Part shown: positions 1 to 52,696 of the stretch, piece after piece | Layout: every line of letters begins with the position of its first letter | Numbering within the stretch: position 1 is the first letter of the stretch | Virus record (IMG/VR): IMGVR_UViG_3300048091_000193 | Coordinates: 1 to 52,696 of that record | Strand: one strand, 5' to 3' | From: a virus | Lineage: Duplodnaviria; Heunggongvirae; Uroviricota; Caudoviricetes | Length of the DNA: 52,696 nucleotides | Made by a program: the position numbers and the translations under genes | Notes under the pieces: generated by a model | Databases searched by the model: none | Told to the model about the DNA's origin: nothing | Seen by the model: only the letters and a program-made list of their open reading frames with translations

Positions 1-178
1 AATTGAAAACGACAGCAACGCGAGACTGATGAGAACGTGATGTGTATCGCGCCGGGGTGAGCCCGGCTGGTGGATGGGCGCGAGATGCGCTCCCTCAACC
101 TGGCTACGCCGTGAAGTCGGCGAGGCGGGAAATACAGGAAATCCCCAGCTTCCCATGGTGCGCATCTCCCACCCACCT

Positions 179-242
179 CCAGCCGTAACCCGCGCATCGC
201 TGTGTGATGTTCGAGAAATCGCAACAGCACAGAAGGACCACC
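179..242 (+). promoter_or_regulatory. Early-gene leader element, copy A (divergent)
   Basis: CCAGCCGTAACC, then imperfect hairpin GCTGTGTGAT...ATCGCAACAGC; 191-235 free of CC/GG; precedes ATG 243. Confidence 0.45.
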
Positions 243-860
243 ATGAAGAAGACCATTCTTTCCATCGCCATTCTGCTTTCCGGAACGGCTCTGTCCCATG
301 CAGCCGATCAATACCGGCCCGCCGCTCCGATTCCATACACGGAGCCCTTCACCTGGAGCGGTCTCTATGTCGGCGCCGTGGGTGGCTATGGCCAGTCGTC
401 CTCGCAGGGGCTCGACATGAAGAGTGGCACGGCCGGCGGAACGGTTGGCTTCAACGCGCAGTGGGAATCCCTGGTGTTCGGCCTCGAGGGCGATGTGTCG
501 TGGCTTGGGCTCAAGCAATCCATCGGGCCGATCGTCGCCGAGACCAACCACCTGATCACCGTGCGCGGACGCATTGGCTACGCCTTTGACCGTCTGCTGA
601 TCTACGGCACCGCCGGCATCGCCTCGGTCGAGAACCAGCTGTCGGTCGGTGGGCTGTCGGATCGGCGCAGCCATGATGGCTTCGTCTACGGCGCCGGCAT
701 CGAATACGGCATCACCAATGCCTGGTCGGCCAAGGTCGAATATCTGCGCCTGGCGCTGCAGTCCGCCAACTATTTCGAGAAGGATCTCGGGGTGGGCGTG
801 CCGAGCGGATCCGTGGATATCGACATGGTCCGCGCTGGCGTGAGCTATCGCTTCCGTTAA
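243..860 (+). CDS. Outer-membrane beta-barrel protein, Omp25/Omp31/RopB-like
   Basis: Signal peptide MKKTILSIAILL; motifs WSGLYVG, RGRIGYAFDRLLIYGTAG, AGIEY, WSAKVEY; C-terminal VSYRF-type aromatic end. Start placed at ATG 243 after AGAAGGA. Confidence 0.85.
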   Translation: MKKTILSIAILLSGTALSHAADQYRPAAPIPYTEPFTWSGLYVGAVGGYGQSSSQGLDMKSGTAGGTVGFNAQWESLVFGLEGDVSWLGLKQSIGPIVAETNHLITVRGRIGYAFDRLLIYGTAGIASVENQLSVGGLSDRRSHDGFVYGAGIEYGITNAWSAKVEYLRLALQSANYFEKDLGVGVPSGSVDIDMVRAGVSYRFR

Positions 861-867
861 CTGCCAA

Positions 868-928
868 CCGCAATCCGAAATGTGTTGTGAGATTGTCTGA
901 TCTCACAACAGCAACGAGAGAACACAGA
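868..928 (+). promoter_or_regulatory. Early-gene leader element, copy B
   Basis: CCGCAATCCGAAA (868-880), perfect 10-bp hairpin TGTTGTGAGA/TCTCACAACA (883-910), GAGAGAAC, ATG 929. Confidence 0.7.
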
Positions 929-1363
929 ATGGCACGACTGGTATTCAATGCGACGGATCTTCTCCGCGTGGTCGATCACTCGATCGCCAACAAGCAAGCT
1001 CGGTTTCTGTCGGATTGGGACGAAAAGAAGAAAGAAGCGGTCTACAGCGTGCCGGCGAAACCCGCGGTGCTGCTGGTCAAGGATTCGGGCATCTACATGA
1101 TGTCGAACGGTGACCCCGGCGATCTCGTGGATCCGTCCAAGGCGAACGAGAAATTCGCGCAGCGCTACATCGTCTACGCCAAGGGTTGCAATCCCAAGAC
1201 CGATGGCGACGACGTCTGGGAGAAATGCCAGCGCATGGTCGGCGGCGATGACTTCGGTGAGACCATCGAGTGGGCCGACGCCATCAAGGAGCTAATCACT
1301 CGCGGCGCCAAGGAGATCATCGTGAATTTCACCACGCGCAAGATGTCCCTGTCGGCCAAGTAA
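929..1363 (+). CDS. DUF3085-like protein
   Basis: Motifs LLVKDSGIYMMSNG, YAKGCNP and GGDDFGE match my recollection of DUF3085; phage-typical codon usage. Confidence 0.65.
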   Translation: MARLVFNATDLLRVVDHSIANKQARFLSDWDEKKKEAVYSVPAKPAVLLVKDSGIYMMSNGDPGDLVDPSKANEKFAQRYIVYAKGCNPKTDGDDVWEKCQRMVGGDDFGETIEWADAIKELITRGAKEIIVNFTTRKMSLSAK

Positions 1364-1372
1364 CGCTGCCAG

Positions 1373-1430
1373 CCGCAATCCGAAATGCGCTGTGACACAA
1401 TTCAGTGTCACAGCAGCAGAGAGAACGACG
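1373..1430 (+). promoter_or_regulatory. Early-gene leader element, copy C
   Basis: CCGCAATCCGAAA (1373-1385), perfect 10-bp hairpin GCTGTGACAC/GTGTCACAGC (1389-1414), AGAGAGAAC, ATG 1431. Confidence 0.7.
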
Positions 1431-1754
1431 ATGACCCAGAACAATTTCAAGATCGCCTTCGAGATCCTCGCGACCGATCGCGCCCGCGTCTACCTCAATG
1501 ACGCGTCCGTGGGGCATGTGCGCATCCACGACGTCATCACCAAGGGAAAGCGCCTGCCGCGCCTGACGTATCGCAACAGCTCCAGCCCGTTCAAGAACCT
1601 GATTCCCACTGACCAGTGGACCGATCTCGCCAACGAGACCGTCGAGAGCCTGCTCAAGCGCTCCGACGTCTATCGCCATGTCTGTGCCGCCGTGATCCGC
1701 GGTGCGCTCTACTACCACGAAATCAACGAGCTCCCGCTGCATAAAGCCGCCTGA
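1431..1754 (+). CDS. Hypothetical early protein
   Basis: ORF with typical codon bias directly after leader C; start placed at ATG 1431. Confidence 0.7.
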   Translation: MTQNNFKIAFEILATDRARVYLNDASVGHVRIHDVITKGKRLPRLTYRNSSSPFKNLIPTDQWTDLANETVESLLKRSDVYRHVCAAVIRGALYYHEINELPLHKAA

Positions 1755-1763
1755 TCATCCCAG

Positions 1764-1823
1764 CCGCATTCCGAAAAGCGTTGTGCGACAGTGACTTATC
1801 GCACAACGTAGAGAGCAAACGAC
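1764..1823 (+). promoter_or_regulatory. Early-gene leader element, copy D
   Basis: CCGCATTCCGAAA (1764-1776), perfect 10-bp hairpin CGTTGTGCGA/TCGCACAACG (1779-1808), AGAGAG, ATG 1824. Confidence 0.7.
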
Positions 1824-2165
1824 ATGATCAACGCGCTCCAGCTCCAGTATCTTCCCGAATTCGAGCAGATCGTCTGCACGTTTTCCGTCGAGCCGACGCT
1901 GATCGAGCGCCTCGACGCCGCGCTATTCAATGATGCGAACCGCGATTTTCAGCTTTGGGATGGTGAGGAGGGAAAGTGGGCCTGCGGATTTATCCGCTCA
2001 GCCTTTGGCCTGCTCGATCTTGGCGGCGATCGCTCATCTGGTGAGATCCGTATCGCCATGTCGCCCGAATACGATCCACTCGATCCGTCCGCGCTGCCTG
2101 ATATTCGCGCTCACTGGATCTATTTCGTTCAGCCCGTCAAAAAGATCCTGAAAGTTCTCCGATGA
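1824..2165 (+). CDS. Hypothetical protein
   Basis: 113-aa ORF after leader D; stop overlaps next start (ATGA). Confidence 0.7.
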   Translation: MINALQLQYLPEFEQIVCTFSVEPTLIERLDAALFNDANRDFQLWDGEEGKWACGFIRSAFGLLDLGGDRSSGEIRIAMSPEYDPLDPSALPDIRAHWIYFVQPVKKILKVLR

Positions 2166-2443
2166 TCACCTTCAGCATGGTCACGGACAAAGGTTCTCAC
2201 ACGCTGCGCCATCTGACGCTGCGCGACATGATGAACCACATCGAGGAGGTGATGCGGAACGCGCGCATCACCAAGGTTAGCGGCAAATTCATCGCGCCGC
2301 CATCGGAGCTCACCGAGGTCGACCTGGCCAAGGCCGACGCCTATCTGCGCGGCGTCGCCAACGACATCATCTTCGAGCGCCATTTCGTGGACGGTGTGCT
2401 CGATATCTATCAACTCGCCAACTATCCCAGGAGAACGGCGTGA
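2162..2443 (+). CDS. Hypothetical protein
   Basis: ATGA/GTGA translational coupling on both sides. Confidence 0.7.
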   Translation: MITFSMVTDKGSHTLRHLTLRDMMNHIEEVMRNARITKVSGKFIAPPSELTEVDLAKADAYLRGVANDIIFERHFVDGVLDIYQLANYPRRTA

Positions 2444-2844
2444 CCACAGATCCAGACAGGGTTCAGAAGGGCATGAAGCATGTCCGCAAGCTGATCGACC
2501 TCTATGTCGGGGAACGGTCATGGCATATCGTCGAGATGTTCCGCGCGCAGCTTGTCCAATTCCGCGATAAAGGTGATCCGCACGCTTCCGAAGCCGTCAA
2601 CCAGGCGCTGCGGGAGCTCTACGACGGGGAAATAGCCTATATCGACGCCCAAGTAGTAGCGCCGCGCCCCAGGGCGGCGGATCCCACGTTCATCATCCTC
2701 GATGAGCTCCATCATCTGGAGCCGCGAGAGATGCCGAATATCCGCGAGCCCGATCCTGACCAGAATCCATTCTATAGCCGCGAGCCGCGCGCCCGTGACT
2801 GGGAAAAGCGCAAATTCAGACCGAACCGCAAGAGGAGAGGGTGA
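2440..2844 (+). CDS. Hypothetical protein
   Basis: GTGA overlap after AGGAG; coupled to the next ORF. Confidence 0.6.
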   Translation: MTTDPDRVQKGMKHVRKLIDLYVGERSWHIVEMFRAQLVQFRDKGDPHASEAVNQALRELYDGEIAYIDAQVVAPRPRAADPTFIILDELHHLEPREMPNIREPDPDQNPFYSREPRARDWEKRKFRPNRKRRG

Positions 2845-3008
2845 TGGCGACCAAGCCACTGCAGCCCGATGCCGAGATCGTCAAATCGCTCCTCGCGCTC
2901 AAGGCGGAGCTGGAGAAGGTATATCTCGGCCGCAGCGGTGAGGGCGCGATCATCACCATGAAGATCAATTCGTGCCTCTACGGCAAATATCCGGCAGACC
3001 GGTCATGA
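2844..3008 (+). CDS. Small hypothetical protein (54 aa, not in ORF track)
   Basis: MATKPLQPDAEIVKSLLALKAELEKVYL...; AGGAG RBS, TGATG overlap upstream and ATGA overlap downstream; fills the operon gap exactly. Confidence 0.55.
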   Translation: MATKPLQPDAEIVKSLLALKAELEKVYLGRSGEGAIITMKINSCLYGKYPADRS

Positions 3009-3430
3009 GCCAGGGCGCTCGCATCAAGGAAGATGAGAAGGGGCTCTATTTGCTCTGTGACGGGTGCATCGCGCGCCCGTTTCCAGGTGGCATCGAATAC
3101 GAGTGCCGCATGGATGACGGCGGGCTGAAAGCTGGCGACTATACCAAGGTGCTGCGCCTGGCTGGCACCGACCTGGTGCAGCTGTATGGATTGGCGCAAT
3201 GGGAAGGGGAGCGCTTCAACTGGCGCATCGAGAAGCCGATATCGATGCGGTGCGAGCGCTGCGACGGGGAAGGTGTGGTCTCAGGCCACAGCGTCGATGC
3301 GAAACGGTGTCCGGTTTGCTACGGTAGCGGCAACAAACAGCCCAGGAGCGTCGCCAAGATGACACTCGAGGATATGGACAAGAAACAGGCCGCCGAGCCG
3401 CGCGGTGCCAACTGGGGAGCATGGGGATGA
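3005..3430 (+). CDS. Hypothetical protein with C-terminal DnaJ-type zinc-finger repeat
   Basis: CERCDGEG...CPVCYGSG (CxxCxGxG twice); start placed at coupled ATG 3005. Confidence 0.65.
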   Translation: MSQGARIKEDEKGLYLLCDGCIARPFPGGIEYECRMDDGGLKAGDYTKVLRLAGTDLVQLYGLAQWEGERFNWRIEKPISMRCERCDGEGVVSGHSVDAKRCPVCYGSGNKQPRSVAKMTLEDMDKKQAAEPRGANWGAWG

Positions 3431-3654
3431 CACTCCCTACATCAATGAAGGATCTGATCAACAGTTACGCGGCAGATGGCAACATCGTCGCGCTGCGACA
3501 GCTCCGAAATCAGAATGCCGAATCCATGGCACGGATCGCTATGATGCCAAGCGATAACGCCGACATGCGAAAGCAGGTGATGGCCTATTACCTGGAGAAC
3601 GTCGACCACATCGACCGGGAAATCGAGAAACTGGGGCCGAGGCAAGTCAAATGA
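3427..3654 (+). CDS. Hypothetical protein
   Basis: ATGA overlaps on both sides. Confidence 0.6.
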   Translation: MTLPTSMKDLINSYAADGNIVALRQLRNQNAESMARIAMMPSDNADMRKQVMAYYLENVDHIDREIEKLGPRQVK

Positions 3655-3866
3655 CCGCCAAATACATCAAGTGCGACGGCTGCGGTGAAACCATCGACCG
3701 TAGACCGGCAGGAGACCACACCAACGGTGGTCATTGGGGCAAGACCGAAGGGCAGAACCTGCGCACCTATGCTCGCTCGATCGGCTGGCAGACCGGTGTT
3801 CAAACCGCTGATAGCTCCTGGGACAGCAACGACTATTGTCCCGCTTGTAAGCCGGTGAAGCCATAA
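3651..3866 (+). CDS. Small zinc-finger-like protein
   Basis: CDGC...CPAC pair; coupled start. Confidence 0.6.
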   Translation: MTAKYIKCDGCGETIDRRPAGDHTNGGHWGKTEGQNLRTYARSIGWQTGVQTADSSWDSNDYCPACKPVKP

Positions 3867-4162
3867 CCGCTGAACAGCTGGCCCAGGCGATCGGCACCGC
3901 CCTCCATACGCATGCCGGCGACAAGTGCGCCTGGAGCACCGAACCGGAGCCTGATTGCTCTTGGGATTCCCCAGACCCAAAAGACGATGGAAAGCCGATA
4001 CCGAGCACGCTGCGCATGAATTACGACGGCGAGATCGATCTGGTGGAGCTCGCCAAAGCCATTCTCGAGGCCCATGGTGGTTCCCTGACACCGGGCCGGC
4101 CTGATAGGGTGAACCAACAAGGGCAGCTGGGAACGAGACTGAATGGCGAATCTGCACCGTAA
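3863..4162 (+). CDS. Possible 99-aa protein with ATA start, or start-mutated pseudogene
   Basis: Open frame ITAEQLAQAIGTALH...MNYDGEIDLVELAKAILEA begins at ATAA overlapping the upstream stop, where neighbours have ATGA. Confidence 0.35.
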   Translation: MTAEQLAQAIGTALHTHAGDKCAWSTEPEPDCSWDSPDPKDDGKPIPSTLRMNYDGEIDLVELAKAILEAHGGSLTPGRPDRVNQQGQLGTRLNGESAP

Positions 4163-4379
4163 CGAGACCGCGAAGCTCGCTGCTAATTTCCTGAACACTT
4201 GCGCGGCCTCCCTGATCACCGTGGGTATATTCACACCGACAGCGGCATATCTGTATGGGATCACAGAGCTAAAGGAAGCATGGCTTCTTGATTATCTTCC
4301 TTATATTTGCATCTGCGGGTCGATCGTCTTACATTTATTCGGGATAGCCGTGCTCCGGCTGATGGAGGACACACCATGA
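4143..4379 (+). CDS. Small two-helix membrane protein
   Basis: Two hydrophobic segments; lower-GC codon usage than neighbours. Confidence 0.6.
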   Translation: MANLHRNETAKLAANFLNTCAASLITVGIFTPTAAYLYGITELKEAWLLDYLPYICICGSIVLHLFGIAVLRLMEDTP

Positions 4380-4798
4380 GCGCCACTCTAGCTCTCACCA
4401 TGCCAGCGATCGCCGTGGGCGCCCTGGGGCTCATGGCCGGCGGTGTAGCCCTGCTGGTCAACAAGCTCTATCCGCGGACGAAGCCACAAGTCAGCGAGGA
4501 GGTCTTCGTCGAGGCGACGGAAACTATGCCGGCGGATGTTATCTACGGCTTAGACAGGGCGCGCACGCTGCACGAGATGCTATCCAGCGCCAGCAAGCTC
4601 CCTACCGGTCCGAGTGCATCCAGCGCGAATTTCGCAGATGTCACCATGGCCGCTCTAAACGCAGGTCTCCCCACGACCAGGCGGCGCTATTTCGTAAAGA
4701 TGCTCAAGCACGTCCATGAGGAGAGGTTCTCTGATAAGGTGCCGGTCAGGTCGCAGGCGGACATTGTCGCGGCGCTCTCGAAAAGCAACACCTTCTAA
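4376..4798 (+). CDS. N-terminally membrane-anchored hypothetical protein
   Basis: GGAGG RBS, ATGA overlap, hydrophobic N-terminus LALTMPAIAVGALGLMAGGVALLV. Confidence 0.55.
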   Translation: MSATLALTMPAIAVGALGLMAGGVALLVNKLYPRTKPQVSEEVFVEATETMPADVIYGLDRARTLHEMLSSASKLPTGPSASSANFADVTMAALNAGLPTTRRRYFVKMLKHVHEERFSDKVPVRSQADIVAALSKSNTF

Positions 4799-5067
4799 AA
4801 TCAGCCTGGCATTCGCGCCTAAGCTGTAACACGCCAATCCTGTAATTGCAGGTAGCGCCGCCTAACACCGGTGCCGGGCGGTTGGTTGCGAGAGAACAGG
4901 CCTCGCCCTGCATATTAACTTCCACGATCCCCACCAGCTTCGTGAGGCCACGGTCGTCTATTTTGCAGGCCGCCCGGCACACTTGAAGGCCATATGTTCT
5001 CGCGCCTCGTCAAGCCGGGCATGGCCAACCAAGACCATGGGATATCCTCCCGACCATCAACACCTAA

Positions 5068-5085
5068 GAAATCAATACTGACTTG
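5068..5085. repeat. 18-bp palindrome family (degenerate copy)
   Basis: GAAATCA-ATAC-TGACTTG. Confidence 0.55.
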
Positions 5086-5485
5086 GCTAGTCCGCGGACG
5101 CATGGCGATCCCCTGTTTCCGGGGTAGTCTCGCCTTCACAAAACAACCAGTAGGACTGGTGATTGTAACAACAAAGACACACCCGGAACTGTTGGTCGCA
5201 AACACAAATCATCCGTCTAATGACAGAATTTCTAGGGATTATCTGTATAAAAACTGTTCATTTACTGTTCGTCGGGAGACAAAATCATCTGAAAACGAAC
5301 AGTTCCCGATCGAGATAGCTCTCAAGTTCCCAGGCGAATCGGTAGAAGAAAGGCCCGAACTTCTCCGAGTCATCACCAAAACGAGTGAAGCGGTTATAAG
5401 CCGCACCTGACTATTTTCGAGATAGAAGAACAAAGCTCCAGAAATAATAAAAACCTCAATAACGGTCGCACCCAATGATCGTCCG

Positions 5486-5600
5486 TAAGAGAGCACCGTC
5501 ACCCACCAGAGAGACGAACGACCATAGAGACGCACACGCCCTAAGAGAGCACCAACACATAGAGCGGACGCATAGACCTATAGAGACGCGTAGAGGGGAG
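5486..5600 (+). repeat. Purine-skewed degenerate tandem repeat (about 19-bp unit, 56-bp super-period)
   Basis: TAAGAGAGCACC at 5486 and 5542; ATAGAGACGC at 5524 and 5580; AGAG cores at 5488, 5508, 5526, 5544, 5561, 5582. Confidence 0.55.
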
Positions 5601-5892
5601 AGGGTGTGCGAATAGAAAGAGAAAAGACGGTGGGTGTAGGCGGCGGGGCCGTTCGCCTTACCATTCCACATTCCCTAAAAGCCACCCAAGGCCGCTCCGT
5701 CAGTTCCCATGGCAAAATCAGGAACCGGTAGAGATCTCCTACCGGCAAGACCCCAACTCGCTCCGTGGCGAAAGCCATCTGGAATCTGGGAGCCCACACC
5801 GGAATTCCCATGGTTTCGCCTTCACCATGGGGCGCCCTTCTATTCCCGGAGTGTGCCATGGCCAGGCCGAGAGCTTCCGACCCGGAAGTTCG

Positions 5893-5942
5893 CCGCGCTT
5901 CGTCTATATACAATACTTAAGTAAGTAAGAGACGAAGCGCGG
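5893..5942. promoter_or_regulatory. Twin hairpin element, copy 1
   Basis: 13-bp inverted repeat CCGCGCTTCGTCT/AGACGAAGCGCGG around a 24-nt AT-rich loop; near-identical core at 18214-18277. Confidence 0.65.
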
Positions 5943-6013
5943 ACACGGAAGTTACATGGGATACTCAGCTATCCATGGCATTTCCGGTGCGACGTTCTCC
6001 CTGAAGACCCCAG

Positions 6014-6089
6014 CCGCAATCCACAAAATCAGCTGTCATGTTGTGTTTGTCGCAATCAAGCGACGCACAACACAGAGAGCACGACGACA
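6014..6089 (+). promoter_or_regulatory. Early-gene leader element, copy E
   Basis: CCGCAATCC (6014-6022), bulged hairpin TGTTGTG..GTCGC/GCGAC.CACAACA, AGAGAG, ATG 6090; 6022-6092 CC/GG-free. Confidence 0.65.
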
Positions 6090-6932
6090 ATGGCAAAGAC
6101 CACGAAGAAGGCGAAGACCAAGACAGAAATTGCGGCCGAGACCACTGAGGCGAATGACGCCGTCGCCTTGATGGCGATCGACACGCTCACCGAAGCGGAT
6201 ATGTCCGTCATCGACACCCTGGAGGCGGTATCGACCGTCCAGGCCGAGGCAGTCTCCGAGATCGTCCTCGAAGCGCCGGCCATGACCGACAATGGCGAAA
6301 CCTTCGAGCAGGTGATGGCGAATGTCGACGACGACATGGTGGACAAGGCCGTCTTCGCCGTCGCAAAGGCGATCGATGACCGCGCCGCCTACGAGAACAT
6401 TCATGGACACCCCAACATCCAGCGCGTTCTCAAGAGCGTGCGCACCGCTTTCGTCTCCAAGTCCGCCACGCGGGCCATGCTCGCTGCCGGTTTCGACGAA
6501 GCGGACATCAATCGCTCGGTGCATGACGGCAAGCGCTACAACGTCTATGCGCTCGGCAAGCTCGCCGATGCCATCAAGGCGCTGTCCGGTGGCCAGATCA
6601 ACAACGCCATCAACAATGCCTGCATGCGCTCCCTCTTTAAGTTCAACAAGGCGAATGTCGCCTTCACGATGGACATGGCGAAAGCAGCCTGTTCCGCACA
6701 GATCCGCGTCGATGCCGCGGTGAAGGGTCTCCTGGTCAGGCATACGGTGTCACCGAGCACCGCGCCCACCCAGGCCTCCTCCACCATGCAGGCATTGGTC
6801 AGCCTCGGTGTCGTCACGTCGTCTGGAGGTGGTCGCAACCCCACCTTCACCGTGACCGAGGCGCCGGCCGCGAAGAAGCTCATGGCGATGCTCTCGACTG
6901 AGGGAGAGGAGGTGCAGGCGCAAGCGGCCTGA
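6090..6932 (+). CDS. Hypothetical protein, acidic N-terminal extension; paralogue of 8299-8880 (possibly winged-helix DNA-binding)
   Basis: Strong phage codon bias; aligns by eye with 8299-8880 (NVYALGKL/NAYAVEKM, NACMRSLF/NATIRSMF, SPSTAPTQASST/SQSTVATQHNST). Fold is a guess. Confidence 0.75.
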   Translation: MAKTTKKAKTKTEIAAETTEANDAVALMAIDTLTEADMSVIDTLEAVSTVQAEAVSEIVLEAPAMTDNGETFEQVMANVDDDMVDKAVFAVAKAIDDRAAYENIHGHPNIQRVLKSVRTAFVSKSATRAMLAAGFDEADINRSVHDGKRYNVYALGKLADAIKALSGGQINNAINNACMRSLFKFNKANVAFTMDMAKAACSAQIRVDAAVKGLLVRHTVSPSTAPTQASSTMQALVSLGVVTSSGGGRNPTFTVTEAPAAKKLMAMLSTEGEEVQAQAA

Positions 6933-7180
6933 CAAGCACATTATGGCGTAAGGGGAGGGGCTTCTGGCTCCTCCTCAGTATTACCGGGCTTTCCCATGGA
7001 AGTTCTAGGTTTAGGAACCGGTGGGGTCCTTGGGACCCACTGATGAGGATCCGTGTGGCGAACGGCGCCGGCCTATCCCAGGCCTGGTCTCCCATGGTGC
7101 GGCCACGGACCGCGTCTCCCTCGGCCAGGCCATGGTGTCTCCGCTGCCGGCCACGGCGCAGCACTCCCTGAAAGCCCCAC

Positions 7181-7241
7181 CCGCAATCCAGGTTTTCATC
7201 TGTCAATGTTGACTTACAGCAACACGACAGAGACCAGCGAC
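7181..7241 (+). promoter_or_regulatory. Early-gene leader element, copy F
   Basis: CCGCAATCC (7181-7189), contains an 18-bp palindrome copy, ACAGAGAC, ATG 7242. Confidence 0.55.
7199..7216. repeat. 18-bp palindrome family (degenerate copy)
   Basis: TCTGTCA-ATGT-TGACTTA. Confidence 0.5.
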
Positions 7242-7478
7242 ATGAACGACAAGCGCCTCTCCCTCATCAAGACCGCGATCGCCTCCACTCTCAACACCAT
7301 GAAGCGCACCAAGGGCACCGACATCGAGATCACGGTGCATCGTGCCCTGATCCAGATGCGCAGCGCGCTGCGACGCGAGCTCACCGGTGAGGATTCGACC
7401 CTGGAGATGATCAGCGCCTCGGCATACCTCGAGAGTGCCAGCTACGCCCTCGGCTTCGTCCCGGTGACCGCACGATGA
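7242..7478 (+). CDS. Hypothetical protein (78 aa)
   Basis: MNDKRLSLIKTAIAS...; phage-typical codons begin only at ATG 7242. Confidence 0.7.
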   Translation: MNDKRLSLIKTAIASTLNTMKRTKGTDIEITVHRALIQMRSALRRELTGEDSTLEMISASAYLESASYALGFVPVTAR

Positions 7479-7561
7479 CCGCGGACATCAAGTGGATGTT
7501 CCGGCTCGCCGTGATAGGTTCGATCGCCATACCCCTTCTCATGGCCTGGAGATTCAATTGA
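7475..7561 (+). CDS. Small membrane peptide (28 aa, not in ORF track)
   Basis: MTADIKWMFRLAVIGSIAIPLLMAWRFN; ATGA and TTGA overlaps on either side. Confidence 0.4.
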   Translation: MTADIKWMFRLAVIGSIAIPLLMAWRFN

Positions 7562-7740
7562 CCACGGTCTGTCTATGCGGCGTCTGTCGCCGGGAGCTTT
7601 CTGAGGAAGACGAGAAGACCGAACACAAGGTCTTCAAGCTTGGTGAACTCGCCTATATCGAGCTCGCCCATGTCGCCTGTGGTCGACGTGAGAACCTGGA
7701 TCTCAAACTAATGTTGCAACCACCCTACTGGGGCCGCTGA
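7558..7740 (+). CDS. Small zinc-binding-like protein
   Basis: TTG start overlapping the upstream stop; CLCGVC...HVAC. Confidence 0.45.
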   Translation: MTTVCLCGVCRRELSEEDEKTEHKVFKLGELAYIELAHVACGRRENLDLKLMLQPPYWGR

Positions 7741-7749
7741 AAGGAGCCA

Positions 7750-7777
7750 GGAGCGCCGCAGGGCGCTCCTTCCTTCT
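7750..7777 (+). terminator. Probable intrinsic terminator
   Basis: GGAGCGCC-GCAG-GGCGCTCC followed by pyrimidine run, just after the 7740 stop. Confidence 0.5.
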
Positions 7778-8019
7778 ACCGGGCACTTCCCATGGTTGCC
7801 GGGCCTGGGCGCCATGGAGGCGGCTACAGGGCTTTGAGGAACGGGCAGCTTTATAGGTGTTCGGTGGTAGGAACCGGTAGGGTCCATGGGATCCGCTAAT
7901 GCGGCCCGAGCCGGCCAAGGCGATCGCCATGGGGTTTCCCATGGGAGGGGCGGGGTCCGCCGTGTGGCTGGAATGCCACTGTGACGGTAGTGCCACGTGG
8001 CTTTTTGACCACGTGACTA

Positions 8020-8037
8020 TAAGTCAACACTGACTCA
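8020..8037. repeat. 18-bp palindrome family
   Basis: TAAGTCA-ACAC-TGACTCA; overlaps the stop of 8035-8235; left edge of the CC/GG-free island. Confidence 0.75.
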
Positions 8038-8235
8038 AAATTCGTGACGCGCTTGCGCATAGCGTTCATGCGCTTCTTGCATGTCTAGGACTTCGTCTTC
8101 GTCATAGTCCAGGAGATCGTCGACATCGACACTATCGAATGCAGCGCGTGCGAGTGCTTTCGCTGTCTTGCTGACGTGACGCTGGACTCGGTGCTGTGAC
8201 TGCGCTGCGCTCATAATCGCGTTATAGAAGCTCAT
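8035..8235 (-). CDS. Small protein with acidic C-terminus; no Gly/Pro/Trp
   Basis: 66 aa; leader CAACAGAGAGAACACGTC-ATG matches early-leader RBS style; DSVDVDDLLDYDEDEVLD tract. Confidence 0.7.
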   Translation of the reverse strand: MSFYNAIMSAAQSQHRVQRHVSKTAKALARAAFDSVDVDDLLDYDEDEVLDMQEAHERYAQARHEF

Positions 8236-8298
8236 GACGTGTTCTCTCTGTTGAGTGAAGCGAGAGAGCGCGCTTTGTCTGCGCGCTCTGTGTGACGC
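8236..8298 (-). promoter_or_regulatory. Early-leader-like intergenic element (hairpin + AGAGAG RBS)
   Basis: Minus strand: AGAGCGCGC-AGACAAA-GCGCGCTCT hairpin, then CAACAGAGAGAACACGTC-ATG. Confidence 0.55.
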
Positions 8299-8880
8299 TT
8301 ACAGCGCGATCTGAAAGTGTTCTGCGATCTTGACGACAGCAGCATTGTCGCGCTTGAGCGTAAACGTCTCGTCATTCGCTGCATTGCGCGCGACATTGAA
8401 CATATCGAGCGCGATCATCGCATTGATCGTGCTGTTGTGCTGCGTCGCAACAGTGCTCTGTGACTTCGTCGTCTGCACGCGCGTTGCTTTGATCTTCGCA
8501 TCAAACTTCGTCTTGATATCGTTCGAGCAAAGCGAAGCGATGACATCGCGCGTCACTTCAATCTTTGCATCTTCGAGCGCGAACATGCTGCGAATTGTCG
8601 CATTCGTGTAGACGTCAAGCTTGTCGAGTGCAGACGACGCTGCGAAGCGTGCAGTGGAGATCATCTTCTCAACTGCATATGCGTTCTTGCTGACATTCGC
8701 GACGCTGAAATTGCAAGCGACAAGCATTGCAACGACGTCGTCATGATCTGCAGCTTTTGCATACTTGTCGAGATTGCGCTGCATATTTGCATTGCTTGCG
8801 TTCTTCGTCAGTTCAGCTGCTTTGCGCATTGCGAATGCTGCAGCGATATCGGACTTGAGCGTTTCGATTGCGTTTGTCAT
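8299..8880 (-). CDS. Hypothetical protein with no Gly/Pro/Trp; paralogue of 6090-6932
   Basis: 193 aa from ATG 8880 after CACAACAGAGAGACACGACG; homology to 6090-6932 visible by eye; coding strand has zero GG and two CC. Confidence 0.8.
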   Translation of the reverse strand: MTNAIETLKSDIAAAFAMRKAAELTKNASNANMQRNLDKYAKAADHDDVVAMLVACNFSVANVSKNAYAVEKMISTARFAASSALDKLDVYTNATIRSMFALEDAKIEVTRDVIASLCSNDIKTKFDAKIKATRVQTTKSQSTVATQHNSTINAMIALDMFNVARNAANDETFTLKRDNAAVVKIAEHFQIAL

Positions 8881-8927
8881 CGTCGTGTCTCTCTGTTGTG
8901 TGTGCATCGCGTTGTTGCGATGACTAG

Positions 8928-8955
8928 ATAATAGCTATTAGACGCGAGTAAGCAA
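8928..8955 (-). promoter_or_regulatory. Candidate sigma70 promoter for the CC/GG-free operon
   Basis: Minus strand TTGCTT-N16-TATTAT, about 50 nt upstream of ATG 8880. Confidence 0.55.
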
Positions 8956-8969
8956 TTCACACATTGTTA

Positions 8970-8987
8970 CAAGTCAGAACTGACTTA
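8970..8987. repeat. 18-bp palindrome family
   Basis: CAAGTCA-GAAC-TGACTTA; right edge of the CC/GG-free island. Confidence 0.8.
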
Positions 8988-9135
8988 TACATTGATATGC
9001 ACGTATGGACGCGCATTCTCGCTCGATTAGCGATCGTGGGACTGGGTGTAGAAATTAAATTGCGAGAAGCGAAGTCCTAGAGAAATTTTGTTGCTTTGAT
9101 CCCATTGCCTTCTGGCTCGCCGAGACGATTCCATT

Positions 9136-9510
9136 CCGGTCCTTGGCCGATCAATCTGCTGCAGTCCTAGCGTTGATCGCTATATTGAGAGCAACCCTCT
9201 CGCGGAGGTGTGGAAAGTAGACACGCTGCGCTCTCATCCGGTTCGCCGGAATGAGCCAATGGTTCTGGGCCTGTCGGTGCTAGTGCTCCTCGGAGACACG
9301 AACCTAAGAACGACAGACGCCGGGGTAACGACCGGCCCGCGAGAGGGGATTTATCCCGGTCCTTGGCCGATCGACAGAACTTTCATCGATCTTAGATGCG
9401 CGATAGTTGTGACGGGTCTACGGGTGTCGCCCCTATACGGGATCGCGTATAAAGGACGGATATACGCGCGTGCGTATAAATCCCGAGGGCAGTGGGACGG
9501 GTCCTTGGCC
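9136..9510. repeat. Dispersed direct repeats in non-coding DNA
   Basis: CCGGTCCTTGGCCGATC at 9136 and 9356, core GGTCCTTGGCC again at 9500; GCGTATAAA at 9445 and 9472 with inverted TATACG at 9434 and 9461. Confidence 0.5.
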
Positions 9511-9734
9511 TATAGCTCGTTCTTGATGCGCCAGGCTTTGACTAGACCTTCGCGCCAGCTCTCTCCCAGCCGATCGAGGGCTTCCATGAGCCCCTTATGC
9601 GAGCCTGGGAGGAGGTCGAGGTTCTCGGTGATCAGCGCAACGGCGATCACCTCCGCGGTGGACATGCGCCCGAGGCTTTCGGGGCTGCGCTCGTAGCGCT
9701 CCGCGAGGCCTAAAATGATCTCGACCGGGTCCAT
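9510..9734 (-). CDS. Hypothetical protein
   Basis: MDPVEIILGLAERY...; start placed at ATG 9734, 2 nt from the upstream stop. Confidence 0.6.
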   Translation of the reverse strand: MDPVEIILGLAERYERSPESLGRMSTAEVIAVALITENLDLLPGSHKGLMEALDRLGESWREGLVKAWRIKNEL

Positions 9735-9736
9735 GA

Positions 9737-9964
9737 TCAGCTCAGATCCTGGGTGACGTTGTAGCCGCGCTCGCGCATGCACTTGGAGATCATGCCGCCT
9801 GGGGTGATGAGGCCGGCGTTCTTCTTACGCTCGGTGCAATCGGCGAGATCGTTGGCGTATTTCTGCTGATCGACGCCGCGCATATCGACCGTGGGCGGCG
9901 CATAGGCCGAAGGGGTAGAACAGCCTGTCAGAAGGAACATACAGGCGAGGGTCAGATACCGCAT
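9737..9964 (-). CDS. Small lipoprotein
   Basis: MRYLTLACMFLLTGC: signal peptide II with LTGC lipobox; two further Cys. Confidence 0.7.
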   Translation of the reverse strand: MRYLTLACMFLLTGCSTPSAYAPPTVDMRGVDQQKYANDLADCTERKKNAGLITPGGMISKCMRERGYNVTQDLS

Positions 9965-9974
9965 TATTCGTTCT

Positions 9975-10316
9975 CTAAAGTGAACCTTTTGCGCCGCGCA
10001 GGTTCGTTGTGTCGAGGTCGAGGGCTGCCAGGCGCTTCTTGTCGTCCTCGTCCCCATACACCTCTACCCAGCACCGATAGGTGGCGACAAGCATTTCTTT
10101 CATTGGCATGTTGCGTGCCGTCGCGGACATCTTGAACGCTCTGTGAAAGCCGATGGACGTCTTGAAGTTCATATCCTGGATGCCTGAATTAGGCCTCGAC
10201 AGATTGTCCGGGATCTCCTCGGTCTTCGGGATCGGGATATTCAGTCCGCGGTTGCGGGCGCGCGGAGGCGGCGGGACGCTGTTGGCTGGTTTTGGGGTCT
10301 CGTCTGTCATGCTCAT
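9975..10316 (-). CDS. Ribbon-helix-helix partition protein (ParG-like, type Ib partner)
   Basis: DMNFKTSIGFHRAFKMSATARNMPMKEML has the RHH pattern; flexible Pro-rich N-terminus; coupled to parA. Confidence 0.65.
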   Translation of the reverse strand: MSMTDETPKPANSVPPPPRARNRGLNIPIPKTEEIPDNLSRPNSGIQDMNFKTSIGFHRAFKMSATARNMPMKEMLVATYRCWVEVYGDEDDKKRLAALDLDTTNLRGAKGSL

Positions 10317-10954
10317 GATCCGGTCAGCTCGTTGGTGCGATCGATGATCTCCTGGGCGAGGGTGATCGAGCGCGCGTTCAAGGTGTCGTATTCGGTCTCC
10401 GCCAGCGTGCGGCCGGCGTTCTGGGCGTTCACATAGGCGGTCTTCACGGGGAGGGTGGTCTTCGCCACCTTGAAGCCGGCATCGGTGATGAAGGTGCGAG
10501 CCTCGTTGATGCCGGCGGGGCTATCGGTGACCTTGTTGAGGACGAACAGCATCTTGGCATTCGCCACGCCGCGGGCTTTCAGTTCCTGGCCGAACCGCAC
10601 CTGCGGCGCCAGGTCGTCGGCCGAGAGCCCGGTGGGGATCACGACCAGATCGGCCTCTTTGGCCAGCGACAGGGTCTGAGTGTCACTGTCGGGCTTGCCA
10701 TCGAACACCATGAGATCGAGCTCCATGGCGTTCTTCATCGCCCTGGAGACCTCAGTATAAGCTTCGGCCGGGATCTCGGGCTCGACGCCCTGGCCCATGC
10801 GCACAGCCGCCCAATCGACGGAGGTCTTCTGCTTGATGTTGAAGTCGGCGATCTTCACCTGCCACCCGCCGGTGGCATAGGTGCGCGCGATCAGACGCGC
10901 CAATGTGGATTTTCCCACTCCGCCCTTCTGTGAAAGGCAGGCTATCGCAAGCAT
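10313..10954 (-). CDS. parA: ParA-family partition ATPase (short, type Ib)
   Basis: Deviant Walker A SQKGGVGKST, IADFN, Walker B MVFDG, ADLVVIP; 213 aa with no N-terminal HTH. Confidence 0.9.
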   Translation of the reverse strand: MLAIACLSQKGGVGKSTLARLIARTYATGGWQVKIADFNIKQKTSVDWAAVRMGQGVEPEIPAEAYTEVSRAMKNAMELDLMVFDGKPDSDTQTLSLAKEADLVVIPTGLSADDLAPQVRFGQELKARGVANAKMLFVLNKVTDSPAGINEARTFITDAGFKVAKTTLPVKTAYVNAQNAGRTLAETEYDTLNARSITLAQEIIDRTNELTGS

Positions 10955-10970
10955 TGGATTCCCCTCTGGA

Positions 10971-11018
10971 CGATTTAGCGAAATCGTTACATCGCTACGG
11001 TTAACAGGGTGTTAACCG
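10971..11018. promoter_or_regulatory. Inverted repeats upstream of parA (candidate operator or centromere)
   Basis: CGATTT-AGCG-AAATCG (10971-10986) and CGGTTAAC-AGGGT-GTTAACCG (10998-11018). Confidence 0.4.
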
Positions 11019-11039
11019 AGTCGCCAGAGGGGCTGTGGA

Positions 11040-11756
11040 TTAGGCGACGGTCAGTTTGACGACGGATTGAGGCGCCAAGAACGACGTGCCCCAGTTAGAT
11101 CCGAGATAGCGAAGGCCCGACTTGGCGGGTTCCGGCTCGATCTTCATCGGCATGGTCGCCTGCATAAGCTTCATCGCATCCTTGAGCTTTTCCACGGTAA
11201 GCGTTGAAGTATTTGCGGAATTCGTGGTCGGTGGACCGGCAATAGCAGAGCCAAGGCTGGCCGAGAGGGCATTCAAGGCAGCGACATTGAGCTTCGGCGC
11301 TCGGATGATCGCATCGGTCCAGCTGTCATCGGCCTCGACGATCACATCGATCCGGGCCTGAATATCTGGCTCCTTGTGATCAGCGGGCTCGAACGCCGGC
11401 AGGTCGAACACCCACTCGTAGTCCTCGAGGCTGATCATCAGGACAGGCCACCTGAAGCCGAGACCAGGCCGATCGCTTTCGCTGAATTCGACGGCGGATT
11501 CGGGAACCCAAAACCGCTTCTTCATCTCCTCAATGCCGAAATAGATGATGTCGGTCTGGTGGATAAAGCTATTGCGAGTGTCGAGCTGAAAACTGCGGCT
11601 CTCATCAAACACGCCGCCATATTCGTCGATCTTGGCGTGATCGATATGGATCTGCAGCCTGCCGCGCGCATCAAGCTCGGTCTGATGCGACGTCAGATGA
11701 CCGACCAGCTGCGCATAGCCGCCCAGCCAGACCTGAAGTGGGCCTTTGACGATCAT
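11040..11756 (-). CDS. Hypothetical protein
   Basis: 238-aa ORF coupled to the kinase gene; no recognised motif. Confidence 0.6.
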   Translation of the reverse strand: MIVKGPLQVWLGGYAQLVGHLTSHQTELDARGRLQIHIDHAKIDEYGGVFDESRSFQLDTRNSFIHQTDIIYFGIEEMKKRFWVPESAVEFSESDRPGLGFRWPVLMISLEDYEWVFDLPAFEPADHKEPDIQARIDVIVEADDSWTDAIIRAPKLNVAALNALSASLGSAIAGPPTTNSANTSTLTVEKLKDAMKLMQATMPMKIEPEPAKSGLRYLGSNWGTSFLAPQSVVKLTVA

Positions 11757-12367
11757 GCCGCGGCCTGTGCCCAGGAATAGTCGATCACGAGCTGGTGGAT
11801 CTTAGCCTCGAGATCCTTACGGGCGTCCGCCGGCGCCAGGCCGCGGGCTAGCCCGTCATTCTCGATCCAGACGCTGACCGCGCTCTCGTCGAACCGATCG
11901 AAGGCGTTGCCAGTCGGCTGCGCCTGCGGGTTCCGGATGCCGATGATCAGCCCGCCGCGCTGCACGAAGTAGTGGCCCTGGGTCTTGCGCACCGAGCCGA
12001 ACGAGAAGGGGCCAGGTCCGACCAGTCCGGCTGCAGCCGTCATCGGCATCACGAATTCACCCATCAGGGTCTCGAGCATCTCGCCGGCCCGGCCGAGCAC
12101 GATGCGCCAGGTCATGTGTTCGCCGGTGCGCGCGTCGATGTTCGGTGCGCCGTCGGGCCAATAGGCGAGCTTGGCTTTGCCTTCCTGGGTGTTCACGTCG
12201 TCGGGCTTGGCGCCGAAGTGACGCATTGCGAGATCGCGCAGCACAAAGCCGTCGTCGACCGGCGTCACGCCGTAGTGATTGAGCAGGATCTCCTGGACCA
12301 GGGACTTGCCCGATTTCGGGTGACCGCAGAGCGCGATGAAGCGGGGCAGTTTGTAGATGTTTCTCAT
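11753..12367 (-). CDS. Deoxynucleoside monophosphate kinase-like P-loop protein
   Basis: IALCGHPKSGKS at N-terminus, LRDLAMRHFG, WRIVLGRAGE: layout of phage dNMP kinases. Confidence 0.65.
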   Translation of the reverse strand: MRNIYKLPRFIALCGHPKSGKSLVQEILLNHYGVTPVDDGFVLRDLAMRHFGAKPDDVNTQEGKAKLAYWPDGAPNIDARTGEHMTWRIVLGRAGEMLETLMGEFVMPMTAAAGLVGPGPFSFGSVRKTQGHYFVQRGGLIIGIRNPQAQPTGNAFDRFDESAVSVWIENDGLARGLAPADARKDLEAKIHQLVIDYSWAQAAA

Positions 12368-12370
12368 TTG

Positions 12371-12388
12371 TAATTCAGTTCTGACTTA
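12371..12388. repeat. 18-bp palindrome family
   Basis: TAATTCA-GTTC-TGACTTA, 3 nt upstream of the kinase start. Confidence 0.75.
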
Positions 12389-12428
12389 TACGTTTGGACA
12401 GCAAAAAACACCCACCATAGGAGAGTGC

Positions 12429-12623
12429 TTAGTGGAACACGGGCTTTGCTGCTTCGCTCGGTTCCTGGTTCTTGGCCTGGCGCCGCAACATGCGGATCGT
12501 TCGCGCCAGCTGCCTCTCGAGGAGCGCGCATCGGCGCTCCAGTTGTTCGTATGACAGGATCGAGCGCCCTTTGGCGTCGAACACATGCACGGGGTCAACG
12601 AGACGTTTTCTGCTCATGATCAA
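12429..12623 (-). CDS. Small hypothetical protein
   Basis: 64-aa ORF filling the gap below the helicase; short coiled-coil. Confidence 0.4.
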   Translation of the reverse strand: MIMSRKRLVDPVHVFDAKGRSILSYEQLERRCALLERQLARTIRMLRRQAKNQEPSEAAKPVFH

Positions 12624-12635
12624 TATATAGTTGGT

Positions 12636-14240
12636 TCACGCAGCTTTGCGCATATTAAACAGATGCCAAGGTAGATCCTGCCCGTCCGGAATGATGCCTT
12701 CGGCAAAGCCCGGCGTGGTCTCGACGATCGCACGGCGTTCCTTGGCGTGATCGCGCAGCGTCGAGTTGAGCTGGTCGCGGTAATCGACGATGAATGCCAC
12801 GTTCGGACCCTTCTTCTTGGCGCGCAGCCCGCGGCCGATGCGCTGCCGGTGGGCAACCTCGGCTTTGCCGCCGCCGGCAAGGATCACCAGACCGATCGCC
12901 GGCACGTCGACGCCGACATCGACGATGGTGGTGCCGATCAGCGCATCGAGCTCGCCGCTCGCCAGGTCATTCAGCGCCTTCTTGCGCTCGACCTGATCAT
13001 TCTCGCCCTGGATCTGCCGCACCTTCAGTCCCGCGGCGCGCAGCATCTTCACCAGGATCGGGCCGTGGGCCTTGCGCTGCACCAGGATTAGGGTCGATAG
13101 CCCGTGCGCCTTGGCCTTCTTCGCCATTTCGACGACATGACTGTTGCGGGTCTCGGACTCGGTAATCCCGAGCTGATAGGCGCGCTGCCAGGGTGACGAC
13201 TTGCGCAGCTTCGTCGCCGGCGGGGGATCTGCGAACAGGAAATAGGGCTTGGCCAGCACGCCGCGCTTGATCAGCGTATCCTCTGACACCGTCAGCAGGA
13301 TGGGGCCGAACGCAGCCATCAGCCGCATATTATCTTCTTCGTTGCCCCGCATGAACGGCGTCGCAGTCAGAGCCACCCGGATATGGGCGTTCTTGCACCA
13401 GCGCAGGATCTCGTAATACGAATTGCCGCCCGCCTCGTGCGCTTCCTCGCCGATCACCACCTCTATCATCTCGAGGATCTTTATCAGCCGGTTCCGGACC
13501 TTCACCTTCTGGTCGTAAGCATGCTGGCCGAGCGCCGCGATCTGCTCGCGGGTGAGATGTAGTTCCTTGATTGCGTCCTGGCGCACGATCTCCAGGCGCT
13601 CCGCCTCGAGCTTGGGCTCCTCCAGCTGTGACACCAGAGTCTGCACCATGCCGACATTGATGCCCTTGGTCGGCGTGAATTGCCCGTCGCCGATGACGCC
13701 GACGTTGAACTTACAGTCGCGCTCGAAGGCTTCCTTCATCTGATACATCAGGACGCCGCGCGTGGTGATGAACAGGGTCGGGCGCCGGTAGCGCGCCGTG
13801 ATCAGCTTTGCGATCTTGGATTTGCCGCCGCCGGTGGCCACCCGAATGATGCCGCGGCCGTGCTTCTCGACCTGGCGCACCGCCTTCATCTGGAAGTCGT
13901 AGCGCGGGTCGTCATTGCCGAATTCATCGACGATCGGGTTCTCGGGACCGTTCGGCGCCGGCAGCGGGCGCCGTGCCAGCATCACCTGGTAGCCCTTCCG
14001 GGTCAGCTCGTGCTGAACCATGTGAACGAAGCCGGCCGGGAACATGCAGGTGCGGCGCGCAAAGAAGCTCGATCGGCCATTCCAGCCGCCCTGGCTGAAC
14101 GTATTCATGCGCTCGTGGCCGAGAACGACGTAGCTCAAGACCTTCGTCACCACGTCTTTCACCGCGGTCAAATGCGCCGGATCGACCGGGGTGACTTTGG
14201 CGTCGATCGCATTGAAGGCGATTTTGACGATCTGTTTCAA
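12636..14240 (-). CDS. Superfamily 2 DEAD/DEAH-box helicase (UvsW/XPB-like)
   Basis: Walker A ATGGGKS, motif II variant GEEAH, ALTATP, VGVDVP, QRIGRGLR. Confidence 0.9.
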   Translation of the reverse strand: MKQIVKIAFNAIDAKVTPVDPAHLTAVKDVVTKVLSYVVLGHERMNTFSQGGWNGRSSFFARRTCMFPAGFVHMVQHELTRKGYQVMLARRPLPAPNGPENPIVDEFGNDDPRYDFQMKAVRQVEKHGRGIIRVATGGGKSKIAKLITARYRRPTLFITTRGVLMYQMKEAFERDCKFNVGVIGDGQFTPTKGINVGMVQTLVSQLEEPKLEAERLEIVRQDAIKELHLTREQIAALGQHAYDQKVKVRNRLIKILEMIEVVIGEEAHEAGGNSYYEILRWCKNAHIRVALTATPFMRGNEEDNMRLMAAFGPILLTVSEDTLIKRGVLAKPYFLFADPPPATKLRKSSPWQRAYQLGITESETRNSHVVEMAKKAKAHGLSTLILVQRKAHGPILVKMLRAAGLKVRQIQGENDQVERKKALNDLASGELDALIGTTIVDVGVDVPAIGLVILAGGGKAEVAHRQRIGRGLRAKKKGPNVAFIVDYRDQLNSTLRDHAKERRAIVETTPGFAEGIIPDGQDLPWHLFNMRKAA

Positions 14241-14272
14241 CTGAAGCCTCTTGATCTTGGTCTGATTTCTGC

Positions 14273-14290
14273 TAAGTCAGTTCTGACTTA
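14273..14290. repeat. 18-bp palindrome family
   Basis: TAAGTCA-GTTC-TGACTTA between the divergent helicase and ParB-like genes. Confidence 0.85.
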
Positions 14291-14302
14291 TAAAGGAACG
14301 AG

Positions 14303-14971
14303 ATGCAGCTGCCAAACCAAATAGTCGTAGAAATCGGCCTTCTGCGCCCGAACCCGTGGAATTCCAATCACGTTTCACCCGATAACGAGGAGAAACTGCA
14401 GGAGTCCATTCGTCAGTTTGGACTGTTCAAGCCGATCGTGGTGCGGGACAAGTTGGACTATTACGAGATCCTGGGCGGTCAGCATCGCTGGGAAGCGGCC
14501 AAAGAGGTCGGACTCACCGAAGTTCCCATCTTTGTCGTCGAGGCCGATGACAACATGGCCAAGCGGATCACGCTGGCCGACAACGCGCGCTACGGCGCCG
14601 ACGACAGCATCGAACTCGCAAAGCTGATGGAGGAGATCGGGACTTCCGAAGATCTTCAGGGGTTCTTGCCCTACACCGACGCTGACGTGAATGCTATTTT
14701 CTCTCACGTCAATATAGCGCTCGATGAGCTGGATCTGTCGGGCGGATTCGAAGAAACCGAAGAAAAAGTCGTCGAGCCGAAGGCTGAGCGGGTCGCCAAG
14801 ACTCACACGATGATGCGTTTCAAGGTCGGCATCACCGACGCCGAGAAGATCACCGCGCTGATCGCCAAGATTCAGAAGCGCCAGGGTCTCACAGCGTCGG
14901 ACGAGCTGACCAATGCCGGCGACGCGTTGGTGTTCGCGCTGCTCAATGCAAGCGCCGGTGAGGACGACTGA
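14303..14971 (+). CDS. ParB/Sulfiredoxin N-terminal-domain protein 1
   Basis: LRPNPWNSN, SIRQFGLFKPIVV, ILGGQHRWEAA, ADNAR; no obvious HTH. Confidence 0.85.
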   Translation: MQLPNQIVVEIGLLRPNPWNSNHVSPDNEEKLQESIRQFGLFKPIVVRDKLDYYEILGGQHRWEAAKEVGLTEVPIFVVEADDNMAKRITLADNARYGADDSIELAKLMEEIGTSEDLQGFLPYTDADVNAIFSHVNIALDELDLSGGFEETEEKVVEPKAERVAKTHTMMRFKVGITDAEKITALIAKIQKRQGLTASDELTNAGDALVFALLNASAGEDD

Positions 14972-15156
14972 TGTTCGTCAAGCCGCGCCACGACGAGTGC
15001 AAAGGCTGCAAGTTCTTCAATCCGAACCGGCCTGCGCGCGAATGTCTGCCGTGCGGCAATGGTGAATTCTTCGAGGCGCGCATCCGCGATCGCGCTCCGA
15101 CCGACAACGAACTCATGAAAATGTATGCAGGGATGGGCTATGACCACGACGATTGA
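14971..15156 (+). CDS. Small Cys-rich protein
   Basis: CKGCKFF...CLPCGNGEFF; TGATG coupling. Confidence 0.6.
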   Translation: MFVKPRHDECKGCKFFNPNRPARECLPCGNGEFFEARIRDRAPTDNELMKMYAGMGYDHDD

Positions 15157-15847
15157 TGTCTCCAAGCTGCCGATCGAGGTCTGGGATATCACCCGGCTCA
15201 TTCCGCATCCGCAGAACGCTAAGAAGCACCCCGACGACAAGACCAAGCTGCTGTCGAAGTCGATCCAGCGCATCGGCATAGCCAATCCGATCCAGGTCGA
15301 ACCGCCCATCTATGCCGACGGCGAGACCAACCCAGAGCCTGGCCTGATCATCGCAGGCCACGGGCGCCGGCTCGCTGCGCTCGATGCTGCCTGGGCCAAG
15401 GTGCCGGTGATCGTGCGCCACGACCTGACCAAGCTGGAATGCGCCGCGCTGCGCATCGCCGACAACACCACGGTTTCGAACGATTACGACACCGAGCTGA
15501 TGAAGATGGAGATCAACCTGCTCGGCGACGGCGGGTTCGAGCTCGATGCCATAGGCTTCGACGACAAGCAGCTGCAAACCATGGTCGACGACTTCGGCGA
15601 TCTGGATAACGACGTCTTCGTCGAAGACATCGGCCAGGCCGTGGAGACCCAGAAGACCGAGAACGTTGCGGCAGCGGCTGCGATCGACCAGTCGGCGGCG
15701 CCGATCGGCGATGCCCTGGGCTTCAAGCGCGTCACCGTCGAGCAGAGCCGCAAGATCCGCGAGCTCATGGATGCGGCCGCGGGCAAGTTCACCGGGCTGA
15801 ACAAGAGCCCCGCCGAGATCCTGATCGCTGTGCTGGAGGACTATTGA
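15140..15847 (+). CDS. ParB/Sulfiredoxin N-terminal-domain protein 2
   Basis: LIPHPQNAKKH, SIQRIGIANPI, IIAGHGRRLAA, LRIADN. Confidence 0.85.
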   Translation: MTTTIDVSKLPIEVWDITRLIPHPQNAKKHPDDKTKLLSKSIQRIGIANPIQVEPPIYADGETNPEPGLIIAGHGRRLAALDAAWAKVPVIVRHDLTKLECAALRIADNTTVSNDYDTELMKMEINLLGDGGFELDAIGFDDKQLQTMVDDFGDLDNDVFVEDIGQAVETQKTENVAAAAAIDQSAAPIGDALGFKRVTVEQSRKIRELMDAAAGKFTGLNKSPAEILIAVLEDY

Positions 15848-16200
15848 TGGCTGAGATTATCAACGCCTTCGGGCGCAAGGCTGGCGATCCGCTGCCCGTC
15901 AGCGAACCGGTCAAGATCAAGGTCTGCAGCGCATCGTTGACGCTTATCAAGGAGCTCACGCGCCTGGTCGAAGCCGGCGAGGTGCGTAATCTGTGCGCTA
16001 TCGGTGTCAGTGACGGGCGCCCCGTCGCGGCATTCGGTATCCATACCCAGGAATTCAGCGAAATGGCGCTGCTTAGCGTCGCCGCGGACAGTCTGAAGGA
16101 GCGCCTGCGCGACATCATCGGTCAATTCCGGTCCGCCGTTCAGACCATCGAAGATGGCGACGACGATATGTATGACGGCGACGAGGATCAACCCTCGTGA
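15847..16200 (+). CDS. Hypothetical protein
   Basis: Coupled on both sides; acidic tail. Confidence 0.6.
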   Translation: MAEIINAFGRKAGDPLPVSEPVKIKVCSASLTLIKELTRLVEAGEVRNLCAIGVSDGRPVAAFGIHTQEFSEMALLSVAADSLKERLRDIIGQFRSAVQTIEDGDDDMYDGDEDQPS

Positions 16201-16907
16201 AATACATCATCGACAAGCGCTTCAATACCTCGGTTGAGCGCACGCCCCGCGTTCTCGAGGTTGCCGAAGGCTTCGGCCTGGGCCTGACCGACAAGGAATT
16301 CGTCATCTACGACAATTTCGAGGTCGAGGTGATGCCGGGCGATGTCATCTATGTCACCGGGCAGTCCGGATCCGGCAAGTCGCTGATCCTCAACGAGATG
16401 GCGCGGCAGATGGCCGACGAGGGCCTGCGCGTCGCCGATCTGAACAAGCTCGACCTGCCGAACAAGCCGGTCATCGAATGCGTCGGCGAGACGACCACCC
16501 AGGCTGCGGATCTGCTGGCGAAAGCTGGGATCTCGGACGCCTATATCTACCTGCGCAAGCCGTCGGAGCTGTCGGACGGGCAGCGTTATCGCCTGAAGCT
16601 TGCCATTCTGATGGGCATGCCGGCCGATGTCTGGGTCGCTGATGAATTCGGCGCCATTCTCGACCGTGTCACCGCGAAATGCGTCGCCTTCAACATGCAG
16701 AAGGTCGCCCGCGCGCTCGGCAAGACCCTCATTGTCGCCACCACGCACACCGATCTGAAGGACGAACTAGGTCCGTCGCTGACGATCACCAAGCGGTTCC
16801 GCCAGAAGATGGAGCTCGATCGCGCCATCGCCGAGATCGTGCCGCCCGTCGAGAGCGGGCCTTTCACTCGCTCGGTCGTCGAGACCGGGGAGGTGGAACG
16901 TGTTTGA
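16197..16907 (+). CDS. Stand-alone ABC-type ATPase (COG2401-like N-terminal part)
   Basis: Walker A GQSGSGKS, signature LSDGQRYR, Walker B WVADEF, H-loop VATTH; no permease nearby. Confidence 0.85.
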   Translation: MKYIIDKRFNTSVERTPRVLEVAEGFGLGLTDKEFVIYDNFEVEVMPGDVIYVTGQSGSGKSLILNEMARQMADEGLRVADLNKLDLPNKPVIECVGETTTQAADLLAKAGISDAYIYLRKPSELSDGQRYRLKLAILMGMPADVWVADEFGAILDRVTAKCVAFNMQKVARALGKTLIVATTHTDLKDELGPSLTITKRFRQKMELDRAIAEIVPPVESGPFTRSVVETGEVERV

Positions 16908-17031
16908 TCGCATGTCCTCCGCCGGCGTGTTCCTGGCTTTTCTGCTGCTGGTCGCCACCTGGGGCGGGCTGGTCTATGTGATGCGTGAGGACACGGCCGC
17001 GCCGCCGGTGATCGATCGGGTGATCCATTGA
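16900..17031 (+). CDS. Small single-pass membrane protein (43 aa, not in ORF track)
   Basis: GTG start after GGAGG; MFDRMSSAGVFLAFLLLVATWGGLVYVMRED...; overlaps both neighbours. Confidence 0.5.
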   Translation: MFDRMSSAGVFLAFLLLVATWGGLVYVMREDTAAPPVIDRVIH

Positions 17032-17942
17032 TCTCAGGGAGCGTCACTGGTGCGTCCGAAGACCCGAGTGCATACGACACGCTTGTAGAGCGTGCGGACG
17101 CACCACGACCCCGTTTCTCGCTGCTCGACAGCATGATTGTCGAGCGGGGCACCAAAGCTGACTGGGATCTGCTGCACGATCTGCACTACAAGGCCGAAAA
17201 CCTGCCGATCGGGCCGCGTTTCTGGAAGCTGACGCTCTACGGCGAGACCATCGGCGTGCTCGTGACCGCGAACCCGAAGGGGCTTTTGAAGGAGCGCCAC
17301 ATCGCGTTCCCGAAGATCAAGCCCAAGGGGTCCGACGGCAAGATCCAGAACACCTATCGCTACGTCTTCATCAACAAGAACTTCCGCGTCATCTCGCGTT
17401 TCGTGGTCGACACCATGTATCGCGGCATCGGCGCCGGCTACCGGATGATGAACCTGGTCTCGCGCATGGAGGGCAACACCTTCATGGAGATCCAGTCCTC
17501 GATGTCGAAATTCAACCTGTTCGGTCAGAAGGCAGGCTTCCGCTTCGTCAAGCCGATGAACGCCAACAAGTATGAGGCGGGGCTCAAGTTCTTCCGGACC
17601 AACTTCGCGAGCTCGCCGCAAGACTTCGAGGCGATCCTGGCGGAGCTCGAGTCCAAGGACCAGGCCGGACGCGATCGGCTGCTGCAGGAATGCAAGGACT
17701 TCTACTATCGCCATTCGGCGCTGGAGAAGACCGGCAACAACCGCGACAAGGGGCAGGGCCGCGTCGACGGCATGGACGCCCGGACGATCATCAAGGGTAT
17801 TCAGCAGATCACCCTGGCATCGCCGATGTATGGCATCTGGAAGAACCCGGATGCCGGACGCCCAGTCCCACAGCGGCTGCCGCTCACGGCATTCGAGAAG
17901 CAGGGTCCCAACGAGCCGTCGAACCTGGTCGGCCTGGAATGA
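17028..17942 (+). CDS. GNAT-fold acetyltransferase-like protein (COG2401-like C-terminal part)
   Basis: ISRFVVDTMYRGIGAGYRMM resembles the acetyl-CoA binding motif A; LHDLHY N-terminal motif. Confidence 0.7.
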   Translation: MISGSVTGASEDPSAYDTLVERADAPRPRFSLLDSMIVERGTKADWDLLHDLHYKAENLPIGPRFWKLTLYGETIGVLVTANPKGLLKERHIAFPKIKPKGSDGKIQNTYRYVFINKNFRVISRFVVDTMYRGIGAGYRMMNLVSRMEGNTFMEIQSSMSKFNLFGQKAGFRFVKPMNANKYEAGLKFFRTNFASSPQDFEAILAELESKDQAGRDRLLQECKDFYYRHSALEKTGNNRDKGQGRVDGMDARTIIKGIQQITLASPMYGIWKNPDAGRPVPQRLPLTAFEKQGPNEPSNLVGLE

Positions 17943-18199
17943 CCAGTATCTTCGCCTCGACCGCAAAGCAGACCGAGATCATGACCATCGTCTGCGCGGC
18001 GTCATCGCGCGGGGCGGAGATTTCGACCGGCGATCTGAGGGCTGCCCTGAGCTGGGCGCCGAAGCTTGCCGCTTTCCACTGTTCGCTGAAGTTCCTCAAG
18101 GACCACGGCATGCTTGTGGTTGAGAATCACGGCCGCAATGGTGGCACCGTGAGGCCGACTACTGCCGGATATGCCTTGTTCAAGCCGAAGCCAGTCTAA
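17939..18199 (+). CDS. Small winged-helix protein (86 aa)
   Basis: ATGA overlap; MTSIFASTAKQTEIMTIV...SLKFLKDHGML...VRPTTAG follows a helix-helix-wing pattern. Confidence 0.6.
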   Translation: MTSIFASTAKQTEIMTIVCAASSRGAEISTGDLRAALSWAPKLAAFHCSLKFLKDHGMLVVENHGRNGGTVRPTTAGYALFKPKPV

Positions 18200-18213
18200 T
18201 CCCGGAATTCCGG

Positions 18214-18277
18214 GTCCTCGCTTCGTCTATATAAACACTATCTCTAATAGTTAGTAGTTAAGAGACGAAGCGAGGAC
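18214..18277. promoter_or_regulatory. Twin hairpin element, copy 2
   Basis: 15-bp inverted repeat GTCCTCGCTTCGTCT/AGACGAAGCGAGGAC around a 34-nt AT-rich loop, just upstream of the small terminase. Confidence 0.65.
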
Positions 18278-18302
18278 TTGGAAATCTCCGGGACAAAGGA
18301 TA

Positions 18303-18320
18303 TAAGTCAATACTGAATGA
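18303..18320. repeat. 18-bp palindrome family (degenerate copy)
   Basis: TAAGTCA-ATAC-TGAATGA upstream of terS. Confidence 0.65.
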
Positions 18321-18326
18321 TAAAAG

Positions 18327-18986
18327 ATGCCTGATCCAGACGATGAAAATAGCTCCGGCCCGGAGAAAAAGCGACTTTCGCCAGAGGATTGGCGCGAGAT
18401 CGAGGTTCATTGGGAATGGGGCACCATGCGGACCAAGGAGATCTGCTCGAAGTGGGGCATCACTCCGTCCGCGGTCGCGCAGCATTTCGAACGTCTGAAG
18501 AAGGCCGGCACGCCGATCGTCAAGGGTGCCAAGAAGATCGAGCTCCAGAAGCAGGCCGCGGCGCGGGTCGCCGGCGGGGCCGCGGTTCAGACCGCAAACA
18601 AGGTCATCTCGGAATTCGAGAGCAAGCGCAAGGACCGCATCGAGCAGGTCAAGGAGATGGCCTACCGCTCCTCGATGAGCGTGAAGCAGCAGTTTGCGAA
18701 GGTTCAGAAGGAGATCGCCGACGGCGCCCGCACCCTGGAGGGCTCCTACAATGCCTTCAAGTCGCTGCGCATGGCCGAGGCCTTCCTGAAGCTGAACAAG
18801 GACAACCTCTACGACGTCCTGGATATCGCGACCGACGTCGACGACCGCGACCTGCCGACGCTGGTGTTCGAGGATCTCACCGAGACCGAGATTCTGGCGA
18901 TCCAGGCCGGCGAGGATGAATTCGACGACGATATCGAGCTGCCTGATGCGCCGGACGATGACGACATCATTGAGGACAAGGCGTGA
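18327..18986 (+). CDS. terS: Terminase small subunit (putative)
   Basis: N-terminal HTH (KEICSKWGITPSAVAQHF), acidic tail, coupled to terL. Confidence 0.65.
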   Translation: MPDPDDENSSGPEKKRLSPEDWREIEVHWEWGTMRTKEICSKWGITPSAVAQHFERLKKAGTPIVKGAKKIELQKQAAARVAGGAAVQTANKVISEFESKRKDRIEQVKEMAYRSSMSVKQQFAKVQKEIADGARTLEGSYNAFKSLRMAEAFLKLNKDNLYDVLDIATDVDDRDLPTLVFEDLTETEILAIQAGEDEFDDDIELPDAPDDDDIIEDKA

Positions 18987-20266
18987 CCACCCATCGTCAC
19001 GTCCTGAAGATGCACGGCAAACAGCGCGAGGTCTTCCAGGATCCGCACCGGTTCAAGTGCGTCGTCGCCGGACGTCGTTGGGGTAAGACCCAGCTTTCCA
19101 AGCTGAAGATCTGCAAAGCCGCGACCAAGGCCAAGCAGCTGATCTGGTATGTCGCGCCGACCTACGCGATGGCGCGCGGCATTCTGTGGGAGGAGCTGAA
19201 GGACGCGATCCCGCGTAAGTGGGTCCATTCCTACAACGAAACCCGCATGACCATCCGGCTGCACAATGGCACCCGGATCGAGCTCAAGGGCGCCGACAAG
19301 CCCGACACCCTGCGCGGCGTCGGTCTGAACCTGCTGATCATCGACGAAGCGCAGGATATCAAGCCCGACACCTGGTATAAGGTGTTGCGTCCGACGCTCG
19401 CCTCGACGCGCGGCGAAGCCATCATCATCGGCACGCCGAAGTCCTTCAACTGGCTCTACGACGTCTACATGCTGGGTCAGCAGGGCGAGACGATCGAGAT
19501 CACAAAGGGTCGGAACAAGGGCCGGCGGCGCCCGAACCCCTGGAAGTCCTGGCAGTTCCCGACCATCACCTCGCCATTCATCCCCAAGGGTGAAATCGAG
19601 GCGGCGCGCGCCGACATGGACGAAAAGTCGTTCCGCCAGGAATTCGAGGCGTCGTTCGAGACGATGTCCGGCCGCGTCTATTACACCTTCGATCGCAAGG
19701 TTCACGTCGGGCAGTATCCGTTCAATCCGAGGCTCCCGATCTGGGTTGGCCAGGACTTCAACATCGACCCAATGTCGTCGGTCATCATGCAGCCCCAGCC
19801 GAACGGGGAAGTGTGGATCGTCGACGAGGTGGTGCTGCGCGGCTCGAACACGCAGGAGACCGCGGACGAGCTCTCCCGGCGATATTTCAAATGGCAGAAG
19901 CAGACCGTCATCTATCCAGATCCGGCCGGCGCGCAGCGATCGACCAAGGGCCGCGGCGAGTCCGACATCGATATTCTCAAGGATGCCGGCTTCAAGTGGA
20001 TCAAGGTTCGCCGCAAGCATCCGAAGATCGCCGATCGCGTCAACGCGGTGAACCGCATGTTCAAGGCGGCCGACGGCACGGTCCGGATGCGGATCGACTC
20101 GACCTGCAAAAAGACGATCGAGGCCTTCGAGCAAACGACCTACAAGGAAAACACCCGCGAGGTCGACAAGACCAAGAACATCGAGCACGCCGCGGACGCC
20201 TGCGGCTATTGCATCGACATTGAATTCCCGTGGAAGGACAAGACCGCGTTCGGCATCTCTATCTAG
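18983..20266 (+). CDS. terL: Terminase large subunit
   Basis: AGRRWGKT Walker A, LLIIDEAQ Walker B, GTPKSFN, FRQEFEASF, GQDFNIDP and HAADA nuclease acidic residues. Confidence 0.95.
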   Translation: MTTHRHVLKMHGKQREVFQDPHRFKCVVAGRRWGKTQLSKLKICKAATKAKQLIWYVAPTYAMARGILWEELKDAIPRKWVHSYNETRMTIRLHNGTRIELKGADKPDTLRGVGLNLLIIDEAQDIKPDTWYKVLRPTLASTRGEAIIIGTPKSFNWLYDVYMLGQQGETIEITKGRNKGRRRPNPWKSWQFPTITSPFIPKGEIEAARADMDEKSFRQEFEASFETMSGRVYYTFDRKVHVGQYPFNPRLPIWVGQDFNIDPMSSVIMQPQPNGEVWIVDEVVLRGSNTQETADELSRRYFKWQKQTVIYPDPAGAQRSTKGRGESDIDILKDAGFKWIKVRRKHPKIADRVNAVNRMFKAADGTVRMRIDSTCKKTIEAFEQTTYKENTREVDKTKNIEHAADACGYCIDIEFPWKDKTAFGISI

Positions 20267-20275
20267 GCTTGATTA

Positions 20276-20293
20276 TAAGTCAGTTCTGACTTA
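20276..20293. repeat. 18-bp palindrome family (extends to 13-bp arms, 20271-20298)
   Basis: GATTATAAGTCAG-TT-CTGACTTATAATC between terL and portal. Confidence 0.9.
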
Positions 20294-20328
20294 TAATCTG
20301 GGATCGCTTTCCCGTTCGGTGACCCGTT

Positions 20329-21891
20329 TTGGCTGATCAGAAGACCCTCAAGAAGTTCCTGGAGCGCCGTCATCCCGATTACAAGCGGATGGCGGGCCAC
20401 TGGCGTTTCCTGGAAGCCACCTATGAGGGTGGCCGCGACTGGTTCGAATGCGGCAACATCTTCCGCTACATCAAGGAAGGCGACAAGGAATACAAGGAGC
20501 GCGTCGAGCGCGCCTATCGCTTCAACCATACGCGCGAGGTCACGGATCTCGTCCAGAAATACATCTTCAAGTCGCCGATCATCCGTGATGACACCGACGC
20601 TCCGCTCGAAATAAAGACGTTCTGGGAGAATGCCACGCTGTCGGGGCTCGACGTCAACCAGTTCATGAAGCTGGTCTCGACCGAATCCTCCAAGCTCGGG
20701 CGCTGCTATGTCGTGGTCGATACGACCATGCCGGCTGTCGAAACGACCGGCGCTCCTATTTCCAAGGCCCAGGCAAGGGCGATCAAGGCGCGCGCCTACG
20801 CCTATATCGTCAGCCCGCTCGACGTCCTCGATATCGGTTTCGACGAGCAGGGCGACATGACATGGGTTCTGATCCGCGAGCGTGTCCGTGACGACGCTGA
20901 TCCGATCAATTCGACCGGCGCCTGCTATGAGCAGTTCCGGCTCTGGACCAAGACCTATCATCAACTGTTCACCGTCGAGCTGCGCAAGAACGATATTTTC
21001 GTTGTGCCTGGGCCGCAGGTGCCGCATGCCGTCGGCACCGTGCCGGTGTTCGCCGTGGACCACGTCATCGGTGACAACAAGTATTCGGCGCCGGCCCTGA
21101 TCAACGACATCGCGTATCTCGACCGCGCCGCGGCGAACTACCTGTCGAACCTCGACGCCATCATTCAGGATCAGACCTTCTCGCAGCTGGTTATGCCGGC
21201 GCAGGGCCTGATGCCCGGTGAGGACAAATACAATGCTCTGATCGAAATGGGCACCAAGCGGATCTTTGCCTATGACGGCGAGGGCGGCGCGAAGCCGGAA
21301 TACATCTCCCCGGACGTCAAGCAGGCCCAGCTGATCATCACGGTGATCAACAAGATCATCACCGAAATCTATCACACCATCGGCATGGCCGGTGAGCGCA
21401 CGAAGACCGACAACGGCATGGGCATCGACAATTCGTCGGGTGTCGCCAAGGCCTACGACTTCGAGCGCATGAACTCCCTTCTCACGTCCAAGGCCGACTC
21501 CCTGGAGAATGCCGAGAATAAGCTCATTAATCTCGTCATGGCCTGGAATGCCAAGAAGGCTCCCGAAAAGGAGCTCGTGAAATACCCGGACACGTTCGAC
21601 GTCCGGTCCCTGTTCGATGAATTCACGATCGCCGAGAGACTGGCGCTTGTGGACGCACCGGACACCCTGCGTCAGGAGCAAATGAAGCAGGTGATCGAGA
21701 AGCTGTTTCCTCGGCTCGCCGAGGATCTGCGGAAGAAGATGGAGACCGATCTGAAATCGTGGCCGCCGAAGCTTGAAGATCTCGCGACGACGGTCGCGGG
21801 TGGGAGCAAGCAGCCGACGATCCCCGCAAAGGGACCGAAACCCGCCGCGTCCAAGCGCCAAGGACAGGTGACCAAAACTACCGGGCAATAA
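20329..21891 (+). CDS. Portal protein
   Basis: 520 aa immediately after terL; SGVAKAYDF motif typical of SPP1-like portals. Confidence 0.85.
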   Translation: MADQKTLKKFLERRHPDYKRMAGHWRFLEATYEGGRDWFECGNIFRYIKEGDKEYKERVERAYRFNHTREVTDLVQKYIFKSPIIRDDTDAPLEIKTFWENATLSGLDVNQFMKLVSTESSKLGRCYVVVDTTMPAVETTGAPISKAQARAIKARAYAYIVSPLDVLDIGFDEQGDMTWVLIRERVRDDADPINSTGACYEQFRLWTKTYHQLFTVELRKNDIFVVPGPQVPHAVGTVPVFAVDHVIGDNKYSAPALINDIAYLDRAAANYLSNLDAIIQDQTFSQLVMPAQGLMPGEDKYNALIEMGTKRIFAYDGEGGAKPEYISPDVKQAQLIITVINKIITEIYHTIGMAGERTKTDNGMGIDNSSGVAKAYDFERMNSLLTSKADSLENAENKLINLVMAWNAKKAPEKELVKYPDTFDVRSLFDEFTIAERLALVDAPDTLRQEQMKQVIEKLFPRLAEDLRKKMETDLKSWPPKLEDLATTVAGGSKQPTIPAKGPKPAASKRQGQVTKTTGQ

Positions 21892-21955
21892 TGCCCAAAT
21901 GGGAAGCCGAGAAACTGTGCGACCCAACCACCCCGTAGACCGAGAGACTGGATCT

Positions 21956-22957
21956 ATGAATACGCGTTCGACCACTGCACTGACCCCGATGATTGCCGGC
22001 CCGGCGCCGCGCGACCATTACATCACCTTCCCGATCGCCGGCATGCGTCTGTTGGACGGCGAAAGCGAAGCCGATAAGGCCACTCGTCTGGCTGCTGAAG
22101 CCGAGACCGCCCGTCTCGCCAAGGAAGCTTCCGACGCAGCTGCGGCCGAAGCTGCTCGCATCCAGAAGGAAAAGGACGACGCCGAAGCCGCTGATGCGGC
22201 CGAGAAGGCCCGCCTGGCCCAGGAGCGCAAAGACGGCAAGCTCACCGACAAGGAATTCGAACTTCTCACCGACGCCATGAAGCACAAGGCGACCGCGCGT
22301 GCCGCTGCGCGCCTGGCCGACGAAGCAACTGCCAAGCTGAAGGCGTTCGAAGGCATCGATCCGGCGAAGATTCGCGACCTGATCAAGGCCGAGGAAACCG
22401 CCAAGGCTGCCCAGGTCGCCGCAGAGCTCAAGGCTGCCGAGAAGGCCGGCGACGTGGAACGCATCAAGGAAATGATGGCCGCGGAGCATACCAAGGTCGT
22501 CACCACCCTCGAAGGCACCATCAAGGACAAGGACGCCGCCCTCGACGTCGCCCAGAACACGATCAGCGATCTCACGGTCGGTGCCGCTTTCTCGAACTCG
22601 ACCTATATCAAGGACGAGCTCGTGCTGACGCCGCAGATCGCGCGCCAGGTCTACAGCTCCTACTTCGATGTCGTCGATCGCAAGGTTGTCGCCTATGACA
22701 AGCCGCGCGGCGAAGCAGGTCGCACCCCACTGACCGGTGCGGACGGCAAGGGCGTCGGTTTCGAAGATGCGATCAAGAAGATCGTCGAGGCGCAGCCCGA
22801 CAAGGACTCGATCCTGAAGTCGAAGCTCGGCTCCGGCGCTCAGTCGCGCACCGAGAAGGGCAACACGACCGAAAACAAGGACGGCGAGCTCAAGGGCGCG
22901 GCACGAATTGCGGCAGCATTGTCCGCAGGCGCGTTCAAAAAGGCGGCCGCGAAATAA
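21956..22957 (+). CDS. Capsid scaffolding protein
   Basis: Ala/Glu/Lys coiled-coil between portal and capsid; start placed at ATG 21956. Confidence 0.7.
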   Translation: MNTRSTTALTPMIAGPAPRDHYITFPIAGMRLLDGESEADKATRLAAEAETARLAKEASDAAAAEAARIQKEKDDAEAADAAEKARLAQERKDGKLTDKEFELLTDAMKHKATARAAARLADEATAKLKAFEGIDPAKIRDLIKAEETAKAAQVAAELKAAEKAGDVERIKEMMAAEHTKVVTTLEGTIKDKDAALDVAQNTISDLTVGAAFSNSTYIKDELVLTPQIARQVYSSYFDVVDRKVVAYDKPRGEAGRTPLTGADGKGVGFEDAIKKIVEAQPDKDSILKSKLGSGAQSRTEKGNTTENKDGELKGAARIAAALSAGAFKKAAAK

Positions 22958-22975
22958 AAAGTCAGTCTTGACTTA
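22958..22975. repeat. 18-bp palindrome family
   Basis: AAAGTCA-GTCT-TGACTTA. Confidence 0.75.
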
Positions 22976-23016
22976 AAAACTTCTTGGAAATTATATTTCG
23001 CCGGGTTACTCTATTG

Positions 23017-23034
23017 TCAGTCAATACTGACTTA
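23017..23034. repeat. 18-bp palindrome family
   Basis: TCAGTCA-ATAC-TGACTTA; second copy upstream of the capsid gene. Confidence 0.75.
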
Positions 23035-23069
23035 CAGTTTCCCGGCGATTTTTCTCTAAGGAGTTCGCA

Positions 23070-23972
23070 ATGCCGTTGCTTGAGACCGAAGCCAACAAGC
23101 TCTCGCAGGAGTTGCTTGAGCGTGGCGTCATCGAGGAGATCATCGATCGCGATGAGCTTTTCGCCCTGTTCCCGTTCAAGACCGTGAACGGCAAAGCCTA
23201 CCTCTACAATCGCGAGAAGACCCTCTCCGAAGGCGAATTCCTCGATCCCTACGAAGCTGTGCCGGAAGGCGCCGCGACGTTCGACGAGGTCACGACCCGT
23301 CTGCGCATTCTGGCTGGCGACGTCGACATGGACAAGTTCCTCCTGTCGACCCAGTCCGATTCCAACCCGCAGCTTGCGATCCAGATCGCAGCGAAGGCGA
23401 AGGCTCTGTCGCGCAAGTTCCGCCGCACCCTGGTCAACGGCAACAACGGCGTCAATTCGAAGGAATTCGACGGCCTGAAGGTGCTGACCCCGGCCGCTCA
23501 GACGCTGGTCGCTGGTGCCAACGGTGCTGCCGTCACGTTCTCGATGCTCGACGAGTTGAAGGACACCGTGAAGAACGGCGCCGACTGCTTCATGATGCGC
23601 CTGAGCACCTGGCGTGCGATCCGCGCCCTGTTGCGCGGCATGGGTGGCAACACCGCCGAGACCATCATGATCCCGAACTTCGGCAAGCCAGTGCCGGCGA
23701 TCGACGGCATGCCCGTCATCGTGAACGACTTCATCACCACGGATGAAGTGATGGGCTCCAGCTCGGCTACCACCTCCATCTACGCGATGAAGCTGGACGA
23801 GTCGGTCGGCCTCCACGGCATCGTCGGCGGCGAGGCTGCTGGCCTCAAGGTCGAGGAAATCGGCACCATCCAGAACAAGGATGCGGTCCGGTATCGCGTG
23901 AAGTGGTATGTCGGCACGGCGCTGAAGTCGACCCAGTCGATCGCTCGCCTCAAGGGTATCACCAACATTTAA
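23070..23972 (+). CDS. Major capsid protein (HK97 fold)
   Basis: 300 aa after the scaffold; MPLLETEANKLS, GDVDMDKF, EFDGL, YRVKWY; AAGGAG RBS; highly optimised codons. Confidence 0.85.
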   Translation: MPLLETEANKLSQELLERGVIEEIIDRDELFALFPFKTVNGKAYLYNREKTLSEGEFLDPYEAVPEGAATFDEVTTRLRILAGDVDMDKFLLSTQSDSNPQLAIQIAAKAKALSRKFRRTLVNGNNGVNSKEFDGLKVLTPAAQTLVAGANGAAVTFSMLDELKDTVKNGADCFMMRLSTWRAIRALLRGMGGNTAETIMIPNFGKPVPAIDGMPVIVNDFITTDEVMGSSSATTSIYAMKLDESVGLHGIVGGEAAGLKVEEIGTIQNKDAVRYRVKWYVGTALKSTQSIARLKGITNI

Positions 23973-23981
23973 GCTAGACTG

Positions 23982-23999
23982 TAAGTCAGAACTGACTTA
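23982..23999. repeat. 18-bp palindrome family
   Basis: TAAGTCA-GAAC-TGACTTA. Confidence 0.9.
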
Positions 24000-24003
24000 C
24001 ATT

Positions 24004-24030
24004 AGGGCGGGGCTCAAACCCCGCCCTTTA
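24004..24030 (+). terminator. Intrinsic terminator after capsid gene
   Basis: AGGGCGGGG-CTCAAA-CCCCGCCCT then TTA. Confidence 0.6.
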
Positions 24031-24047
24031 GCTTGTCTGGGATCTCC

Positions 24048-24302
24048 ATGGACCACAAACTCGAAATCTACGGGCAGGACGACTGTCGGTTCTGCGCCGC
24101 TGCCGTGGCCTTCTGTGACAAGCGCGGTCTGCCCTACGTCTACCTCAACATGACCAGCTCTCCGATCCTGCGCGTCGAGATGTTGGAGCGCGCACCGGGC
24201 GCCAAGACGGCCCCACAGATCTTCATCGGACCACATCGGATTGGCGGGTTTGACGACCTGCAGCGCAGCTATCCGGTCGTTCAGCAAATCCTCGGAGGCT
24301 AA
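24048..24302 (+). CDS. Glutaredoxin (GrxC-like)
   Basis: CRFC active site, TAPQIFIG, IGGFDDL. Confidence 0.9.
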   Translation: MDHKLEIYGQDDCRFCAAAVAFCDKRGLPYVYLNMTSSPILRVEMLERAPGAKTAPQIFIGPHRIGGFDDLQRSYPVVQQILGG

Positions 24303-24303
24303 T

Positions 24304-25119
24304 TTGAATCTTGTTACCGTCAAAATCCTGGCAGCAGGCTGGGAAACGTTCAATGGCGATTTCTGCGGCTGGGAATTCAAGGACGCCGTGTCGGTCAGCC
24401 CCGTGCCCCGTGTGATCTCGGATCGCATGTCGGCAATCCTTCACTGCGAAATCACCGATCTCGACGGTAATGAGCTGGGGCAGGGCGGCGCCGCTGCGCG
24501 CCTGGCCGGCGCCAAGGAGGTCTCTGCCGAGGTGACTGCGCCGCTGGCGTTTGCGACCGAGGCTGAAGTTGCGGCCGAGCAGGCCAAGGCCCTGCACGAC
24601 GCAGGCATCCAGGTCGGTGAGAAGATCTACACCGAGAAGGAGCTCGAGGCGATCGCGTCCGCCGACGGCATCGAGGGTATACGCCTGATCGCCAAGCCTT
24701 ACGGCGTCAAGGATCGCTCCATCGCCAAGTTGATCGTCGAGATCATCAAGGCGCAGAACAAGCATCTCGCCCGCAAGGCCGAGCTGATCGACGAGCAGAA
24801 GCTGGCACGCGCCAAGGCCGGCGACGAAGCTATGAAGGCGATGCTCGAGCACGAAGCCAAGATCACGGCCGCGGCGCGTGTCCTGGCCGACGACAGGACC
24901 CCGAATGCGATCGGTCCCGACGGCAAGGCGATCTATGTGGCTCCGGTTGAGCCGACGCCGCCCGCTGCCGAGACCGAAACACCTGCTGAGACGACCGCGG
25001 ATGAACCGGCGCCTGAGCAGACCGATGCCTCGACCGAAGCCCAGACGGCTATCGGTGAGATGGCAAAGGAACAGACCGAGCAGACCGAAGCCCCACAGGG
25101 CGAAGGCGAGCAGGTCTAA
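24304..25119 (+). CDS. Hypothetical virion/head-associated protein
   Basis: TTG start after GGAGG; low-complexity acidic C-terminus; position in head module. Confidence 0.6.
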   Translation: MNLVTVKILAAGWETFNGDFCGWEFKDAVSVSPVPRVISDRMSAILHCEITDLDGNELGQGGAAARLAGAKEVSAEVTAPLAFATEAEVAAEQAKALHDAGIQVGEKIYTEKELEAIASADGIEGIRLIAKPYGVKDRSIAKLIVEIIKAQNKHLARKAELIDEQKLARAKAGDEAMKAMLEHEAKITAAARVLADDRTPNAIGPDGKAIYVAPVEPTPPAAETETPAETTADEPAPEQTDASTEAQTAIGEMAKEQTEQTEAPQGEGEQV

Positions 25120-25907
25120 TGATCGGCATTCCCGTCGGTTCTGACGCCACCCTCGATGTTCCGTTCGTGGATCTCAACGGCGACCCGGTCACTCCGACCG
25201 GGCTTGCCTATGCGGTCTATGACGGCGAGGGCGTGCCGATCGTCGAATTGACGCCGATCGCAGATCTGACGGGAACGCATGCCACCATCACCGTGCCGGC
25301 CGGGCTTCACGCTCAGCCGGGCGGCTATTCCATTCAGCTGTTCATCACCGTGGGTTCGCAGACCTTTATCGAGGAGGTCGTCTACGGCGTCTTCGCGGTC
25401 AACTCACTGGTGTTTCTCAAGAACAGCTTTCAGACCTTCGCGCAGGCCTTCTACTTGGCGACCAATATTCCGAACCTGACGTCGATCACCGGATCCTCCA
25501 AGAAGGAGATCGTGCCGGCGCTGATCGAGGCGTTCGATCGCATCACCAAGTTGAACTTCGTCATTCCCTGGCCCGAACTGCTCGATATGCAGAGCCGGAT
25601 CGCGCCGCATTACAAGCAGGGCCTGACCCCGCTGATGTGGCCGCTGATGACCGAGGAGCTGTTCGCGCAGTATCCGGAGAACTTTCGCAAGGCGCTGTGC
25701 AAGGCCCAAGTCGTCGAGGCCAATCAGATCCTCACCGGTGACAGCTATGCCAGCCGGCGCCGCGCCGGCCTGATGTCCGAATCTGTCGGCGAGAGCTCGA
25801 TGATGTTCAAGGCCGGCGTTCGCCCGCTGGATCTCGGCATGTCGCGCGAGGCCCTGGATTGCCTGACCGGCTTCCTCAATAACCGCATCACCACGACCCG
25901 CGCATGA
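25119..25907 (+). CDS. Head-tail connector/adaptor-like protein
   Basis: Position; C-terminal ALCKAQVVEAN...SESVGESS resembles head-completion proteins. Confidence 0.55.
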   Translation: MIGIPVGSDATLDVPFVDLNGDPVTPTGLAYAVYDGEGVPIVELTPIADLTGTHATITVPAGLHAQPGGYSIQLFITVGSQTFIEEVVYGVFAVNSLVFLKNSFQTFAQAFYLATNIPNLTSITGSSKKEIVPALIEAFDRITKLNFVIPWPELLDMQSRIAPHYKQGLTPLMWPLMTEELFAQYPENFRKALCKAQVVEANQILTGDSYASRRRAGLMSESVGESSMMFKAGVRPLDLGMSREALDCLTGFLNNRITTTRA

Positions 25908-26665
25908 TCCCGACGCAAATCATGTCGGCGATGGCCGACGCTGCCGCCCAGCGCTACGGCATGCTGCTCGACGGGTTCAAGACGATCTACGCCCGCGCGC
26001 TCGATGCGCCGGATTTCGGCACGCCCAAACAGATCAGTGACGCCGCATACCAGGCGGTCAGTATGTCGTCCTTCTACCTGATCAAGGAAGAAGCCGATAT
26101 CGAAGATAATCTCGACATCATCGCAGAAACAGCGCTTACAGCGACCCGCGATGAACTGAGCGTCGCACATCAAGAAGCACTTCCCGACGACGTCAGCGAG
26201 CACCTGAACGCATTCTCGGTGTATATGCTCGATGAACTGCGCTTGCAGATCGAGCGCGACATCGCTTTCCTGAACAAGACCCTGCGCGCGACCCATCTCA
26301 CTGTGCATCTGGCCGCCCGCGCCCAGCGAGTGCCGCTGCGCGCCGCGCTCATTACGCATCGGGTAGGCAACTCGTCGCCCCTGCAATTCGCATTTCATGA
26401 TCGTCGCAGCGCAAAGTGGCCCTCGAAGCGGCACGTTCGCACGTTCTGGCGCCACAACCTTCTCGCCGTCTACAACGACAGCGTTCTCATGACGCTGGCC
26501 GATCACGGCATCGACAACGCGCAGATCAAGCATAACGACCCGGCATCCGAGTTTCACGGCATGATCGTCACCATGTCGCCCTCGACCGACGGGCCGACCT
26601 ATGCCGACGTCAAGGATGCCGCGTTTCATCCGAACGCCGAGGCTGTCCTTGTGAGGTCGGTCTGA
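25904..26665 (+). CDS. Hypothetical virion morphogenesis protein
   Basis: Coupled within the head-tail module. Confidence 0.55.
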   Translation: MIPTQIMSAMADAAAQRYGMLLDGFKTIYARALDAPDFGTPKQISDAAYQAVSMSSFYLIKEEADIEDNLDIIAETALTATRDELSVAHQEALPDDVSEHLNAFSVYMLDELRLQIERDIAFLNKTLRATHLTVHLAARAQRVPLRAALITHRVGNSSPLQFAFHDRRSAKWPSKRHVRTFWRHNLLAVYNDSVLMTLADHGIDNAQIKHNDPASEFHGMIVTMSPSTDGPTYADVKDAAFHPNAEAVLVRSV

Positions 26666-27009
26666 TGATGATCCCGAACACCTTCGGCATGCTGTCGCGG
26701 CGCGGCGCCAAGAACATCTACGGCGAATTCTCCTTTGTCGCGCCGGTGCGCGTCCCATGCGCCGTCGTGCATTCGACGCGTGCGAACCTGAAGACGCCAG
26801 TGCGCGCCGACAGTTCGGCCAGCCGGGGTGCTGCCGAGGAGAAGGTTGCCGTCTCCAAGATCCTGTTTCCAAAGACCGTCGCCATCGACACGAACGACAA
26901 GTTCGAAATCGACGGCAAGGTTCTGCGCGTCACCGGCATCGAGGAGCGCAAGAACGTCCTGGGGCAGCTCGATCATTTTGAGGTCGATTTCGAGATGTTC
27001 CCGGCATGA
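26665..27009 (+). CDS. Head-closure/head-tail joining protein (putative)
   Basis: 114 aa, beta-rich, DKFEIDGKVLRV; canonical position. Confidence 0.55.
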   Translation: MMIPNTFGMLSRRGAKNIYGEFSFVAPVRVPCAVVHSTRANLKTPVRADSSASRGAAEEKVAVSKILFPKTVAIDTNDKFEIDGKVLRVTGIEERKNVLGQLDHFEVDFEMFPA

Positions 27010-27458
27010 AGGCGAAAATGTCCATGACGGGTGCCGACACTCTGATGGCTCAGCTGCGCAATGCCGCGGTGAAGGTGCCGGAGAACGCGCGCAAGACCAT
27101 GAACCGCGAGAGCGTGAAGATCATGGAGCTCGCAAAGAAGATGGCGCCCGAGGATGACGCCGAGCTCACGGACTCAATCCATCTCGAGAAGATGTATGAG
27201 AGCCGCGGCCGCCTGGTCATCAACATCGTCGCCGGCGGCACCGTGCGCGGGGTCAACGTCGATAGATACGCGATGCTGATTCACGAGAACTACGAGGGCA
27301 TGGTCCCCGGCGAGATCACCATCCTGAAGCGCCAGATCTACCCGGACATCTATGTCGGCGGGAAGTTCATCGAGCGCGCGGTCGAACAATCCAAACCCAA
27401 GCTCGAGAAGGCGCTGATCGTCAGCGTCACAAACGACATGGAAATGTTGATCGGATGA
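27006..27458 (+). CDS. HK97 gp10-like neck/tail-completion protein
   Basis: AKKMAPEDDAELTDSI, YAMLIHE, KFIERAVE pattern. Confidence 0.65.
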   Translation: MKAKMSMTGADTLMAQLRNAAVKVPENARKTMNRESVKIMELAKKMAPEDDAELTDSIHLEKMYESRGRLVINIVAGGTVRGVNVDRYAMLIHENYEGMVPGEITILKRQIYPDIYVGGKFIERAVEQSKPKLEKALIVSVTNDMEMLIG

Positions 27459-27853
27459 AACTCGAAATTCTAGCCAAGGTGCTCGAAGACGCCGACTGCG
27501 GCACGATCGGTGAAACGATCTTTGTGCATCGCATGGATGCCGAGACCCGCATCGGCGTGCTGCTACGCAATCCCCTCGACGGCACCCCGGTCGATCCGAA
27601 TTTGCCCGGCTATTACCGCTCCAAGCTGCAGGCGATCGTTCGGCACGACGGCCAGGCCGAGGGCGATCTCCTGGCCGACAAGGTCGGCAAGGCGCTGAAG
27701 ATGTTCAACCGCCGCTTCACCGGGCCGGGCAACCAGCTCGTGATGAAGGTCAATCACATTTTCCCGTCGCAGCTCCCAATCACCTACCCGCGTCTGCCGG
27801 GGCAGGGGATCGAGTGGTCGCTGAATTTCACCACCTCCTACGTTCAACCATAA
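27455..27853 (+). CDS. Tail terminator-like protein
   Basis: 132 aa; LQAIVR, WSLNF; canonical position before the tail tube. Confidence 0.6.
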   Translation: MKLEILAKVLEDADCGTIGETIFVHRMDAETRIGVLLRNPLDGTPVDPNLPGYYRSKLQAIVRHDGQAEGDLLADKVGKALKMFNRRFTGPGNQLVMKVNHIFPSQLPITYPRLPGQGIEWSLNFTTSYVQP

Positions 27854-27862
27854 GGATCAGAA

Positions 27863-28393
27863 ATGCCCGCGCTACCCTCCGCCTATGCCTGGCTCAATGA
27901 CGAGCCCGGTCCGAAGCTTCTCCTCGAAATGCTCAAGCTCTACGGCACGGTCGAAAAGCCCGGCGCCGGCGACAACCCCCAGATCATTGCCTGGGCCAAC
28001 GAGATCGGCGTCGGCAAGACCTACGTTCATGACTCGACTCCTTGGTGTGGCCTTGCGACCGGCGTCGCAGCGCAGCGCGCCGGCAAGTCCATTCCGAAGA
28101 CCCCGCTCTGGGCGCTGTCGTGGGCTGAGTTCGGCGTGAAGGTGCCGCGACCGATGCTCGGCGACGTTCTGGTGTTCAAGCGCGAGGGCGGCGGGCACGT
28201 CACGGTCTATGTCGGCGAAGACGACACGGCCTATCACTGCCTGGGCGGCAACCAGTCGGACCAGGTCAACATCACCCGTATCGCGAAGAACCGTCTCTAC
28301 GCCGCGCGTCGCCCACTGATGACCGTGGCTCCGACGAACATTCGCGTCGTGAGGTTGTCCAGCGGCGGGCGTCTGTCCCAAAACGAGGCCTGA
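27863..28393 (+). CDS. TIGR02594-family putative peptidoglycan hydrolase (CHAP/NlpC-like)
   Basis: NPQIIAWA, TPWCG, GDVLVFKREGGGHV, LGGNQSDQV. Confidence 0.8.
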   Translation: MPALPSAYAWLNDEPGPKLLLEMLKLYGTVEKPGAGDNPQIIAWANEIGVGKTYVHDSTPWCGLATGVAAQRAGKSIPKTPLWALSWAEFGVKVPRPMLGDVLVFKREGGGHVTVYVGEDDTAYHCLGGNQSDQVNITRIAKNRLYAARRPLMTVAPTNIRVVRLSSGGRLSQNEA

Positions 28394-28398
28394 TATTA

Positions 28399-28416
28399 TA
28401 CGTCAGTATTGACTTG
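28399..28416. repeat. 18-bp palindrome family
   Basis: TACGTCA-GTAT-TGACTTG upstream of the tail tube gene. Confidence 0.7.
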
Positions 28417-28482
28417 TAATATGTCGCCGATGCCTTAAAATATTGGCAGTCATTTCTCGACAGCTCTGAAAAGGACTTTGCT

Positions 28483-29343
28483 ATGTCGAATACCGAGAAT
28501 GTTAAGCTGGGCGTCTGCAATGTGTCCTTTGACGGGAACGACCTGGGCTATACCCAGGGCGGTGTCGAAGTCGCCGTTGCGTCCACGACCCATGAAGTGA
28601 AGGTCGACCAGTTCGGCGACTCGCCGGTCAACGAATACATCATGGGCCGCACCTGCACCGCGAAGGTTCCGCTCGCCGAAACCACCCTGGAAAACCTCGT
28701 GCGCATCATGCCGGGTGCGACCCTGTCGCAGACGGGCGGCGCCAAGGCGTCGGGCACCGTGACGTTCGTGACCGCTCCCCCGGTCGACGGCGACAAGGTG
28801 ACCGTCAACGGCGTGGATTTCACCTTCAAGACCAGCCCGGTCGGTGCCAACGATATTGCCATTCCTGGCACGATCGCTGCCGCTGCGACCGCTCTCGCCG
28901 CGAAGATCAATGCGTCGACCAACCCGGCCATTACCGTTGGCGCGGTTGCTGCAGCTGGAGCCGTTACTCTGACGGCCGATAGCTTCGGCGTCGCCGGCAA
29001 CGCGGTGACCCTGGCTAAGACCGCTGTCACCTCGGCCAATCTCACCGTCTCCGGTGCGACCCTGACCGGCGGCACCGCTCCGACCAAGGTTGCCGTGAAG
29101 GTCACCAACGCGATCGGCACCTCGCTGCTGGCCTCGGCCAAGAAGCTGGTTCTGCATCCGGTTGCGCTGCCGCCCGAAGACACGAGCGAGGACTTCATCA
29201 TCCCGCTGGCCAACACCGCCGGCGCGCTGCAGTTCTCGTTCAAGCTCGACCAGGAGCGCCTGTTCCCGGTCGACTTCAAGGCCTATCCGGATCCGGTCAC
29301 CAAGACGCTGTTCATCGTCGGCGACGAAACCGCAGCCGCCTAA
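28483..29343 (+). CDS. Major tail (tube) protein with internal beta-rich insertion
   Basis: LGYTQGGVEV, VKVDQFG, ETTLENL; AAGGA RBS; optimised codons; terminator follows. Confidence 0.8.
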   Translation: MSNTENVKLGVCNVSFDGNDLGYTQGGVEVAVASTTHEVKVDQFGDSPVNEYIMGRTCTAKVPLAETTLENLVRIMPGATLSQTGGAKASGTVTFVTAPPVDGDKVTVNGVDFTFKTSPVGANDIAIPGTIAAAATALAAKINASTNPAITVGAVAAAGAVTLTADSFGVAGNAVTLAKTAVTSANLTVSGATLTGGTAPTKVAVKVTNAIGTSLLASAKKLVLHPVALPPEDTSEDFIIPLANTAGALQFSFKLDQERLFPVDFKAYPDPVTKTLFIVGDETAAA

Positions 29344-29368
29344 TTTGGCCTTGTCTTCGGCCGAATTA

Positions 29369-29386
29369 TAAGTCAATACTGACTGA
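29369..29386. repeat. 18-bp palindrome family
   Basis: TAAGTCA-ATAC-TGACTGA, overlapping a terminator stem. Confidence 0.8.
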
Positions 29387-29414
29387 CAGCGCTTAACCCG
29401 CGCTGTCAGTTTTT
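29382..29414 (+). terminator. Intrinsic terminator after tail tube gene
   Basis: ACTGACAGCGC-TTAACCC-GCGCTGTCAGT then TTTT. Confidence 0.75.
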
Positions 29415-29437
29415 CTTTGTCACCAACGCGGGGCCAC

Positions 29438-29794
29438 ATGGCAAAAACAAACACCGTTTATCTCGATCTGGACACCGTCGTTCCGGAGATGGAGATCGTC
29501 GTCAAGCTGGACAAAAAGAGCCATCCGCTGATGCCGATTTCGGTCGAGGACTTCGTCAAGAATATCCAGACGCTGGAGAAGCTCGGCACGGGCCAGCTCG
29601 ATACGGCGACTGAGAAGGGTTTGATCGTCGACATGCTGGTGCAGGTGCTGCCCTCGATCGGCACCGAGCGCCTCAACAAGCTCTCCATGTTGCAGCTGAA
29701 CAAGTTGATCGATTTTACCCGTGAACACTCGGGCGAGAAGAAGGTGGAGGCCGCAGCAACGGTAGTCTCCAAGGACCCTCCGACGGGAGAGTAA
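29438..29794 (+). CDS. Tail assembly chaperone (gpG-like)
   Basis: Position between tube and tape measure genes. Confidence 0.65.
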   Translation: MAKTNTVYLDLDTVVPEMEIVVKLDKKSHPLMPISVEDFVKNIQTLEKLGTGQLDTATEKGLIVDMLVQVLPSIGTERLNKLSMLQLNKLIDFTREHSGEKKVEAAATVVSKDPPTGE

Positions 29795-29832
29795 TCAAGT
29801 CGATCGACTTCGGCTTCTTATTCTCCCGTGTC

Positions 29833-30135
29833 ATGGCTTTCTACCCGTTGGGCTTCCTCGAAACGCGTCAGCTTCCGCTGAAGACGTTTTGGGGGCTCAA
29901 CAAGAACATCGACCGCATCAGTGCCGAGCGCGACCTGCGCCAGGCAATGATCGGGATCCGAAGCCAGTCTTCGGAAGGCGTCAAAGAGATGATGACCGAT
30001 CTGCGAGGGCAGATGGGCACCGTCTACGAGATCGACGAACGCGCAGAGGCAGCAAACACGGTTCGGACCAGTCGGGAAGAACTGCGCCGTATCGCGCGTA
30101 TCGGAGATCTGAAGAATAATGTCTATCCGCGTTGA
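29833..30135 (+). CDS. Tail assembly chaperone, second ORF (gpT-like; likely frameshift fusion)
   Basis: Lies in the -1 frame of the upstream ORF and is open from 29725, reading RVIKSIDFGFLFSRV before the ATG. Confidence 0.6.
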   Translation: MAFYPLGFLETRQLPLKTFWGLNKNIDRISAERDLRQAMIGIRSQSSEGVKEMMTDLRGQMGTVYEIDERAEAANTVRTSREELRRIARIGDLKNNVYPR

Positions 30136-33100
30136 GCTTGAGCTAGACGATGGTTCGTTTACGACCCGCATGATCCATGCGGGCGAAACCGTCCGTCAAT
30201 TCCAAGGCAACGTGAACGGCACGATCTCCTCGATCAGCCGGCTCAATGAAACCAACACCACCTTCCTCGGCACCATGCGCGACATTACGGTCGTGCTTGG
30301 TCTGGCCTCGATGGCGTTCAACAACGTCAAGGGTGTGATGACCGGCTGGGCCGGCGACATCATCAAGGTCAATGCCGAAATGGAGCGCCTGAAGACGCTG
30401 CTCTCCGGCATGTCGAAGGCCGCGGATCCGATGAAGGATGCCGCGCAGCAGGTCAAGTTCCTGCGCGATTTCGCCAAGGATGCGCCGTTCGCGCTCAACA
30501 CCCTGGCCGATACGTTCGTGAAGATGAAGTCGACCGGCATCGATCCCATGAGCGGTGCGCTCAAGGGGCTGGTCGACGGTGTCGCGGCATTCGGCGGCAA
30601 CGATGAAACCCTGAAGCGCGCAACGGTCGCGATCACCCAGATGGCGGGTAAGGGCGTCATCCAGATGGAAGAATTGCGGCAGCAGCTCGGTGAAGCAATG
30701 CCGCGCGCCGTGGAGCTTATGGCTCGCTCGATGGGCGTGTCGATGGGTCAGCTGATCCAGGAGATCGGTAAGGGCACGCTCGACGCCAAGACGTCGCTCG
30801 CAGCCTTCAACATGGAACTGGAGCGATCGTTCGGCGGCGCCGCGGCGGCGCAGATGAACACCTTCAATGGTTTGATCTCGCGCACCAAGACGCTGATGCA
30901 GAACCTCGCGCTCGACATCGGCGAAGCCGGCTTCTTCGCCGCCGTCAAGGATCAGGTCCGGGATCTCAATCGCGCGCTGTCCGGCGACACGTTCAAATCC
31001 ATGTCCCAGGTCGTCGGTCAGACGCTCGCGACCGTTGTGAATTCGCTCGGCAGCGGCATCAAGTGGGTGATCGAGTTCCGCAACGAGATCGCAGCGGCCG
31101 GCACGATGCTGGCGACCATGTTCGGCGCCAAGATCCTCGCCCAGCTGACGCTGGGCCTGGTCGGCATGTTCCAGACCTGGCGCGCAGAGATGTCGCTGAC
31201 GATGGTGCAGCTGACGATGGTGCGCAACGGGTTCATGGGGCTCGGCAGCGTCATTGCCGGCGTGCGCTCGATGTCTGACGCGATGACTGCAGCGACGCTC
31301 ACCGCGGGCGCTCTGTCGCGCGTGCTGCCCTTGATCGGCTCCGGTCTCGTGTTCCTGGGCGGCTGGGTGCCGCTGATCGTCTCCGCGGTGTCGATGCTCG
31401 CGCTCGCATTCGGCAAATCGTCGGACGCGTCCAAGGACGCCTACGAAAATCTGGCCAAATACGGCGCCGAGAGCAAGAAGCAGGCCAACGAGGCCGCTGC
31501 CTTCCTGCCGCGCCTGGCCAAGGAAATCGAGACGATGAAGGCGCTGAAGGAGTCGCAGGAAAGCGACCCTTCGAACTCACTGGGCGGCGTCTGGATCACC
31601 GACGAGGATATTAAGAAGCTCGAAGACCAGTATGAGAAGGCGAAAGAGGTCGTCGGCAAGGGCTCCAAGGTCGGCGCAGCGAAGGATGCCGACAAGTTCA
31701 TCGAGAGCCAGAACGAGATCCTGGATGCGCGCTTGGCCGGCATCCGCAAGGGTATCGACGCCGAGCGCACACTCGCCAGCAAACAGTATGAGGACCAGCT
31801 CAAGTTCCTCAACGAGAACAAGAAGGACACGGCCAAACTTCAGGAGGATTACGCCTCCGAGAAGCGCCGCAAGGATCTCGAAGTCTATAAGAACGAGCAG
31901 AGCGCCTATTCGGAACAGCTGATCCAGCTGCAGATGATGGCGAACAATGGCAATGCCGAGGCCTTGGCGGCGCAGGATCGCTACCAGGCGGAGCTGCAGG
32001 CCAAGATCGCGGACAGTCAGGCGAAGATCGAGACCCTGACGGTCATGTCGTTGAAGCCGGTGTCGGTCGACAAGGGCGCGAACGTCGAGAAGGTGCTCGA
32101 ACAGGCGCGCGGCAAGCTGGACAACCTGAATGCAACGCTCGCCAGTCAGCGCGCCGAGCTCAACGGCGTGTCCGGTGAATACGCCAAGATGGCCTATTTG
32201 ATCGAGGACGCCGTCTCGAAGTCGAACGGCATGTGGACCTTGAACAATGAAAAGGTCATGGCCGTCGTCTCCGCGCTGAAGGAGGCACAGAAGCAGTCCG
32301 ACGAGCTCACGGAAAAGATCACCGGTCAGAAGCAGTTCGACAGCGACCTTCAGGCGGCCGAAGCCAAAGCGCGCCAGGAATACAATGCCGCCGTAGCCAA
32401 TGGCAAAACCGGCCTGGATGCGATCGCCGCTAAGATGCAGGCGGGTCTCTACAGCGGTCAGGGCGCCATCGCGCGCATGAACGGCGGGGTTGCGGGACTG
32501 GTCGACGTCGCGACGAACGCCGGCAAGGCCATGGACGGCGCCTTCGGTGACCAGATCCAGAACAAGGGCATCGGCCTGCTCGGCATCGTTGAGAAACTTG
32601 GCGCTGCGTGGAGCACGCTGCGCAACAATGCGACCGGCATCAATGCGGGCGACTACAAGTCCATGTCGCTGGAAAGCGGCACCTATAAGCCTGGCTCGAC
32701 CTATACCGCGAACGTGATCCGCCAGGAGAGCGGCGGACGTGCCGATGCCGCGTCAGACACGTCGACTGCGGTCGGTCTTGGGCAGTTTATCGAGGAAACC
32801 TGGCTCAAGTTCCTCAAGGATATGCACCCGGACATGCTCAATGCCGGGAAGCAGGCTGCACTCGATCTGCGCAAGAATCCGATCCTGTCGGAAGAAGCGA
32901 TCAACTGGCTGGCGTCCAAGAATATGGGCCAGCTGGATAAGGCCGGCGTGCCCACAACCGACGCGAACGTGTATCTGGCACATATGCTCGGCGCCGATGG
33001 CGCAATCTCAGCGCTGACCAAGAGCTCGGATACGATGCTCTCGACCATCAAGACGCTCGAGCCGGCGCTGAAATCGAACCCCACCTTGCGGGGTATGAGT

Positions 33101-34621
33101 GTCGGGGATCTGCAGGCATGGGCCAAGAGCTTCATGGGTCCGTTGTCGACCGCGTCACCCTCGGGCGCAAACACGAATGCATTAAGCACCGTGCTGCAGG
33201 GGTCGACGACTTCGGGGCAGGTGCAGTCGGCGTTGCGCACACAGCAGCTTAACGAGGCGACCGCGCGGCTCACCGGCGACAACAAGCTGACCGACAAGAT
33301 GAAGGAGGTTGCGCTCTCGATCGCCGCAGCCGACGACAATCAGGACGGTCTCAACAAGCGCTTGACGACGATGCGCAAGCTGATCTCGGAAGGTGAATTC
33401 GGCACCGACCGCGATCCGGATTCGCAGCGCTACAAGAACCTGATCAAGCTGGCGAACGACTGGGATGCTGCGGACGCCAAGGCTGCAAAGGCGAAGAAGG
33501 ACCGCGCTCAGATCACAGCGATCACGGAGCGGTTGCCGCGCGACCAGGAGGCGCTTGATCAGAAGGATGACGAGAACCTGCGCCGTCTCACGGACGAGCA
33601 GAAGTTCAAGTTCTCGGACAGCTATTATGCCGAGCTGAAGAAGACCCTGAAGGAAATCAACATCCTGAAGGCCGATGCCGACCGCACGCCGGCGAATGCT
33701 GACCGCAACAACGGCTTCATCGATACCCTCAACAATCAGCTCAATCAGCGTCGCGACGCCGAGATCGCCAATCAGGTTGTGATCGAACAGCAGAAGACGC
33801 TGGTGATCGAGCAGAGCCTGATGACGGCGGACCAGGCGCGCGAAAGCCAGCATCAGCGCGACATCGCGCGTCTTCAGGAATACCTGAAGCTGCTCGGTGA
33901 CAGTGACAGTAAGTTGCGGGGCATCATCGAGGGCACGATTGCGCGTTCGCAGGCGGCTTATTCCCGCGCGACTGTCGCGGCGAGCCCGATCGCCAAGTCG
34001 ATGAAGGAATGGAGCGACGTCTCCAACAATCTTCAGAAGTCGGCCGTGTCCTGGATGGACAGCGCGACCGACAAGATGGCCGATTTTGCGATTACCGGAA
34101 AGGCTACCTGGGCAGACCTCTCGAACGCGGTCTCCAAGGATCTCGCGCGCATGACGATCCGGGGCGGTCTCGGCAGCATCTTTGGTTCGCTGGGTGGCGG
34201 ATTGTTCGGCGGCGGCACCGCGGGCGGCGGCTCGGGCAAGATGGTCGCGCAGCACCACTCGGGCGGCATGGCCGGCTCGGTCGGCGCATCGCGCATGATC
34301 GACCCTTCGGTGTTTCAGGACGCCCGGCGCTGGCACACCGGCACCGGCGGCATGACGCTGGGCGGCGATGAGATCCCGATTATCGCCAAGCGCGGCGAAC
34401 AGGTCGACTGGCCCGAAAACCTCGCCAAGCAATATGGCGGGGCAGGCGGCGGTGTTCAGATGAGCGTGGGCGATATTCATGTCTCGGGCGGAGCCGGCAC
34501 GCCGGCACAGAACGACGATCTGGTTACCAAGATGATGCAGGCGTTCAACGACTCCGCGCAGGAGCTCGTCACCGCACAGATCCGCAAACAGATGCGGCCC
34601 GGCGGTTTGCTGAAAGGATAA
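30119..34621 (+). CDS. Tape measure protein with internal lytic-transglycosylase-like domain
   Basis: 1500 aa helical; tape-measure motif AITQMAGKGVIQMEELRQQLGE; IRQESGG...GLGQF...YLAH at about 32711-33135. Confidence 0.92.
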   Translation: MSIRVELELDDGSFTTRMIHAGETVRQFQGNVNGTISSISRLNETNTTFLGTMRDITVVLGLASMAFNNVKGVMTGWAGDIIKVNAEMERLKTLLSGMSKAADPMKDAAQQVKFLRDFAKDAPFALNTLADTFVKMKSTGIDPMSGALKGLVDGVAAFGGNDETLKRATVAITQMAGKGVIQMEELRQQLGEAMPRAVELMARSMGVSMGQLIQEIGKGTLDAKTSLAAFNMELERSFGGAAAAQMNTFNGLISRTKTLMQNLALDIGEAGFFAAVKDQVRDLNRALSGDTFKSMSQVVGQTLATVVNSLGSGIKWVIEFRNEIAAAGTMLATMFGAKILAQLTLGLVGMFQTWRAEMSLTMVQLTMVRNGFMGLGSVIAGVRSMSDAMTAATLTAGALSRVLPLIGSGLVFLGGWVPLIVSAVSMLALAFGKSSDASKDAYENLAKYGAESKKQANEAAAFLPRLAKEIETMKALKESQESDPSNSLGGVWITDEDIKKLEDQYEKAKEVVGKGSKVGAAKDADKFIESQNEILDARLAGIRKGIDAERTLASKQYEDQLKFLNENKKDTAKLQEDYASEKRRKDLEVYKNEQSAYSEQLIQLQMMANNGNAEALAAQDRYQAELQAKIADSQAKIETLTVMSLKPVSVDKGANVEKVLEQARGKLDNLNATLASQRAELNGVSGEYAKMAYLIEDAVSKSNGMWTLNNEKVMAVVSALKEAQKQSDELTEKITGQKQFDSDLQAAEAKARQEYNAAVANGKTGLDAIAAKMQAGLYSGQGAIARMNGGVAGLVDVATNAGKAMDGAFGDQIQNKGIGLLGIVEKLGAAWSTLRNNATGINAGDYKSMSLESGTYKPGSTYTANVIRQESGGRADAASDTSTAVGLGQFIEETWLKFLKDMHPDMLNAGKQAALDLRKNPILSEEAINWLASKNMGQLDKAGVPTTDANVYLAHMLGADGAISALTKSSDTMLSTIKTLEPALKSNPTLRGMSVGDLQAWAKSFMGPLSTASPSGANTNALSTVLQGSTTSGQVQSALRTQQLNEATARLTGDNKLTDKMKEVALSIAAADDNQDGLNKRLTTMRKLISEGEFGTDRDPDSQRYKNLIKLANDWDAADAKAAKAKKDRAQITAITERLPRDQEALDQKDDENLRRLTDEQKFKFSDSYYAELKKTLKEINILKADADRTPANADRNNGFIDTLNNQLNQRRDAEIANQVVIEQQKTLVIEQSLMTADQARESQHQRDIARLQEYLKLLGDSDSKLRGIIEGTIARSQAAYSRATVAASPIAKSMKEWSDVSNNLQKSAVSWMDSATDKMADFAITGKATWADLSNAVSKDLARMTIRGGLGSIFGSLGGGLFGGGTAGGGSGKMVAQHHSGGMAGSVGASRMIDPSVFQDARRWHTGTGGMTLGGDEIPIIAKRGEQVDWPENLAKQYGGAGGGVQMSVGDIHVSGGAGTPAQNDDLVTKMMQAFNDSAQELVTAQIRKQMRPGGLLKG

Positions 34622-34624
34622 GCG

Positions 34625-34972
34625 ATGGCTCTCGATACGTTCGTTCCCCCGGTGCGTCAGTCACCGGGGACCAAGATCAAACCGACGGTCAAGATCAAGA
34701 AGGCTGAATTCGGCGACGGCTATACGCAGAAGATGCCGGATGGTCTGAACCATATCCGCGACGGCGTCACGCTGACCTGGGACACGCTGCTGCCGGAACA
34801 GGCCAAGGAGATGGAAGCCTTCATGAAGGCAAAGCTCGGCACGATCCCATTTCTCTATGACGTGGACGAGGGTGAGTTCGTGACCTGGACCTGTGAGGTT
34901 TGGGAGCGGGGCCGCGGCGATCAGCACACGTTCACGGCCACCTTCGAGCAATACTTTGGCCCTTTAGTTTAA
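34625..34972 (+). CDS. Distal tail protein, lambda gpM-like
   Basis: AEFGDGYTQ...DGLN...FTATFEQ. Confidence 0.8.
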   Translation: MALDTFVPPVRQSPGTKIKPTVKIKKAEFGDGYTQKMPDGLNHIRDGVTLTWDTLLPEQAKEMEAFMKAKLGTIPFLYDVDEGEFVTWTCEVWERGRGDQHTFTATFEQYFGPLV

Positions 34973-34987
34973 GTCAGTGTTGACTTA
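34970..34987. repeat. 18-bp palindrome family
   Basis: TAAGTCA-GTGT-TGACTTA overlapping the gpM-like stop. Confidence 0.85.
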
Positions 34988-35014
34988 TACTACGGCTCCA
35001 ATAAATAGGTGGTC

Positions 35015-35740
35015 ATGTCACTTTCCGCGGTTTCACAGTCGCTTACGCCTGGTGCCGAGATCTTTCTCTATCGGCTCGACGCTACAGCTGCGAATGCGGG
35101 GATCCACTATTTTGTCCAGGCTAAACAGGTCAATGGGCAACCGCTGACCTTCGGCGGACAGGCCTATACGCCGATCGATATCTCGGTCGAGGACTTCGAG
35201 AGCAACGCGGGCGGCGCACTGCCGACTCCGAAGATGCAGATCGCGAATTCGGATTCGTTCATCCAGGATATGGTCAACCTCTACGGTGACCTGGCTGGCT
35301 GCGAGATCCGCCGCGTCCGCACCTTCGCCCGTTTTCTGGATGGCTTCCCGGAAGCGGATCCGAATTCCTTCGTCGGTCCCGACGTGTTCCGCATTGAGCG
35401 CAAGTCCAACGAGAGCCCTGTCTTTATCGAGTGGGAACTGTCGGCAGCGATCGACCAGGAAGGCAAGATGCTGCCCGGTCGCCAGTATCTGCGCGACGTC
35501 TGCACGCGGCGCTATCGCCGGTTCGACCCAACCAATCCCTCGGCTCATCCGGATGGCTACGTCTATCCGACGGTGCATCCGTGCCCCTACAGCGGCTCGG
35601 CCGCCTTCACGCCTGCCGGCGCCCCGACGACGGCTGCGAATGATCGATGCGGTCGCAAGGACAGCGACTGTCGTCTGCGCTTCGGCGAAGACGGCGTGCT
35701 GCCGACCGGCGCATTCCCTGGCATTGCGCGGGTGCAGTAA
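35015..35740 (+). CDS. Minor tail protein, lambda gpL-like
   Basis: RVRTFARFLD, C-terminal C...CPY...CGRKDSDC Fe-S pattern, PTGAFPG. Confidence 0.85.
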   Translation: MSLSAVSQSLTPGAEIFLYRLDATAANAGIHYFVQAKQVNGQPLTFGGQAYTPIDISVEDFESNAGGALPTPKMQIANSDSFIQDMVNLYGDLAGCEIRRVRTFARFLDGFPEADPNSFVGPDVFRIERKSNESPVFIEWELSAAIDQEGKMLPGRQYLRDVCTRRYRRFDPTNPSAHPDGYVYPTVHPCPYSGSAAFTPAGAPTTAANDRCGRKDSDCRLRFGEDGVLPTGAFPGIARVQ

Positions 35741-36540
35741 TGATCCACGAATACGAATCTCTGGTCGCGACCAAGCTCGGCGCCAAGGCGCTGGAAGCCG
35801 CGAAGCAGCACGCCATCCACGAATTCCCGAACGAGAGCTGCGGCTTCATCGCGCGCGGGCGCTACATCGCCTGCGAGAACAAGCACGTCACCCCGGCGAC
35901 GCATTTCAAGATCGACGACGAGCGCTATGACCGGGCTGTCGCCAACGGCACCCTGAAGGCCGTCGTTCACTCGCACCCCAACGGCCCGATCTTCCCCTCG
36001 CACGCCGACATGATGGGGCAGCTGACCACGGACAAGCCGTGGGTGATCATCTCCCTCAACGAGATCGGCATTCACAAGATCGTCGCTTGGGGCGGTGAGC
36101 TCCCGATTGCGCCCGTGATCGCGCGCCCGTTCCTACATGGGGTGTTCGACTGCATGTCGCTCATTCGCGACGTGTATCGCACCGGGCGCACCGAATTGCT
36201 GAAGCAGGGCGTGCATTGGCCGTTCGAGCCGATCCCCTTTGCTGACGTCGCCCGCGAAGACAACTGGTGGCAGGGCGAAGCTGATCTATACACCGCGAAT
36301 TTCGCCAAGTGGGGCTTCAAAAAGATCACGATGTCCGAGGTGCAGGCGGGCGACGTGTTCCTGATTGCCGTCGGCGATCGCCGCGCCAATCCGCAGCAGA
36401 AGCTCAATCACGGCGGCGTGCTCCTCGAGCATGACCAGATCCTGCACCACCTGCCGACGCGTCCGTCTGCTCGCACCCCTGCCGGCGTCTGGGCGCGGGC
36501 CGCCGATATGTGGGTCCGCTACGAGGGTCTGCCGGCATGA
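35740..36540 (+). CDS. Tail tip protein, lambda gpK-like (JAB + NlpC/P60)
   Basis: PNESCG, VVHSHP...PSHAD, FDCMSLIRD, NHGGV, ILHH. Confidence 0.85.
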   Translation: MIHEYESLVATKLGAKALEAAKQHAIHEFPNESCGFIARGRYIACENKHVTPATHFKIDDERYDRAVANGTLKAVVHSHPNGPIFPSHADMMGQLTTDKPWVIISLNEIGIHKIVAWGGELPIAPVIARPFLHGVFDCMSLIRDVYRTGRTELLKQGVHWPFEPIPFADVAREDNWWQGEADLYTANFAKWGFKKITMSEVQAGDVFLIAVGDRRANPQQKLNHGGVLLEHDQILHHLPTRPSARTPAGVWARAADMWVRYEGLPA

Positions 36541-37277
36541 TGCGCACCATTCACCTGCACGGCCGGCTCAAGAAGCAGTTTGGCCCCAAGCATCGTTTCG
36601 ACGTGGGGACAGCTGCCGAAGCGCTACGCGCGCTCAACTGTGCGTTCCCCGGTGACTTCGTCACTGCGTTGCAGACGGGCAGCTACAAGCTCGTGCGCGG
36701 GGACAAGCGCTCGGGCATGAACCTCGATATCGACCTGACCTGCAAGCTTCAACTCGGCGGTGCGGACCTGCACATCATGCCGGCCCCGGAAGGCGCAGCG
36801 AATAGCAAGGGCGTCGCCAAAACGATCGTCGGGTCGGTTCTGATCGGCAGCGCCATCTTCTTTTCGGGTGGCGGACTCGCTGCGCCTTTAAGCGCAATGA
36901 GCACCGAAGCGTTTGCGATCGGCGGCATGAGCGTGACTTGGGGCAACATCGCGCTTGTCGGCCTCGGACTGGCACTCTCCGGCGCATCGTCGCTTCTCGC
37001 CAAGACCGATAGCTCTGCTTCCGACAGCAAGAGCGAGGAAAGCTACTCGATCAACGGTCCGGACAATGTCGCGCGCCAGGGCAGCGCCATCTCGCTGATC
37101 TACGGCGAGGTGATCACCGGCATCGTCACGATCTCCTTTGACGCCGATATCGAGGACATCGGCTCCTATCAGGGTCAGAGCAGTGCGCTCAGCTCCAGCA
37201 CCGAGATCCTGACGTCCATTGGTCTCGATGGTCTCGTCAAGAACGTCGTCTATCAGAACGGAATAGCGGTTACATGA
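36537..37277 (+). CDS. Tail assembly protein, lambda gpI-like
   Basis: IHLHGRLKKQFG, AEALRAL, ISLIYGEV. Confidence 0.8.
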   Translation: MMRTIHLHGRLKKQFGPKHRFDVGTAAEALRALNCAFPGDFVTALQTGSYKLVRGDKRSGMNLDIDLTCKLQLGGADLHIMPAPEGAANSKGVAKTIVGSVLIGSAIFFSGGGLAAPLSAMSTEAFAIGGMSVTWGNIALVGLGLALSGASSLLAKTDSSASDSKSEESYSINGPDNVARQGSAISLIYGEVITGIVTISFDADIEDIGSYQGQSSALSSSTEILTSIGLDGLVKNVVYQNGIAVT

Positions 37278-40200
37278 TCATCGAAGGCGCCAAAGGTAAA
37301 GGCGATAGCTCGAGTCCGGAAGAAGCCTCGAACACGCTGCGCTCGACGTCGATCATTAACATCGTCGGCGCGCTGGGCGAGGGCGAGATCGAGGGCCTGG
37401 TTAACGGCGATCGCTCGATATTCTTCGACGGCACGCCGCTGATGAACATCGACGGCTCGCTGAATCGTCAGGGCGTCAGCTGGACGCAGCGCCTCGGCTT
37501 GCCTGATCAGGATCCGGTTTTCACCAACGCACGCGCCGGCACGCCGCACTCGGTCGAGCAGGAGGTCAAGAACGGGACCGGGCGCGTCATTCGCACCGTC
37601 ACCGAAACGAACGCTGCCGACGTCATGGTCGTGGTGCGCATCGACGCGCTTGCCCAGACGAACACCGAGACCGGCGACGTCACCGGTGCCTCGGTGCAAT
37701 ACGTCGTCGAGCGTCGCGCGGCCGGCGGCGACTGGGAGATCATCGACAATGTCGGGATCTTCAACCAGAAGTGCATGAGCCCGTATTTCAAAAAGAGCGT
37801 GATCCCGCGCCCGGACGGCAACGAGGTCTGGGATATCGCCGTGCGTCGGCTGACCCCGGACAGCGATAGTCTCACGCTGCAGAACAATACGGTATTCGAC
37901 AACTACATCACGCGGGTCAAGGGTCGCTACAGCTACGGCGACACCGCCCTGATCGCGATGCGGATCGATAGCCAGACCTTCGGCTCGTCGCTCGGCACAA
38001 TCACGGCGCACGTCCGCGGTCTCAAGATCGCGGTCCCGTCGAACTATGACCCGATCACCCGCGCCTATACCGGCGTCTGGGACGGCACTTTCGTCAAGCG
38101 CTGGACAAACAATCCGGCCTGGGTGTTCTGGGATCTGCTGACCAATACGCGCTATGGCCTCGGCGAATTCGTCGACCCGACGCTGGCCGACAAGTGGTCG
38201 CTGTATCAGATCGCCCGCTATTGCGATCAGCTCGTTCCCTCGGGCTTCAAGACCACGACCGGCGCCGACATTATGGAGCCGCGCTTCACGTTCAATGGCG
38301 TGATCAACAGTCGCGAGGAGGCCTACAAGGTCCTCCAGAACATCACGACGTCGTTCCGCGGCATGGCCTATTGGTCGCTGAGCCAGGTCTTCGTGTCCTG
38401 CGACATGCCTTCGGATCCCGTGGTTGCTCTGTCGCCGGCAAATGTCGTCGGCGGCGTGTTCAATTACTCGGGCACGGCGGTTAAAGCACGCCACTCGGTT
38501 GCGCTCTGCACCTGGAACGACCCGCAGGATCACTACAAGACCGCAATCGAGGTCGTCCAGGACGACGACCAGATGCAGAAATTCGGCTGGCGCCAGACCG
38601 ACGTCACGCTGGTCGGCTGCACCTCGCGCGGGCAGGCGCATCGTTTCGGCTCGTGGATCCTCGACACCGAAAAGAGCGAGACCGAAACGGTCCAGTTCAC
38701 CATGAGCTGGGACGGCTATGTCCTCGAGAACAACCTGACCCTGCAGCCGGGCAACATCATTCTGGTCTCGGACCCGCGTAAGAACGGCGGTTTCCGCTCG
38801 GGCGGGCGCTTCGCAACCACGATCTCGGCATCTGAATTCGTGCTCGACGCGCCATTTGAAACCCAGAGCGGCCAGACCTATACGATCGGCTCGCTGCTGC
38901 CCTCGGGCAAATACGAGACCCGTCCAATCATCTCCTTCGGCGGCGACGACAAGACCATCACGGTCAGTCCCGCATTTAGCGATAAGCCTGTTGATGGCGC
39001 CGACTGGATCATCCAGGGCACCAATATGGCCGCGCGCCGCTACCGCGTCATGGCTGTGCAGGAGACCGACACCAATCTGTTCAAGATCACGGCGCTGTTC
39101 AATGACCCGACAAAGTATGCGCGGGTCGAGCAGAACATCAACATCGAGCCGATCCCCTATGTTCGGCCGCGCGATGTCATCAGTCAGGTCACCAATATCA
39201 AGGCCAATGAGGCGCGCTACTTCCAGAACGGTGTCTCGCATTCCCGCGTGACTCTGTCCTGGACCGCGCCCAACGACTTCTTGGTGAAAGACTTCACGAT
39301 CACCGCGGACAGCCCGCGGGGCTTCGCCAACCTGGGTTCCTCGGTCGTTCCGTCGATCGACATCACCGACGCGGCGCCGGGCGAGTGGACATTCTACATC
39401 TCTGCACGATCGATGACGGGCGCTGTCTCGGTGCCGGTGAGCTTCGTCTTCACGGTCGAGGGCTGGGAAGCCGTCGATGGCCCGATCCCGTCGAACTTGC
39501 GCACTTCGGACGGCGGCAACGAATTCCACGGCCGCGCCGCGACCATGCTTTGGGACAACGTGTTCCCGCCGAGCTCCGTCACCTATGCGGTCGAGAACGT
39601 GGTGCGCGTCTACAGCGCCTCGAACCAGCTGCTGCGCGCCGAGACCGTGCGCCAGCCTAATTACACCTATGATTTGGAGCGCAATCTTAACGACGGCGGG
39701 CCGCGCCGCTCGTTCCGCGTCGACGTTTCCGCCAAATCGGTCACGGGCACCGAAAGCCAAGTTGCCTCGCTCACCGTCTCGAACCCGGTGCCGGCCAAGG
39801 TCGTGCCGGCGCTGAAGGGCGGCATCGGCTTTATCGAGGTCAGCTATGCCCCGAACGATAATGATTTCGCCGGCGCGCTGATCTGGGCGTCGACCAACCC
39901 AACCTATGTGCCGGTGTTGAGCGAAGCGCTCTATGACGGCCCTGATACCACGGTCACGTTGAACCTCGCGGCCGGCAACTGGTTTATCTTCGTCGCTGTC
40001 TACGACACCTTCGGCAAGGAAGGCCTTTTGGTGTCCTCGCCGGTGTCGCTCGGCATCAACGATCTTCAGGGCACGCTGTCGCAGGTTCTCCCGGCGCTGA
40101 TCGAAGCCAAAGGTGGCGTCACGACCGACGACATCGAGGGCATCGCCGACCAGATCGCCGGCATGCTGACCCAGATGATCGCCGACCGCGACGACAACGA

Positions 40201-40861
40201 CGAGCTGCATAAGCGCAGCCATCAGGAACTCGCCGTCCGCACTTCGGATCTGACTGCGATTGTCGCTCGTGAGACCACAGCGCGCATCGAGGGAGACTTC
40301 GCGGAAGCGACGGCCCGCGAGCTCCTCCAGGTCACCATCAATACCCAGGTGATCGCGGCGATCGCCGAGGAAAAGCTCGTTCGTGCCTCGGCCGACGAAG
40401 CTCTCACGAGCTCGCTGACGCTGCAGACGTCGCGCATCGATACGACGCAAGCATCTATCGCAACTGAAGCGACGACGCGCGCAACGCAGACTAGCGCGCT
40501 TGCTGCACAGTATTCGACCCTGTCGACGACTGTCGGGCAGAACACGGCCTCGATCTCGACCCTAGTGACGAGTGTCGACGGCGTGAAGGTGCAATTCGGC
40601 GTCATCGGCACCATCGACGGCGTCACCGGCGGCTTCATTATGACCGGCGTCAAGTCGCTGGACGGCACGGTGTCGTTTGCGATGCAGATCCGCGGCAACC
40701 TGATCGTCGACGGCACGATCGGCGCCAGCAAGATGAACGTGATCAACCTCGCGGCGCTTAGTGCCAATCTCGGCACGGTGACGGCCGGCATCATTCAGAG
40801 CACCGATGGCCTCAGTGTTTGGAACCTGAATGCCGGCTATTTCCTGATCTCGCAGCCATGA
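37274..40861 (+). CDS. Central tail fibre/host-specificity protein, lambda gpJ-like
   Basis: EGEIEGLV, WTNNPAW, EPRFTFNG, GCTSRGQAHR, FnIII-like repeats, C-terminal coiled-coil. Confidence 0.92.
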   Translation: MIIEGAKGKGDSSSPEEASNTLRSTSIINIVGALGEGEIEGLVNGDRSIFFDGTPLMNIDGSLNRQGVSWTQRLGLPDQDPVFTNARAGTPHSVEQEVKNGTGRVIRTVTETNAADVMVVVRIDALAQTNTETGDVTGASVQYVVERRAAGGDWEIIDNVGIFNQKCMSPYFKKSVIPRPDGNEVWDIAVRRLTPDSDSLTLQNNTVFDNYITRVKGRYSYGDTALIAMRIDSQTFGSSLGTITAHVRGLKIAVPSNYDPITRAYTGVWDGTFVKRWTNNPAWVFWDLLTNTRYGLGEFVDPTLADKWSLYQIARYCDQLVPSGFKTTTGADIMEPRFTFNGVINSREEAYKVLQNITTSFRGMAYWSLSQVFVSCDMPSDPVVALSPANVVGGVFNYSGTAVKARHSVALCTWNDPQDHYKTAIEVVQDDDQMQKFGWRQTDVTLVGCTSRGQAHRFGSWILDTEKSETETVQFTMSWDGYVLENNLTLQPGNIILVSDPRKNGGFRSGGRFATTISASEFVLDAPFETQSGQTYTIGSLLPSGKYETRPIISFGGDDKTITVSPAFSDKPVDGADWIIQGTNMAARRYRVMAVQETDTNLFKITALFNDPTKYARVEQNINIEPIPYVRPRDVISQVTNIKANEARYFQNGVSHSRVTLSWTAPNDFLVKDFTITADSPRGFANLGSSVVPSIDITDAAPGEWTFYISARSMTGAVSVPVSFVFTVEGWEAVDGPIPSNLRTSDGGNEFHGRAATMLWDNVFPPSSVTYAVENVVRVYSASNQLLRAETVRQPNYTYDLERNLNDGGPRRSFRVDVSAKSVTGTESQVASLTVSNPVPAKVVPALKGGIGFIEVSYAPNDNDFAGALIWASTNPTYVPVLSEALYDGPDTTVTLNLAAGNWFIFVAVYDTFGKEGLLVSSPVSLGINDLQGTLSQVLPALIEAKGGVTTDDIEGIADQIAGMLTQMIADRDDNDELHKRSHQELAVRTSDLTAIVARETTARIEGDFAEATARELLQVTINTQVIAAIAEEKLVRASADEALTSSLTLQTSRIDTTQASIATEATTRATQTSALAAQYSTLSTTVGQNTASISTLVTSVDGVKVQFGVIGTIDGVTGGFIMTGVKSLDGTVSFAMQIRGNLIVDGTIGASKMNVINLAALSANLGTVTAGIIQSTDGLSVWNLNAGYFLISQP

Positions 40862-41283
40862 GCCTTGGTCGCATTTACGGTGATGCCAGCCGGTTCTCGA
40901 TTTCGAGACCTGGCTATGACGTGCGCTTCGTGCCGCGCACGCCGGATTATATGGCTATCGACTCGTCGTTTGCGCAATCGCTTCGGCTTCTGATGAGCGG
41001 CGTCCTTTTCGGCGTAGCGGCGACATCAAGCCCGACCGTATTCTACGGCACCACTTACGCGACGCCCCCTTTTGTAGAGTTGTATCCTTACAACGCGGGG
41101 ATCTCGCGCATTGAGCAGCAGATTAATTACCAGCAGAGCGGCGGCGGCTCGGCCGTGTTCGGCACGAACATCAATATTAACCAGCAGGCCAATCGCTTTT
41201 CATTCAATCCGTCAATTGTCGGCCCCTCCGGCGGATACGAAAGTGTCCCGCGGGATTGGATCTACTTTGTGTATCCAGGATGA
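40858..41283 (+). CDS. Tail-tip accessory protein (paralogue 1)
   Basis: ISRPGYDV motif; coupled to J. Confidence 0.55.
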   Translation: MSLGRIYGDASRFSISRPGYDVRFVPRTPDYMAIDSSFAQSLRLLMSGVLFGVAATSSPTVFYGTTYATPPFVELYPYNAGISRIEQQINYQQSGGGSAVFGTNININQQANRFSFNPSIVGPSGGYESVPRDWIYFVYPG

Positions 41284-41675
41284 TTGATCGTTGGCTCTGG
41301 GGACGTCATCCGCTCGACGGTAGCTATGGTGCCTGGCTCTCAAAGCCAGGCATCAATGTGCGCAGCACAGTCGACCCTGACCTTATGCTTATCTCGCCGT
41401 CCAAGAAGAACGAGCAGATCCTGCTTTCCGGGATGGTCGTTATCGGCGCTGGCGGCACTGCCACTGTATTCTACCCGGAAAACTTCAGCTCGATTCCTTT
41501 CGTGCAATTCTATTCGAGCAACTCGGGTGACCAAATTACCTGTCCGCCGCCCTTTTACTCTGCCAACGGCGGATCGATGGTCTACGTCAACCAATTCACC
41601 AATGCCGCAACATTCACGAACAGTTCAAATCTTACATTGGCGATATTTTACGCCGTTGCGGCGAGGGCAGGCTAA
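41280..41675 (+). CDS. Tail-tip accessory protein (paralogue 2)
   Basis: LSKPGINV motif. Confidence 0.55.
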   Translation: MIDRWLWGRHPLDGSYGAWLSKPGINVRSTVDPDLMLISPSKKNEQILLSGMVVIGAGGTATVFYPENFSSIPFVQFYSSNSGDQITCPPPFYSANGGSMVYVNQFTNAATFTNSSNLTLAIFYAVAARAG

Positions 41676-42127
41676 TGGCACTTCCGCGTGCACGAATGAT
41701 GAGTGGCCAGTCCGCAGCGCTGCAAGTCAGCCTGCCTGGCTTCAATGTCGAGACTACGACGCTGAACAATATGGCGTTCGACGCGCGTTTTGCGAACATG
41801 CACGTCTTCCTGAAGACGCAAGTGTCGTTTGGTGAAATCGTCGGTCGCAATGACGTCCTGCAGCAGACGATCTTTTACCCAGAGACGCTTCCGCAGCCGC
41901 CTTTGTGCCTAGTGCGAATTCAGCAGACCGCGGGAACGGGCGGCGCTCCGCCGCCGAACGGCTCCTCGTTTCTCTATATCGACCAGCGCGATACATCGAC
42001 CATAGGCTTCTGCGGCTTCGTCGGTCGTAGCAGCATGACCCTCCACGTCGAAGGCGCCAATCATAAGCGCCCAAACGACAATGTCGTCTTTCCGACCATC
42101 TGGACAATTCTTCTTCTACGACCGTAA
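41675..42127 (+). CDS. Tail-tip accessory protein (paralogue 3)
   Basis: VSLPGFNV motif. Confidence 0.55.
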   Translation: MALPRARMMSGQSAALQVSLPGFNVETTTLNNMAFDARFANMHVFLKTQVSFGEIVGRNDVLQQTIFYPETLPQPPLCLVRIQQTAGTGGAPPPNGSSFLYIDQRDTSTIGFCGFVGRSSMTLHVEGANHKRPNDNVVFPTIWTILLLRP

Positions 42128-42136
42128 GGACCTAAA

Positions 42137-42568
42137 ATGCTGATTATCTTTCAGGAAACGGGACAGATCGACCAGGTCGTTCTGACCGGCGAAATCGAAA
42201 AGCTCAAGGAAATCTATGAGCAGAACGGTCATCTCGCGATGGAGTCGTTCGAAGATCATATCAACCTCGCGGACGTCTATGTCGAGAACCCGCTGGACGA
42301 AGCGCGCCGCAAACTCTCGCCGCGTTATTACGTCGGCGTCGATTATGACCGCACGGAGCTGAAGGCTGACGGTGCGGATGAGATCGTGCTGACGCCGGCT
42401 CTGCCGTGCAAGATCGCGGTCCAGTTCAGCGGAGCCACCATTGCGATGGGTGATCTTGCCGGCGAGCCGCTGCAGTTCTCGGCCGACGACCCCGGCGTTT
42501 ATACGCTCACCTTCACCCCGCCGTTCCCCTATAAGTCGAGCATCATCCATATCGAGGCCACGACATGA
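42137..42568 (+). CDS. Hypothetical tail-associated protein
   Basis: AAGGA RBS; typical codon bias. Confidence 0.55.
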   Translation: MLIIFQETGQIDQVVLTGEIEKLKEIYEQNGHLAMESFEDHINLADVYVENPLDEARRKLSPRYYVGVDYDRTELKADGADEIVLTPALPCKIAVQFSGATIAMGDLAGEPLQFSADDPGVYTLTFTPPFPYKSSIIHIEATT

Positions 42569-42933
42569 AACTGACCGCAAGTCCGCTCGAAAAACTGAAG
42601 AAGGCCGCCGAGGACGTCATCACTGCCGCGTTCAGTCCGACATCGATGGATCTCATTCATGACCGCAAGCGCCAGATTGCGCAGGCGGTCCTCGGCGGAG
42701 CCACGCCGCCGGCCGAGTTCGTCGAAGCAGCGACGATCGAGGAGCTGACCGCGTTCGAACTGGCAACCCTAATTATAGGCAAGCCTGATGATCTCATGAT
42801 TAGGGAAAACCTGCGCCGACAGATCATTCTGGAGCTGCGGGCGCTGACCCAGGCTGACCAGGTCGAGCCGTTCCTGGCTGGTCATGGCCTGGTGCTGCGT
42901 CCAAGCATTGCCAGCCCGTTCGTTCTGCCCTAA
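42565..42933 (+). CDS. Hypothetical protein (possible fibre assembly chaperone)
   Basis: Coupled; helical, size typical of fibre chaperones. Confidence 0.5.
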   Translation: MKLTASPLEKLKKAAEDVITAAFSPTSMDLIHDRKRQIAQAVLGGATPPAEFVEAATIEELTAFELATLIIGKPDDLMIRENLRRQIILELRALTQADQVEPFLAGHGLVLRPSIASPFVLP

Positions 42934-42937
42934 ACTA

Positions 42938-42955
42938 TAAGTCAGTATTGACTTA
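42938..42955. repeat. 18-bp palindrome family
   Basis: TAAGTCA-GTAT-TGACTTA. Confidence 0.9.
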
Positions 42956-42982
42956 CACGTTGGGCGGGATTATTCGGGCTTA

Positions 42983-45373
42983 ATGGCAACTCTGACGCTC
43001 TACATCGACGGCTCGATCGATTTCACGAACGGCTCCGCGGCTATCGTGGGCAGCGGAACCACGTTCACGGCCCTTTTGCAGGGCGATCCTGTATTCGGCC
43101 CCGACGGCAAGTGGTATGAGCTCGATCTCATCACCGACGATACCCACGCGACGCTGAACACGACCTACAAGGGCGCAACGGCGCTTGCGTCGCCGGGCGG
43201 TGTCTGGACGATCCTGAAGTCTGCCAAGGGGCGTGACTCCGTCCGCACTGCAACCAAGCAGCTGACCGACATTACGTCGATCTATCGCCGAATCATCAAT
43301 CTCACCAATTCCGACCAGACGCTGCGTCTCAACAAGGCGACCGCGGCCGATCGGGCAGGTTCGATCATTCAGAAGGCGGGCCTGGATCTGTTCCAGGCCG
43401 GCTCGTTCGAAGACGACGATTTCTCGATCCGTTACCTGCTGGCTACGACCTGGACCAAGGCGCTCGGTGTCGATCCGACCACGGGCGGCTTCTCGCTGTA
43501 TTCGCAGCTCCTGTTCGGCAATATTATTACGCCGCTGCAGTTCACCGCGACCGTTAATAACTTCGCCCCCGAGGGTATCGCGCAGGCCAATGTCCTGCGT
43601 CTGAGCAGCAACGGCTCGCGTGCGCTGACCGGCATTGCCGGCGGCGTGGATGGTCGCGTCCTGGCCGTCATGAACGTGGGCTCCAACGATATCGACCTTG
43701 AAAACGAGGGCGGCACCTCGACCGCTGCCAATCGCTTCAAGCTGACCGGCAATATCACGATCTCGCCCGATAGCTCTGTCCTGCTGATGTATGACGGCGG
43801 CTCGAGCCGCTGGCGTCAGATGGCCGGCAGTGGCGCAGGTGGCGGCGGTGACAGCGACGGTGACAAGGGTTGGTCGCCGGTTCTAGCCTATGTGGCTGAC
43901 GGCGAACGCCTAGTAGCCAAAATCGTCGACTGGGTCGGCGGCGAGGGTGCCAAGCCGGCTTCAGGATCTTTCATCGGCGCAACTGGTCCGGTCGATAATG
44001 CGGCGGACGCCGTCAGTGTTCTCGGTCCCAAGGGCGATCAGGTTGAATTTCGCGTCGATCTGCCGAGCAAGCAGGTCCAGTGGCGCTATGCCGGCACGCT
44101 GAACTGGATCGACCTGGTTCCTTTCGATGCCATCACCGGCCCGACATCGACGCTGGAATGGGATTTCTCGACCGCTATCACCGACACGACGCCGGGTGAC
44201 GGCGCCATCCGCTTCAACAGCGGCACCTTCGGCACGATTACGCATCTGTATTTCTCGAAGAAGTATCGCCAGGGCACCGACGCCTCGGCGTTCCTGAATT
44301 CGTTTGACGATTCCAGCTCCTTGCCGAACCGCGGCACGCTGATGCTGCTCGACACCCTCGACCGAACCAAGTTCTCGGTCTTCCAGGTGATCGACAACGT
44401 CATCGACGCCGGCGACTACATCAAGGTGCCGGTTACCCCGACGGGCGGCCAGATCTTCGGCAATACCCGTCGCGTTTCGGTGATGTTCCTGCGCACCGGC
44501 GATAAGGGTATTCCGGGCATCATTCCGCGCGGCAATTTTGATATCGCCCATAGCTACATCGTCGGCGACGTCGTCGACTGGTCGGGCTCGTCCTATATCT
44601 CGCTGGTTCAACCGAACCTCGGTCATCTGCCGGCCTTCGAAAGCACCAATACCTATTGGGCTCTGTTCGCGCGCGGCGTGAACGATGAGTTCGTCACTGC
44701 GATCAACCTGACGCTGACACAGGCGCAGGAGCGCGCCGCCGCGGCCCTCGCAAGCCAGATCCTCGCCGCCCGTTATGCTCAGACCAGCGACGCCTATGTC
44801 GTCGGCCTCGAGAATTCGGCGAAGTCCTGGGCGATCGGCGGCACCGGCGAGGGTCAGCCTGACGCGGGCGACGCCAAGAGCTGGGCGACCAAGATCACCG
44901 GCACGGTCGACGGCACGCTCTACAGCGCCAAGCAATATTCGATCAATACCAAGATCATCTACGACGACGCCGTGGCACTGCATACCGACATGCTGCTGCT
45001 GGAAAGCTCGACTGCGGACTCCGCGGCTGAAGCGGCCAGTGCCGCAATCACGGCCGCATCGGGCGCCACGACCGCGACGACCCAGGCCGGCATCGCCACC
45101 ACCAAGGCGTCAGAGGCCACGACAGCAGCGACGACTGCGACCGGCAAGGCCGCAGAGGCTGTTGTATCCGCCACTGGCGCCGCGCTGTCGGCAGACGATG
45201 CCGAGGATTCCTCGACCGACGCAAGCTCGCAGCGCGCCGCCGCAGAGGCTGCCCGTGACGCCGCAATCGGCGCCGCCGCGGCCGCAGCCGGCTACGCCGC
45301 AATTCTCGCCAATCCCGACTACGGATTTTTCACGGAAACCCCGGCTGACAGCCGAGATTATGGATCCTTCTAA
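42983..45373 (+). CDS. Tail fibre protein 1
   Basis: N-terminal FTNGSAAIVGSGTTF anchor, repeat module at 43556-43816, Ala/Thr-rich stalk, DYG-repeat C-terminus. Confidence 0.75.
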   Translation: MATLTLYIDGSIDFTNGSAAIVGSGTTFTALLQGDPVFGPDGKWYELDLITDDTHATLNTTYKGATALASPGGVWTILKSAKGRDSVRTATKQLTDITSIYRRIINLTNSDQTLRLNKATAADRAGSIIQKAGLDLFQAGSFEDDDFSIRYLLATTWTKALGVDPTTGGFSLYSQLLFGNIITPLQFTATVNNFAPEGIAQANVLRLSSNGSRALTGIAGGVDGRVLAVMNVGSNDIDLENEGGTSTAANRFKLTGNITISPDSSVLLMYDGGSSRWRQMAGSGAGGGGDSDGDKGWSPVLAYVADGERLVAKIVDWVGGEGAKPASGSFIGATGPVDNAADAVSVLGPKGDQVEFRVDLPSKQVQWRYAGTLNWIDLVPFDAITGPTSTLEWDFSTAITDTTPGDGAIRFNSGTFGTITHLYFSKKYRQGTDASAFLNSFDDSSSLPNRGTLMLLDTLDRTKFSVFQVIDNVIDAGDYIKVPVTPTGGQIFGNTRRVSVMFLRTGDKGIPGIIPRGNFDIAHSYIVGDVVDWSGSSYISLVQPNLGHLPAFESTNTYWALFARGVNDEFVTAINLTLTQAQERAAAALASQILAARYAQTSDAYVVGLENSAKSWAIGGTGEGQPDAGDAKSWATKITGTVDGTLYSAKQYSINTKIIYDDAVALHTDMLLLESSTADSAAEAASAAITAASGATTATTQAGIATTKASEATTAATTATGKAAEAVVSATGAALSADDAEDSSTDASSQRAAAEAARDAAIGAAAAAAGYAAILANPDYGFFTETPADSRDYGSF

Positions 45374-47190
45374 TGAGCAGCGAAGTCAAACATCGTCGTG
45401 GCACCAAGACCGAAATCGACGGCGCAACGCTTGCGATCGCCGAAATCGGCATGGAGACCACGCGAAAGAAGTTCCGCTTCGGTGACGGGCTGAAGCAGGG
45501 CGGTTTCCGCCTCCAGCGCGAGAACTGGCGTGACAGCGCGGCGTTTGACCTCGGCGCGAATACCAATGATTGGTCGCCGACGGCGTTCGAAGAACTCGGC
45601 GTTCTGCTGGTCAATCCCACAGTCGATGTGCTGCTTACCGGCCTGGTCGGCGGCATCGTCGGACGCGACATCGAGATCCGCGTCGAAGCGGCCGCGACCA
45701 AGAAGCTGACGATCGGTCACCAGAACGCGGCGTCCGCGGCGGCGAACCGCTTCAATACCGTCACCGGCAAGAACATCGTCCTCAACCCAGGTCAGTCCGC
45801 ATTCGCCTCCTATGATGCGGTGAATTCGCGCTGGCTGTGCCGAACGGTCAACGCCAACCAGACGGCGATCGTCCCGGTCGGTGTGCAGCAGAATGCCGAC
45901 GTTCAGGCTGTTGTCGATGCGCTCGCAAACCGGCTGCCCCAGATCATCGCGCGCAGTATTCTCGCGCCTCCCGGCGCTCCGGTGAACGGCGACACCTATA
46001 TCGTGCCGGCTGCGGCGACTGGTGCCTGGGCAGGTCAGACGGACAACATCGCGACCTGGTCGACAAATGTCTCGCCGGCTGCCTGGCAGTTCACCGTGCC
46101 TACGACCAACCAGTATGTGATCTCCTACGAAGATCAGCGCCTTCTGACCTATCAGGGCGGCTGGATCCTGCCGCGCATCAACTTCTATCTGTCCAACGAG
46201 CTCACCCCGTCGGCGATCGCGGCCGATATCGCGAACTATGCGCCGGCAGGCCTTTATGGCGCCAATGTCGTCCGCTTCTCGACCGACCAGGCGGGCCGCA
46301 AGATCTCCGGCATCGCGGGCGGTGACGCCGGTCAATACAAGGTGTTCTTCAACGCCGGTGCGAACCCAACCATCTTCACGGACGAAGATGCGGCCTCGAC
46401 CGCGGGTAACCGTCTCGCGCTCGGTATGAACATCACGGTGCGAAAGGGCGAAAGCATCACACTGCGCTACGACGCGACGGTCAGCCGCTGGGTGATGATC
46501 GCTCGCGGCGTTCTGACCTACAACGAGTTCCAGAGCGAAATCTTTCTGACGGGCTCAATCTCGCCGGCTATTGCCGCGTCGCAGAACAACTGGGCGCCGG
46601 CCGGCATCGCCAATGCCAATACCGTCTACCTGGCTCTGACCGCAAACGCGAATATCACCGGCATCGGGGCCAGCACCGAAGGTCGCGAAATCTCGTTCTT
46701 CAACACGACCGCATTCACCGCGACATTCAAGGAGCAGTCCTCGAGCTCGACAGCAGCCAATCGCTTTGCCTTTGGTGGTGATCTGGTCGTTCCCCCGAAT
46801 ACCTCGACCACGCTGCGCTACAACGCCGCCCTGGGTCGCTGGATCATCAAGTCGGCTCCTTCGACCATTGCACTGGCTGCGGCCGTCGCTGCGATCACGG
46901 CCGGCTCGGCCGTGGGTGTCTCCGATACCCTCGTCAATGTGCTGGCAACCGCTCAAGCCTCCGCCGCAGCGGCGCAGGCTGCTATCGACGCGATCAAGGT
47001 GGGCTCGACGGCCGGTGTCTCAGATACGCTCGCGAACGTGCTCGCTGCGGCCCAGGCATCGACCGCGGCTGTCCTGGCGGCGCTCAACGCCGTGAAAGCG
47101 GGCTCGGTCGCTGGTCAGTCCGATACGCTGGTCAATGTGCTGAACTCGGCCACATCCAACGCCGCAGGTCTTGCGATTGCGCTTGGATAA
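45373..47190 (+). CDS. Tail fibre protein 2 (Mtd N-terminal-like + DUF2793-like + repeats)
   Basis: VKHRRGT...FRFGDG N-terminus; APPGAPVNGDTYIVPAAATGAWAG (DUF2793-like); three copies of an approximately 88-aa module; three 33-aa C-terminal repeats. Confidence 0.75.
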   Translation: MSSEVKHRRGTKTEIDGATLAIAEIGMETTRKKFRFGDGLKQGGFRLQRENWRDSAAFDLGANTNDWSPTAFEELGVLLVNPTVDVLLTGLVGGIVGRDIEIRVEAAATKKLTIGHQNAASAAANRFNTVTGKNIVLNPGQSAFASYDAVNSRWLCRTVNANQTAIVPVGVQQNADVQAVVDALANRLPQIIARSILAPPGAPVNGDTYIVPAAATGAWAGQTDNIATWSTNVSPAAWQFTVPTTNQYVISYEDQRLLTYQGGWILPRINFYLSNELTPSAIAADIANYAPAGLYGANVVRFSTDQAGRKISGIAGGDAGQYKVFFNAGANPTIFTDEDAASTAGNRLALGMNITVRKGESITLRYDATVSRWVMIARGVLTYNEFQSEIFLTGSISPAIAASQNNWAPAGIANANTVYLALTANANITGIGASTEGREISFFNTTAFTATFKEQSSSSTAANRFAFGGDLVVPPNTSTTLRYNAALGRWIIKSAPSTIALAAAVAAITAGSAVGVSDTLVNVLATAQASAAAAQAAIDAIKVGSTAGVSDTLANVLAAAQASTAAVLAALNAVKAGSVAGQSDTLVNVLNSATSNAAGLAIALG

Positions 47191-47207
47191 CAGTCAGAAC
47201 TGACTTA
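47190..47207. repeat. 18-bp palindrome family
   Basis: ACAGTCA-GAAC-TGACTTA. Confidence 0.8.
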
Positions 47208-47240
47208 TACTCTCCTGACATTTCGTTCTAAGGATTAAAG

Positions 47241-47570
47241 ATGTCGTTGACGCGTTTCACCACCCGGAACATCGGCACTGTGCTTGTGGCGTTGAACACG
47301 GCTGTTCCGGCCAACAAGAGCATGACCGCCGTCGGTATGTCCTTTTGCAATAAGGCGTCCGTCGAGGTTTCTCTGGACTTTTTGGTCCGCGACGCTGGCG
47401 CGCTCGACACCTACATTCAATACGCCTTCAAGATCCCGCCCGGTGAAACATTCTATCCTTGGGGTATCCTCGGCAAGGGCGTGATGATTACTGGCGACGT
47501 CGGGTTCGCCAAGTCCAGCCTCGCAAATTCGCTCGATTGCTACATGCCCGTCTATTTCGAGGCCGCGTAA
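47241..47570 (+). CDS. Hypothetical virion protein
   Basis: AAGGA RBS; 109-aa beta-rich protein. Confidence 0.6.
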   Translation: MSLTRFTTRNIGTVLVALNTAVPANKSMTAVGMSFCNKASVEVSLDFLVRDAGALDTYIQYAFKIPPGETFYPWGILGKGVMITGDVGFAKSSLANSLDCYMPVYFEAA

Positions 47571-48667
47571 TGAGCGCGTTTGCTGGGGCAGGGCGCTCGG
47601 CTGCGCAGGTTGACGAGGCGTCGCTCGCAGGTGCGGGCGATACCCGATATCTGCTGCTTAAGCCTAATACGCTCGGCATCAAGCAAATTCCGGTCTCCTG
47701 GTTGGATCAGGCGTCTATTCGTGCGCTGCTCGGCATTCAGAAGAAGAACTATATCATCAATGGCGCCATGATGGTGTCGCAGGAAAACGGCGCTACGCCA
47801 GGTGCTACAAACACCTATTATCCTGTCGATCAATTCTTCATCGCCAGCACGCGAACCGGTGCCTTCACGGCGGCCCAGGTCACCGCATTAACACCTGGCG
47901 GATCGCCAAACCGATTGCGCTTCACCGTCACAACGGCCGGCGCGAGCGTAGCCGCGGGCGATCTGGCGCTGATTGTTCACAACATTGAGGGTATTCGCAC
48001 CTCTGATCTAAAATACGGCACATCGGCAGCAAAGCCGACGATACTTCAGTTTGGCGTGAAGGCGCCCGCTGGAACATATTGTATTTCGATCGAGAATTCG
48101 GCACAGACCCGCGCCTTCGTCGCTGAATATGTGATTCTTCCAGGTGAAGCGAACACGGAAGTTGTGAAGTCGGTCCTCATCCCTGGGGATCTATCGGGCG
48201 CTTGGTTGAACACAAATGGTGTTGGGCTCCGGATCTATTGGTCTCTTATGGTGGGGTCCACTTTCCAACAGGGTCTTGGCTGGGGAACAGGTAATTTTCT
48301 TGGAACGCCTAACCAGTTCAATCTCATGAGCACGGTCGGCAACGTGTTCGAGTTGTTCGATGTAGGGCTCTACGAGGGCGTCGATGCGCCTCCATTCGTC
48401 GTGCCTGATTACGACGACTGTTTGCGAGATTGTCAGCGTTTCTGGGAATTGGTGGGTATGACGGTGACGACCGTTGCGCCGCCGTATCACAACACGGCCT
48501 GGTATCGAGTCACTAAGCGCACGGCGCCTACGCTGACTCCGATCGGAAATGCGCAGTCGGCCACGGTTGGACCGGTCTCAAGCAGTCCGGCCGATGGCGT
48601 GCGTCAGATTAACCCAGCATCCACTCCCGCCGATATCGGCATATCAGTGAACGCGAGACTTTCGTAA
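47570..48667 (+). CDS. Tail fibre/receptor-binding-like protein A
   Basis: KNYIINGAMMVSQ N-terminal domain start and LRDCQRFW C-terminal motif; lower-GC codons. Confidence 0.6.
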   Translation: MSAFAGAGRSAAQVDEASLAGAGDTRYLLLKPNTLGIKQIPVSWLDQASIRALLGIQKKNYIINGAMMVSQENGATPGATNTYYPVDQFFIASTRTGAFTAAQVTALTPGGSPNRLRFTVTTAGASVAAGDLALIVHNIEGIRTSDLKYGTSAAKPTILQFGVKAPAGTYCISIENSAQTRAFVAEYVILPGEANTEVVKSVLIPGDLSGAWLNTNGVGLRIYWSLMVGSTFQQGLGWGTGNFLGTPNQFNLMSTVGNVFELFDVGLYEGVDAPPFVVPDYDDCLRDCQRFWELVGMTVTTVAPPYHNTAWYRVTKRTAPTLTPIGNAQSATVGPVSSSPADGVRQINPASTPADIGISVNARLS

Positions 48668-49059
48668 TGGCTGAATACAAACTTTCCACTTTTGACACTG
48701 TTATTCGGATCGCGGATGGCGCCGTTATTCCTAAGGTTCTGGCTAATTGCGATTATGCAGCATTTTTGGCCTGGTGCGAGATCGAAGGTAACACACCGGA
48801 TCCGGCGGATGAACCCGTCGTTATGGTGCCGACTTCAGCGTCCAAGCTCGGTCTCAAGCGCGCCTTCGCTGAACTCGGTATGTGGGAGCAGGTCAAAGCG
48901 ACGCTCGCCGCTAACGAAGATGCTCAGGAAGAATGGGATCTGGCGATCGAGATCAAGCGCACGGATACAATCGTCCAGGACTTCATCGCCATTTTTGAGT
49001 TGACGCCAGAGTTCGTGGATCAGCTCCTGATCCGCGCCGCATTTCTGACAAAATCGTAA
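48667..49059 (+). CDS. Probable fibre-associated chaperone
   Basis: IRIADGAVIP...NCDYAAFLAW...NTPDPA; follows the fibre-like gene. Confidence 0.5.
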   Translation: MAEYKLSTFDTVIRIADGAVIPKVLANCDYAAFLAWCEIEGNTPDPADEPVVMVPTSASKLGLKRAFAELGMWEQVKATLAANEDAQEEWDLAIEIKRTDTIVQDFIAIFELTPEFVDQLLIRAAFLTKS

Positions 49060-49074
49060 GTCAGTTCTGACTTT
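49057..49074. repeat. 18-bp palindrome family
   Basis: TAAGTCA-GTTC-TGACTTT overlapping a stop codon. Confidence 0.85.
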
Positions 49075-49090
49075 TACCACGGGATAGTCA

Positions 49091-50203
49091 ATGTCGGGTT
49101 TTGCAGGTAACGGACCAAGCGGTGCAGGGCGTCTATCGCGCTATCAGGTGACACTGCTAGCGGGCCAAGCGACCGTGTCCGGCAAGGACGACAACGGTCT
49201 TACGATCCGTATTCCGATCGGAATGGAGAGTGTCTACTTCAAGGGGCGCAAACTTCCGCCGAGCGACTATCTCGTGACCAGCTCCAGCATTACCTTGCCG
49301 GGTGGTGCGGCTGCTGGCGATGTCCTGGAGATCTATGCACCCGAGGTGCAGACGAGTGCGAACACGTTTGATCGTCTCCAGAATGGAGCGGATATTGCAG
49401 ACAAGGCCATCTTCGCAGCTAATGTAGGCATTTCGCGTCCGAGCATACTGGATAACAGCGACTTTCGAATCAATCAACGCGTCTACACGTCGGCGGCAGT
49501 GCTTTCTGCCGGCGCCTACGGACACGATCGTTGGAAGGCGGGCGCGGCCGGCGGCGATTATTCATTCGCTCAGCTCGCCAGCTCGACCACGATCACGATC
49601 GCGCCCGGTAAATCGATTATTCAGGTGGTCGAGGACAAGGATGTAGAGGGTGGCACCTATGTTCTGTCGTGGGCCGGCACTGCGCAAGCGCGCGTAGGTG
49701 TTAACTCGGCGACGCCATCTGGTAGTTATTCCGCAAGTCCGCTGGTTATCAATGGGCAGACTGCTGGCACTGTTATGTCGGTCGAGTTCAATGCTGGCAC
49801 ACTTGGCAAGACGAAACTCGAAGTTGGTTCGACGCCGACGCCATTTCTGATGCAGAAATGGCCCGCTGAACTAATCCGATGTCAGCGCTTCTATGAGAAA
49901 TATTATGCTCAAGCTACGCCGCCCGGTGCCGCTAGCCCGCAATTCATGGAGTTTTTTACGAATACCGGCATCGGCTCATATCAAATGCCCGGAGCAACTT
50001 TCAAAGTTACCAAGCGCACGACCCCTACGGTTATCTTGTATTCTGCAAATGGGGGCGCAGGTGGCTACGTATTCGCGGTTAATGTGAATGCGAATGTCAC
50101 GACGAATTTGGAGGCTCCGGGGGAGAACGGCTTCAACTTCTATCCTGCCGTGTCAGCTGGCGATCTAATTCGGTATTGTTGGACAGCGAGCTCGGATCTT
50201 TAA
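49091..50203 (+). CDS. Tail fibre/receptor-binding-like protein B
   Basis: ILDNSDFRINQR, YGHDRW, ELIRCQRFYEK; same architecture as 47570-48667; N-terminus MSGFAGNG resembles MSAFAGAG. Confidence 0.6.
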   Translation: MSGFAGNGPSGAGRLSRYQVTLLAGQATVSGKDDNGLTIRIPIGMESVYFKGRKLPPSDYLVTSSSITLPGGAAAGDVLEIYAPEVQTSANTFDRLQNGADIADKAIFAANVGISRPSILDNSDFRINQRVYTSAAVLSAGAYGHDRWKAGAAGGDYSFAQLASSTTITIAPGKSIIQVVEDKDVEGGTYVLSWAGTAQARVGVNSATPSGSYSASPLVINGQTAGTVMSVEFNAGTLGKTKLEVGSTPTPFLMQKWPAELIRCQRFYEKYYAQATPPGAASPQFMEFFTNTGIGSYQMPGATFKVTKRTTPTVILYSANGGAGGYVFAVNVNANVTTNLEAPGENGFNFYPAVSAGDLIRYCWTASSDL

Positions 50204-50205
50204 TC

Positions 50206-50979
50206 ATGGCTGTATCTTCTGTTTGGAATGAAGCGCGCTCGGGTGGCATCGCCGCTGGTCTCCTGTTTGGTTTGACCATGTCGACCGCGGGTGGCAGCGC
50301 GACGCTGTCTGTTGCGCCGGGCTTCTGCGCCGATAGCACGGGCCTGCATCGGATCTCACTCGGCGCAGCGCTGGCTAAGACGACCGCGATCTGGGCTGCA
50401 GGTGCGGGTGGTGGCCTGGACGCCGGCACGATCGCCAACAACACCTGGTATCACTGGTATGCCATCTTCAACCCGACGACCGGCGCTTCGGACGTCGTGT
50501 TCAGCGCGACCACGACGCCGCTTGCTGGGCCGACGGCGTTGCCTGCTGGCTTCACCGCTTGGCGTCGTCTTGGGTGGTGGAAGACGAATGGATCTGGTCA
50601 GTGGCTTTCGATTAGACAGACTGGAGATGTGTTTCAGCTCGACATTCCCGTTTCGGTCGTCTCTGCCGCTACGCAGAACACAAGCGCTAACACATATACG
50701 ATGCCGCTTCCGATCGGTATTCCCTATGAACTGTTGTTCGGCGCATACGGAACTTCAGCTGCAGCTCTCGTGCTTAGTATTATTTCATTTGAGCTGACCG
50801 GCAACAGCGTCGCCAGTGCTCATTTTGTTACAACCCCAAATGGGTTCGGTAGCGTGAATTCTCGTCTACCGCTTGGTCCAAGTGGATCAATTAAAACCGT
50901 CGCTAATGGCACCAGCGTCACCGACTTTAACCTGTTTGTTCAAGGTTGGGTCGACACCCGCGGCCGCCTGGCCGCATAA
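50206..50979 (+). CDS. Hypothetical virion protein
   Basis: GGLDAGTIANNTWYHWYAI, AGFTAWRRLG, GWVD ending; seen in fibre regions. Confidence 0.55.
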   Translation: MAVSSVWNEARSGGIAAGLLFGLTMSTAGGSATLSVAPGFCADSTGLHRISLGAALAKTTAIWAAGAGGGLDAGTIANNTWYHWYAIFNPTTGASDVVFSATTTPLAGPTALPAGFTAWRRLGWWKTNGSGQWLSIRQTGDVFQLDIPVSVVSAATQNTSANTYTMPLPIGIPYELLFGAYGTSAAALVLSIISFELTGNSVASAHFVTTPNGFGSVNSRLPLGPSGSIKTVANGTSVTDFNLFVQGWVDTRGRLAA

Positions 50980-50988
50980 GGAGCACAC

Positions 50989-51285
50989 ATGCCTTCCATG
51001 ATCATCAAGCAAGAGGTGGAGGCCACTCCGGCTCTCGTCCTCGAGCAACTCTGCAAGCATCGCGATCGCCTCGCGAACTCCAAGTTCCCCTGGAGCCGCG
51101 ACTCCAAGCTGATCATTAAGCCTGCCTATCTCGAGGCCGTCGGCGGCATTCCCGGCATGCCGTCCCTGGTGCTGTCCTCGCAGCAGGGCACCCCGCTCGG
51201 CATGGTGGCGATCTACAAGGCCGACGGCGACATTACGATGGCTTATGTCACAGAAGACCAGGTCGAAAGCATCTACCAGGCCTGA
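50989..51285 (+). CDS. Hypothetical protein
   Basis: AAGGAG RBS; typical codons. Confidence 0.6.
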   Translation: MPSMIIKQEVEATPALVLEQLCKHRDRLANSKFPWSRDSKLIIKPAYLEAVGGIPGMPSLVLSSQQGTPLGMVAIYKADGDITMAYVTEDQVESIYQA

Positions 51286-51323
51286 GTTCCGTATTCCATT
51301 TGACAGGCTCGGGTGATAGACTG

Positions 51324-51341
51324 TAAGTCAAAACTGACTTA
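51324..51341. repeat. 18-bp palindrome family (10-bp arms, 51321-51344)
   Basis: CTGTAAGTCA-AAAC-TGACTTACAG upstream of the lysis genes. Confidence 0.9.
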
Positions 51342-51355
51342 CAGGATTTGCCGCT

Positions 51356-51733
51356 ATGTTTTTCCGAGTCGTTGCATACGCCAAACAGGCAAGCGTCGTT
51401 CTCGGCGGTATCACGGCCGTCTGTGTCGCCTATGTAGCGATCGGACTGCCGGTGCCGATGACTGAGGCTTCGGTGAACGCCAAGGTCAATCCGATCATCA
51501 GCGCGCTGAATTCGCTGCGATCGACCCAGTCGATCATTCTTAGCGATCTCGGGTCCTTGCAGCGCTCGACGCTGCGCAATGAGCGCTTTGCTCTGGAGCG
51601 TGCGGCTGTCGGAGCCGATCCGGCCACGAAGATCACGCTGAACCTGCGCATCAACCAGATCCAGGACGAACTGTCCCGCATCGACCGTCGCGACGATTCT
51701 GTTCGCGAGGACGACTTTAAGCAGAAGCGATAA
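51356..51733 (+). CDS. Membrane-anchored coiled-coil protein (lysis region)
   Basis: One N-terminal transmembrane segment, then coiled-coil. Confidence 0.55.
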   Translation: MFFRVVAYAKQASVVLGGITAVCVAYVAIGLPVPMTEASVNAKVNPIISALNSLRSTQSIILSDLGSLQRSTLRNERFALERAAVGADPATKITLNLRINQIQDELSRIDRRDDSVREDDFKQKR

Positions 51734-51738
51734 ATCCT

Positions 51739-52095
51739 ATGGGTATCTCGAAGATCCTCGACGAAAAGGCCCGAACCGCGATCTTTACCGACAACTGGCC
51801 CATCCGGCGTCGCTGGATGAAGTGGTCGCTGTTCTTCATGGCCGGCAACATCGAGGCCCTGATCGCCTGGACGATCTACACCGGCGGAGGTGCGTATGGC
51901 GTTCAGATTGTCATGGCGCTGCTGACGGCCGCCGTATCCATCCTGATGTTCTACATCTTCGGCGCGGTCTGGGATGACCACTCCAAGCGCCGGTTCATGG
52001 GCGGCTTCGGTCGGCGTGAGACCGAGGACAGCGACGGTGACGACGAGGAGGGCGGTGACGCCGCCTCGAACCCGCTCAAGGCAGAGAGGGAATGA
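51739..52095 (+). CDS. Holin-like two-TM protein
   Basis: Two hydrophobic helices, highly charged C-terminus, directly before the spanins. Confidence 0.5.
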   Translation: MGISKILDEKARTAIFTDNWPIRRRWMKWSLFFMAGNIEALIAWTIYTGGGAYGVQIVMALLTAAVSILMFYIFGAVWDDHSKRRFMGGFGRRETEDSDGDDEEGGDAASNPLKAERE

Positions 52096-52625
52096 TCGTG
52101 TCCGCTCTCACCGCATTCGGCACCTGGATGGCATCCAAGACGATCCCCTGGAAGTGGATCGGCATTCTCGTTGCGATCCTGATCTTGGTCGGGGTCGGCG
52201 CCGGCATCTATCTGCATGTCGACGGCCTGAAGAAGGATCTCGTTGAAACCACCCAGAAGCTGGCGACCGAGGAGCTACTGAAGAAGGAAGCCGAGGCCCG
52301 CGCCGACGACATCATGACTCAGCACAGCCTTCAGGTCGAACGAATCGAAACGCTCGAAGACCAGCGCCGCCGCATCGCCGGCGAGGTGATGGCCCTGCGC
52401 AAAACCATCCAGGATCTGGATATCGAAGGAGACCTTGAAAGTGACAATGCTGAACAGGCCGATAGTGCGATTGCTCGCCTCAATGCTCGCAATGAGCACC
52501 TTAACCGGCTGCTTGAGCACGCAAGCGGAAAAGACGTCGTTCGTGCCAACCCAGGTGCAGCAGGCAAAGCCAGCAAGGCCGGCGCCCCTTCAGCTCTACA
52601 ACGAGCCCTGGAAGCGCTGCGGTAA
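52092..52625 (+). CDS. Inner-membrane spanin (Rz-like)
   Basis: N-terminal TM (WIGILVAILILVGVGAGIYL) and periplasmic coiled-coil. Confidence 0.7.
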   Translation: MIVSALTAFGTWMASKTIPWKWIGILVAILILVGVGAGIYLHVDGLKKDLVETTQKLATEELLKKEAEARADDIMTQHSLQVERIETLEDQRRRIAGEVMALRKTIQDLDIEGDLESDNAEQADSAIARLNARNEHLNRLLEHASGKDVVRANPGAAGKASKAGAPSALQRALEALR

Positions 52626-52696
52626 GATGGCCTGTCTGACCGCAGCGGAAGCCAAGCGGTCCCTCGACAACAAGGTGCAGGTCTATCAGTGGATGG
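52447..52696 (+). CDS. Outer-membrane spanin lipoprotein (Rz1-like), overlapping, truncated by window end
   Basis: Alternate frame MLNRPIVRLLASMLAMSTLTGC: lipobox LTGC, Pro-rich mature region; not in ORF track. Confidence 0.7.
   Translation, partial: MLNRPIVRLLASMLAMSTLTGCLSTQAEKTSFVPTQVQQAKPARPAPLQLYNEPWKRCGKMACLTAAEAKRSLDNKVQVYQWM

Follow-up and report, generated by a model that had tools for sequence, protein, structure and literature searches.

A paralogue pair in a Rhizobium-type phage-plasmid, with one copy in a unit purged of GG and CC

Gene content of the locus

The window analyzed here is the whole 52,696-nucleotide stretch of a tailed phage (IMG/VR record IMGVR_UViG_3300048091_000193). 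It contains two oppositely oriented paralogous genes, designated A and B, together with the following features:

5707–5978: CCATGG array upstream of A
6014–6091, plus strand: leader of A, with a CCGCAATCC box (6014–6022) and a GG/CC-free 5′ leader (6023–6091) ending in ACAGAGAGC..ATG
6090–6932, plus strand: paralogue A, 280 aa, of ordinary composition (13 Gly, 6 Pro)
6994–7135: CCATGG array after A
7242–7740, plus strand: two small genes after A, of about 78 and 82 aa, transcribed convergently with the B unit
7790–7944, no strand: array of five CCATGG sites, abutting the inner edge of the purged zone
8022–8035, no strand: palindrome AGTCA-N4-TGACT at the unit's 3′ end, where it overlaps the small-gene stop codon
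8035–8235, minus strand: second gene of the unit, 66 aa, basic at the N-terminus, very acidic at the C-terminus and devoid of Gly, Pro and Trp
8110–9076, no strand: GG/CC-purged zone, from the promoter region through the end of the unit
8265–8289, minus strand: putative hairpin between B and the small gene, of alternating G and C only (stem AGAGCGCGC / GCGCGCTCT), read from the sequence
8299–8880, minus strand: paralogue B, 193 aa, with 0 Gly, 0 Pro and 0 Trp
8972–8985, no strand: palindrome AGTCA-N4-TGACT in the promoter region of B, one of the 28 copies of a genome-wide operator family

The ACAGAGAGC..ATG ribosome-site motif of A is common to B and other early genes, and the first of the two small plus-strand genes is also preceded by a CCGCAATCC leader (7181). 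CCATGG is clustered around A, with 15 of the 24 genome sites falling within 4644–7939. The B reading frame has an alternative upstream ATG at 8907 (8299–8907, minus strand); the start at 8880, giving 193 aa, corresponds to the database form P0001. A sigma-70 scan upstream of B returned no consensus promoter, the candidate TTGCTT-16-TATTAT lying under the tool threshold. Neither a tRNA nor an Rfam family was found near the cassette, and A, B and the small protein match no family in Pfam or PHROGs.

Paralogy and composition of A and B

A and B align at 26% identity over 161 aa (pairwise BLASTP, E 4e-12), and their families align over 180 columns with a probability of 99.2% (profile–profile hhalign, E 1.3e-19). 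The BLASTP alignment recovers the blocks matched by eye in the earlier note, whose claim that the two are paralogues is confirmed. Distant B copies match the A or the B profile with E from 1e-8 to 1e-23 (hmmsearch). Neither gene is disrupted, and both are conserved by purifying selection.

Within the shared domain (A residues 82–268), A possesses 11 Gly and 5 Pro, while B is devoid of Gly, Pro and Trp; the previous count of about 12 Gly and 5 Pro in this part of A was correct for Pro and for their absence from B, and one too high for Gly. The family as a whole tolerates these residues, as had been argued, since the mean over 120 A-type relatives is 13 Gly and 11 Pro. The additional acidic N-terminus of A is also real: residues 1–81 contain 17 Asp and Glu against 5 Lys and Arg and are modelled as disordered.

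Predicted fold and candidate binding sites

The AF2 models of A and B (pLDDT 93.5 and 84.5 for the pair) have an identical helix order and a two-strand hairpin. The structure prediction that had been suggested as a check on the pair gives one predicted fold for both, with the predicted secondary-structure order of B being that of the A core. In A, an acidic disordered N-terminal part of about 80 aa is predicted to precede a helical domain, with a winged-helix-like domain at the C-terminus; in B, the last ~110 residues are modelled as a helix-turn-helix with a beta-hairpin wing. Such a pair, having the same predicted fold with and without Gly and Pro, shows that the constraint does not act on the protein.

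All top VIA-align rows are winged-helix domains (rmsd 1.8–3.5 Å over 73–95 residues), with Z of 7.0–7.8, a moderate value given the tool's own caveat that Z under 8 may reflect a common arrangement. The earlier assignment of a winged helix thus persists as a winged-helix-like C-terminal domain modelled in both proteins, with a match that is only moderate. The modelled B fold resembles MarR/ArsR-type regulators and the winged helices of the MukF and JetA kleisins, histone H5 and RecQ; however, A and B have no sequence match in any Pfam, PHROG or PDB family, and no match was found for the N-terminal helical domain. Foldseek against the PDB yielded nothing at E ≤ 0.001, a PDB profile search returned spurious helical (BRIL) rows only, the viral and atlas fold libraries matched unnamed phage proteins only, and the sole lead from an Atlas feature search was a weak one to DUF6043 (0.82).

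A and B are candidate DNA-binding proteins with a winged-helix-like domain, a domain type that usually binds DNA as a dimer on a palindrome. Candidate sites for them would be the CCATGG arrays, the AAGTCA-N4-TGACTT palindromes and the CCGCAATCC boxes. The earlier note had proposed the CCGCAATCC leaders or the 18-bp palindromes as targets; the CCATGG arrays appear to be an equally good candidate.

The GG/CC-purged unit

The plus strand of 8110–9076 (967 bp) contains no CC, against about 60–67 expected, so the message contains no GG. Four plus-strand GG are present, at 8190, 8656, 8851 and 9007. The longest other CC-free gap in the 116,696-bp genome measures 195 bp, which makes the purged zone unique. 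A sequence without GG and CC has no codons for Gly (GGN), Pro (CCN) or Trp (TGG). Counted per codon phase, GG/CC occur 19/51/53 times in the A gene and 0/2/0 times in the B gene. As the purge extends to all codon phases, the promoter, the small gene and the non-coding parts, the cause lies in the nucleic acid, which supports the proposal that the constraint is on the DNA. That both GG and its reverse complement CC are purged argues for a reader of double-stranded DNA.

The purge also reaches further than previously described, covering a promoter-to-terminator unit with a second gene and extending over a whole phage-plasmid superfamily. In the 3′ half of the small gene of this phage, a few GG/CC are present again.

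Short palindromes as a class are not avoided. In eight cassettes compared with dinucleotide-preserving shuffles, 840 palindromic 4-mers were observed (843.7 expected, z −0.16) and 228 palindromic 6-mers (262 expected, z −2.2), while GCGC, CGCG, GATC, TCGA and CTGCAG are plentiful in the cassette. Since other palindromes are not depleted, the target appears to be the dinucleotide itself.

Several candidate causes were considered and set aside. A codon- or tRNA-level cause would not account for the loss of out-of-frame and non-coding GG/CC. APOBEC-like hypermutation fits the Gly to Asn/Asp/Glu replacements as G-to-A changes but not those of Pro to Ala/Gln/Glu. General avoidance of restriction sites is not supported by the palindrome counts. 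Avoidance of type I-F CRISPR (CC PAM) is likewise not supported, Csy3 (PF09615) being found in just 4 of the 401 host-order genomes sampled. Cas9 is fairly common in the same sample (45/401); a dinucleotide PAM is exemplified by the N4CC of Nme2Cas9 (PMC9433092).

Conservation among relatives

At least 21 relatives carry a GG/CC-free unit of 0.7–1.5 kb in which a B copy lacking Gly, Pro and Trp lies beside an ordinary A copy; among them are the cultured Rhizobium phages RHEph10, RHph_Y2_11, RHph_N1_15 and V1VFA-S. The unit occupies the syntenic place in these four phages, in the loci L003, L004 and L005/L007 and in a Shinella plasmid (L009), and it was also found in 14 of 20 further IMG/VR loci. 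Homologues of the small gene come after B in relatives, and L003, L004 and L005 have a counterpart of the hairpin at the matching place with a different sequence. CCATGG arrays adjoin the cassette in most relatives, and the orientation of the cassette relative to A is inverted in several clades.

The purge is kept among relatives whose B proteins show only 25–50% identity. Database homologues of B, down to 46% identity, lack Gly, Pro and Trp in 20 cases out of 23, and the remaining three contain 1–4 Gly/Pro each and no Trp. Residues conserved in A are replaced in B by other conserved residues (G156→E, P226→A, G246→R, P251→E/D). In a M. oryzae plasmid, the B copy contains 2 Gly and 1 Pro and the purge of its DNA has been lost; this relaxation in one plasmid clade shows that the trait needs ongoing selection.

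In the tree, the B copies form one group (94/91); a single old duplication of a phage-plasmid-specific protein is therefore the probable origin of the pair. DNA-level searches detected little of this conservation: no match was found in the phage collection and only weak Methylobacterium matches in the plasmid collection. Owing to the fast divergence of B copies, a tblastn search with B hit no phage record, and the copies were later located by synteny.

Terminal-repeat placement and timing

The ends of phage B1VFA are fixed, with a repeat of 3,605 bp; in V1VFA-S the repeat measures 3,939 bp, a length estimated from coverage (PMC12509600). The only 3,939-bp intervals of V1VFA-S that map to 3,604 bp in B1VFA start at 20977–21156 (180 of 98,634 testable starts). 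They run from non-coding DNA upstream of A to 0–150 bp past the B promoter, a placement 1 bp off the reported length and unique within ±1 bp. In a second zone, amid the structural genes, the repeat lengths fit within 7–17 bp. Comparison of the two sequences thus leaves only one plausible placement, in which the terminal repeat of B1VFA and V1VFA-S would span A to B and end beside the B promoter, possibly with up to 150 bp containing GG/CC between the cassette and the end. For the phage studied here, we infer a similar terminal position of the unit from the repeat lengths of these relatives.

The earlier note had read the recoded copy as an immediate-early version. The support for this timing is indirect, comprising a promoter region of its own with a repressor-type palindrome and the apparent position at the terminal-repeat edge in B1VFA and V1VFA-S.

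Proposed mechanism

We hypothesize that B and the small acidic protein constitute a self-contained promoter-to-terminator unit, from which selection on DNA strips the GG/CC step and which it keeps free of it. The unit would lie at one edge of the direct terminal repeat (3.6–3.9 kb) that the linear genome carries when packaged, and would be the first DNA to enter the cell and the first expressed (pre-early), comparable to the first-step-transfer DNA of T5 and the leading end of T7. The purge may hide this exposed stretch from an activity dependent on GG/CC in double-stranded DNA, while B and its partner prepare the cell, or the transfer of DNA, for the GG/CC-rich rest of the genome. A, free of this constraint, would be expressed later from a phage-type CCGCAATCC leader. 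That B is pre-early on first-entering DNA hidden from a GG/CC-reading activity, with A coming later, is a reading that we judge evenly balanced between right and wrong. To our knowledge, no such reader of GG/CC is known.

A broader picture is offered tentatively, as possible rather than probable. The genomes would represent a T5-like phage-plasmid superfamily of soil Alphaproteobacteria with stepwise entry, the first kilobase being GG/CC-free against an undescribed dinucleotide-reading activity, either a host immune effector or a phage weapon. The A/B winged-helix pair would act as transfer or takeover regulators, B being made from the purged tip and both binding the CCATGG arrays of the terminal repeat.

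Alternative explanations

Absence of selection, whether as chance, a local shift in composition or a recent low-GC import, is already refuted: the G+C content of the zone is indeed about 50%, against 60% for the genome, but even at 50% the 967 bp should contain about 60 CC and contain none, CG and GC are enriched 1.7–1.9-fold, and the trait persists at 25–50% B identity. The strict purge of both strands from promoter to terminator would also be explained if the packaged DNA carried a bulky GG/CC modification that blocks host RNA polymerase, so that only the GG/CC-free unit could be transcribed on arrival and its products would then open the modified genome. Two ParB-N proteins and an ABC-type ATPase, clustered directly before the terminase, are consistent with this idea; however, the same cluster is present in the M. 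oryzae plasmid, where the cassette is relaxed, annotated relatives have no DpdA/Que genes, hydroxymethylase or Mom-like match, and B1VFA and V1VFA-S were sequenced through an ordinary Illumina library with enzymatic fragmentation (PMC12509600). We regard such a modification as unlikely.

A constraint at the RNA level has a similarly small chance of being correct. Under it, the first message would evade a dinucleotide-reading RNase or mRNA-modifying toxin, for which CmdT, reading GA, provides a precedent (PMC11618068), or would avoid Shine-Dalgarno-like GG and slow Pro/Gly codons for fast translation. The purged zone does coincide with the transcription unit, the leaks are mostly sense-strand CC (8 of the 9 elements examined have no sense-strand GG), and the 5′ leaders of other early genes are GG/CC-free for 60–75 nt with an AGAGAG-type ribosome site. 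A single RNA reader, however, would not need two reverse-complement dinucleotides to be purged almost equally, promoter DNA 90–285 nt before the ATG, upstream of any plausible start, is purged too, and selection for speed would not yield strict absence in non-coding parts. The last alternative, self-immunity, has in our opinion only a slim chance: the phage itself would possess a GG/CC activity, such as a nuclease degrading host DNA or a DNA-coating shut-off protein (possibly of the A/B family, acting on CCATGG-type or other GG/CC sites), and the unit that must keep working would lack its target. How T5 first-step DNA escapes A1-driven degradation is an open question, a strong A1 homologue is encoded in this genome, and CCATGG arrays commonly adjoin the cassette. 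Against this, GG/CC abound in the other ~115 kb of phage DNA, which would have to survive that activity as well, V1VFA-S keeps the purge without A1, and no candidate enzyme was found that the purged genomes share and the relaxed M. oryzae plasmid lacks; subtracting the gene content of that plasmid from that of G000, V1VFA-S and RHph_Y2_11 leaves only ThyX-like, rIIB-like, HD-type and small ORFs.

Significance

A dinucleotide purge of about 1 kb, costing three amino acids and kept down to about 25% protein identity, is among the strongest sequence constraints visible in phages, and it implies a GG/CC reader that nobody has described. The A/B pair is a natural control and a ready system for swapping A-type codons into B, with cultured members on tractable hosts (RHEph10 on R. 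etli CFN42 and B1VFA on R. leguminosarum VF39SM). B, with its predicted winged-helix-like fold, represents a natural protein design in a 17-letter alphabet. If the unit does lie at the tip of the genome, two-step or leading-end entry would extend beyond T5 and T7 to temperate phage-plasmids, and the purge would bear on how first-entering DNA escapes destruction.

Comparison with known systems

In T5-like phages, restriction-modification, CRISPR and Ssp act only through sites in the first-step-transfer repeat, so this DNA is under selection to lack such sites; in T7-like phages, the motif content of the leading region alone likewise decides sensitivity. The genome studied here resembles T5 and other Tequintavirus members as a large siphovirus (about 115–125 kb) with long direct terminal repeats, the latter inferred from relatives. 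Further likenesses are a repeat with two oppositely oriented transcription units and a non-coding repeat-rich stretch at its border, and an A1-type DNA-transfer protein. Freedom from defence target sites, typical for T5, is found here in an extreme form, with GG/CC absent: T5 loses individual sites, whereas the purge removes a whole dinucleotide at the cost of three amino acids. The T5 first-step region, however, measures 8–10 kb, against a purged stretch of only about 1 kb, and encodes A1/A2 for second-step transfer, whereas the cassette encodes no A1; the A1 homologue (phrog_1745, E 1e-149) lies well away from the cassette, at 52.9–54.8 kb of the genome, and has no counterpart in V1VFA-S. 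Unlike T5, the members of this superfamily are also plasmids (RepC, ParA), and two-step transfer is proposed for them by analogy.

The leading region of T7-like phages is similar in its ~1-kb entering tip, inward promoter and first gene for a small acidic protein, an inward geometry that would hold for the arrangement in V1VFA-S, B1VFA and G000. The T7-like proteins are unrelated to those of the cassette, and inversion of the cassette in several clades means that this tip geometry cannot hold everywhere. Avoidance of restriction sites and PAMs by phages is comparable in that short words are lost under DNA-targeting immunity, but it is usually partial and site-specific, whereas here other palindromes are untouched. 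Finally, in the CmdTAC system, CmdT ADP-ribosylates the adenine of GA dinucleotides in single-stranded RNA (PMC11618068). It acts on RNA and GA and has no link to these hosts or to GG/CC; its likeness is that of an immune effector reading a bare dinucleotide, the type of reader that the GG/CC purge implies.

The Paralogues A and B

The window covers the first 52.7 kb of a 116,696-bp IMG/VR virus record. The two ends of this record share a 127-bp overlap, probably because the assembly is circular. Two related genes are considered here: A, of ordinary composition, and B, which lacks Gly, Pro and Trp and lies in an almost GG/CC-free stretch of about 1 kb (the purged zone, 8110–9076). The features of this region, in window coordinates, are as follows:

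868, 1373, 1764, 6014 and 7181: CCGCAATCC boxes, all preceding a 60–75-nt GG/CC-free leader that contains a variable hairpin and the shared ACAGAGAG..ATG motif
5707–5978: CCATGG array, upstream of A
6090–6932 (+): A, ORF of 280 aa, convergent with B
6994–7135: CCATGG array, after A
7790–7944: CCATGG array, adjoining the purged zone on its inner side
8022 and 8972: AGTCA-N4-TGACT palindrome, on both flanks of the B unit
8035–8235 (−): second gene of the purged zone, 66 aa, basic and then very acidic, lacking Gly, Pro and Trp
8299–8880 (−): B, ORF of 193 aa, or of 202 aa if started from the upstream ATG at 8907
within the purged zone: hairpin built of alternating G and C only

BLASTP aligns A and B with 26% identity across 161 residues (E 4e-12), recovering the same blocks from which the earlier note had deduced their paralogy by eye, and a comparison of A-family and B-family profiles, giving 99.2% probability, confirms the relationship. 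The shared domain contains 11 Gly and 5 Pro in A and no Gly, Pro or Trp in B. The acidic N-terminal extension ascribed to A is present as well, comprising approximately 80 residues modelled as disordered. AF2 models of B (pLDDT 93.5) and A (core mostly >90), a comparison that the earlier note had proposed, share the same helix order and a two-strand hairpin. Structural alignment of the C-terminal ~110 residues gives matches to winged-helix domains (MarR, MukF, JetA, H5 and RecQ) with Z 7.0–7.8; these values fit the suggestion of a winged-helix protein while falling short of proof. By sequence, neither protein matched a named family.

Purge of GG and CC from the DNA

The + strand between 8110 and 9076 contains no CC and four GG; the second-longest CC-free gap in the whole genome measures 195 bp, and nothing comparable is seen for any other dinucleotide. 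Counted by codon phase, GG/CC steps number 19, 51 and 53 in the A gene and 0, 2 and 0 in the B gene. Besides the latter, the purged zone includes the B promoter region, the hairpin, the second gene and non-coding ends. The proposal that the constraint acts on nucleic acid and not on protein thus holds, since all codon phases and the non-coding parts of the zone are purged. The G+C content of the zone drops only to about 50%, and CG and GC rise in compensation to 1.7–1.9 times expectation.

Flanking Motifs and Neighbouring Genes

A CCGCAATCC box followed by a 70-nt GG/CC-free leader precedes A, and the ACAGAGAG..ATG ribosome-site motif is common to A, B, the small second gene and other early genes. 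The palindrome flanking the B unit has 28 copies in the genome. CCATGG is concentrated nearby, with 15 of its 24 genome sites falling in window positions 4644–7939; this layout recurs in most relatives regardless of cassette orientation, and the motif is absent from 20 kb of Rhizobium phage V1VFA-S.

Just beyond the purged zone, on its outer side, lie three direct repeats with GGTCCTTGGCC (9123–9151, 9343–9371 and 9485–9513), which could serve as packaging or end-recognition sites, given the inferred genome end nearby. Farther along, at 14303–18199 and directly before the terminase region, are encoded two ParB-N proteins, an ABC-type ATPase (PF00005) and a protein of the PHROG category "ABC transporter ATP-binding subunit"; this cluster is kept even in the M. 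oryzae plasmid, which has a relaxed cassette.

Conservation in Relatives and Origin of B

Database homologues of B (46–100% identity) lack Gly, Pro and Trp in 20 of 23 cases; the remaining three have 1–4 Gly/Pro each and no Trp. In the 120 A-type relatives listed, the mean content is 13 Gly and 11 Pro. A GG/CC-free stretch of 0.7–1.5 kb is kept at the syntenic position, flanked by the ParA-helicase block and the A gene, in one IMG/VR contig (L003), a contig (L004) with a B homologue filed by NCBI under Bradyrhizobium sp. 179, a Methylocystis MAG (L005/L007), a Shinella plasmid (L009) and the cultured Rhizobium phages V1VFA-S, RHph_Y2_11, RHEph10 and RHph_N1_15. Of another 20 IMG/VR relatives, 14 have it too, among them the Methylobacterium sp. 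AMS5 plasmid. In the cultured phages, the B-type proteins have diverged too far to be found by tblastn with B, yet they match the A or B profiles with E 1e-8 to 1e-12 and are free of Gly, Pro and Trp. In RHEph10 (JX483881, 12510–13732), GenBank places gp147 and gp148 on the + strand over the purged zone; because the − strand holds the conserved Gly/Pro-free ORFs (205 and 65 aa), the strand assigned in this annotation is probably wrong.

In the tree, all B copies are set apart by one branch with 94/91 support, a value that shared composition could inflate; synteny agrees with the grouping. Conserved Gly and Pro positions of A are occupied in B by other conserved residues (G156→E, P226→A, G246→R, P251→E/D). 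The simplest reading of these comparisons would be a single old duplication followed by long maintenance of B.

Relaxed B copies, with 2 Gly and 1–4 Pro, occur in two loci of a single Methylobacterium clade, L027 and the M. oryzae plasmid (L008; 2 Gly and 1 Pro), and GG/CC is present again out of frame in the corresponding DNA. This state is the footprint expected once selection stops. In L039 the second copy has ordinary composition, and in L040 a B copy was not seen within the locus. With the constraint lost, these four loci offer natural controls for what maintains the purge.

Seven relatives (L026, L029, L031, L033, L035, L037 and L038) carry a purged cassette co-oriented with A instead of convergent; therefore, the unit was inverted at least once with the purge retained.

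Proposed Position on the Packaged DNA

Direct terminal repeats of 3,605 bp with fixed ends and of 3,939 bp, the latter length derived from coverage, have been described for Rhizobium phages B1VFA and V1VFA-S, respectively (PMC12509600). The distance between the A and B start codons differs between these phages by exactly 334 bp, the difference in repeat length. When the two genomes were aligned base by base, a 3,939-bp V1VFA-S interval with a B1VFA image within 1 bp of 3,605 was obtained only for starts 20977–21156 (180 of the 98,634 testable); the sole other region that comes within 25 bp falls in the structural genes and is 7–17 bp off. The fitted repeat starts in non-coding DNA upstream of A and ends, at a homology breakpoint or close to one, 0–150 bp outside the B promoter. 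Extrapolated from these relatives, a repeat ending beside the B promoter would place the purged cassette at a physical terminus of the virion DNA, with the promoter at its tip reading inward.

Candidate Readers of GG/CC and Comparison with T5-like Phages

The purge removes both members of a reverse-complementary pair, GG and CC, which points to a reader acting on double-stranded DNA. General restriction-site avoidance finds no support, since palindromic 4-mers are as frequent as expected and 6-mers fall short by only 13%. Type I-F CRISPR systems, whose PAM is CC, are rare in the host order and Cas9 is commoner: among 401 genomes sampled from the host order (around G001), the type I-F protein Csy3 occurs in 4 and Cas9 (TIGR01865) scores above cut-off in 45. 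Gene-content comparison yielded no phage-borne candidate. Outside the window, at 52901–54754 of the genome (L022:205–2058), a T5 A1-type DNA-transfer protein is encoded (phrog_1745, E 1e-149), unlinked to the cassette; a homologue is present in RHph_Y2_11 and absent from V1VFA-S and the M. oryzae plasmid. A 2026 preprint describes the A1 family as largely restricted to Demerecviridae. A reader of a bare dinucleotide does exist in CmdT, which acts on GA in RNA (PMC11618068).

A literature search found no published description of the GG/CC-free cassette. For T5-like phages, it is solely via sites in the first-step-transfer repeat that restriction-modification, CRISPR and Ssp defences take effect; how this DNA is spared by A1, a nuclease that the phage itself encodes, is still a puzzle in the literature. 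The purged cassette follows a logic like that of this first-step-transfer DNA; unlike in T5-like phages, however, a whole dinucleotide is purged here, the stretch is small and the phages double as plasmids.

Follow-up and report, generated by a model that had tools for sequence, protein, structure and literature searches.

An operon almost devoid of CC and GG in a lineage of Rhizobium-group phage-plasmids

A local loss of CC and GG

In a RepC-type phage-plasmid that belongs to the RHEph10/pLM21S1 lineage (Rhizobium group), one operon has been almost emptied of the dinucleotides CC and GG, at the price of all glycine, proline, and tryptophan codons, all NCC and NGG codons, and the canonical GGAGG ribosome-binding site. 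The operon occupies positions 8010-9007 (minus strand) of the window, i.e., of the whole stretch of 52,696 nucleotides analysed here, and as read from its sequence it is a complete early transcription unit with a putative core promoter, two genes, and a 3' end. Direct counting on the plus strand gave a single CC (8109) and six GG (8088, 8112, 8184, 8190, 8656, and 8851), exactly the numbers and positions reported in a first-pass annotation of this DNA, and a run of 466 nt (8190-8656) contains neither. These seven occurrences compare with a mean of 127 and a minimum of 98 in 2000 mononucleotide shuffles. The G+C content of the island is 50.5%, and several 4-mer palindromes are all present (CGCG 18, GCGC 20, TCGA 9, GATC 8, TGCA 17), again in line with the annotation. 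It had also described sharp edges and CC/GG-rich surroundings, and the 500-bp flanks indeed hold 102 (7510-8009) and 72 (9008-9507) such steps.

The pattern is unique in the element. When the whole 116,696-bp genome was scanned with a sliding window, as the annotation had proposed, the island was the only 300-nt segment below 0.35 of the CC/GG expectation, and the longest CC/GG-free gap elsewhere is 126 nt. No other dinucleotide class is purged locally to a comparable extent (TA is rare genome-wide), and among 3-mers and 4-mers only GTAC additionally stands out, being absent from the entire genome (0 vs. about 129 expected). The avoided word is CC/GG only, and the absence of GTAC is a trait of the genome, not of the island. 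The annotation had dismissed ordinary avoidance of restriction sites, rightly so, since many 4-mer palindromes remain and it is GTAC that is avoided, genome-wide. We also rejected depletion of CRISPR PAMs (CC for type I-F, NGG for type II), given that the genome-wide odds ratios are 0.76 for CC and 0.80 for GG and that the purge concerns a 1-kb stretch only. Six of the seven residual sites are in the context TCC/GGA; 13 islands taken together show no such uniformity, with CCG, CCA, CCT, and CCC occurring after A, C, G, or T.

Genes, regulatory elements, and relatives

Gene 1 (8299-8880, minus strand) encodes P0001, a protein of 193 residues, or of 202 if translation starts at an in-frame ATG at 8907. 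Gene 2 (8035-8235, minus strand) encodes P0002, with 66 residues and an acidic C-terminal half. Both proteins were claimed to lack glycine, proline, and tryptophan, and both do; given the amino-acid usage of this genome, the probability of such an absence is about 4e-16. The AlphaFold model of P0001 (pLDDT 92) has a helical N-domain and a C-terminal winged helix, with a helix-turn-helix and then a beta-hairpin wing (H141-157, followed by E161-165 and E171-175). In structure it comes closest to generic winged-helix domains (Z 6.7-7.8, within the range of common arrangements). Searches of the PDB with Foldseek, of VIA wide, and of the AFDB clusters returned only such domains and uncharacterised relatives, and a search of a protein atlas returned only a lead below threshold. 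No Pfam, PHROG, or NCBIfam family matched P0001, P0002, P0021, or P0022 at E <= 0.01. We found 19 homologues of P0001, in which the recognition helix is invariant, and the product of gene 1 presumably binds nucleic acid. Homologues of gene 2 are the small genes that follow gene 1 in four relatives (L001, L002, L003, and L010); the other relatives have different small genes at this place, or none. Gene 1 also has a paralogue of ordinary composition in the element; it encodes P0021 (280 residues; 6090-6932, plus strand), with glycine, proline, and tryptophan, and its CC/GG content is normal. The two proteins are 27% identical over 161 residues (BLASTP, E = 5e-12), and their genes are about 1.4 kb apart. 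The family of P0021 comprises 244 representative clusters, and the pairing of a normal with a purged paralogue recurs in L004, G389, and Rhizobium phages.

Each ATG is preceded at 8 nt by AGAGAG (8889-8894 for gene 1; 8244-8249, in repeat D9, for gene 2; both on the minus strand), which the annotation had correctly pointed out as standing in for AGGAGG. The same motif precedes gene 1 in related islands, and the ribosome-binding site is free of GG in all of them. A sigma-70-type promoter had also been proposed, TTGCTT (8955-8950) and TATTAT (8933-8928) spaced by 16 nt (8928-8955, minus strand). It scores below the threshold of a consensus scan, but it is plausible and lies at an equivalent position in four relatives (L007, L003, L008, and L009). 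Immediately upstream of the -35 element is an operator-type palindrome, AGTCAGAACTGACT (8972-8985), and a second one (8022-8035) overlaps the stop codon of gene 2. The annotation took this pair for brackets of the island, a view that does not hold, since they are merely two of the 28 copies of AGTCA-N4-TGACT in the genome; the remaining 26 have CC or GG within 1-30 nt on both sides. The genome-wide spread of these copies, together with the constant syntenic position of the island, led us to reject a mobile cassette with element-specific terminal inverted repeats. Given the operator copy at the promoter, the plasmid prophage probably keeps the operon silent, and infection or induction would turn it on. 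Phage P1 has a C1 repressor, dispersed operators, and C1-controlled early operons, and the promoter of the island resembles this arrangement in bearing one copy of a palindromic operator found genome-wide; P1 is, however, not known to contain an operon purged in this way, and its proteins are unrelated. On the downstream side of the island, at its edge, a CACGTG-core inverted repeat pair (7985-8016) contains CC and GG and may form a bidirectional terminator hairpin. The island contains no parS; elsewhere in the genome there is a parS-like palindrome at position 110897, and the 127-bp terminal repeat of the record is an assembly overlap.

Syntenic islands of 0.8-1.7 kb with zero to six CC/GG were present in 14 of the 14 related alphaproteobacterial elements examined. 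The carriers include L001-L004, L007-L009, and L018, and among named elements RHph_N1_15 (L011), pLM21S1 (L014), pAMS5a (L015), V1VFA-S (L016), and B1VFA (L020). Those that were cultured come from Rhizobium (RHph_N1_15, the RHEph10-group phages, B1VFA, and V1VFA-S) and Sinorhizobium (pLM21S1). The order of helicase, ParA, island, and normal paralogue is constant in these relatives, and the island persists in relatives whose gene 1 BLAST can no longer recognise. Orthologues with ordinary CC/GG content had been named as what would speak against the original idea; the purge is instead conserved. This recurrence in independent isolates, plasmids, and metagenomes led us to reject both an artefact and a horizontal acquisition from a donor of low G+C. 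L010, a contig from SRR29078114, is a relaxed case: its protein still lacks glycine, proline, and tryptophan, and 53 CC/GG are back, those inside gene 1 being at codon boundaries or synonymous positions. No island was found in E. coli phage Cyrano (whole genome), in Stenotrophomonas phage BUCTxx99 (41 kb), or in phiLM21, an unrelated phage of the host of pLM21S1. A tblastn search with P0001 gave no match in the phage collection and one weak match, in Shinella, among plasmids, and the islands of cultured phages were located by synteny. Contigs of related phage-plasmids occur in three DNA sequencing runs, where one 114-kb contig spans the island contiguously. Three of the relatives (L007-L009) are metagenome contigs of about 1 kb consisting of almost nothing but the island. 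We considered whether they are so short because modified flanks were under-sequenced or because they represent transcripts, and rejected both, since a length of about 1 kb is usual for contigs of that collection and a contig could be found only if it held the whole gene.

Selection on the nucleic acid and its possible reader

The sequences of the proteins do not account for the purge. With proteins fixed and codons drawn according to genome usage, about 51 CC/GG are expected in gene 1 and about 22 in gene 2, with minima of 33 and 11 in 5000 draws, and we observed 2 and 5. The constraint therefore bears on the nucleic acid, not on the protein. A cause at the level of tRNAs or proteins, such as a need to dispense with the tRNAs for the three missing amino acids, was rejected on similar grounds, since CC and GG are equally absent across codon boundaries and in non-coding DNA. 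Between gene 1 and its closest relative (L007) there are 85 nucleotide differences, 48 of them in synonymous codons, and these created two CC. Since 27% of the possible synonymous changes would make CC or GG, the shortfall is significant (p ~4e-5) and indicates, from the comparison of these sequences, that purifying selection against the step is ongoing. The first-pass annotation had proposed a selection on the DNA so strong that three amino acids were lost, and a selection of this strength, at the level of nucleic acid, is thereby supported.

Two features of the islands inform on what may be read. On the sense strand, the residual sites of 13 islands (14.8 kb) are 24 CC and one GG, a bias beyond the 1.67:1 predicted from codon structure (p ~1e-4), although these are only 25 sites, not all of them independent. 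The purge also extends 90-245 nt upstream of the start site or promoter as inferred from sequence and island comparison, and in L003, L008, and L009 it includes about 170 nt of about 55% G+C upstream of the operator. The explanation that we favour, still tentatively, is that the purge lets the unit evade an activity that reads CC and puts template DNA out of use. Such a reader would recognise 5'-CC-3' on DNA and disable the strand carrying it, possibly by frequent nicks, a bulky modification, or another lesion that blocks transcription. Nicks and bulky lesions on the template strand block RNA polymerases, and those on the non-template strand are largely bypassed. A CC on the template strand, seen as GG in the sense strand, would thus halt the host RNA polymerase and almost never be tolerated, and a CC on the non-template strand would be less harmful and tolerated now and then. 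The target-free operon would stay transcribable while other DNA is hit, and its products would either relieve the block or act during it. The rescue of a target-filled genome by one immune operon would work only if the damage were reversible or tolerable. Strand-specific enzymes for so short a word exist, e.g., Nt.CviPII, which nicks ^CCD (PMC3017599).

Inheritance of the trait follows the phage lineage across host genera, of which there are several, and an unrelated phage that shares a host with a carrier does not have it. A sporadic restriction system is therefore less likely as the reader than a function linked to the lineage or one conserved in the hosts. A Pfam search of about 40 larger phage ORFs revealed functions in replication, recombination, and repair, two ParB-N proteins, an ABC ATPase, and one DUF4942-linked SAM methyltransferase, and no CC-specific modifier, nuclease, or deaminase. 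A DUF4942 protein is also present in the island-free phage Cyrano, and no DNA methyltransferase is recognisable in pLM21S1 (PMC5537653). The annotation had further tied a cluster of ParB-N, ABC-ATPase, and acetyltransferase genes to the island; this association fell away, since the cluster is equally found in island-free relatives: in Cyrano, whose whole genome lacks an island, and in similar form (two ParB-N and an AAA-family ATPase) in BUCTxx99, where 41 kb contain none.

Part of the same evidence would suit a reader of RNA. An mRNA free of GG, and of CC, might evade an endoribonuclease, an RNA-modifying enzyme, or an RNA-binding repressor, whether from the host, from an abortive-infection or toxin system, or from the phage's own host shutoff, so that the message of the operon survives while others are cut or silenced. 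Sense-strand GG is indeed the step most strongly avoided, down to the ribosome-binding site in all islands. Among enzymes acting on mRNA, RegB of T4 cuts at GGAG and CmdT modifies at GA dinucleotides. A precedent for such escape is given by the ribosomal genes of B. subtilis, which lack the MazF site UACAUA (bioRxiv 10.64898/2026.08.06.743204). We nevertheless deem a reading at the RNA level unlikely: sense-strand CC is nearly absent too, and no one RNA reader accounts for both, the purge extends upstream of the inferred promoter, the likely 3' hairpin contains GG and CC, and the approximately 40 large phage ORFs yielded no candidate RNase. The avoidance of CC together with GG and the purge upstream of the putative promoter also led us to reject an avoidance of MazF type, confined to the RNA strand of transcribed DNA. 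An unmapped promoter further upstream, if present, would have the purged upstream DNA transcribed and would favour reading of the RNA. The first-pass annotation had proposed something else, namely a first-transcribed or first-injected segment. On this scenario the island would lead the virion DNA into the cell, after the model of first-step transfer in T5 or transcription-driven entry in T7, and, being initially alone there, would have to lack the sites of double-strand cutters. Removing CC and GG would clear dozens of sites at once (GGCC, CCGG, CCWGG, GGWCC, and others), together with PAMs of CC/NGG type, and the island is indeed free of all sites that contain CC/GG. The lineage does have fixed virion termini, with T5/T7-style direct terminal repeats of 3.6-3.9 kb (PMC12509600), the island forms a unit complete in itself, putative promoter included, and the adjoining non-coding stretch rich in repeats and hairpins could serve as an entry stop. 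Yet with CC/GG-rich DNA on both sides the island would have to begin exactly at the terminus, many other restriction palindromes are left in it (GATC, GCGC, CGCG, TCGA, TGCA), double-strand cutters predict no strand bias, and the island of pAMS5a, whose orientation against the backbone is reversed, is purged to the same degree. We regard this scenario as quite unlikely.

Two further explanations place the cause within the element. P0001 or its paralogue P0021 might bind and silence sites containing CC/GG, with its own operon kept free of such sites against self-shutoff. The confidently modelled winged helix with its invariant recognition helix and the conserved pairing of normal and purged paralogues would fit, and candidate sites exist in the ttcCCATGG hairpins clustered beside the island: 18 of the 24 CCATGG in the genome lie within 3524-7939, and a similar clustering occurs beside the islands of L001, L003, L011, L015, and L018/L019. 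However, one binding site could be avoided without the removal of every CC and GG, and pLM21S1 and V1VFA-S carry islands with no CCATGG in the 25 kb examined, which makes self-exemption very unlikely in our view. The purge might also be the footprint of a local and recurrent CC-directed mutator, such as a deaminase acting on a heavily transcribed or single-stranded stretch, with changes that the proteins merely tolerate and that serve no function. The G+C content of the island is about 10% below that of its own genome in every case, and the alpha subunit of the phage DNA polymerase III carries a domain of the uracil-DNA-glycosylase superfamily. This origin is nonetheless highly improbable, given that CG and GC (odds ratios 1.6-2.2) have taken the place of the lost steps and the deamination products TC, CT, AG, and GA have not, that the proteins are well conserved, that deaminases favour the non-template strand, the opposite of the bias seen, and that the sharp edges match the transcription unit.

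Known systems and implications

Some of these features have counterparts in known systems. The depletion of CpG in RNA viruses of animals in response to ZAP shares with the island a selection that targets a dinucleotide, but it acts at the RNA level and is genome-wide and partial, whereas the purge in these bacteriophages is local and near-absolute. The first-step-transfer (pre-early) DNA of T5 lacks EcoRI sites, and the region of gene 0.3 (ocr) enters first in T7. The island resembles these as a small self-sufficient early unit, in a phage with long fixed terminal repeats, from which alone a word, here a possible nuclease target, is absent. It differs from first-step transfer in T5 in that the word is a 2-nt step and not a 6-bp site, three amino acids were lost, the avoidance is strand-biased, and the flanks are CC/GG-rich on both sides. 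The ribosomal genes of B. subtilis are similar in that chosen genes were purged of a short word and remain functional while other transcripts are cut by MazF (bioRxiv 10.64898/2026.08.06.743204); there, the word has 6 nt, the purge concerns the RNA strand only, and the reader is known, whereas here both strands and DNA upstream of the putative promoter are purged. The Nt.CviPII (^CCD) and M.CviPII enzymes of chlorella viruses provide a likeness for the strand-specific reading of essentially CC by an enzyme that a virus uses (PMC3017599). Chloroviruses methylate their whole genome, in contrast to the purge of one operon observed here, and we found no homologue of either enzyme in the genome.

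The avoidance of target sites is well known for sites of 4-8 nt, but not in the form of a 2-nt step removed locally and almost completely; we found no description of the trait in the literature searched. The purge was held long enough for orthologous proteins to diverge past recognition by BLAST, and the island is a clean evolutionary footprint of a putative CC/GG reader, with natural controls in the relaxed lineage, the neighbouring normal paralogue, and the island-free related phages. The discovery of the reader could reveal a new mechanism of conflict between phages and hosts, or an enzyme with 2-nt specificity. It is possible, if doubtful, that a new enzyme or defence in Hyphomicrobiales or in these phage-plasmids (a frequent nickase, a base modifier, or an adduct-former) reads bare 5'-CC-3' strand-specifically on DNA, with the purged operon encoding its antidote or a regulator at work during the attack. 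If true, this would represent a new class of attack on nucleic acids with very low specificity, and a new kind of evasion, achieved by recoding three amino acids out of the proteins.

A transcription unit purged of CC and GG

The minus-strand operon at 8010-9007 holds, on the plus strand, one CC (8109) and six GG (8088, 8112, 8184, 8190, 8656 and 8851), exactly as the first-pass annotation had counted, at a G+C content of 50.5%. In 2000 mononucleotide shuffles of the island, CC/GG numbered 127 on average and never fewer than 98. The flanks are as rich in both dinucleotides as had been claimed (102 and 72 CC/GG in 500 bp on either side), and a scan of the whole genome (116,696 bp, with the window as its first 52.7 kb) found nothing comparable elsewhere: the longest CC/GG-free gap outside the island is 126 nt, and no local purge of any other dinucleotide class was seen. 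Within the island, CG and GC are raised in compensation (odds ratios of 1.6-1.7), the remaining dinucleotides are ordinary, and palindromic 4-mers persist as reported, with GATC, GCGC, CGCG, TCGA and TGCA all frequent. The source record is a complete IMG/VR virus genome, its 127-bp terminal repeat being an assembly overlap, and represents a RepC-type phage-plasmid whose relatives include Rhizobium phage RHEph10 and plasmid pLM21S1.

The two proteins of the operon lack Gly, Pro and Trp, as first described (probability about 4e-16 under this genome's amino-acid usage), and the proposal that selection acts on the nucleic acid is upheld. When the two protein sequences were fixed and codons drawn from this genome's usage (5000 draws), about 51 and 22 CC/GG were expected in genes 1 and 2 (minima 33 and 11), against 2 and 5 observed; the seven sites that remain comprise five at codon boundaries and two TCC serine codons. 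Compared with its closest relative, on metagenome contig L007 (89% protein identity), gene 1 has 85 nucleotide differences, of which 48 fall in synonymous codons. Just two CC were created by these differences (p ~4e-5), even though 27% of the possible synonymous changes in the gene and 31% of the non-synonymous ones create CC or GG, so that selection must be ongoing.

The operon and its surroundings

Gene 1 (8299-8880, minus strand) encodes the 193-aa protein P0001 and gene 2 (8035-8235, minus strand) the 66-aa P0002, whose C-terminal half is acidic; the motif AGAGAG does stand 8 nt before each ATG. The putative promoter, TTGCTT-N16-TATTAT on the minus strand (TTGCTT at 8955-8950, TATTAT at 8933-8928), had been called sigma70-like, which is plausible; its position is conserved in relatives, although it falls under the threshold of a consensus scan. 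Directly upstream of it lies the palindrome AGTCAGAACTGACT (8972-8985), and a second palindrome (8022-8035) overlaps the stop codon of gene 2. The pair, first noted as bracketing the island, does not mark it: the two are among 28 copies genome-wide. Three direct repeats sharing the core GGTCCTTGGCCGAT occur at 9123-9513, in non-coding DNA that separates the island from the partition genes; 9151-9409 or 9151-9426 is missing from related contigs in public runs, suggesting that repeat copy number differs. A parS-like perfect palindrome with the core CGTTTCACGTGAAACG lies at a distance from the island (L023:18897-18912, in the remainder of the genome; genome 110897-110912).

In the AlphaFold model of P0001 (mean pLDDT 92), the N-terminal part is helical and a winged helix follows at the C-terminus; the motif STVATQHNS, invariant among the homologues, forms the recognition helix of the latter. 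The model matches generic winged-helix domains among solved structures (Z up to 7.8), and no described family fits it. The protein is paralogous (27% identity, E = 5e-12) to P0021 (6090-6932, plus strand; 280 aa), in which Gly, Pro and Trp all occur and the CC/GG content is normal. The P0021 family comprises 244 representative clusters and, in the phage collection, is confined to this lineage's ten Rhizobium phages. A normal and a purged paralogue also stand within a few kb of each other in L004 (an IMG/VR contig), genome G389, RHph_N1_15 and V1VFA-S.

Inheritance of the purge among related elements

Nearly all of the 19 homologues of P0001 (51-89% identity) lack Gly, Pro and Trp, and in every related element read as DNA a purged island occupies the same syntenic position, in the shared order helicase, ParA, island, normal paralogue. 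There is no CC or GG in 1061 bp of IMG/VR contig L002, in 1257 bp of a Methylocystis MAG (L003) or in 1102 bp of L004 (51% G+C), whose homologue P0022 is distant; one CC occurs in 1063 bp of a Bradyrhizobium sp. 179 contig (L001), six in 793 bp of G389 (L018), and 2-4 in each of three short metagenome contigs (L007-L009). CC/GG-free runs extend over 1334 bp in plasmid pLM21S1 (L014), 1279 bp in Rhizobium phage V1VFA-S (L016), 851 bp in Rhizobium phage B1VFA (L020), 1150 and then 154 bp in Rhizobium phage RHph_N1_15 (L011), and 1531 and then 151 bp in Methylobacterium plasmid pAMS5a (L015). Gene 1 of RHph_N1_15 is so divergent that tblastn missed it and profile comparison gave a weak match, yet its DNA is purged; the trait therefore predates the recognisable sequence family. 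Gly, Pro and Trp are absent from all ORFs of all islands, and AGAGAG-type ribosome-binding motifs recur upstream of gene 1. Since the genes downstream of it differ between islands or are absent, gene 1 is the constant cargo. Throughout the phage-plasmid lineage, then, one early transcription unit is shown to be held free of CC/GG by selection at the level of nucleic acid.

Several islands have features of their own. That of pAMS5a (L015:17317-18997) is inverted relative to the helicase-ParA backbone and longer (1.7 kb, three genes), and is equally purged. The purged island of L004 contains, at the 3' end of the operon, an alternating purine-pyrimidine tract of about 90 nt of the (GTGCAT)n type (L004:13030-13120). 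Genes for tRNA-Met and tRNA-Asn and a pseudo-tRNA(CCA) adjoin the island in V1VFA-S (L016:17065-17301, ~250 nt from its edge) and B1VFA (L020:8311-8548, ~1 kb). Eighteen of the 24 genomic CCATGG sites fall within 3524-7939, with six in the other ~109 kb; those in the cluster are mostly ttcCCATGG in intergenic hairpins, e.g., CCATGGG-GTTT-CCCATGG at 7927-7944. Such clustering also adjoins the islands of L001, L003, L011, L015 and L018/L019, and no CCATGG was found beside those of pLM21S1 and V1VFA-S in 25 kb.

The relaxed case is contig L010, whose gene 1 protein remains without Gly, Pro and Trp although its 1139 bp (L010:1-1139) contain 53 CC/GG; within gene 1 these occupy synonymous third positions or codon boundaries. 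A small hydrophobic ORF lies between genes 1 and 2 of this contig. No island was found in the whole genome of the SSU5-like relative Cyrano, an E. coli phage (longest CC/GG-free gap 136 nt), in 41 kb of Stenotrophomonas phage BUCTxx99, or in phiLM21, an unrelated temperate phage from the same Sinorhizobium strain as pLM21S1 (longest gap 54 nt). A cluster of ParB-N, ABC-ATPase and acetyltransferase genes had been put forward as the island's partner. That cluster occurs in Cyrano (two ParB-N proteins with an ABC ATPase and an acetyltransferase-fusion protein), which also encodes a DUF4942 protein, and a similar one occurs in BUCTxx99 (two ParB-N proteins with an AAA-family ATPase), so neither cluster nor DUF4942 gene is coupled to the island.

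What may read the dinucleotides

Residual sites are strongly biased by strand: 13 gene-oriented islands (14.8 kb; some sites not independent) carry 24 CC and one GG on the sense strand, in mixed sequence contexts, where codon structure alone would give 1.67:1 (p ~1e-4). The purge also takes in 90-245 nt of DNA ahead of the inferred start site, including, in L003, L008 and L009, about 170 nt of ~55% G+C DNA upstream of the operator-type palindrome; around each of the other 26 genome copies of this palindrome, CC/GG is met within 1-30 nt in either direction. A threat to genome integrity that acts anywhere, such as restriction or CRISPR cutting, cannot account for so purely local a purge, unless the island is exposed alone. 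GTAC, the only further avoided word found in the islands, is absent from the entire 116.7-kb genome (~129 expected), and ATGCAT, GGGCCC, CTCTTC and CTAG are strongly depleted genome-wide. The phage thus practises ordinary restriction avoidance throughout its genome, distinct from the island purge, and the earlier dismissal of such avoidance as its explanation stands.

A local purge suggests a local process, either the unit's transcription or what becomes of the resulting RNA. The extension of the purge upstream of the inferred start favours DNA as the level of reading; a reader acting on RNA is rather unlikely. Nicks and bulky adducts in the template strand block RNA polymerase and have less effect in the other strand. 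A lesion at 5'-CC-3' would accordingly block the polymerase if it fell on the template strand and matter less on the non-template strand, with which the bias of residual sites is compatible. Strand-specific enzymes reading ^CCD exist, such as Nt.CviPII (PMC3017599). From the upstream extent, the strand bias and these enzymes, we tentatively favour the view that the island escapes an activity that reads CC on DNA and disables the template. The first-pass idea of a first-entering terminal cassette fits the fixed ends of B1VFA and V1VFA-S, which have terminal repeats of 3.6-3.9 kb (PMC12509600), but we regard it as unlikely. Self-exemption from DNA binding by the operon's own product or its paralogue seems quite unlikely, and a mutational footprint very improbable.

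For the CC-reading activity on DNA, a lineage-linked or conserved host function is more likely than a sporadic defence, since the trait is inherited across host genera and phiLM21, the single control of this kind, lacks it. About 40 of the larger ORFs were compared with Pfam, and none encodes an evident CC-specific enzyme. They matched PhoH, a DnaB-like helicase, a primase, an ATP-dependent ligase and CobT/CobS-like proteins; a gp32-like single-strand-binding protein, a flap nuclease, and RecA-like and Mre11/Rad50-like proteins; and a GHKL ATPase, an RNase T-type exonuclease, two ParB-N proteins and an ABC ATPase. At L022:1743-5102 (genome 73743-77102) lies the gene for DNA polymerase III alpha, which has a C-terminal uracil-DNA-glycosylase-superfamily domain (residues 969-1078), and DUF4942 is fused to a class I SAM methyltransferase at L023:14336-15709 (genome 106336-107709). 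In pLM21S1, a recognisable DNA methyltransferase was reported absent (PMC5537653).

The closest parallels are MazF-site-free genes (bioRxiv 10.64898/2026.08.06.743204), chlorovirus enzymes reading 2-3 nt, the first-step-transfer DNA of T5, which is site-free, and the suppression of CpG against ZAP. None of these joins a local, near-absolute and strand-biased dinucleotide purge with the loss of three amino acids. Papers on these phages, including PMC12509600 and PMC5537653, contain no mention of the purge in the text covered. We regard it as a variant of target-site avoidance, directed at a dinucleotide and paid for with three amino acids.

Follow-up and report, generated by a model that had tools for sequence, protein, structure and literature searches.

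A split ABC ATPase and GNAT acyltransferase module with two ParB-like proteins next to the terminase genes of a phage

The window analysed here (52,696 nucleotides, positions 1 to 52,696 of IMG/VR record IMGVR_UViG_3300048091_000193) lies in the genome of a 116.7-kb (~117-kb) phage. Eight ORFs were confirmed on the plus strand between positions 14303 and 18199, just upstream of the DNA-packaging genes. These and the surrounding features are as follows:

10313-10954, minus strand: small ParA, with a downstream 113-aa partner, separate from the module
11753-12367, minus strand: gene earlier labelled 'dNMP-kinase-like'
12636-14240, minus strand: SF2 (ResIII/Helicase_C) DNA helicase (PF04851 6.7e-15; PF00271 5e-13; phrog_16 4e-90)
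14273-14290, no strand: perfect palindrome TAAGTCAG-tt-CTGACTTA in the spacer between helicase and ParB1, 12 nt upstream of the ParB1 start
14303-14971, plus strand: ParB1, a ParB-N (CTPase-fold) domain and an uncharacterised C-terminal half (PF02195 6.7e-16; phrog_723 3.7e-56)
14971-15156, plus strand: accessory 61-aa zinc-ribbon-like protein, CxxC...CxxCxxGEFF, the four Cys kept in 20 of 61 loci
15140-15847 (alternative start 15125), plus strand: ParB2, second ParB-N protein (PF02195 3.8e-5; phrog_930 2e-53)
15844-16200, plus strand: accessory 118-aa protein, tail acidic, with homologues confined to 7 of 61 loci
16197-16907, plus strand: soluble ABC-type ATPase, the N-terminal half of COG2401-type proteins (PF00005 3.4e-11; phrog_293 4.5e-42)
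16900-17031, plus strand: 43-aa single-pass membrane peptide, probably real (GTG start preceded at 7 nt by GGAGG; Kyte-Doolittle maximum 2.3 in its hydrophobic core)
17028-17942, plus strand: 304-aa GNAT-fold acyltransferase, the C-terminal half of COG2401-type proteins (phrog_886 1e-121)
17939-18199, plus strand: 86-aa winged-helix-like DNA-binding protein (weak HTH_41 match 0.002; phrog_900)
18327-18986, plus strand: putative small terminase (terS-like) with an N-terminal HTH (phrog_867 2e-20; HTH_5 8e-4)
18983-20266, plus strand: large terminase subunit terL, 55-84% identical to the terL of relatives and annotated as such in RefSeq for RHEph10 and nickie

Neighbouring ORFs overlap by 1-32 nt at every junction between 14303 and 18199, indicating translational coupling, and the cluster is indeed the tightly coupled operon that a sequence-only reading had described. 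The last ORF, listed as 17690-18199, has an in-frame ATG at 17939 which overlaps the GNAT stop. The operon is followed by a 127-nt gap and then by the terS-like gene, which overlaps the start of terL and is assigned as putative small terminase because it immediately precedes terL in 56 of the 61 phage loci compared. The order helicase, ParB1, ParB2, ABC, GNAT, terS, terL is invariable across these loci, and same-order homologues are found in 55-61 of them, so the module genes are not chance ORFs. The module proteins matched phrog_723, phrog_930, phrog_293 and phrog_886 at 1e-42 to 1e-121. The winged-helix gene is kept in 34 of the 61 loci. The 61-aa Cys protein is missing in SSU5, and its slot in nickie holds an unrelated Cys-free 53-aa ORF; the 118-aa protein gave no Pfam, PHROG, NCBIfam or PADLOC match.

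The helicase diverges from the operon across a 62-nt spacer and occupies the same position in 48 of the 61 loci; none was found beside the fused ABC-GNAT gene at the 80 loci from cellular genomes described below, and it is thus only in the phage lineage that the helicase is a constant neighbour. The spacer palindrome recurs between genes of the window, at about 14 sites against an expectation of 0. It had been suggested that helicase and dNMP-kinase-like gene are both transcribed divergently from this spacer. This is correct for the helicase, but the second gene lies elsewhere, downstream of the helicase, and has its own palindrome copy (12371-12388). As to the kinase label itself, the match is weak and confined to the P-loop region (phrog_139 5e-7), and no Pfam match was obtained.

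ParB1, with the box II motif GGQHRWEA, matched the N-domains of Spo0J/ParB/Noc in the PDB (1e-12 to 1e-8), and the N-domain of ParB2 is closest to ParB-methyltransferase fusions (phrog_498 3e-28; N-terminal part of PADLOC MTase_II 6.4e-19). Homologues of ParB1 and ParB2 occur in 55 and 57 of the 61 phage loci, respectively, and no HTH or ParB_C domain was detected by Pfam in either protein. That ParB-N proteins accompany DNA-modifying enzymes of phages, as had been stated, is supported both by the ParB2 likeness and by published work: experiments showed that a phage DNA thymine dioxygenase depends on a ParB-like protein, and phage DNA-modifying dioxygenases are often accompanied by ParB and terminase genes (PMC13229309). 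Both ParB-methyltransferase and ParB-acetyltransferase fusions are on record (PMC12704722).

The ATPase, earlier credited with all ABC motifs, has Walker A (GQSGSGKS, residues 55-62), signature (LSDGQ, 125-129), Walker B (D149-E150), D-loop (D156) and H-loop (TTH, 182-184), but a Q-loop glutamine is not evident either in its sequence or in the consensus of alignment A3, which combines split and fused ABC sequences and in which the ABC catalytic motif residues are invariant. The helical subdomain is short. The AF2 model (pLDDT 86.8) aligned to ABC nucleotide-binding domains with Z scores of 15.5-18.2, including the soluble MCR component A2, ABCE1, PhnK/L and ABC-F. This is a canonical ABC domain without a permease, as had been pointed out, and a transporter reading of the module is rejected.

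The assignment of the following large gene as a GNAT was confirmed by predicted fold, profile matches and an invariant acetyl-CoA loop. Its AF2 model (pLDDT 90) gave Z scores of 10-11.7 to many GNATs, which were returned by both Foldseek and VIA, and its profile matched PDB GNATs at motifs A and B. The structural comparison with Mom and TmcA that had been recommended gave a match no better than to any other GNAT with either method, and no PADLOC defence family was matched. The protein carries a helical insert of about 80 aa (residues ~182-263). In alignment A1, H53, Y54, R90, R124, R132-G-x-G135, E154, M159 and N163 are invariant and Y268 nearly so. The H-Y pair, three R, G, E, M and Y are likewise invariant in the fused family (alignment A2), N163 not being among them, and the R-G-x-G acetyl-CoA loop is invariant in both split and fused families. 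Judged by their invariant motif residues, both the ABC and the GNAT protein look like active enzymes.

The 43-aa membrane peptide had been noted to lie between the two halves, but it is no conserved link between them: no homologue was found among the 61 phage loci, and the content of the slot varies. In relatives it holds unrelated small transmembrane or lipoprotein peptides, DUF2829 or other larger inserts, and in one locus (L098) the ABC and GNAT genes are directly coupled and the slot is empty. The peptide is an occupant of a variable slot, not a conserved part of the module.

Identity to fused ABC-GNAT proteins of 450-500 aa (COG2401/MK0520 type) is 36-49% for the ATPase, aligned with their N-terminal half, and 26-28% for the GNAT, aligned with the C-terminal one. 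Both halves are thus homologous to the fused proteins, and the earlier view of the pair as a split COG2401 holds. JGI and some GenBank phage records already use a COG2401-type name for relatives of the 304-aa protein. Triple fusions of ParB-N, ABC and GNAT (~630 aa) are frequent, many among the best 120 clusters carrying PF02195 and PF00005, and some, from Bathyarchaeia, are named 'ParB N-terminal domain-containing protein'. Further fusion partners are also DNA proteins, i.e. PolB, a DnaA-like protein and TFIIB. Of 80 bacterial and archaeal genome loci bearing the fused gene, 50 have a large terminase gene on the same strand no more than 3 kb away, and in 13 a ParB-N gene directly adjoins the fused gene, often overlapping it. 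The terminase-linked loci belong to Planctomycetota, Bathyarchaeia/Nitrososphaeria and a Bacillaceae prophage, in which an Amidoligase_2 gene separates the fused gene from the terL downstream; gene order varies between them and the adjacency is kept. Since single-protein forms next to the packaging enzyme occur in many bacterial and archaeal viruses, the module probably acts on viral DNA around packaging.

As the leading reading, we tentatively propose that the two ParB proteins, ABC ATPase and GNAT work together as a single machine, a split version of the ABC-GNAT or ParB-ABC-GNAT single chains, for ATP-coupled acyl-marking of phage DNA before packaging, a joint claim to which we give somewhat less than an even chance. 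The ParB-N proteins would act as NTP-gated DNA clamps or activators, bringing the enzyme to replicated phage DNA. ATP-dependent dimerisation of the ABC domains could drive substrate engagement, the role of the helicase domain in TmcA/NAT10, and the GNAT would transfer an acyl group from acyl-CoA to the DNA, most likely to an exocyclic amine of a base. Transfer shortly before or during terminase packaging would yield marked virion DNA. The analysis shows the folds, the intact motifs, the split and fused forms and the ParB and terminase links; the acceptor, the donor, the timing and the benefit, which could be shielding against host nucleases or regulation of early expression, are inferred.

Several findings weigh against DNA as the substrate. 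The GNAT resembles Mom, TmcA and NAT10 to the same degree as small-molecule and protein acetyltransferases (Z 10-11.7, tied). DNA methyltransferases flip bases without ATP, so the requirement for an ABC engine is left unexplained. A point in favour of a DNA substrate is that searches of the 116.7-kb genome brought up neither a DNA methyltransferase nor Tet/JBP or ThyA, in line with the earlier claim for methyltransferases, but lacking methyltransferases is not a trait of the lineage: SSU5 combines the module with two annotated ones, so the GNAT is not a simple methyltransferase replacement, as the idea that it takes that slot would have it. The CC/GG-free early operon in this phage and in nickie is the sole feature of base composition that might hint at a DNA mark, but module-bearing SSU5 is without such an island and the tie is therefore not obligatory. 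A literature search returned no report of modified DNA in any phage of this lineage.

Acetylation of a protein, either a packaging component (terminase, portal) or a DNA-bound protein, with ParB as tether and ABC as clamp on the target, is unlikely but deserves consideration. Protein or N-terminal acetyltransferases (e.g. Ard1, NatA, RimI, HP0935) make up the majority both of characterised GNATs and of the best structural matches, and the soluble ABC ATPases MCR component A2 and PhnK act on protein complexes. As no gene partner other than terL is kept all the way from archaea to Proteobacteria, it is possible that the target would be a viral and not a host protein. However, host DNA-binding proteins are wholly different between these hosts, and the fusions to PolB, DnaA-like protein, TFIIB and ParB put the enzyme on DNA, not on capsid or terminase.

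Acetylation of a small molecule (polyamine, nucleotide, antibiotic-like), or a role in host takeover or anti-defence independent of phage DNA, appears quite unlikely. Polyamines accompany packaged DNA, and polyamine and arylalkylamine N-acetyltransferases are the top Foldseek matches, but these are tied with all other GNATs, the GNAT matched no PADLOC defence family, and the ParB fusions, the other DNA-protein fusions and the terminase linkage would be left unexplained. We consider it very unlikely that the module is a packaging accessory without modification activity, in which ParB-N and ABC recognise or prepare a start site or concatemer and the GNAT is an acyl-CoA-binding or structural part. 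The adjacency to terL with frequent translational coupling in distant lineages, and the binding and clamping of DNA by ParB-fold proteins, would fit, but a separate terS-like gene exists and the full catalytic-looking residue set of the GNAT, invariant in split and fused forms, argues for catalysis. A plasmid-partition system of a phage-plasmid, formed by the two ParB genes together with the ATPase, can practically be dismissed: ParB_N domains are present, SSU5-type elements replicate as plasmids and a phage-plasmid survey read two-copy ParB genes in related elements as partition genes (PMC7969092), but the ABC domain is not a ParA-type ATPase, ParB1 and ParB2 are without detectable HTH or ParB_C, nickie retains both ParB genes with no annotated ParA, archaeal proviruses have the same ParB fused to ABC-GNAT, and the module is probably not a partition system because this genome has its separate ParA pair.

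Compared with known systems, the module shares with ParABS the ParB N-terminal NTPase fold and the conserved GxxR box II of ParB1 and ParB2, but no ParA adjoins it, neither an HTH nor a dimerisation domain was detected, and its ATPase partner is of ABC type. The ParB-dependent thymine dioxygenases (clade E 5mYOX; PMC13229309) and the ParB-N::DNA-methyltransferase fusions (PMC12704722; phrog_498), whose N-domain is matched by ParB2, likewise combine a ParB-N protein without classical HTH with an enzyme near terminase genes. In place of a dioxygenase or SAM methyltransferase the enzyme here is a GNAT with an ABC ATPase. Phage Mu Mom, a DNA adenine modifier of GNAT fold encoded by a late gene, acts on phage DNA before packaging; its structure (8bv8) aligned to the module GNAT with Z 10.7 and rmsd 3.5 Å over 150 residues, on a par with about 50 other GNATs. 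No relation was seen at sequence level, and Mom needs neither an ABC ATPase nor ParB proteins. TmcA/NAT10, ATP-dependent RNA cytidine N4-acetyltransferases found among the Foldseek matches (2zpa, 9j3c), also couple an NTPase engine to a GNAT and acetylate a base, but their NTPase is a RecD-like helicase domain where the module has an ABC domain, and the module proteins gave no TmcA_N, Helicase_RecD or GNAT_acetyltr_2 Pfam match. With COG2401/MK0520, described as an 'ABC-type ATPase fused to a predicted acetyltransferase domain', the homology extends over both halves, including the shared GNAT residues and the ABC motifs conserved in A3. There, the two domains share one chain, encoded for the most part by (pro)viruses whose hosts are Planctomycetota and Thermoproteota archaea, whereas in the phage module a variable slot parts the two genes and two free-standing ParB-N proteins are added.

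The source virus record is a complete genome of 116,696 bp with direct terminal repeats, and the window covers its first 52.7 kb. Its nearest named relatives are Rhizobium phage RHEph10 and, more distantly, Pseudomonas phage nickie and the Salmonella phage-plasmid SSU5. Eight genes lie on the plus strand between 14303 and 18199, and every junction between them overlaps, by 1-32 nt, which bears out the tightly coupled operon described in the sequence-only reading. The rest of the observation, with the cluster placed before the terminase, was also confirmed as written, with the exception of a 'dNMP-kinase-like' gene.

Genes of the cluster at 14303-18199, in order
14303-14971, plus strand: gene 1, ParB1, 222 aa
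plus strand: gene 2, CxxC...CxxC protein (Zn-ribbon), 61 aa
plus strand: gene 3, ParB2, 235-240 aa
plus strand: gene 4, acidic-tail protein, 118 aa
16197-16907, plus strand: gene 5, ABC ATPase, 236 aa
16900-17031, plus strand: gene 6, hydrophobic peptide, 43 aa
17028-17942, plus strand: gene 7, GNAT, 304 aa
plus strand: gene 8, winged-helix-like protein (wHTH), 86 aa

On the 3' side of the cluster a 127-nt spacer is followed by a terS-like gene, terL and the portal gene. This spacer contains, at 18205-18286, an inverted repeat with 24-nt arms (88% complementary, 34 nt apart) and a central TATATA, which marks a point where the terminase operon is controlled on its own. On the other side an SF2 helicase gene diverges from the cluster across a 62-nt spacer holding the palindrome TAAGTCAG-tt-CTGACTTA. 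When at most 3 mismatches were tolerated, the 18-nt palindrome TAAGTCAG-NN-CTGACTTA was found at about 14 intergenic sites in the window, compared to 0 expected.

Palindrome sites in the window
8020, 8970, 12371, 14273, 20276, 22958, 23017, 23982, 29369, 34970, 42938, 47190, 49057, 51324

Copies lie 5' of ParB1 and 5' of the portal gene, and an operon free of CC/GG has them on either side; the element may act as an operator or promoter specific to the phage, or as an RNA hairpin. The 'dNMP-kinase-like' gene had been assigned to the same palindrome-containing spacer as the helicase; it has instead its own copy of the palindrome at a different site, and its match is weak and confined to the P-loop. 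Helicase, ParB1, ParB2, ABC, slot (the gap between the ABC and GNAT genes), GNAT, terS and terL follow one another in an order that is invariant across 61 phage loci. The accessory genes were found less regularly: the Zn-ribbon gene in 20/61, the gene for the 118-aa protein in 7/61 and the wHTH gene in 34/61.

The Walker A motif, LSDGQ signature, Walker B D-E and D-loop of the ATPase are invariant in a combined ABC-ATPase alignment (A3). Walker A and the signature are spaced by about 63 residues, and no Q-loop glutamine was evident in the protein's own sequence or in A3. The AF2 model (pLDDT 86.8) gave Z scores of 15.5-18.2 against ABC nucleotide-binding domains (NBDs), and the structural matches included soluble non-transport ABC proteins, i.e. 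MCR activation component A2, ABCE1, PhnK/L and ABC-F. The best 50 matches contained no SMC, Rad50 or RecF chains, the best all being of NBD type, and as far as these 50 go an SMC/Rad50-type ABC is disfavoured. Neither the operon nor any locus among the 61 relatives has a permease, and the sole membrane element is the non-conserved 43-aa peptide. Since a permease is absent and the ATPase is of the soluble NBD type, the ABC transporter reading was rejected, as it had been from the motifs of the protein and its lack of a permease.

The 304-aa product of the next large gene is a GNAT-fold protein and a predicted acyltransferase. Foldseek and VIA-align matches to its AF2 model (pLDDT 90) were exclusively GNATs, with VIA-align Z scores of 10-11.7 over 124-150 residues to many of them, all tied, and the family profile matched PDB GNATs over motifs A and B (3fb3, E 0.0028). 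The acyl-CoA pyrophosphate loop of motif A (R/Q-x-x-G-x-G/A) is present as R132-G-I-G135-A-G, of which R132-G-x-G135 is invariant in the GNAT alignment (A1). H53, Y54, R90, R124, E154, M159 and N163 are likewise invariant, Y268 is nearly so, and a helical insert of about 80 residues is modelled within the fold. The GNAT assignment made from an acetyl-CoA motif thus stands on the fold, the invariant CoA loop and the profile matches. The Mom structure 8bv8 (Foldseek E 4e-4) reached Z 10.7, level with about 50 unrelated GNATs, no similarity to Mom was found in sequence and profile searches, and Foldseek and VIA-align gave no signal for Mom, TmcA or NAT10 beyond generic GNATs. A specific kinship to any of the three is not supported by these results. 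A known defence system was rejected, as the PADLOC families gave only generic matches to the ATPase (mad3, mad8) and none to the GNAT.

An exhaustive phmmer search with the GNAT matched many proteins of 450-500 aa over their C-terminal halves; these have an N-terminal ABC domain (PF00005) and weak GNAT Pfam matches. The ATPase is 36-49% identical to the N-terminal halves of the fused proteins (in the comparison with archaeal ones 46-50%, E ~1e-67), and the GNAT is 26-28% identical to their C-terminal halves. With the remote homologue P0173, BLASTP gave 1e-36 for the ATPase and 6e-21 for the GNAT, the latter over residues 218-465. The H-Y pair, three Arg, a Gly, a Glu, a Met and a Tyr are invariant in the split and fused families alike, and JGI and some GenBank records name relatives 'ABC-type ATPase with/fused to a predicted acetyltransferase domain' or 'MK0520'. 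On account of the identities to both halves, the shared invariant residues and these existing labels, the proposal that the two genes are a split COG2401 holds. The ABC and GNAT genes are separate in all 61 phage loci. No literature was found on the function of COG2401 or of the fused ABC-GNAT proteins.

The ParB domain belongs with ABC and GNAT in one unit. Triple fusions of ParB-N, ABC and GNAT are common (e.g. P0216, P0217 and P0245); among the best 120 clusters they are about 630 aa long with query coverage of 83-100%, many have PF02195 and PF00005, and several come from Bathyarchaeia. The two-domain fused gene is directly adjacent to a ParB-N gene, often overlapping it, in 13/80 genome loci (12 Planctomycetota, 1 Nitrosocaldus). 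ABC-GNAT was also found fused to a family-B DNA polymerase (1260 aa), a DnaA-like AAA+ domain (897 aa) and TFIIB repeats (665 aa), partners which are all DNA-associated, and in one remote copy the ABC domain is interrupted by an intein that contains a LAGLIDADG endonuclease. Some of these proteins (P0255, P0205, P0168 and P0240) could be gene-calling read-throughs. For the N-terminal ~440 aa of two further fusions of 880-910 aa (P0182 and P0199) no match was found.

The 43-aa peptide between the two halves starts well, with GGAGG-GTG, and its transmembrane core is clear. As an ORF it is plausible and in the place reported for it, while no homologue was found among the 61 loci. Nothing lies in the slot of one locus (L098); other loci have DUF2829 or different genes there, and it is often taken up by small, unrelated ORFs that encode single-pass peptides or resemble lipoproteins. 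The peptide is therefore rejected as a conserved linker or anchor. It is probably a real moron-type gene outside the enzyme. In loci L086-L143 the slot is an insertion hot spot for unrelated small membrane peptides, with a 32-aa family (L090, L137, L142), a lipobox-bearing family (L091, L093, L094) and the family 'RRDDDDLPPTGG' (L134-L136, L139).

PF02195, the ParB N-terminal fold, is the sole domain match in both ParB1 and ParB2, and no HTH or dimerisation domain was detectable in either by domain search. The N-domain of ParB2 is nearest to the ParB part of ParB-methyltransferase fusions (phrog_498, PADLOC MTase_II). Box II of ParB1 (residues ~56-63) reads GQHRWEA; that of DndB, which binds ATP/GTP, is GQHRVEA, and that of a ParB-acetyltransferase fusion with GTP-specific binding is GNHRLEA (PMC12704722). 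Since ParB1 is closer to these two than to the GERRxRA of CTP-binding partition ParBs, its box II suggests that it may bind a purine NTP.

All ORFs around the fused gene were clustered in 80 genome loci (about 24 Planctomycetota, about 55 Thermoproteota archaea and 1 Bacillaceae). The most conserved neighbour was the large terminase (Terminase_6N/6C), with a TerL HMM match on the same strand no more than 3 kb away in 50/80 loci, many of the remaining loci being truncated contigs. TerL is upstream of the fused gene in some loci and downstream in others, often overlapping by 3-18 nt; the two genes thus stay adjacent in a varying order. As the other neighbours include tail and head genes, the loci are (pro)viruses. 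In a Fredinandcohnia humi prophage (L028:7956-12553) the fused gene is followed by an Amidoligase_2 gene (PF12224, 1.6e-47), a 90-aa ORF, terL and a 488-aa ORF in the portal gene position, so that an amide-forming ligase and a predicted acyltransferase stand side by side where a packaging operon begins.

The genes form a ParB/ABC-ATPase/GNAT machine that is conserved in tailed viruses and linked to the terminase. We tentatively favour, at somewhat less than even confidence, a role in which phage DNA receives an acyl mark by an ATP-coupled reaction, either ahead of packaging or while it proceeds. Viral DNA and the terminase are what such different hosts as Salmonella, Rhizobium, Planctomycetota and Bathyarchaeia have in common here. 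An HTH-less ParB-like protein is needed in vivo by a subclass of phage thymine dioxygenases, and few genes are found more often next to enzymes of this type than those for ParB and terminase (PMC13229309). ParB-methyltransferase and ParB-acetyltransferase fusions are documented (PMC12704722). Here the ParB-N genes share an operon of overlapping genes with the enzyme, a genetic coupling as in ParB-partnered DNA-modification modules. TmcA and NAT10 are NTPase-coupled GNATs that acetylate nucleic-acid bases. No methyltransferase, Tet/JBP or ThyA was found in the 116,696-bp genome, which upholds the observation that had led to the GNAT being placed in the methyltransferase slot. DNA acyl-marking is favoured because the ParB and NTPase-GNAT precedents fit and these other enzymes are absent. 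The wider proposal is an ATP-driven DNA acyltransferase that would place an undescribed acyl mark, for instance N-acetylated cytosine, adenine or guanine, on tailed-virus genomes at packaging, in an ancient system of bacterial and archaeal viruses; it is doubtful enough to be offered only as a possibility. Against the favoured role, the GNAT gives no acceptor-specific structural signal, SSU5 carries methyltransferases alongside the module, and no modified DNA is reported for these phages in the literature, in which no functional study of the ParB/ABC/GNAT cassette was found either.

A packaging or DNA-bound protein as the acetylation target is unlikely. Even with a protein target, the module would be among the few non-structural gene sets that are terminase-linked from Enterobacteria phage-plasmids to Bathyarchaeia proviruses. 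A small-molecule or host-takeover role appears quite unlikely, and a non-catalytic packaging accessory is improbable.

An island of about 1 kb free of CC/GG at 8000-9000 of the window is the single one in the genome (obs/exp 0.01 at 8.2 kb, with 1 CC/GG per 600 nt compared to 80 expected). Nickie (L147) has a similar island at 103.8-105 kb, with 0 CC/GG in 600 nt at 104 kb compared to 61-69 expected. No other dinucleotide pair formed a comparable desert; near 30.8 kb in the genome, however, a single 600-nt stretch contained no TA. If the DNA acyltransferase reading is true, the CC/GG-free early operon in the Rhizobium- and Pseudomonas-phage branches would be explained. A link between module and island may exist but is not obligatory, because SSU5 has the module and no such island in its whole genome (L144, L145, L002; lowest obs/exp 0.51). 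The Zn-ribbon was rejected as a correlate of the island, since nickie has the island and the ORF that it carries at the Zn-ribbon position lacks Cys.

Should the machine mark DNA, acyl-type, ATP-dependent chemistry would be new among phage DNA modifications, COG2401, a family of unknown function, would gain a role, and the principle of ParB as activator of DNA-modifying enzymes would be extended. The module is present in the SSU5/pHCM2/pKpn phage-plasmids, a large Enterobacteria group (PMC7969092). Its genes are routinely mislabelled in phage records, and the public annotation is misleading: in RHEph10, SSU5 and nickie (L001, L002, L003) RefSeq calls the GNAT 'ABC transporter ATP-binding subunit', the ATPase 'ABC transporter', ParB2 'DNA methyltransferase' and ParB1 'partition protein'.

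Duplicated ParB genes have been counted as partition genes in phage-plasmids (PMC7969092). In ParABS partition, however, ParB has an HTH and a C-terminal dimerisation domain and lies beside ParA, whereas neither domain was found in ParB1 or ParB2. A small ParA of 213 aa (10313-10954, minus strand; phrog_164, 1.3e-24) and a downstream 113-aa partner (phrog_6024) form a self-contained pair at 9975-10954 on the minus strand, 3.3 kb from the ParB1/ParB2 operon and on the opposite strand; this is probably the real, type-Ib-like partition pair of the element. Nickie has both ParB genes and no annotated ParA. With this separate pair, the situation in nickie and the ParB-enzyme fusions elsewhere, partition by the cluster is largely rejected and hardly credible. 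TmcA and NAT10 combine DUF1726, a RecD-like helicase, GNAT_acetyltr_2 and a tRNA-binding domain, none of which was found here at E <= 0.1 (Pfam), and the NTPase partner is an ABC domain here in place of their RecD-like helicase. Compared to these systems, the cluster is a putative variant of the ParB-partnered nucleic-acid-modifying modules.
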